A stretch of DNA of 21,237 nucleotides from Promethearchaeota archaeon (GCA_048937405.1 JBHLNF010000010.1:1-21237); one strand, 5' to 3'; counted from the first letter of the stretch, positions 1-21,237 are shown. Numbers and translations are program-made. The notes: generated from the letters alone by a model not told the origin.

Positions 1-256
1 GAAACCATTTAGTTCCTGGAAATACACTTAAGTCTTCAACAACTTTATCATAAGGAATAGAAGAAATTATTTTACAAAATTTCCAAATGGCATCCCAGAA
101 ATCTGAGATCTGATTCACAGACCATCTATAAAGATCTTTTCCGTCTTTAAGGTTTAGTTTATAATTTTTATTGACAAATTCAATAAAATGGGTTACTTCT
201 GCGTTCTTAATCCATTTATCAGAGGGTTCCCATAGTTTTTTTCTATTTCCACTCAT
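1..256 (-). CDS. Acetoacetate-CoA ligase (acyl-CoA synthetase family), N-terminal part, runs off the window start
   Basis: Not in ORF track. Manual translation from ATG 256 (alternative in-frame ATG 265): MSGNRKKLWEPSDKWIKNAEVTHFIEFVNKNYKLNLKDGKDLYRWSVNQISDFWDAIWKFCKIISSIPYDKVVEDLSVFPGTKWF. The LWxP...LYxWSV...FW..IW...PG.KWF pattern is typical of acetoacetyl-CoA synthetase N-termini. Confidence 0.8.
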   Translation of the reverse strand, partial: MSGNRKKLWEPSDKWIKNAEVTHFIEFVNKNYKLNLKDGKDLYRWSVNQISDFWDAIWKFCKIISSIPYDKVVEDLSVFPGTKWF

Positions 257-537
257 AATTTTCATTTATTATAAATCTTTTAAGATCTATTAAAATTGAA
301 TTTAAAAATTTTAGTATATAATAAGATAATACTATCATATAATAATCATTATGTTGAGAATCCCACTTTTAGAACTATGATAATCTTAAATAAATCCTAA
401 ATAAATTACTTTAAAATAATATACTATAAAACATGTTTAAAACAATTAAGTCATGTAATGGAAAAAGAATACTAAAAAAATAAATTCATGAGATAATATT
501 TCTAATTAACAAGATTTTTATATTAAATAAGAATAAT

Positions 538-741
538 TTGGTGCCGATTATAGAAGAAAAGGATGAAGAAAAAAATCAAATAAAAGAGTATACAACTGAA
601 GAACTTACCAACATAATGATTGAAAGCGTGATGGCTAAAATAGTTGAACCTGGTTGTTGTGAGGCAAAATATAACAGATTACAAAAAGAATCTGAGAAGA
701 TTTTAAAAAAAAAAGATGAAATAAAGAAAAATGGTGATTAA
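538..741 (+). CDS. Small hypothetical protein with PGCC motif
   Basis: 67-aa charged ORF with TTG/GTG start, overlapping the flavodoxin gene start by 11 nt (operon-like). No family recognised. Confidence 0.5.
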   Translation: MVPIIEEKDEEKNQIKEYTTEELTNIMIESVMAKIVEPGCCEAKYNRLQKESEKILKKKDEIKKNGD

Positions 742-1306
742 AATAAGTAAAGTCTTAATTTTATATGGAACGAGATATGGTACTACTAAAGGAATATCAA
801 ATAATATTGAAGAAATAGTCAAAAAAAAGGGAATTGTGACAAAAAACTATAATTTAGCAGAACATAATTTAAAAGAGATTCCTCCATTAGAAGACTATGA
901 TGGTATTATATTAGGTACAGGTATTAAAATGAAAATGTGGACAAAAGCAGTTAAGAAATTCGTTCAAAAAAGAAAATTAGAACTGAAGAATATGCAAAAT
1001 AGCTTCGCATTTTATGTTTGCTGTGGAGAAGCCTCAAAAAAAAATAACACAGATAAAGCAATTAAAGAATATATAACACCAAAACTCCAAAAATTAGGTC
1101 TACAACCTATTTTAATTGATGCTTTCGGTGGTGCTTATGATCTAACTGAAGGATCTGCTATTTCTGGTATAACAAGAAAGATCGTTATAGGTATTCTTCA
1201 GAAAGAGGAAGGAATTGAAAATCCTGAAGGTAAAATGCATGATTATCGAGATTGGGATCAGATCAAAGATTTTGCTAACAAGTTTGTTGAATTACTGAAA
1301 AAATAA
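731..1306 (+). CDS. Flavodoxin-domain protein (HemG-like/Flavodoxin_5)
   Basis: FMN-binding YGTRYGTT, DYDGIILG strand, FGGAYD and C-terminal DYRDWDQIKDFA motif. Confidence 0.85.
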   Translation: MVIKISKVLILYGTRYGTTKGISNNIEEIVKKKGIVTKNYNLAEHNLKEIPPLEDYDGIILGTGIKMKMWTKAVKKFVQKRKLELKNMQNSFAFYVCCGEASKKNNTDKAIKEYITPKLQKLGLQPILIDAFGGAYDLTEGSAISGITRKIVIGILQKEEGIENPEGKMHDYRDWDQIKDFANKFVELLKK

Positions 1307-1487
1307 AGAACTTTTAAAGAGATCTGTCCTAAATTTGATGAAAAAAATAATTGAATTATTTAAAACTTATTTAGTTATCTTAACCAGCAAAAACCTGAAT
1401 GAAATAAGAAAAAAACAAAAAGAAGAATGAATTTTAATAGATTAAAACATTTTTTTAATAAATTCATTCAAAAAATAGTGAAACAAA

Positions 1488-1784
1488 ATGAGTAAAGAAG
1501 GAGAAGAGAAAGAAAATTTCATAGAAAAATTGAATAAACAATTTACAGATTTCGTTGGAAGTGTTTTTGGCGAATCTGGAAAAGATTTTATAGATGAAAC
1601 TTCTGAAAAGATAAAAAAGTTTAGTTCTGGTGCTATTGAAAAATTTATGGAATTTAGTGATGATGTAATTGAAAAACTTAATTTAAAAGAAAATGAACAG
1701 GTAATAAAGGCTCGTGATAGTGTTGAGGATTTGCTAAAACAAGCAGGACTTCTAAAAGAAGATGATGAGGAAGATGAGTTTTAA
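1488..1784 (+). CDS. Hypothetical acidic all-helical protein
   Basis: 98-aa ORF with ATG start, amphipathic helical pattern and acidic tail EDDEEDEF. Confidence 0.75.
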   Translation: MSKEGEEKENFIEKLNKQFTDFVGSVFGESGKDFIDETSEKIKKFSSGAIEKFMEFSDDVIEKLNLKENEQVIKARDSVEDLLKQAGLLKEDDEEDEF

Positions 1785-1855
1785 TTAAAAATTTAGGATT
1801 TAATTTTTTATTATTTCTTTATTTAATTTGATTTTAACTACTATTTTAAAAAAAA

Positions 1856-2098
1856 TTACAAAACTTTTGCATTTTTTAAGAAAGATTTAATTTCTTCTTG
1901 GGTTGCATTAAATAATTCTGATATAACCATCAAAGATGTTGCTTCATCCATACCTAAACCTGTATAATCTTGATATAATTTTATCCAAGTTTCTTTTTGG
2001 GTATACTTTTCTGGATGTGTAGTTTGAATATGTTGCCAATAAGGATGTTGTAATTCAATCCCACAATATGGACAAAACCTCGACTCGTCTTCACTCAT
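1856..2098 (-). CDS. Small C2H2-type zinc-finger protein
   Basis: CPYC...HIQTTH (CxxC, later HxxxxH) followed by a helical region. Confidence 0.75.
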   Translation of the reverse strand: MSEDESRFCPYCGIELQHPYWQHIQTTHPEKYTQKETWIKLYQDYTGLGMDEATSLMVISELFNATQEEIKSFLKNAKVL

Positions 2099-2228
2099 AT
2101 AATTAGTCCCTTGACTTTATTTTAAGTTTAATTTTTTTCTGAATAATTGTAACAAACCAATGTTTATTTAAAAAACTTATAATTTCATAGATTAAAAAAA
2201 TTATATTCTGAGATTTTTTTAAATGATA

Positions 2229-2744
2229 TTATTTCCATTTATTTTTTAATTCTTCTGCTGTAATTTTTCTTATTGTATCTACCGCCCAAACTACATAATG
2301 ATAACACTTTTTTGCCCATGTATCATTTTTTCGATATTCTATCATTCCTTCGGGTTGACTGAAATCATAGCCGCAGAGTTCAGCGCATATCACAGATCCA
2401 AATTTCATTTCAAATTTATGTGCATATCTAGAAGCCTTGATGGCAGCCATCATCGCAGTTTCATCATCCATTCTTTTATGACCTCCCAAAATAATACCTA
2501 TTGCAGAACATCCACCAGATACAGGGCCACAAGCTCCTTGCCATCCTTTTTTTGATTTATAACCTCCAAAACCACCAGATAGAGGGATCATAGCATTATG
2601 AAATAGAGGATCATCAATTCCTAATACTTCAAGAACACTGGTTAACGTTAATTCTGCACAATTAACATTTTTCACACGTGTAGGTAATGATTTTTCAAGT
2701 TCTTTAACTTTTTCATCAAATCTTTCATCAAGTTTTTTTGACAT
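2229..2744 (-). CDS. C-GCAxxG-C-C family putative redox protein
   Basis: NCAE, GGFGG, ACGPVSGG, FGSVICAEL and KKC motifs in family order. Confidence 0.9.
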   Translation of the reverse strand: MSKKLDERFDEKVKELEKSLPTRVKNVNCAELTLTSVLEVLGIDDPLFHNAMIPLSGGFGGYKSKKGWQGACGPVSGGCSAIGIILGGHKRMDDETAMMAAIKASRYAHKFEMKFGSVICAELCGYDFSQPEGMIEYRKNDTWAKKCYHYVVWAVDTIRKITAEELKNKWK

Positions 2745-2880
2745 TATTATAACTCAGTTTTTAATTATCCATTTTAATAGTATAAATAAATAGTCTAAAG
2801 TTAAATATGAAAAAAGCTATTAAAATCTTAATAAAAAGATTTAGTAAAATAATTAAAATCAATATTTTGCGGATCCTACA

Positions 2881-3327
2881 GTGAAGGAGCTTTACGAATT
2901 AGGTTTTGTTTTCCGTGGATTTGTTCTTGTCAATCATATATTTAAAGCAGTACCAGTTCAAAAAGGAAGTAGAGTAAATAAGGACCTTAGAGGAGCATTT
3001 ATCTCTGCTATTAATACATTTGTAGATCAAGCTTTCAATAAAAGTTCGTTGGAATATTTAGAATCAGGAAATATCTTATTTATCTTTAAAGTATCTGAAA
3101 TTCAATCAGAAGATAATTTCATGAAGGAACCAATAATTTTATATGGTTTAGTTGATAAAGCGAAAAAGAAATCTGATAAACTTGTAAGAAAATTTTTCGA
3201 GCGTGTAGATCCCGTTTTACAACTCTTTATTCAGAAATATAATTTAAAAGATTTTACTGAATTAAATCAATTTGAAGACTTTAAAGACATAATGGAAGGT
3301 TTTTTCATAAAAAAAACTCAGATTTAA
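2881..3327 (+). CDS. Stand-alone longin-like domain protein
   Basis: 148 aa with a beta-beta-alpha-beta-beta-beta-alpha-alpha pattern: GFVLVNHIF, DLRGAFISAINTF helix, LEYLESGNILFIF, IILYGLVD, then C-terminal helices. Fold assigned by eye. Confidence 0.65.
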   Translation: MKELYELGFVFRGFVLVNHIFKAVPVQKGSRVNKDLRGAFISAINTFVDQAFNKSSLEYLESGNILFIFKVSEIQSEDNFMKEPIILYGLVDKAKKKSDKLVRKFFERVDPVLQLFIQKYNLKDFTELNQFEDFKDIMEGFFIKKTQI

Positions 3328-5001
3328 TTATTCGCTTAAACACCACCCTTTCGGATTAGTACGAGAATAAACTATTCTTTTTTGGTCTTTTAATAATGCA
3401 ATTTCTTTTTCAATTTGAGTATCAGAGAATCCGCTTGCTTTAATATCATTAACAAATTGAGCTTTTGAGGGGACTACCTTTTTTTCTTTTAGATATGACA
3501 GAATTATTTCCTCCAAAGATTTTCCAGCAGTCGCTTTTTCTTCAGAAACTGGTTTATTAACATCACTTTCAAGAGCCGCTCGCAATCTCTCTTTTTTTGG
3601 TTCAACAGGTTTTTCAATTACTAATGGTTGTACCTTAGGTTTTGATTGCTTCTCTACCACAACTTCTGATTTAACTTGTTCAGGCATTTCCTTTGAAATT
3701 TCTTCTTCAGGTAAACTCCAAACTGGATATGAAACCTTTTCATAAGTAACTGATTTTTGTGTTTTAAGAAGTGCAAATTCATCTAATATTTCATCCTCAG
3801 AATATCCTAGATCTATCAAATCTTTCATTAATTCCTTTAAATGACCTTTTTCTTGTAAAATAGTAAAAATATGCTCTCTTATATTTGAAGGGATGTTCTT
3901 AATTTTTATGATTTCTGCAATTAAATCTTCTTTTTTACTTTCTTGAATTTCAGGTATTTTAATTTCTTGGGGGATATCTAATGATTCTTTCTGTCCCCAT
4001 TCAAAATCTGTTACATTTCGAATTGTACGATCATATCCTCCAAATATAATCTGCTTTAAATTTTGTTCTTTTTCTATACAGTAGCATACTTTTTTAATTG
4101 AAGTTGACACTTTAGTCTTCCATTTCAATTCAAAATCCTGAGAATTCAATGAAGTATTATGGAATATTTTTAATGACCCATCAGCACATCCAACAACAAT
4201 TTCTTTTGCGTTATCACCATCAATATCTTCTATTAATAATGAGAGAGGACGACCCTCATCAGTTTCTATCTCTTTTAAAATATCTCCTTCACTGTTTAAA
4301 ATTTTAATATAAGGATCATCAGTACTTACAATAATTTCATTAAAGCCATCATTTGTGACATCTCCAACTTTAATATCATTAACTTTAGCACCAAAATCTT
4401 TCTGCCAAATAATATCTATCATATTATTTTGAAAATGTATTAGTTGAACTAAACCATTTCTAGTGCCAATCAATAATCCATTTATTGGATCTTCCATATC
4501 TGGCAATTTTAAGAAACTTAGTGTGCAAGTAGTAACCCAAGAATCATAATAAAGAATAAATTTTGGCTTTTTAGCCTTAATATCATCAAAAATTCTAAGG
4601 GACTTATCTTCACTCCCAAAAATTAGTTCAATATTTCCATTTCGGGTGAAATCTCCCGCGGTGCAGCAATTAATCCTCTTAGAAGCTTTATATCGCATTA
4701 ATCCAACTAATTTCTTATTTTCTATATTTATTTTCATGACCATGAAATTTCCATCACCAGCTCCAACTAATATCTCATCACAGCCATCTCCATCAATATC
4801 AACCGGAAATGTACATCGACACCACCCATCAAAAGCTCGATCATCTACAATGTTCATTGTATCATCCATTAAATAAAGAGTTTTATCGTGTCCGCCAAAT
4901 GCTAAAAAATTAGTGCCATTTTTACATTTTAAAATTGAACATGTTAACACCGCTTCCGGACATTCAAACATCCAATTTAATTGATAACGTTTTCGTATCA
5001 T
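3328..5001 (-). CDS. 7-bladed FG-GAP/WD40-like beta-propeller (BBS2/BBS7/ITFG2-like blades) with two C-terminal winged-helix-like repeats
   Basis: Seven blade cores: FGGHDKTLYL, VGAGDGNFMV, FGSEDKSLRI, IGTRNGLVQL, VSTDDPYIKI, VGCADGSLKI, FGGYDRTIRN. DxDGDG-type loops precede four blades. No signal peptide. Confidence 0.75.
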   Translation of the reverse strand: MIRKRYQLNWMFECPEAVLTCSILKCKNGTNFLAFGGHDKTLYLMDDTMNIVDDRAFDGWCRCTFPVDIDGDGCDEILVGAGDGNFMVMKINIENKKLVGLMRYKASKRINCCTAGDFTRNGNIELIFGSEDKSLRIFDDIKAKKPKFILYYDSWVTTCTLSFLKLPDMEDPINGLLIGTRNGLVQLIHFQNNMIDIIWQKDFGAKVNDIKVGDVTNDGFNEIIVSTDDPYIKILNSEGDILKEIETDEGRPLSLLIEDIDGDNAKEIVVGCADGSLKIFHNTSLNSQDFELKWKTKVSTSIKKVCYCIEKEQNLKQIIFGGYDRTIRNVTDFEWGQKESLDIPQEIKIPEIQESKKEDLIAEIIKIKNIPSNIREHIFTILQEKGHLKELMKDLIDLGYSEDEILDEFALLKTQKSVTYEKVSYPVWSLPEEEISKEMPEQVKSEVVVEKQSKPKVQPLVIEKPVEPKKERLRAALESDVNKPVSEEKATAGKSLEEIILSYLKEKKVVPSKAQFVNDIKASGFSDTQIEKEIALLKDQKRIVYSRTNPKGWCLSE

Positions 5002-5116
5002 TTTTTCTCAAGATTATTTATGATTATAGAAAATAATAACAGTAGATAAAATAAATTTCATTCTTTATTCATTTAATACTTATTATCATAAGCTTATTAA
5101 ACTATTACTGTAACAT

Positions 5117-5141
5117 AAAAAAAAATAAAAAAATAAAAAAA
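5117..5141 (-). terminator. Oligo-T tracts, likely archaeal intrinsic terminator of the 714-aa gene
   Basis: Three consecutive A runs on + (T runs on -) starting about 12 nt after the stop at 5154. Confidence 0.55.
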
Positions 5142-5153
5142 TACTTTTTAAAT

Positions 5154-7298
5154 TTAAAGGGCTAATTGGGCATCAGATGGACTATATGCTCCTGTACCGG
5201 TTATCTCATATGTGATTTCTAAGCTTTCTCCTGCTTCTAAGACTTCAATATCCCATCTTAATGTATCTTGTCCCACTTCATCAGTAATTTCAGGAGTTGT
5301 TGAATAATTACCATACTCAAATGAATCAGGAACTTTATCAAGTAGAACAAGGTTAGTTAATTTAGATTCACCAATGTTTTCAATTGTTAATAGAATTCTG
5401 TAATTTCCAAGATCCCCAAATGCTTGTACTTCTTTTCCAATTCTGAATTTTCGTCTGATGTGCATTGCCTCGATTACTGGAACTTCTGGTTTGAATTCCA
5501 ACTCTTGACTTACTGGAAAAGTATTTGCAAGATATGTAATTTCAGAATCAAAAGTGGATTCACGCGCTGGATTTACACAATGAATAGGATATTCAAATTC
5601 CATTGTAGATTCTGGCATAAACATACCATTACTACTATCTTTTAAATCAGTAAGATCAATTTTGAATACATTGTTCTCAACACTGACAGCAGCTGCAGAT
5701 ACTTCCACTTCCTCTCCGTCCCATATTAATTTTATCTCATCTGCTTTTGGTGGCTGATATTCATCTGAGAAAGTTTCTTGTATAACGGATACCTCGTTTA
5801 AGGGTGCTGAACCATTATTAACAATCTTAAGTTTAGCCATAACATCTTTGGTTCTAAAAGTAGGAACTTCTGTTATATCATATGACATTACACCAGTTAT
5901 ACTACCAATTTCTAAGATAACATCTGAAAGAACAGCGGTCCCATTTACAATTGTTTGAAAATCAGGCATTACTCTAAATTCTAATTTCTTCCTAAATGTA
6001 GGATATTCATCACTTTCATATTCCCATTTTCTTGAGTGCCATTGAGCTCCACTTGGTAAAAGAGGAACATCATTTGGATCAATATCTACAAATTTTTTCG
6101 ATTCATCTTCGGGAGCGTATACATCAGCATTGAATAATTGAATAATAAATTCTGAGGAATTATCAAAAACAAGCTTGCAATCAAACATACCTGGTTCTTC
6201 ATCTCTTTCAACTGTATCCACATAAAACTTATTTCTGGTATATGCATCAAATTTACCAATATCTAAACCTTCAGCAAAAGAAGAGGCACTTTGGTATGTA
6301 ATTTCTATTGTTCCTGTTCGTCTTTTAGTAATATCTGTAACCATGATGTTGCATGTAAATTTTAACATTACTGTGTATTCAGGAGCTAACTTATCAATTG
6401 TCCAAACTATTTGAGTTCCTTCGATATTGGCGCTTCCTTCAGTTGTATCTACAATCCGAGGATTTGTAAAATCATTTGGGATATTTTTTATTACTTTAAT
6501 ATTAGAAACTGGTTTATCAAACATGCTTCTAAGTACTATAGCAAAGTGAACAAGATTATCCTTGTCTATGGATATTCCAAAAGACTCCAACCCTTCTTGA
6601 GTAAGCGTTCCACCATCTCCCCATGTTTCACCTTCATCCTCATCTTCTTCTTCTTCCTCTTCTTCAACTTTGGGTTTTTCATTATTAGGTTTTGAGGAGA
6701 CTCCACTTTTTTTATCCTTTAATTTTAATAACTCTTTTTCAATATCATTTATGTTTAAAACATCATCTGCATTTGGGTTCGTATTAATAAATTCTTTAAC
6801 AAGAAATAGATTTTTTATATCCTTCTTAATTTTAAAATTTCTAGAGTCAACATTCTCAGGTTCTTCAGTACCCAATTCTCTTATTGAAATATCTTTTGTT
6901 TTTAAATCAGTGCTTCCAATATTTTCAAGTGAAACATCAATATCCCATAATCTGTCTACTGTACTTGGATTTTCAATATTAAATTTACCACTATGAGTAA
7001 AAGATTCTACCTTTGCATAATGATCTTGTTTTACATCTACTTCTTCTATTATTTTCACTAATGCTAATAATCCTTCTCTGTTGCCGTCTTTTAAGACAAT
7101 GCTTCCCTCTAATTCCCCTGTATCCTTATCGTATGTCTCTATGACAGGAGTCGATGTGTCTCGATCAATTAATTCAACACGACCTGTGTCCATGTCTTTT
7201 CTCTTTAAAGCATCTGCAATAAGTTCTTCATCAGCCTCTGACCTATCAAAGCCCATTCGCGATCTTGTCTCAGTCTTTTTCTTATCTTTTCTAGCCAT
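5154..7298 (-). CDS. Large acidic all-beta protein: candidate mu-homology-like region plus Ig-like (DUF11/appendage-like) domains
   Basis: 714 aa, no signal peptide or TM segment. Repeated Ig-like motifs (LKIVNNGSAPLNEVSV; LTIENIGESKLTNLVLLDKVP...LRWDIEVLEAGES). Poly-Glu loop at aa 212-224. The CDS is secure; the functional call is tentative. Confidence 0.55.
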   Translation of the reverse strand: MARKDKKKTETRSRMGFDRSEADEELIADALKRKDMDTGRVELIDRDTSTPVIETYDKDTGELEGSIVLKDGNREGLLALVKIIEEVDVKQDHYAKVESFTHSGKFNIENPSTVDRLWDIDVSLENIGSTDLKTKDISIRELGTEEPENVDSRNFKIKKDIKNLFLVKEFINTNPNADDVLNINDIEKELLKLKDKKSGVSSKPNNEKPKVEEEEEEEDEDEGETWGDGGTLTQEGLESFGISIDKDNLVHFAIVLRSMFDKPVSNIKVIKNIPNDFTNPRIVDTTEGSANIEGTQIVWTIDKLAPEYTVMLKFTCNIMVTDITKRRTGTIEITYQSASSFAEGLDIGKFDAYTRNKFYVDTVERDEEPGMFDCKLVFDNSSEFIIQLFNADVYAPEDESKKFVDIDPNDVPLLPSGAQWHSRKWEYESDEYPTFRKKLEFRVMPDFQTIVNGTAVLSDVILEIGSITGVMSYDITEVPTFRTKDVMAKLKIVNNGSAPLNEVSVIQETFSDEYQPPKADEIKLIWDGEEVEVSAAAVSVENNVFKIDLTDLKDSSNGMFMPESTMEFEYPIHCVNPARESTFDSEITYLANTFPVSQELEFKPEVPVIEAMHIRRKFRIGKEVQAFGDLGNYRILLTIENIGESKLTNLVLLDKVPDSFEYGNYSTTPEITDEVGQDTLRWDIEVLEAGESLEITYEITGTGAYSPSDAQLAL

Positions 7299-7454
7299 TA
7301 GTTTTTACCTAGTCTTTATACTATATTAAATTGAATTTTATTTACCAATTAATATAATTTAATTGATAAAATAAAATTATCATCAAAATATAAAAAATTT
7401 TTTAATTTAAGGTAAAAAGAGTTATTTTGAATATAGAGAGAGTTTAATTAAGTG

Positions 7455-7622
7455 CTAAAAACCATTTTCCTTAAGATCTTTGGAAGAAAAAAATCGCTTT
7501 CCAGAATCTTTAAATTTATAACCGCACATTGGGCATTCAATATTTAAATTACTTTCTTTAATATCAAATTGAAAGCTAAAACCACATACAGGACAGTTAA
7601 TTACATCACTTTTTTTAATCAT
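7455..7622 (-). CDS. 55-aa zinc-ribbon protein (CPVC...CPMC)
   Basis: Absent from the ORF track. Manual translation: MIKKSDVINCPVCGFSFQFDIKESNLNIECPMCGYKFKDSGKRFFSSKDLKENGF*. AAAGGA lies upstream; directly downstream of and co-oriented with glycerate kinase. Confidence 0.8.
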   Translation of the reverse strand: MIKKSDVINCPVCGFSFQFDIKESNLNIECPMCGYKFKDSGKRFFSSKDLKENGF

Positions 7623-7649
7623 AATAATAAATCCTTTTAATAAGTGAAT

Positions 7650-9071
7650 TCATTTTGAAAGGAGAATCAAAACTAAATCATTAACATTACATCCTGTTGA
7701 ACCAGTTATTAATTCAATTCCTAATTGTTTGAAAAACGCATTTGAGTCATTATTTTCTAAAAGATTCTCTGAATTAATATTCATTGAAAGCATTTTATCT
7801 AAAATAAAATTATCAACAATAGCTCCCATTGCTTTACTATTTCCTTCAATACCATCAAGATTGGCACCCATAACTAAAAAGTTATAATTAATATTTTTAT
7901 TTTTTATAAAATTAAGAAAGCTTAAAAGCATCTCTTGGTTTCTCCCGCCAATGCCATTCCCTTTAATAGTAACAGTTAACTCGCCTGTTGCCATTAAAAT
8001 TATGTTTTTATATTTATTTTGATCAAAATTTTCTTTTACATATTGGGAAATAATCCAATAAAGAGATTTTCCAAATTCCTTAGCTTCACCAGTTATAGTA
8101 TTAGAAAAGTAATCGATTTTATATTCAGGTTTACGAGAAAGAGTTATAAGTTCTTGGACAGCGAAACTAATACTTCCAATCAAATAATTATGAATGTCCT
8201 TAAAATATATGCTATTAGATTTTGGATTTTCTAATGTATTATCTTTTAATCCTTTCTCTATATGATCCTTAACAGAATCAGGAAATTTCTCCCAGAGTTT
8301 ATATTTATTACTTATTGTTAAAACATCTTTAAAAGTGCTTTTATCAGGTATTGTAGGACCAGATGCAATTGAATCTAAATTATCTCCAACAACATCTGAT
8401 ATGATTAAACAAATTAATGTAGCTCTACTTGAATTATAAAGATTTTTTACTAAATTTCCACCTTTAAAATCAGATAAATGCTTTCTAATGACATTAATCT
8501 CATGAATAGATGCTCCCGAAGATAAGAGTAAAGAGTTGACTTTTTGTAAATCTTCAATTTTTATTCCTTTTTTTGGCAATGGAAGTAATGCGGAACCTCC
8601 TCCAGAGATTAAACAAAAAAAAAGATCTTCTTCATTAGATTTTTCTATTTTTTCCATCATTAATTTGGTTCCATTAAAACCAATTGCATTTGGAATTGGA
8701 TGGGATGCATGGTTAAAGATAATTTTACTTTTTTTTAGCTTTTTATGTTTATATGCACTTTCAGGAACGTTAATAATTCCCTCATAGTTAGTATAATTCA
8801 ATTTTATCAGAATTCTCTCAAGTTCTAATGCCATTTCAGCCGTTGCCTTACCACCGCCAATAATATAGACTTTTTTATATTTATGCAAATCATACTCATT
8901 GTTTAAAATGTTTAATTTCCCTTTTTGGATTATGATTGATTTCTTCATCAGATATTTAGGTTTTACAAGTTGAATTATTCGCTCAAGAATTTGAAGCCCT
9001 ATTTTCCTTAACCTAAATTGATCTTTATTTAAATCCATATGAAGAAGTTGAGAAGTATTCTTTACAAACAA
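7650..9071 (-). CDS. gck: Glycerate 2-kinase (MOFRL/TtuD family)
   Basis: GGGKA, ASHPIP, LISGGGSAL, GASIHEINVIRKHLSDFKGG, SDVVGD...IASGPT, GELTV, GGRNQE, DGIEG, TGCNVND. Confidence 0.93.
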   Translation of the reverse strand: MFVKNTSQLLHMDLNKDQFRLRKIGLQILERIIQLVKPKYLMKKSIIIQKGKLNILNNEYDLHKYKKVYIIGGGKATAEMALELERILIKLNYTNYEGIINVPESAYKHKKLKKSKIIFNHASHPIPNAIGFNGTKLMMEKIEKSNEEDLFFCLISGGGSALLPLPKKGIKIEDLQKVNSLLLSSGASIHEINVIRKHLSDFKGGNLVKNLYNSSRATLICLIISDVVGDNLDSIASGPTIPDKSTFKDVLTISNKYKLWEKFPDSVKDHIEKGLKDNTLENPKSNSIYFKDIHNYLIGSISFAVQELITLSRKPEYKIDYFSNTITGEAKEFGKSLYWIISQYVKENFDQNKYKNIILMATGELTVTIKGNGIGGRNQEMLLSFLNFIKNKNINYNFLVMGANLDGIEGNSKAMGAIVDNFILDKMLSMNINSENLLENNDSNAFFKQLGIELITGSTGCNVNDLVLILLSK

Positions 9072-9270
9072 AATAGCACTTCAATATTTGTCAATTTAAC
9101 GTATAAGATATTATTGGAAATATCATTAACATTAAATTATGTTCAGTATGATATAAATAAATTATTGCTTTTCATGAACTTTAAATATAACTAGTTTTAC
9201 TAAATACTTGATTTGAAAACGTTACTTTAAATCATTGTTTATGAATCAATCAATAAATCTTATATGAACT

Positions 9271-10626
9271 ATGCTAAGACAAGTATTCATTCTTAATGGG
9301 AATGAGATTATATATAAAAGAGTTTATGGAAATGCTTTAAGTAATTCAGAGATTGAGGACCTTAGTTTTAAAATTATCTCAGAAGCAAAAAGAGCTCTTG
9401 GAAGAACTACAGGGTATTTTGATTTTATTAAGTATAGAATATCTTATGACATTGATCTAAAATCTATGCTATCCTTTATTTTTATAACAGGATTAATGGA
9501 TGATTTTTACAGATCAATTAAACTTCAACTAAACAATTTTAAAAAACTATTTTTAAATCGTTTTGGTGACAATATCAAGGATAATAATCTAAAAATGTCA
9601 AATTTTGTTGGGATAAATATAGCTCTTGATGAAATGCATAGAAATTTAAAACCTAAAATTGCGGTTGTAGGTTTTGCGGGAGTTGGTAAAACAACCATAA
9701 AACAATTAATAAAAATGGATGAAATACCACTTCAGCATGTTCCAACTATTACTGGTGAAATTGCAACTATCAAAATTGGTAAATTATTTTTTCGATTATT
9801 TGATTTTGCAGGACAGGAACAATTTAAATTTCTTTGGAAAGGATTTATTAAAGAAAGTGATGCTGTTCTTATAGTTACCGATTCGACTCAAAAAAATATA
9901 GAAAAGAGTAAATTCTTTTTAGAATTAAAAGTAAAAGAAGTTCCCCACTCTCGAGCAGCTATAATAGGAAATAAGCAAGATTTACCTGATGCTTTAAGTA
10001 TTGCAGAAATAGAGGAGATTACAGGTTTAAAGACTTATCCAATGGTAGCTAATAGAAAAGAGAATCGTAATAAAATGATTAGAGTTATTGCTGATATTTT
10101 AGATATGAGTACAGAAGACTCTCCATTATTATCTGAACTATTTGAGAATACTGATTTAAGTTATGAAACTTTATTTGGATTAAGTGAAGAATCAGTTGAG
10201 GATGAATCCTTAATCATTCCAGAAGAACCATTTTCGTTAGAAGAACTTCAAGTTGAGCAAAAATTCGAAGTTAACGAGATAAAAAATAAGATAGATCAAA
10301 TAATTTCAAAAAGCTCTGGGGATGAATCAGGTCATCTTGAGGAAAATAAGAAATATATCCATAGTCTTAAAATGCCTGTTGAAAATGCCTTAATTACTTC
10401 TGAATTATTTAATGAATTTGAACAAAATAAATCATTTGGATATTATGATAAATTAAGTATTTTATTCACTGCCCTTAATTGTGTCTTTCTAACAAAAATG
10501 GAACCAAAAAAGTACCCAAAATTCAGTGCTTTTTTTAAAGATTATAAAATGCATATGTTTAACTCTAAAGAAATTAACCTAATTCGAAAATTTTACTCAA
10601 AAGTCTTAAAACAAGTTACCGCTTAA
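9271..10626 (+). CDS. Arf-like small GTPase with N-terminal longin-like domain and C-terminal extension
   Basis: G1 GFAGVGKTT, G2 VPTI, G3 DFAGQ, LWxxF, G4 GNKQDLPDAL. aa 1-125 longin-like; about 170-aa acidic/helical tail. Confidence 0.85.
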   Translation: MLRQVFILNGNEIIYKRVYGNALSNSEIEDLSFKIISEAKRALGRTTGYFDFIKYRISYDIDLKSMLSFIFITGLMDDFYRSIKLQLNNFKKLFLNRFGDNIKDNNLKMSNFVGINIALDEMHRNLKPKIAVVGFAGVGKTTIKQLIKMDEIPLQHVPTITGEIATIKIGKLFFRLFDFAGQEQFKFLWKGFIKESDAVLIVTDSTQKNIEKSKFFLELKVKEVPHSRAAIIGNKQDLPDALSIAEIEEITGLKTYPMVANRKENRNKMIRVIADILDMSTEDSPLLSELFENTDLSYETLFGLSEESVEDESLIIPEEPFSLEELQVEQKFEVNEIKNKIDQIISKSSGDESGHLEENKKYIHSLKMPVENALITSELFNEFEQNKSFGYYDKLSILFTALNCVFLTKMEPKKYPKFSAFFKDYKMHMFNSKEINLIRKFYSKVLKQVTA

Positions 10627-10640
10627 CAAGTAATAAAGCT

Positions 10641-12707
10641 TTAACGATTAAGGTAGTATAATTTAAAGGATGCTAATTTTCCATTCTTCATTATCATTTC
10701 TCTATAACCTCCAGCAGTTTCAGGATGACCGTATCTACCAAGTCCCAATGCTGGTGTTTGGACAACAAATGGTCCATTATTTTGTATATCTTTTGGATTT
10801 GTATAAATCTCAGAATATTGATCATAATAGATAGCCGCAGGATTTTCAATTTTTTTCAATTTAAATGGCGGTGCATCATAAACACTTGTTTTTTTTTCGG
10901 TATCTTCTAATCTAAACTCCAAAGAATCATGAGTATGACCCGCTAAGGTCAAAATACAACAATCCTTACAGAATTCTACAAGTTTTTCCCAATTTGAAGA
11001 AACACATCCATGTTTCAGATTAAATATTCCATCAATACGAGCTAAAGATAGCGATTTTCCTAACTGTCTGAATAATGATTCTTTAAATTCAGTTAATTTT
11101 TTTTTGACAAAACGTTTACCTTTCTTTTCAAACAAATTAATTTTAAGTGATTTACCACCAGTGTTTAATGGAGGTCCATGCAAAAAAAGGAATGTATTCA
11201 TATCTTTTTGGATTACATTATTTAATAGATTTTCTAAATATTTAACTTGTCTAGTTGAAATACCTGTAACAGATGGATGTCCAGTTATTAAGTCTCGTAT
11301 ATTTTTAAAAGAATCAGGCCCTGAATTTAAAATTATAAACAAATTATTCCCAAGTTTTACATAAAAATCATAAAAAGAATTAATATCTGATAGATACCCT
11401 TTTACTGCTGAATTAGTTTTAGTTAAAGCTGTAATTGGTGAAGCAGAAAACATTTCATTTAATGCTAAAGCTTCTGATGCATTTAAACCAATCTTTTTAT
11501 ACATCTCTGCCCAAGTTAAATCATAGTGAAAGGGACGATAATCATGATTGCCCAATGTTGTAAAAATAGGACAATTTAATTCTTCACCTCTTATAACTCC
11601 TTTGTATTCCTTATTATTAGGTAAATTTAGGACACAATTTTTAAAAACCTGCCAATTACTATCTTCATATTTAAATAAAAATGTGTCTTTTAATTTTCGT
11701 ACTTTTTTAGCTAATCTACTTAAGATTGTAAAATCAACTAAGTCTCCAGTCATTACTATAAAATCTAGTTCATTTCTAAGTACTTTTCGATTCATTATTC
11801 TTATAAACTGTCGAAATTGATTATTTGGATTAATTAAACGCTTTCTTAATGGTACTTTTATGTCGGTAAGTATTTCTTTCTTCTCATCTTTTTTCTTTTT
11901 TCCCAATTTCAATTTCTTCGTTATAATTTTAAAAAAATCCTCAGCACCGCTTTTGACAGACGATTTTGCCCATTTTTTTATTATTCCATAAATTCTATCA
12001 TTTCTTTCTGCCAAGTGTAAATCAGTAGCATGAACAAATGTGAAATCTTCCCATTTTTGTTTAGAAATTACAACGGAGTGGTAATTTATTCGTTCATTTG
12101 GACCATAAAGATCAAACATTATAAAACTTCTTTCTTTCAGGAAATTAAGGACTTTCTTATTGAGAGTAAAACTGATATTGACAATATAAAAATTATTCAT
12201 ATCTTCAAATACTTGATTTTTTAAAAGGAAATCTTGAGGATTTAATCCATTTAGTGAAGAGATTTCATGGATATGACTAATGTTAGAGTTTTCTACCTTT
12301 GTAATACTGGCCAGAATTGGTTCTCCTCTATGGAGACGAGATTTCAGTGACTTTAAACCTTCATAACTTAGATCATGATCATCTATAAATTTTATTTTAT
12401 CCTTAAGAAACTTCTTTCTTTTTTTTCTAAATCTTTTTTCTCTCCATTTTGAAAATAAGCCTTTCTTTTCTTTTCTAAAAATTAATTTATATGACCATTT
12501 GTAATCAAATAACGGAATTAAGGTTATTTTTTTATTAATTGTTTTGCTAAAAAGATCTAAATCAGAAATATCACTGATAAAAAGTAAATTAGTTTGAATC
12601 TCTTTGTTTTTTAACTTACGATCTATACTTAAGATAGATGGACGTCCCAAATTTGGGTTTATTAGAATTGATTTTCCTTTAAATTCTGTTTCTGGTGCAT
12701 TCAACAT
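10641..12707 (-). CDS. Calcineurin-like metallophosphoesterase with long basic N-terminal region
   Basis: All five motifs present: TDLH, TGDLVD, GNHD, LHGPP, GHTH. Confidence 0.85.
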   Translation of the reverse strand: MLNAPETEFKGKSILINPNLGRPSILSIDRKLKNKEIQTNLLFISDISDLDLFSKTINKKITLIPLFDYKWSYKLIFRKEKKGLFSKWREKRFRKKRKKFLKDKIKFIDDHDLSYEGLKSLKSRLHRGEPILASITKVENSNISHIHEISSLNGLNPQDFLLKNQVFEDMNNFYIVNISFTLNKKVLNFLKERSFIMFDLYGPNERINYHSVVISKQKWEDFTFVHATDLHLAERNDRIYGIIKKWAKSSVKSGAEDFFKIITKKLKLGKKKKDEKKEILTDIKVPLRKRLINPNNQFRQFIRIMNRKVLRNELDFIVMTGDLVDFTILSRLAKKVRKLKDTFLFKYEDSNWQVFKNCVLNLPNNKEYKGVIRGEELNCPIFTTLGNHDYRPFHYDLTWAEMYKKIGLNASEALALNEMFSASPITALTKTNSAVKGYLSDINSFYDFYVKLGNNLFIILNSGPDSFKNIRDLITGHPSVTGISTRQVKYLENLLNNVIQKDMNTFLFLHGPPLNTGGKSLKINLFEKKGKRFVKKKLTEFKESLFRQLGKSLSLARIDGIFNLKHGCVSSNWEKLVEFCKDCCILTLAGHTHDSLEFRLEDTEKKTSVYDAPPFKLKKIENPAAIYYDQYSEIYTNPKDIQNNGPFVVQTPALGLGRYGHPETAGGYREMIMKNGKLASFKLYYLNR

Positions 12708-12843
12708 TTAAAAAATTATTAAGTCTTAGCTTATTAACTATTGTTGTAATTATAATAAATTAACTAATTAAAATAAATAGTAGTTCTATAACTTAAAATT
12801 ATAAATTAATCTTCTAATTATTGGGATCTTTCAATTTTTTAAA

Positions 12844-13113
12844 TTATTCTGCTAAACAACAAAATATAACATTATCCCCACGTACAACTATATTTCCGAG
12901 GTCTTCACGCTCCTCGCGAATATTACCCTCATCATCTTGAAATTCAAAGAGTTGACTTGTACCTTCAAGATAAAGGTTTAGATGCTCATCGAAACCAGCC
13001 AAGATTCCTCTAAATAGTCTATTACGCTTAACCTTAATTAAAATTACCTTATTTATTGAAGACTTCAAATAATCGATAGGACGGTTAGATCTGGAATAAC
13101 TTTCACGTGACAT
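12844..13113 (-). CDS. Sm/Lsm-family RNA-binding protein (SmAP)
   Basis: RPIDYL, Sm1 motif (FRGILAGFDEHLNLYL), Sm2 motif (VVRGDNVIF). Start taken at ATG 13113 (MSRES) rather than TTG 13143. Confidence 0.92.
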   Translation of the reverse strand: MSRESYSRSNRPIDYLKSSINKVILIKVKRNRLFRGILAGFDEHLNLYLEGTSQLFEFQDDEGNIREEREDLGNIVVRGDNVIFCCLAE

Positions 13114-13346
13114 TATTAATATCTCAAAAAAACAATTATTCAAAAAAATATTTATAGTAACAAGTAAATACCATTTAAATTAAAACCTTTCTATAGTTTT
13201 TATAGGAATGTATACATTTAAACCTACAAAAAATCCAATGATAAAATTGTAAAATGACTAAAAAGATGAAATTAAAATAATATTATATTCATTTTACTTT
13301 TTATTATATTATGAATTGTTTTATTATACAAAAATATATTAGTATT

Positions 13347-13451
13347 AGGTCCGTGGCCTAGTTTGGATAGGGCGGCAGCCTCCTAAGCTGAAGATCGGGG
13401 GTTCAAATCTGGAGAAAATTATTCTAAAGAGGACTTTTCCCCCCGGACCTG
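13347..13451 (+). tRNA. tRNA-Arg(CCU) with a non-canonical intron in the T-loop
   Basis: Acceptor AGGTCCG/CGGACCT, D arm GCCT/GGGC with A20, anticodon arm GCAGC-CTCCTAA-GCTGA (CCT at 13382-13384), T stem GGGGG/CCCCC, discriminator G13451, no encoded CCA. Confidence 0.93.
13407..13436 (+). other. 30-nt tRNA intron at position 58/59 with strict BHB motif
   Basis: Central helix GTTC(13401-04)/GGAC(13431-34), 3-nt bulges AAA(13405-07) and TTT(13435-37), flanking helices TCT/AGA and GGGG/TCCC. Splicing gives T-loop TTCAATT. Confidence 0.85.
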
Positions 13452-14222
13452 TTAATCTTTATCTTCAAGTTTAAAATTTATCATCCATTGATATTTTTCT
13501 CCCCAATCATCAAATTGAAATCCGTATCCCTCTTCTCGACACATTTCTTCAGTAATTCTCATTAAGTTTTGTTGAATTTTCAAATCAGCTGTTTCTAACA
13601 TATTCATTAGAGTTTCTATTATCTCATTAGGTTGCATAGGAAATTTTGTAAGCGGGAATTCCTCTAGTTCCCATCTCAAATATTTATAGTAGGGGTTTAA
13701 TCTTCCCCTGTGAATGGCAAATATTGTATTTAAAAAATAGGGTATTGAGTAAGCTGCTTCTAAACGAGCTGCGGGGAGGTCTCCATCACGTAAACATTTT
13801 AAAGATCGATAGAAAAAATTAATATAAGCATCTATTGATTTTGCAATGTAATCATGAAGCTCTTTCTCGGGAATCCTCGCTTTTTTTTCTAGGATTTTTT
13901 GAATCTCGCTCTTTTTATCTAATAAAGCTTTAATATGTGCAAAAGTATACCTTTCAAATCTTTCACCAGTATACCAATCACCACATTTCTTTAATTCTGT
14001 TAAAGTTAATACTATAAGATCTAAACCCTCATATTTCTCGAATGGATATTTTTCTTTATATTCATTAACTACCTCATCTTTAACTATAATGTAGGTATCA
14101 TAGTCAGAGTAAGGATTTTCACGTCCTTTTCCTCTTGAACCCCCTAAAAAAAATCCAATTATATTCTCATCTAATTTAGCTTCTTCATATATTTCATTAA
14201 AAATTTCATTTGAAGTTTTCAT
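13452..14222 (-). CDS. Pol-beta-superfamily nucleotidyltransferase with C-terminal helical bundle
   Basis: GFFLGGSRGKG...SDYDTYIIV (GS + DxD), third Asp in GLDLIV, helical C-terminal half. Substrate unknown. Confidence 0.8.
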   Translation of the reverse strand: MKTSNEIFNEIYEEAKLDENIIGFFLGGSRGKGRENPYSDYDTYIIVKDEVVNEYKEKYPFEKYEGLDLIVLTLTELKKCGDWYTGERFERYTFAHIKALLDKKSEIQKILEKKARIPEKELHDYIAKSIDAYINFFYRSLKCLRDGDLPAARLEAAYSIPYFLNTIFAIHRGRLNPYYKYLRWELEEFPLTKFPMQPNEIIETLMNMLETADLKIQQNLMRITEEMCREEGYGFQFDDWGEKYQWMINFKLEDKD

Positions 14223-14361
14223 ATAGTATCAATTTCTGAATGTAATTTTTCTAAATCCTTAAAACCTTTTAATAAAAATTAATGTTTCGATGCAATTAAT
14301 TGAGTTATTTCTATATAAATGAATAGAATATGATTTTTCAAACTTTTTTAAGTAATCCTTT

Positions 14362-16341
14362 ATGATCTTTATCATGAAAGAAGCATATGTAACCGACTTA
14401 TCATCTTTAAAGGTGAGGGTAAGACCAAGATTACCCATGATCCTACGGAGGATAAGTAAGTTCTTATTGCGATATGGGATTGTTCCCTTAGTAAAGATAA
14501 TAGGTAAGTTCTTAGGATTTGGATTTGGTAAGAATGGAGTAAAAAAGTATCCAGAATATTTCATTAGATTGAAAGATGGAACAAAATTAGCAACAGATAT
14601 ATATGTTCCAAAAAATGTTTTTAAGAAAAAAAGTAAATGTCCCACAATCTTAATTAGATTACCCTATTGGAAAGATAACTGGAGTTTTATAGGATATGCT
14701 TATTCTATTTATGGATTTGTAACAATCATTCAAGACATTAGAGGAACTGGTCATTCCACAGGTTTTAACTATTATTTATTTACCGAAAGAAATGATGGAT
14801 TAGAAACGTTAGAGTGGATTTCCAAGCAATATTGGTATAATGGCAAAATAGGTATGGCAGGGGCAAGTTATTTTGGCATAACTCAGCTTGCTTTATCTTG
14901 GGATAACAAGCATTTATCTTGTATCTCTCCTGCTATTACCTCTACATTGAATCTATGGATTAATAATGGGGGTTTACAAATACACGCTCTTACAACTTCT
15001 ATTTATAGGATAATGGTTAATATAGCATCACACACTGATGCACCTGAAGTAGATACGCTAACAGATCTAATGCAAGAAAGATATTTGAACCCAAAATATG
15101 CTTTATATAATGATCCGATTAAAAAAGAAAGTGATCTTAAATTATCTCAGTTAAAAGGAAAATCTGTTAAAGAAATCCAGGATTTATTAGCTTCATTTTA
15201 TAAAATAAAAAATTTTGACGGTTCTAAGCGAAATCTTAAAATTTATTTTGAATTTCTAAACGATTTCTTAATAACACGTAATCTAGATAAAGATACATAT
15301 AAAATGTCTGGACTATTAGAAATGGATTTAACAAAAGTTTCACAACCCATTTTCATGTTAGCTGGTTGGCAAGATATGTTTTTTGAACAACAATTAAAGG
15401 ATTTCTTGGAAATTAAAGAGAATGCTATGGGAAATGCAAAAAAGTATTCAAAATTACTCATCGGACCATGGGCTCATGCAGCAGTAGGACATCCTGATAG
15501 CAAGATTAGTAATGCCGGGTTATTACGTTTTTATAAAGAATTTATAAATCTTAATTGGAACCGATATTGGCTAAAAGATGAATAATATGCATTCTTAGAT
15601 ATCAAAAAACCTTCTATTAGGTATTGGGTTATGGGAAAAAATATTTGGAGATATACTGAGAAATGGCCACCGAACAATGTCGAATATAAAGAACTATATT
15701 TACATTCTATCAAAGGCGCAAATAGTATAAAAGGAGATGGATTTTTAAATTTCGACCAACCATTTAAAGAAACGGAAGATTCATATAATTTTGATCCACT
15801 GAATCCAGTAATCACAAAGGGGGGAAGAAATTTAGGGATTATAAAAGGAGCTCGAAATCAAAAAGAGAGTGAAAAAAGAAAAGATGTTTTGGTTTACTCT
15901 ACTAAATTTTTAAAAGAAGGATTAGAAATAACTGGTCCTGTTAAGATGATACTTTATGCTTCTTCATCAACGAAAGATACTGACTTCATGATCAAACTGG
16001 TGGATGTAAATAGAGGAGGAAAAGCTATAAATATCTTAGATGCTGGGATACGAGCTAGATTTAGAAATGGTGAAAATAATGTCTCTCTTATTGAACCAAA
16101 CAAAGTCTATGAATATCATATAGAATTAGGGAATACTTCAAATTTCTTTAAGATAGGACATAAAATACGTATTGAAATAACATCAAGTAATTTTCCACGA
16201 TTTGATATTAACTCAAATTTAGGAGGAGAAGGTCGAACGGGAGAATATGTTATTGCTGAACAAAAGATATATCACACTCAGGAATATCCAAGTCATCTTA
16301 AACTTCCAGTCATAAATGAGAAAAAAATATCGCATCAATAA
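14362..16341 (+). pseudogene. CocE/NonD family serine hydrolase interrupted by one in-frame TAA (15583-15585)
   Basis: RLPY, QDIRGTGHSTG, GASY nucleophile, GWQD and GPWAH in part 1; PepX_C-like part 2 (WPP, EITGPV, DTDFMIKLVDV, SSNFPRFDIN). Both parts share a frame: WLKDE*YAFLDIKKPSIRYWVMGKNIWR. Confidence 0.8.
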
Positions 16342-16620
16342 TCAAAAAATTTTCTCAGAATACAATCTTAACTCATAACCAAATTTTTGGATAATTTTTT
16401 CTAGAGATAAGCTTAAATCGTGAATTCCTATCATCTTTCCCATCCTATTACTTAAAAAAGTATCTTTACGTTTCAAGTTCAATTCTTTCAATAAGATATG
16501 AAAAATTTCATGAAAGGATTTTCTCAGATTCTCTGGATTTAGTAAAATCTTTTTCACATCTCCACTCTGGATAATCTTAATAGATAAAAAATTATTACTT
16601 TCTTCATTTAAGTTGGACAT
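16342..16620 (-). CDS. Putative ubiquitin-like (UFM1-like) beta-grasp protein lacking C-terminal Gly
   Basis: beta-beta-alpha-beta-beta-alpha-beta pattern; C-terminal KFGYELRLY. Fold assigned by eye. Confidence 0.5.
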   Translation of the reverse strand: MSNLNEESNNFLSIKIIQSGDVKKILLNPENLRKSFHEIFHILLKELNLKRKDTFLSNRMGKMIGIHDLSLSLEKIIQKFGYELRLYSEKIF

Positions 16621-16689
16621 ATTTCTTAACAGTAAACCAATTTGTTAGATAAATCTATTCAATTCTTCTAAAAATATGAATTATGCAAA

Positions 16690-16711
16690 TAGTTATCGTC
16701 TTGGATAACTA
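16690..16711. promoter_or_regulatory. Perfect inverted repeat, candidate transcription-factor operator for aor
   Basis: TAGTTATC-N6-GATAACTA, about 15 nt upstream of TATA-like TTAAATA (16727-16733) in the divergent intergenic region. Confidence 0.55.
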
Positions 16712-16768
16712 AACATAACGATTCGCTTAAATAAAACAGAAATATTATTATTATTCGCCTAAAAAATA

Positions 16769-16775
16769 GAGGTGA
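16769..16775 (+). promoter_or_regulatory. Shine-Dalgarno site of aor
   Basis: GAGGTGA ending 5 nt before ATG 16781, supporting that start over GTG 16772. Confidence 0.7.
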
Positions 16776-16780
16776 AAAAT

Positions 16781-18511
16781 ATGCCAAAAAGAATTTTAAG
16801 AGTTAATATGAGTAACCTTGAAGCTAAATTTGAAGACTTACCTGAAGATTATGCTACTTTGGGTGGGCGTGGTATGACTTCAACAATAGTTGCTAAAGAG
16901 GTACCACCAACTTGTAATGCATTAGGTCCTCATAATAAATTAGTGTTAGCACCAGGGATAGTCACTGGTACTGCGGCACCATCAAGTGGAAGATTATCTG
17001 TGGGAGGTAAATCTCCTTTAACAGGAGGTATAAAAGAAGCGAATGCTGGAACCCCATTCTCGCAAATGTTAGCAAGGATGCAAATAGGAGCGATAATAAT
17101 AGAAGGTAAACATGAAAAAGACGATTATTATCTCCTAAAAATAAGTATGGATGGAGTAGAATTCATAAATGCTAAAAAATGGTCTGGAAAAGGATTATAT
17201 GGAGTATATAAGGATCTCTTTAAAGAATTTGGTGATAAAGTAGGAATTTGTGGAGTCGGAATAGCTGCTGAACTTTTAGGGGCAATGTCAGGAGTCTGTT
17301 TTAATGATCCTGAAGGATTGCCAAGTCGATACGCTGGAAGAGGTGGATTAGGTGCTGTTATGGCATCAAAAGGTTTAAAATTTATAATAGTTGATGAGAA
17401 GGGAGCTCCAGGAGTAGAAATTGCAAATCAAGAAGTATTTAAAGCAGGTATTAAAAAATTAAGAGATGCATTAACTTCTCATGATGTTACAAAGCCAGGA
17501 GGAGCACTTAATTCTTATGGTACATCTGTATTAGTAAATATAATTAATGAAGCAGGAGCATTACCTCAGAGAAACTTTTCTGTTGGTCAAGATGATCGCG
17601 CTGAAAAGGTTTCCGGTGAAGCAAAAGCCGAAATTATCAAAAAAAGAGGTGGGGAAAGACCGCATTTTTGCAATCCTGGTTGCATTATACAATGTTCAGA
17701 AGTTTGGGTGAAACCAGGTGGTAAAGATCCCGTTGGTGTCCTAGAATATGAGAGCGTTTGGGCACTTGGACCAAATAGTGGAATCTATGATTTAGATGAC
17801 ATTGGTGAATTAAATCGTGCCTGTAATGATTTAGGATTAGATACAATAGAAGCGGGAGACACATTAGCAGTAGCAATGGAAGGAGGTTTGATTGAATTTG
17901 GGGATGGAAAAGGAGCCTTAAACCTCATGGAAGAAATTAGGAAGAAAACACCGACAGGAAAAATATTAGCTAACGGAACGGAAATTACCGGAAAGGTTTT
18001 AGGAGTTACAAGAATTCCAACAGTCAAAGGACAAGGATTACCCGCCTACGATCCAAGAGCAATTAAAGGAATTGGTGTAACATTTGCAACAACTCCTATG
18101 GGAGCTGATCATACTGCTGGTTATGCGATTGCTCCAGAAATCTTAGGAGTAGGAGGACAACTAGATCCAATGGATCCTAAAAAAGCAGAAGTTTCACGGA
18201 ATCTTCAATTCGCTACAGCAGCTGTTGATGCATCAGGATATTGTCTTTTTATTGCATTTGCAATATTAGATATTCCTGAAGGATTACAAGGTGTTGTCGA
18301 GTCTTTAAATGGAGTACTAGGAACTAATCTAACTGTTGATGACGTTGGACCCATTGGAAAATCTATTATTGACACAGAAATTGATTTCAATAAAAAGGCT
18401 GGATTTACTCCTATCCATGATAGACTACCAGAGATGTTTACAGAAGAAAAACTCCCACCACATAATACTGTATTTGATGTACCAGACGAAGATTTAGATA
18501 GTGTATTTTAA
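16781..18511 (+). CDS. aor: Aldehyde:ferredoxin oxidoreductase (tungstopterin AOR family)
   Basis: LGGRG, KSPLTGGIKEANAG, AGRGGLGAVMASKGLK, CNPGCIIQC Fe-S motif, EYES, CNDLGLDTI, VKGQGLPAYDPR, GADHT, GYCLF, DRLP. Confidence 0.95.
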   Translation: MPKRILRVNMSNLEAKFEDLPEDYATLGGRGMTSTIVAKEVPPTCNALGPHNKLVLAPGIVTGTAAPSSGRLSVGGKSPLTGGIKEANAGTPFSQMLARMQIGAIIIEGKHEKDDYYLLKISMDGVEFINAKKWSGKGLYGVYKDLFKEFGDKVGICGVGIAAELLGAMSGVCFNDPEGLPSRYAGRGGLGAVMASKGLKFIIVDEKGAPGVEIANQEVFKAGIKKLRDALTSHDVTKPGGALNSYGTSVLVNIINEAGALPQRNFSVGQDDRAEKVSGEAKAEIIKKRGGERPHFCNPGCIIQCSEVWVKPGGKDPVGVLEYESVWALGPNSGIYDLDDIGELNRACNDLGLDTIEAGDTLAVAMEGGLIEFGDGKGALNLMEEIRKKTPTGKILANGTEITGKVLGVTRIPTVKGQGLPAYDPRAIKGIGVTFATTPMGADHTAGYAIAPEILGVGGQLDPMDPKKAEVSRNLQFATAAVDASGYCLFIAFAILDIPEGLQGVVESLNGVLGTNLTVDDVGPIGKSIIDTEIDFNKKAGFTPIHDRLPEMFTEEKLPPHNTVFDVPDEDLDSVF

Positions 18512-18531
18512 ATCCACATCTAGAAGAAGAA

Positions 18532-18816
18532 ATGCCAATCAATGTGAAACTATTCGGAGATTTACGAAAAAAAATTAAACCTGATATTTCAGGTACTAAT
18601 TCACTAAAAATCGAAATTGATGATTCAGAAGTTAATAGAATTATAGATCTTCTAAAAAAGTTGAATATCGAAGAAAATGAGATAACCCATATATTTGTGA
18701 ACTCTAGATATGCAGGATTACATAAAAAAATAGAAGATAAAGATATTGTGGCTTTATTTCCACGGAATATGGCATTATTATATAAATGGTATTTTAGACG
18801 AGAAGAAGATGAATGA
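18532..18816 (+). CDS. MoaD/ThiS-like protein without C-terminal diglycine
   Basis: INVKLFGDLR...LLKKLNI...IFVN...IEDKDIVALFP core, ending RNMALLYKWYFRREEDE. Confidence 0.8.
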   Translation: MPINVKLFGDLRKKIKPDISGTNSLKIEIDDSEVNRIIDLLKKLNIEENEITHIFVNSRYAGLHKKIEDKDIVALFPRNMALLYKWYFRREEDE

Positions 18817-19054
18817 TTCATCAATTTCAGTTACAATCAAGTTTTTTGCTACATTAAGACAATATGGCCCAGAAAAGGAATTATTGAAAATTCCAGAAGA
18901 TAGTAAAGTCAAGTTATTATTTGATATGTATAATATTCCAAAGAATGAAAGAAGAGCAATAATTTTAATCAATGGACGACCGCATAAAGATCTGGAGACA
19001 ATTCTGAAAGATGGAGATCTTGTTTCGATTTTCCCGCCTATAGGTGGAGGATGA
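18809..19054 (+). CDS. moaD: MoaD/ThiS/SAMP family sulfur carrier
   Basis: From ATG 18809 (MNDSSISVTIKFFATLR...ILINGR...LKDGDLVSIFPPIGGG); 8-nt overlap with the upstream gene; C-terminal GG. Confidence 0.9.
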   Translation: MNDSSISVTIKFFATLRQYGPEKELLKIPEDSKVKLLFDMYNIPKNERRAIILINGRPHKDLETILKDGDLVSIFPPIGGG

Positions 19055-19073
19055 CCCTTTAAATTACTAAATC

Positions 19074-19082
19074 TTTTTTTTT
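19074..19082 (+). terminator. T9 tract, likely terminator of the aor-moaD unit
   Basis: Nine consecutive T about 20 nt after the moaD stop. Confidence 0.5.
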
Positions 19083-19333
19083 CTCTCATTTTATTTTAAA
19101 TTATAATTAATTCATTTCTTTTTTACTTATTTGTATATTATTTAATTAAAGATTTTAACTCCACAATATTGAAATTTAACACAAATTTATCCCGTTTTTT
19201 CAAGATGTTAAAAATTGTGCGTGATATCGCAACAAAAATTATTCTCTGCTTATATAATATTAAGTAAAGCCTAAAATATTTTTATTGATATTATCAAATA
19301 AATCAGAGATCATTTGTGAGTGATTTAATAATA

Positions 19334-21237
19334 ATGACATTAACAGAAAAGAAACTTCAGGAATCTGAAGAAAAATATCGAAATTTATTTGAGAAGTCTT
19401 CAAATGCGATAGTGTTGCTTGATATTACTGGAAAAATTATAGAATGCAATTCCGCTACTGAGAGTGTATTTGGATATTCTGTTGAGGAACTAATTGGTAA
19501 AAATTACTTAGAATTACCTTATTATTCAAAAAGAATGTTGAATACGTTAATAAAGAGATCTCAAGCAATATCAAAAAAGCTTGATTTGGAACCACAAGAA
19601 TTGGAGGTTAAAAAAAAAGATGGGAATATAGCAACGATTAGAACTATTATATCCTATATAAAACTAGGAAATCAAGATTTTTTTCAAGTTATAATTCAAG
19701 ATATAACCGAACAGAAAAATGCTGAACAAAAATTAAAAGAATCTGAAACTAAGTTTAGATCAATACTCGAAGCAATTCCAGACATATATTTTCTACTCTC
19801 TAAAGACTCCACAGTATTAGAATATCGAGGGAAAAGAGAAGATTTATATCTTGAACCCGAAGAATTTATGGGAAAAAAATTAATTGATATCTTACCATCT
19901 GATCTAGGAAAGAAGACATTGGAATTTGTAAAGAAAACTATAACAACAAAGCAACCTCATAGTTTCGAATATGAATTACCCATAAAAAATGAAATACATT
20001 ATTATGAGGCAAGATATTTTTATCTTTCAGAAGAAAGAATCTCTTGTTTTGTTCGAGATATTACTGAAAGAAAAAAAGCAGAAAAAGAAATTTATAATTT
20101 AGCAAAATTCCCTTCAGAAGATCCAAATCCCATAATGAGAGTTAATAATGAAAAATTACTTTATATTAATCAATCTGGTAAAAATTTATTTAATATCATC
20201 GAAGGTGGTAAGATACCGAAGCAATTCAAAAAAATCTTAAAGCAAGTATTAATGGAAAATATTATAAAAAAATTGGAAATTGAAATTATGGGTAAAAATT
20301 ACTCATTTGCCCTAATACCGATAAAACAAGAGAATTATGTTAATATATATGGTCAGGAAATAACAAAAAGAAAAAAGTTTGAGAATGAATTATTAATAGA
20401 AAAGAAATTTTCTGATGATTTGATTAACACGTCAATTGACACTATTTTTGTTTTTAATCCACAAACTGGAAAAGCAATTCGTTGGAATAAGGCATTTAAC
20501 GAAATTAGTGGATACACAGATGAAGAAATATCTTCAATGAAAGCACCCGATTCTTACTATAGGAAGGAAGATTTAATACGGGCAGCACAGGCTACTAAAG
20601 AGGTAACAAAAGAGGGTTCTACAAAAGTCGAAATGTCATTAATTACTAAAGGTGGTGAAAAGATCCCTTTTGAATATAGTGGAACATTAATGCAAGATAC
20701 CGAAGGTAATACCTTAATTATGTCCATAGGGAGGGATATAACGGAACGAAAAAAATTCGAAATGGAGTTGAAAGAATCTGAAGAAAAATTTAGAACTATC
20801 GCAGAACACTCCCTAGTTGGGATTTCGATAATACAGGATGGAATAATAAAATATTTTAATAAAACACTTACTGAGATAGATGGATATACTGAAGAAGATG
20901 TAAAAAGTTGGAAACCTAATGAGTTCCAAAAAGTATTTCATCCTGAAGATCGGGAATTTGTAATGGAACAAGCCCGAAAAAAACAAAGAGGTGATCCAGA
21001 TGTTATTCCTCAATATCAATATAGAATAACACGAAAAGATGGGAAAATTAGATGGATTGAGATTTTCTCAAAAACGGTAACTTATAAAGGTCGTCCAGCA
21101 GATCTCGCAATGACTCATGATATAACAGACAAGGTCAATGCTGAACGGCTAATAAAGGACTCCGAAGAAAAATTTTCTAAAGCATTCAATTCTAACGCAT
21201 TAGCAATGTGTATAACTACTTTTAAAGAAGGTATAGT
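19334..21237 (+). CDS. Multi-PAS domain sensor protein (probably a histidine kinase), truncated by the window end
   Basis: Not in ORF track (no stop in window). Open from ATG 19334: MTLTEKKLQESEEKYRNLFEKSSNAIVLLD... Five PAS/PAC units ending QDITEQK, RDITERK, QEITKRK, RDITERK, HDITDK, plus the start of a sixth. Output domain not visible. Confidence 0.9.
   Translation, partial: MTLTEKKLQESEEKYRNLFEKSSNAIVLLDITGKIIECNSATESVFGYSVEELIGKNYLELPYYSKRMLNTLIKRSQAISKKLDLEPQELEVKKKDGNIATIRTIISYIKLGNQDFFQVIIQDITEQKNAEQKLKESETKFRSILEAIPDIYFLLSKDSTVLEYRGKREDLYLEPEEFMGKKLIDILPSDLGKKTLEFVKKTITTKQPHSFEYELPIKNEIHYYEARYFYLSEERISCFVRDITERKKAEKEIYNLAKFPSEDPNPIMRVNNEKLLYINQSGKNLFNIIEGGKIPKQFKKILKQVLMENIIKKLEIEIMGKNYSFALIPIKQENYVNIYGQEITKRKKFENELLIEKKFSDDLINTSIDTIFVFNPQTGKAIRWNKAFNEISGYTDEEISSMKAPDSYYRKEDLIRAAQATKEVTKEGSTKVEMSLITKGGEKIPFEYSGTLMQDTEGNTLIMSIGRDITERKKFEMELKESEEKFRTIAEHSLVGISIIQDGIIKYFNKTLTEIDGYTEEDVKSWKPNEFQKVFHPEDREFVMEQARKKQRGDPDVIPQYQYRITRKDGKIRWIEIFSKTVTYKGRPADLAMTHDITDKVNAERLIKDSEEKFSKAFNSNALAMCITTFKEGI

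Follow-up and report, generated by a model that had tools for sequence, protein, structure and literature searches.

The full two-subdomain mu-homology domain (MHD) fold is found in the mu subunits of AP-1 to AP-4, in delta-COP and in the muniscins (FCHo, SGIP1). In the BBSome, BBS2, BBS7 and BBS9 each unite a β-propeller and an adaptin-ear-type sandwich, and ITFG2, a KICSTOR subunit, also has a propeller. For the question of how the eukaryotic vesicle adaptors (AP complexes, COPI, TSET and the BBSome) arose, reports from Asgard archaea have to date provided mainly scattered homologous domains that are not fused to one another. Among the Pfam domains listed in Asgard proteins by Eme et al. (2023; Nature 618:992, PMC10307638) is PF00928, the same domain as considered here, which is given there as detected ‘although not fused’ to other AP domains and as ‘sparsely distributed’. 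The ESP catalogue to which a preprint refers (10.64898/2026.10.28.762692) already contains a BBS7/ITFG2-type Asgard–eukaryote structural cluster, and Asgard Arf-like GTPases with extra domains have also been described (e.g. Nat Commun 2025, PMC11914678).

Proteins with these folds are encoded close together in a 21,237-nucleotide stretch of DNA from the Lokiarchaeia genome of a Promethearchaeota archaeon (GCA_048937405.1 JBHLNF010000010.1:1-21237), hereafter called the window (Table 1). A preliminary description of this DNA had noted three adjacent genes followed, beyond a glycerate-kinase-type gene, by a GTPase gene, and all of these ORFs were confirmed. A zinc-ribbon ORF lying between the kinase gene and the 714-residue gene is absent from that description. 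We consider it probable that the locus holds a zinc-ribbon/MHD/propeller cassette, the two large proteins of which would form a heterodimer acting as a soluble adaptor or scaffold, and that it is not a four-gene coat locus.

Table 1. Positions, counted from the first nucleotide of the window, of the genes and protein regions discussed in the text
Feature	Position	Strand	Remarks
Longin-domain protein P0001, 148 aa	2881-3327	(+)	Convergent with the propeller gene; stop codons abut
Propeller protein P0002, 557 aa	3328-5001	(-)	Pfam and atlas neighbours
T-rich tract directly 3′ of the MHD gene stop codon	~5117-5142	(-)	Read from sequence
MHD protein P0003, 714 aa	5154-7298	(-)	AF2 model and structural alignment
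Predicted propeller-binding loop region, F660-E-Y-G ... P669-E-I-T-D-E-V-G676, last Ig-like domain	5271-5321	(-)	
MHD proper, both β-sandwich subdomains, aa ~40-462	5913-7181	(-)	
Acidic (poly-Glu) insert in the MHD, aa ~195-240	~6579-6716	(-)	
Zinc-ribbon ORF, 55 aa, CPVCG...CPMCG	7455-7622	(-)	Directly upstream of the MHD gene
Glycerate-kinase-type protein, 473 aa, DUF4147 + MOFRL	7650-9071	(-)	Housekeeping neighbour flanking the cassette
Arf-type GTPase P0004, 451 aa	9271-10626	(+)	Pfam Arf 5.3e-21, 75.3 bits

Folds of the encoded proteins

The MHD protein starts with a disordered, lysine-rich (polybasic) stretch (residues 1-35) bearing a conserved MGW/F-D motif. The MHD that follows is split by the poly-Glu insert, a disordered segment of about 45 residues, and is itself followed by two more Ig-like domains (residues ~465-610 and ~630-705), the last of which matches Pfam DUF11 (residues 631-700), and by a conserved C-terminal tail ending in PSDAQLAL. 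The protein is strongly acidic overall (143 D+E versus 81 K+R). Its AF2 model, obtained without templates from an alignment of Lokiarchaeial sequences only, has a pLDDT of 79.6. A VIA comparison aligned AP-2 mu2 with this model at a Z of 18.9 and an rmsd of 3.5 Å over 224 of 245 residues (mu2 169-435 on model residues 75-459). The top-50 VIA entries are all MHDs (AP-1 to AP-4 mu, delta-COP, SGIP1 and FCHo1), with Z values of 14.5-18.9. The alignments with mu2, delta-COP (Z 16.2) and SGIP1 (Z 14.8) cover about 215-228 residues at an rmsd of 3.1-3.8 Å. As modelled, the 714-residue protein thus carries a complete two-subdomain MHD. No fused longin domain precedes it, the MHD starting at about residue 40 directly after the disordered stretch.

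The sequence similarity of the archaeal family to the MHDs of AP mu, delta-COP and the muniscins is weak but consistent. PF00928 gave no reported match in the window's own protein, even at E ≤ 10, but scores 33.4-34.5 bits in the orthologs P0022, P0078 and P0115 (gathering threshold 31.6 bits) and 25-28 bits in other orthologs, and it is matched at E ≤ 1e-3 by 28 of 62 diverse family members (best 1.9e-10). The top matches of the family profile, searched against 177,635 PDB sequences, are AP-2 mu (0.0016) and AP-3 mu (0.011), and its C-terminal domain weakly matches the gamma-adaptin ear (E 0.015). Like its eukaryotic counterparts, the archaeal protein is cytoplasmic. It differs from AP mu and delta-COP by its missing longin fusion, its poly-Glu insert and its two extra Ig-like domains; moreover, its predicted partner is a propeller bound through these C-terminal domains, and the window holds no adaptin-type gene. 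In MHD relatives across the phylum the same two halves are joined without the acidic insert.

In its C-terminal half, the MHD region is matched by DUF11 as well, and matches from giant DUF11-repeat proteins recur there, up to 38 times at positions ~210-290 of the family profile. DUF11 matches occur in 58 of the 62 family members and overlap the PF00928-matched region, so that the sequence signal in this half is common with a generic prokaryotic Ig-like domain. These counts would fit a generic tandem Ig/DUF11 protein, its MHD likeness being convergent and the pair with the propeller an integrin-like propeller-plus-Ig module for adhesion or at the surface; multi-Ig adhesins and integrin alpha chains are likewise among the Foldseek matches. 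However, the multi-Ig matches have a TM of 0.1-0.2 and an rmsd of about 40 Å, whereas mu2 and other MHDs reach a TM (normalised by target) of 0.6-0.75, and the Z values above hold over the whole two-subdomain unit. The best PDB matches of the family profile are mu subunits, and no anchor is present. Indeed, as the preliminary description had stated for signal peptides, none of the four proteins has a signal peptide, a hydrophobic N-terminus or a membrane-span-like stretch (maximum Kyte-Doolittle 19-residue mean ≤1.38). We regard a convergent surface module as very unlikely. The structural matches of the locus are to MHDs and longins and not solely to generic DUF11/FG-GAP surface proteins.

The N-terminal part of the propeller protein (residues 1 to ~345, bases 3967-5001) is a β-propeller of the BBS2/BBS7/ITFG2/FG-GAP type. 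Its Pfam matches include Beta-prop_BBS7 (5.6e-19, 69 bits, cut-off 27) and BBS2_Mid (45.8 bits, cut-off 27), and its atlas feature neighbours are the BBS2, BBS7 and ITFG2 clusters. Itfg2, FG-GAP_3 and a propeller family of carrageenases likewise score above threshold; given the last two, the BBS-type match, and with it the likeness to the BBSome subunits and ITFG2, holds at the superfamily level. In contrast to the BBS subunits, the archaeal protein lacks the GAE (adaptin-ear-like), platform and coiled-coil/helical parts, in place of which residues ~362-557 (bases 3331-3918) form two winged-helix-like repeats of about 65 residues with a charged linker between them. This C-terminus gives weak winged-helix-type matches only (MCM5_C, HTH_24, Rrf2 and histone H5), none of them significant.

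The AF2 model of the longin protein (pLDDT 79.7) has the topology β-β-α-β-β-β-α-α (DSSP E4-11, E14-20, H36-51, E59-62, E65-74, E83-92, H98-120 and H134-144). It aligns over its full length, at an rmsd of about 3 Å, with the longin domains of TRAPPC4/synbindin, AP sigma and the mu N-terminus, VAMP7, SRX and Mon1-Ccz1. VIA gave Z values of 10-11.6 to many longins over residues 3-148, led by synbindin (11.6; rmsd 3.1 Å, 121 residues aligned), the AP-2 mu N-terminus (11.1) and VAMP7 (11.0), compared with just 6.8-8.3 for roadblock domains. As longins within one Z unit are tied, the protein is not assignable to the sigma/mu type; it has no Pfam match.

The GTPase consists of an N-terminal domain (residues 1 to ~118), a G domain (residues 123-259), an acidic linker and a helical C-terminal domain. 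Like those of other Asgard Arf-like GTPases with extra domains, its G domain is of the Arf type (Pfam cut-off 22.3 bits; in the PDB, E 1.8e-17 to Arf1 and about 1e-17 to Arf2). The P-loop (residues 134-141) is preceded by about 120 residues of a separate domain, which replaces the N-terminal amphipathic (myristoylated) helix, absent directly before the G domain, and the C-terminal extension is about 190 residues long. That the N-terminal domain might be longin-like is suggested by a weak feature lead (0.76), namely to SRX in the alpha subunit of the SRP receptor. Of the preliminary fold labels, those of longin, BBS-type propeller, MHD and Arf-type core therefore stood, the longin label of the GTPase N-terminus being reduced to this lead.

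Gene neighbourhood and spread of the families

In 74 of 76 species loci the MHD gene is directly followed by the propeller gene in the same orientation, and in 63 of 69 the glycerate-kinase gene lies directly upstream of the MHD gene. Every sampled genus of family f1 that has the pair keeps the order glyK, MHD gene, propeller gene, even as propeller identity across the genera falls to 40%, and in the sister family f2 the MHD and propeller genes are adjacent too, in a rearranged orientation. In genus g10 of this sister family (loci L013 and L017) the propeller is without its C-terminal repeats and the pairing with the MHD gene is kept. Among the sampled loci, the pairing is seen in only one order of Lokiarchaeia. 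In the window, the T-tract, which the preliminary description had placed at 5117-5141 as a terminator, is indeed present directly after the MHD gene and is likely to be an archaeal terminator or attenuator; an AT-rich spacer of 110 bp follows before the propeller gene. The two genes may thus be transcribed separately, and their co-transcription is uncertain.

At least 43 of 80 species loci have a zinc-ribbon ORF in the same orientation as the MHD gene and 100-300 bp upstream of it, and no match to this ORF was found in the loci of the sister genera g2 and g3, which lack the MHD-propeller pair. We take the ORF as a candidate for the cassette's third member, and the unit gained or lost together appears, from these gene neighbourhoods, to be the zinc-ribbon gene (55 aa), the MHD gene and the propeller gene. 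In g2 and g3 the pair is missing as a block and the longin gene sits directly beside the glycerate kinase gene; its retention there means that its adjacency to the pair carries no information. Of 69 loci, 10 have the GTPase gene, and these belong to some of the species of a single genus; its slot is filled by another gene in genus g4 and in locus L004. The longin and GTPase genes thus appear to be independent of the MHD-propeller pair. Each genome has several longin paralogs, of which some lie next to GTPase genes; since orthologs or paralogs of the longin gene are found in g3 in divergent orientation beside small GTPase genes, the longin family more plausibly partners small GTPases.

The preliminary description had tentatively assembled the longin, MHD and propeller proteins and the longin-Arf GTPase into a membrane-trafficking complex of separate polypeptides, a proto-coat or adaptor. 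In such a complex the GTPase would recruit, the MHD would select cargo tails and the propeller would be a coat-like scaffold. The locus does encode all four eukaryote-like folds, in cytoplasmic proteins, longin and MHD together make up the domain content of mu and delta-COP, the weak gamma-adaptin ear match (0.015) recalls the propeller plus ear-type sandwich of BBS2/BBS7/BBS9, and an interface between the MHD protein and the propeller is predicted with confidence (see below). However, the expected synteny held only for the MHD and propeller genes, which alone travel together; the longin gene is unchanged where the pair is absent, and unrelated genes occupy the GTPase slot outside the 10 loci. 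No adaptin, HEAT or solenoid large-subunit gene and no membrane-binding element were found within the window, and the strongly acidic MHD protein has no recognisable lipid-binding patch. The restriction of the pairing to one order, the longin relatives beside small GTPase genes and an MHD paralog inside a che operon also argue against such a complex, which we judge unlikely. The adjacency of the eukaryote-like longin and Arf-like GTPase genes here is no evidence of a common complex.

Using the Lokiarchaeial profile, the MHD family was found across the phylum, in 239 of 301 genomes. The paralog just mentioned lies within a conserved che operon, with CheA on one side and CheC/CheW on the other, a position that would favour a general cytoplasmic scaffold role over a vesicle coat. 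If the archaeal MHD family is such a scaffold, as this paralog suggests, then the eukaryotic adaptor role would be a later specialisation. Relative to the domain listing of PMC10307638, the present data add the confirmation of the fold, this spread (239/301), the pairing with the propeller, the interface predicted for it and the paralog in the che operon.

Predicted interface and possible roles of the pair

The complex prediction for the MHD protein and the propeller gave an ipSAE of 0.83, compared with 0.00 for the best of three controls, which is the confident interface that the preliminary description had asked of its proteins. Of 80 solved complexes, 58 reach the mark used, as do 2 of 110 mismatched pairs; these counts apply only roughly to the custom-built alignments used here. 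Three prediction runs agree in at least 97% of contacts, with a partner pLDDT of at least 89. The two proteins are therefore predicted to bind each other, although this pass could partly reflect a likeness to integrin-type FG-GAP propellers, which have a top-face partner in solved structures.

In the prediction, the MHD protein makes contact by its last two Ig-like domains, and the MHD itself is left free. The core of the contact is the FEYG plus PEITDEVG loop (residues 660-676), to which residues 524-557 and 700-702 are added; on the propeller side it involves the top face, including the invariant W60, G82, R251, W294 and Y323, and the propeller N-terminus. On the propeller, the interface residues show a higher conservation than the remaining ones (0.70 versus 0.61, permutation p about 0.01). 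Those of the MHD protein are on average not more conserved than the rest of their domains (0.72 versus 0.71, p 0.44); conservation is 0.72-1.0 for residues in the FEYG/PEITDEVG loop, and this motif is confined to the MHD subfamily linked to a propeller gene.

In the proposed heterodimer, the loop of the last Ig-like (DUF11) domain and the domain containing residues 524-557 would dock on the propeller top face, and the MHD would stay exposed. It could then serve as a platform for short motifs or partner proteins, as in eukaryotic mu, delta-COP and the muniscins, and the complex as a soluble adaptor or scaffold joining a client to whatever the winged-helix-like repeats bind. We may wonder whether this is a nucleic acid, the repeats and the zinc-ribbon protein binding DNA or RNA in a regulatory complex with the propeller and the MHD as sensor or scaffold. 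The repeat pattern and its weak matches, the conserved zinc-ribbon ORF and the polybasic N-terminus of the MHD protein are consistent with this, but no winged-helix match is significant and the g10 propeller is paired without the repeats. Winged-helix domains, moreover, also mediate protein-protein contacts, as in ESCRT-II. A nucleic-acid-linked role is in our opinion possible but doubtful.

A more specific form of the soluble adaptor would be a true archaeal cargo adaptor, in which the free MHD would bind tail motifs of membrane proteins and the propeller, on its ear-like Ig domain, would be a BBSome- or coat-like scaffold. We see this as a long shot. If true, the cassette would be a surviving relative of parts later fused into eukaryotic adaptor and BBSome subunits, namely propeller with ear-type sandwich and longin with MHD. 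The system is testable, as it offers a high-confidence archaeal MHD, a conserved gene partner of the BBS/ITFG2 type and named residues in a predicted interface. The sister family also has orthologous pairs, and one of its genomes is complete and on a single contig.

Gene neighbourhood of the MHD–propeller pair

Reading of the ORFs in the window, which is archaeal DNA with a GC content of about 29%, recovered the four genes that the preliminary description had named, encoding a longin-like protein, a β-propeller protein, a protein with a mu-homology domain (MHD; PF00928 fold) and an Arf-like GTPase. The T-tract that it had reported 3′ of the MHD gene is real in the sequence, and it was right about the lack of signal peptides: all four proteins lack a hydrophobic N-terminus and any stretch resembling a membrane span.

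Coordinates of features in the window and in loci fetched for comparison (L numbers)
Feature	Location	Strand	Length	Pfam matches or content
Longin protein	2881-3327	+	148 aa	No match in Pfam search
Propeller protein	3328-5001	-	557 aa	Beta-prop_BBS7 (5.6e-19), BBS2_Mid, FG-GAP_3, Itfg2
MHD protein	5154-7298	-	714 aa	DUF11 only (residues 631-700)
Zinc-ribbon ORF, unannotated	7455-7622	-	55 aa	CPVCG...CPMCG
glyK	7650-9071	-	473 aa	DUF4147 + MOFRL, glycerate-kinase type
GTPase	9271-10626	+	451 aa	Arf (5.3e-21, residues 123-259)
LSm-domain protein	12844-13143	-	99 aa	
X-Pro dipeptidyl-peptidase, first ORF	14362-15585	+	407 aa	S15 catalytic part
X-Pro dipeptidyl-peptidase, second ORF	15631-16341	+	236 aa	PepX_C domain
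Multi-PAS sensor protein	19316-21235	+		
che operon, same genome, contig C16	L020:2648-14749	-		orf272, CheW, CheY, CheA, MHD675, orf291, CheC-CheW fusion, orf183, CheB, CheD, CheC
Longin–GTPase neighbours, genus g3	L040:1492-2564; L041:1492-2512; L043:274-1905			
Lactamase_B_3–MHD loci	L021-L024, L033, L034, L037			

Gene linkage was followed in 16 fetched loci and 80 further species loci. Among the 16, every pair-bearing genus of the lokiarchaeal family f1 shows glyK, the MHD gene and the propeller gene in this order, with a convergent longin gene behind the last. In its sister family f2 the MHD and propeller genes still adjoin, but are convergent, and no longin was detected at the f2 loci among the 16 fetched. 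In 74 of 76 species loci the MHD gene is immediately followed by the propeller gene on its own strand; the longin gene comes next after the propeller gene in 63 of 72, and glyK lies 5′ of the MHD gene in 63 of 69. Only ten of 69 loci, all from close relatives, hold a relative of the GTPase; in other genera its slot is taken by a dihydrolipoyl-dehydrogenase-like gene or another ORF.

The decisive test of longin membership is the comparison with genera g2 and g3, two f1 genera without the pair, in which the longin ortholog (E 1e-42 to 1e-51) abuts glyK with nothing between. The MHD–propeller pair is thus an insertion/deletion cassette and the longin gene a fixed neighbour. The zinc-ribbon ORF, between glyK and the MHD gene in the window, precedes that gene by 100–300 bp in at least 43 of 80 loci and is absent from loci without the pair, and therefore probably belongs to the cassette. 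The observations of the preliminary description are confirmed, and its interpretation is supported in part, for the folds and for the MHD–propeller pair, but not for a single four-gene neighbourhood, since the longin gene keeps its place independently of the pair and the GTPase is rarely there.

The MHD protein and its predicted interface with the propeller

A template-free AF2 model of the MHD protein, built from an alignment of 18 orthologs (A1), is all-β (pLDDT 79.6) and disordered at residues 1–32, 199–234 and 615–627. Foldseek matched it to AP-2 mu2 C-terminal domains with TM scores (normalised by target) of 0.6–0.75; multi-Ig adhesins gave a nominal alignment, with TM scores of 0.1–0.2 and an r.m.s.d. 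of about 40 Å. With VIA-align, mu2 169–435 superposes on residues 75–459 of the model with a Z of 18.9 and an r.m.s.d. of 3.5 Å over 224 of 245 residues, and MHDs fill the top 50 entries (AP-1 to AP-4 mu, delta-COP, SGIP1 and FCHo1). The sequence evidence agrees with the structural evidence, but is weaker: orthologs score 33.4–34.5 bits against PF00928 (threshold 31.6) over residues ~250–365, the domain is matched in 28 of 62 diverse family members (best 1.9e-10), and the best matches of a broad family profile among PDB sequences are AP-2 mu (0.0016) and AP-3 mu (0.011), the mu matches of profiles restricted to Lokiarchaeia being non-significant (E 0.5–1.5). Together, the fold and sequence matches delimit an MHD at residues ~40–462, which a poly-Glu insert interrupts and two Ig-like domains follow. 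This poly-Glu/Lys-Pro insert (residues 195–240; A1 columns 280–330) varies strongly in length and composition among species and is missing from the MHD protein of the sister family; its pattern in the alignment points to a fast-changing, repeat-driven linker.

The nearest feature neighbours of the propeller protein are the BBS2, BBS7 and ITFG2 clusters. Its C-terminal ~200 residues form two repeats with weak winged-helix-type matches only, none of them significant against the PDB and Pfam. Full-length orthologs occur in family f1 alone (64 of 68 genomes); f2 has versions that are more distantly related.

The preliminary description had proposed a complex of separate polypeptides, and for the MHD–propeller pair complex prediction gave a confident interface. 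Residues 60–714 of the MHD protein and 1–345 of the propeller protein, each with its own alignment, scored 0.83, compared with 0.00 for the best of three controls. In the benchmark for this score, 58 of 80 solved complexes and two of 110 mismatched pairs came up to the mark, counts that serve only as a rough guide because our own alignments were supplied; a resemblance to FG-GAP propeller complexes of known structure could also raise the score. The runs share at least 97% of contacts, with a partner pLDDT of at least 89. The predicted interface lies outside the MHD, in the two C-terminal Ig-like domains (residues 524–557, 661–663, 670–676 and 700–702), and on the propeller side involves loops of every blade on the top face, together with the first eight residues; the residues contacted in the model include His38, Gly59, Trp60, Gly82, Asp228, Arg251, Ala273, Trp294 and Tyr323, among others. 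Propeller residues at this interface are more conserved than the remaining ones (0.70 versus 0.61, p ~0.01). On the MHD-protein side the 661–676 loop alone stands out in conservation, and its motif is restricted to the subfamily whose genes are linked to a propeller gene. The prediction lends support to a putative interaction between the two proteins. We favour, as the reading that is somewhat the better bet, a soluble heterodimer acting as a scaffold, with an MHD that would be free to bind a client. A membrane coat or adaptor in the true sense, as the proto-coat proposal had it, is conceivable but unsupported, and we consider it improbable.

MHD relatives across Asgard archaea and earlier records

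Searched with a profile of the MHD region (A3), 239 of 301 Asgard genomes, and 64 of 70 genera, have relatives; these are typically proteins of 590–730 aa in which the MHD at the N-terminus is uninterrupted and Ig-like domains come after it. A 1.84-billion representative library yielded 638 proteins at E ≤ 1e-3, the best 150 of these 638 all having E < 1e-24. Giant DUF11-repeat proteins each give many matches to profile positions ~210–290, which relates the second sandwich of the archaeal MHD to DUF11 domains.

None of 18 MHD paralog loci from other Asgard families has a propeller, longin or GTPase gene as a neighbour, and seven loci of other families that surround a propeller relative have no MHD gene within ~8 kb. 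The only recurrent neighbour at the 18 loci (seven of them) is a metallo-β-lactamase-fold gene (Lactamase_B_3; 229–267 aa), which in four further Asgard families stands directly 5′ of the ~600-aa MHD form on the same strand. Moreover, the genome of the window encodes a 675-aa MHD paralog inside a complete che operon. This order, MHD paralog included, is kept in four other genomes from three genera (loci L134–L137), with MHD identity down to 42%, and the paralog may act as an adaptor in an archaeal array or switch.

Longins and Arf-like GTPases are familiar from Asgard archaea. The Pfam domain of the MHD was recorded in Asgard proteins by Eme et al. (2023; Nature 618:992), who describe it as sparsely distributed and unfused to the other AP domains. 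Given earlier Asgard records of each, none of the four folds is new for these archaea. A BBS7/ITFG2-type Asgard–eukaryote cluster is already in the current ESP catalogue, as cited by a preprint (10.64898/2026.10.28.762692). The searchable literature returned no paper joining Asgard with mu-homology, Adap_comp_sub or PF00928, and in it we found neither structural confirmation of the MHD nor the family's near-universal spread, the conserved MHD–propeller(–zinc-ribbon) cassette, the specific predicted interface or the che-operon paralog.

The longin protein, the GTPase and other window genes

The model of the 148-aa protein (pLDDT 79.7) has the longin strand–helix order. Scanned without bias against 48,161 PDB chains, it matches synbindin best (Z 11.6, r.m.s.d. 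3.1 Å, 121 residues aligned) and then other longins (AP-2 mu N-terminus, Z 11.1; VAMP7, Z 11.0; SRX, sedlin and Mon1–Ccz1), with roadblock domains below them (Z 6.8–8.3). By its predicted fold the protein is a longin, as first described, but these matches do not assign it to the sigma/mu type. Its profile gave chance-level matches only among PDB sequences, no relative near the MHD paralogs, and nothing against the GTPase N-terminus (hhalign, probability 0.2). Genomes of g2 have seven to eight paralogs of this family. In g3 the ortholog and one paralog are each divergent from an adjoining small Arf/Ras-like GTPase gene, which points to the usual longin–GTPase partnership rather than to the MHD. 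The GTPase of the window has an Arf-type core (Arf1, E 1.8e-17); the top feature similarity of its N-terminal domain is to SRX (0.76), which makes a longin nature only a lead.

Finally, the window also encodes an LSm-domain protein and a multi-PAS sensor protein that runs past its end, both unrelated to the cassette, and an X-Pro dipeptidyl-peptidase in two adjoining ORFs, 45 bases apart, the result of a natural split or of a frameshift.
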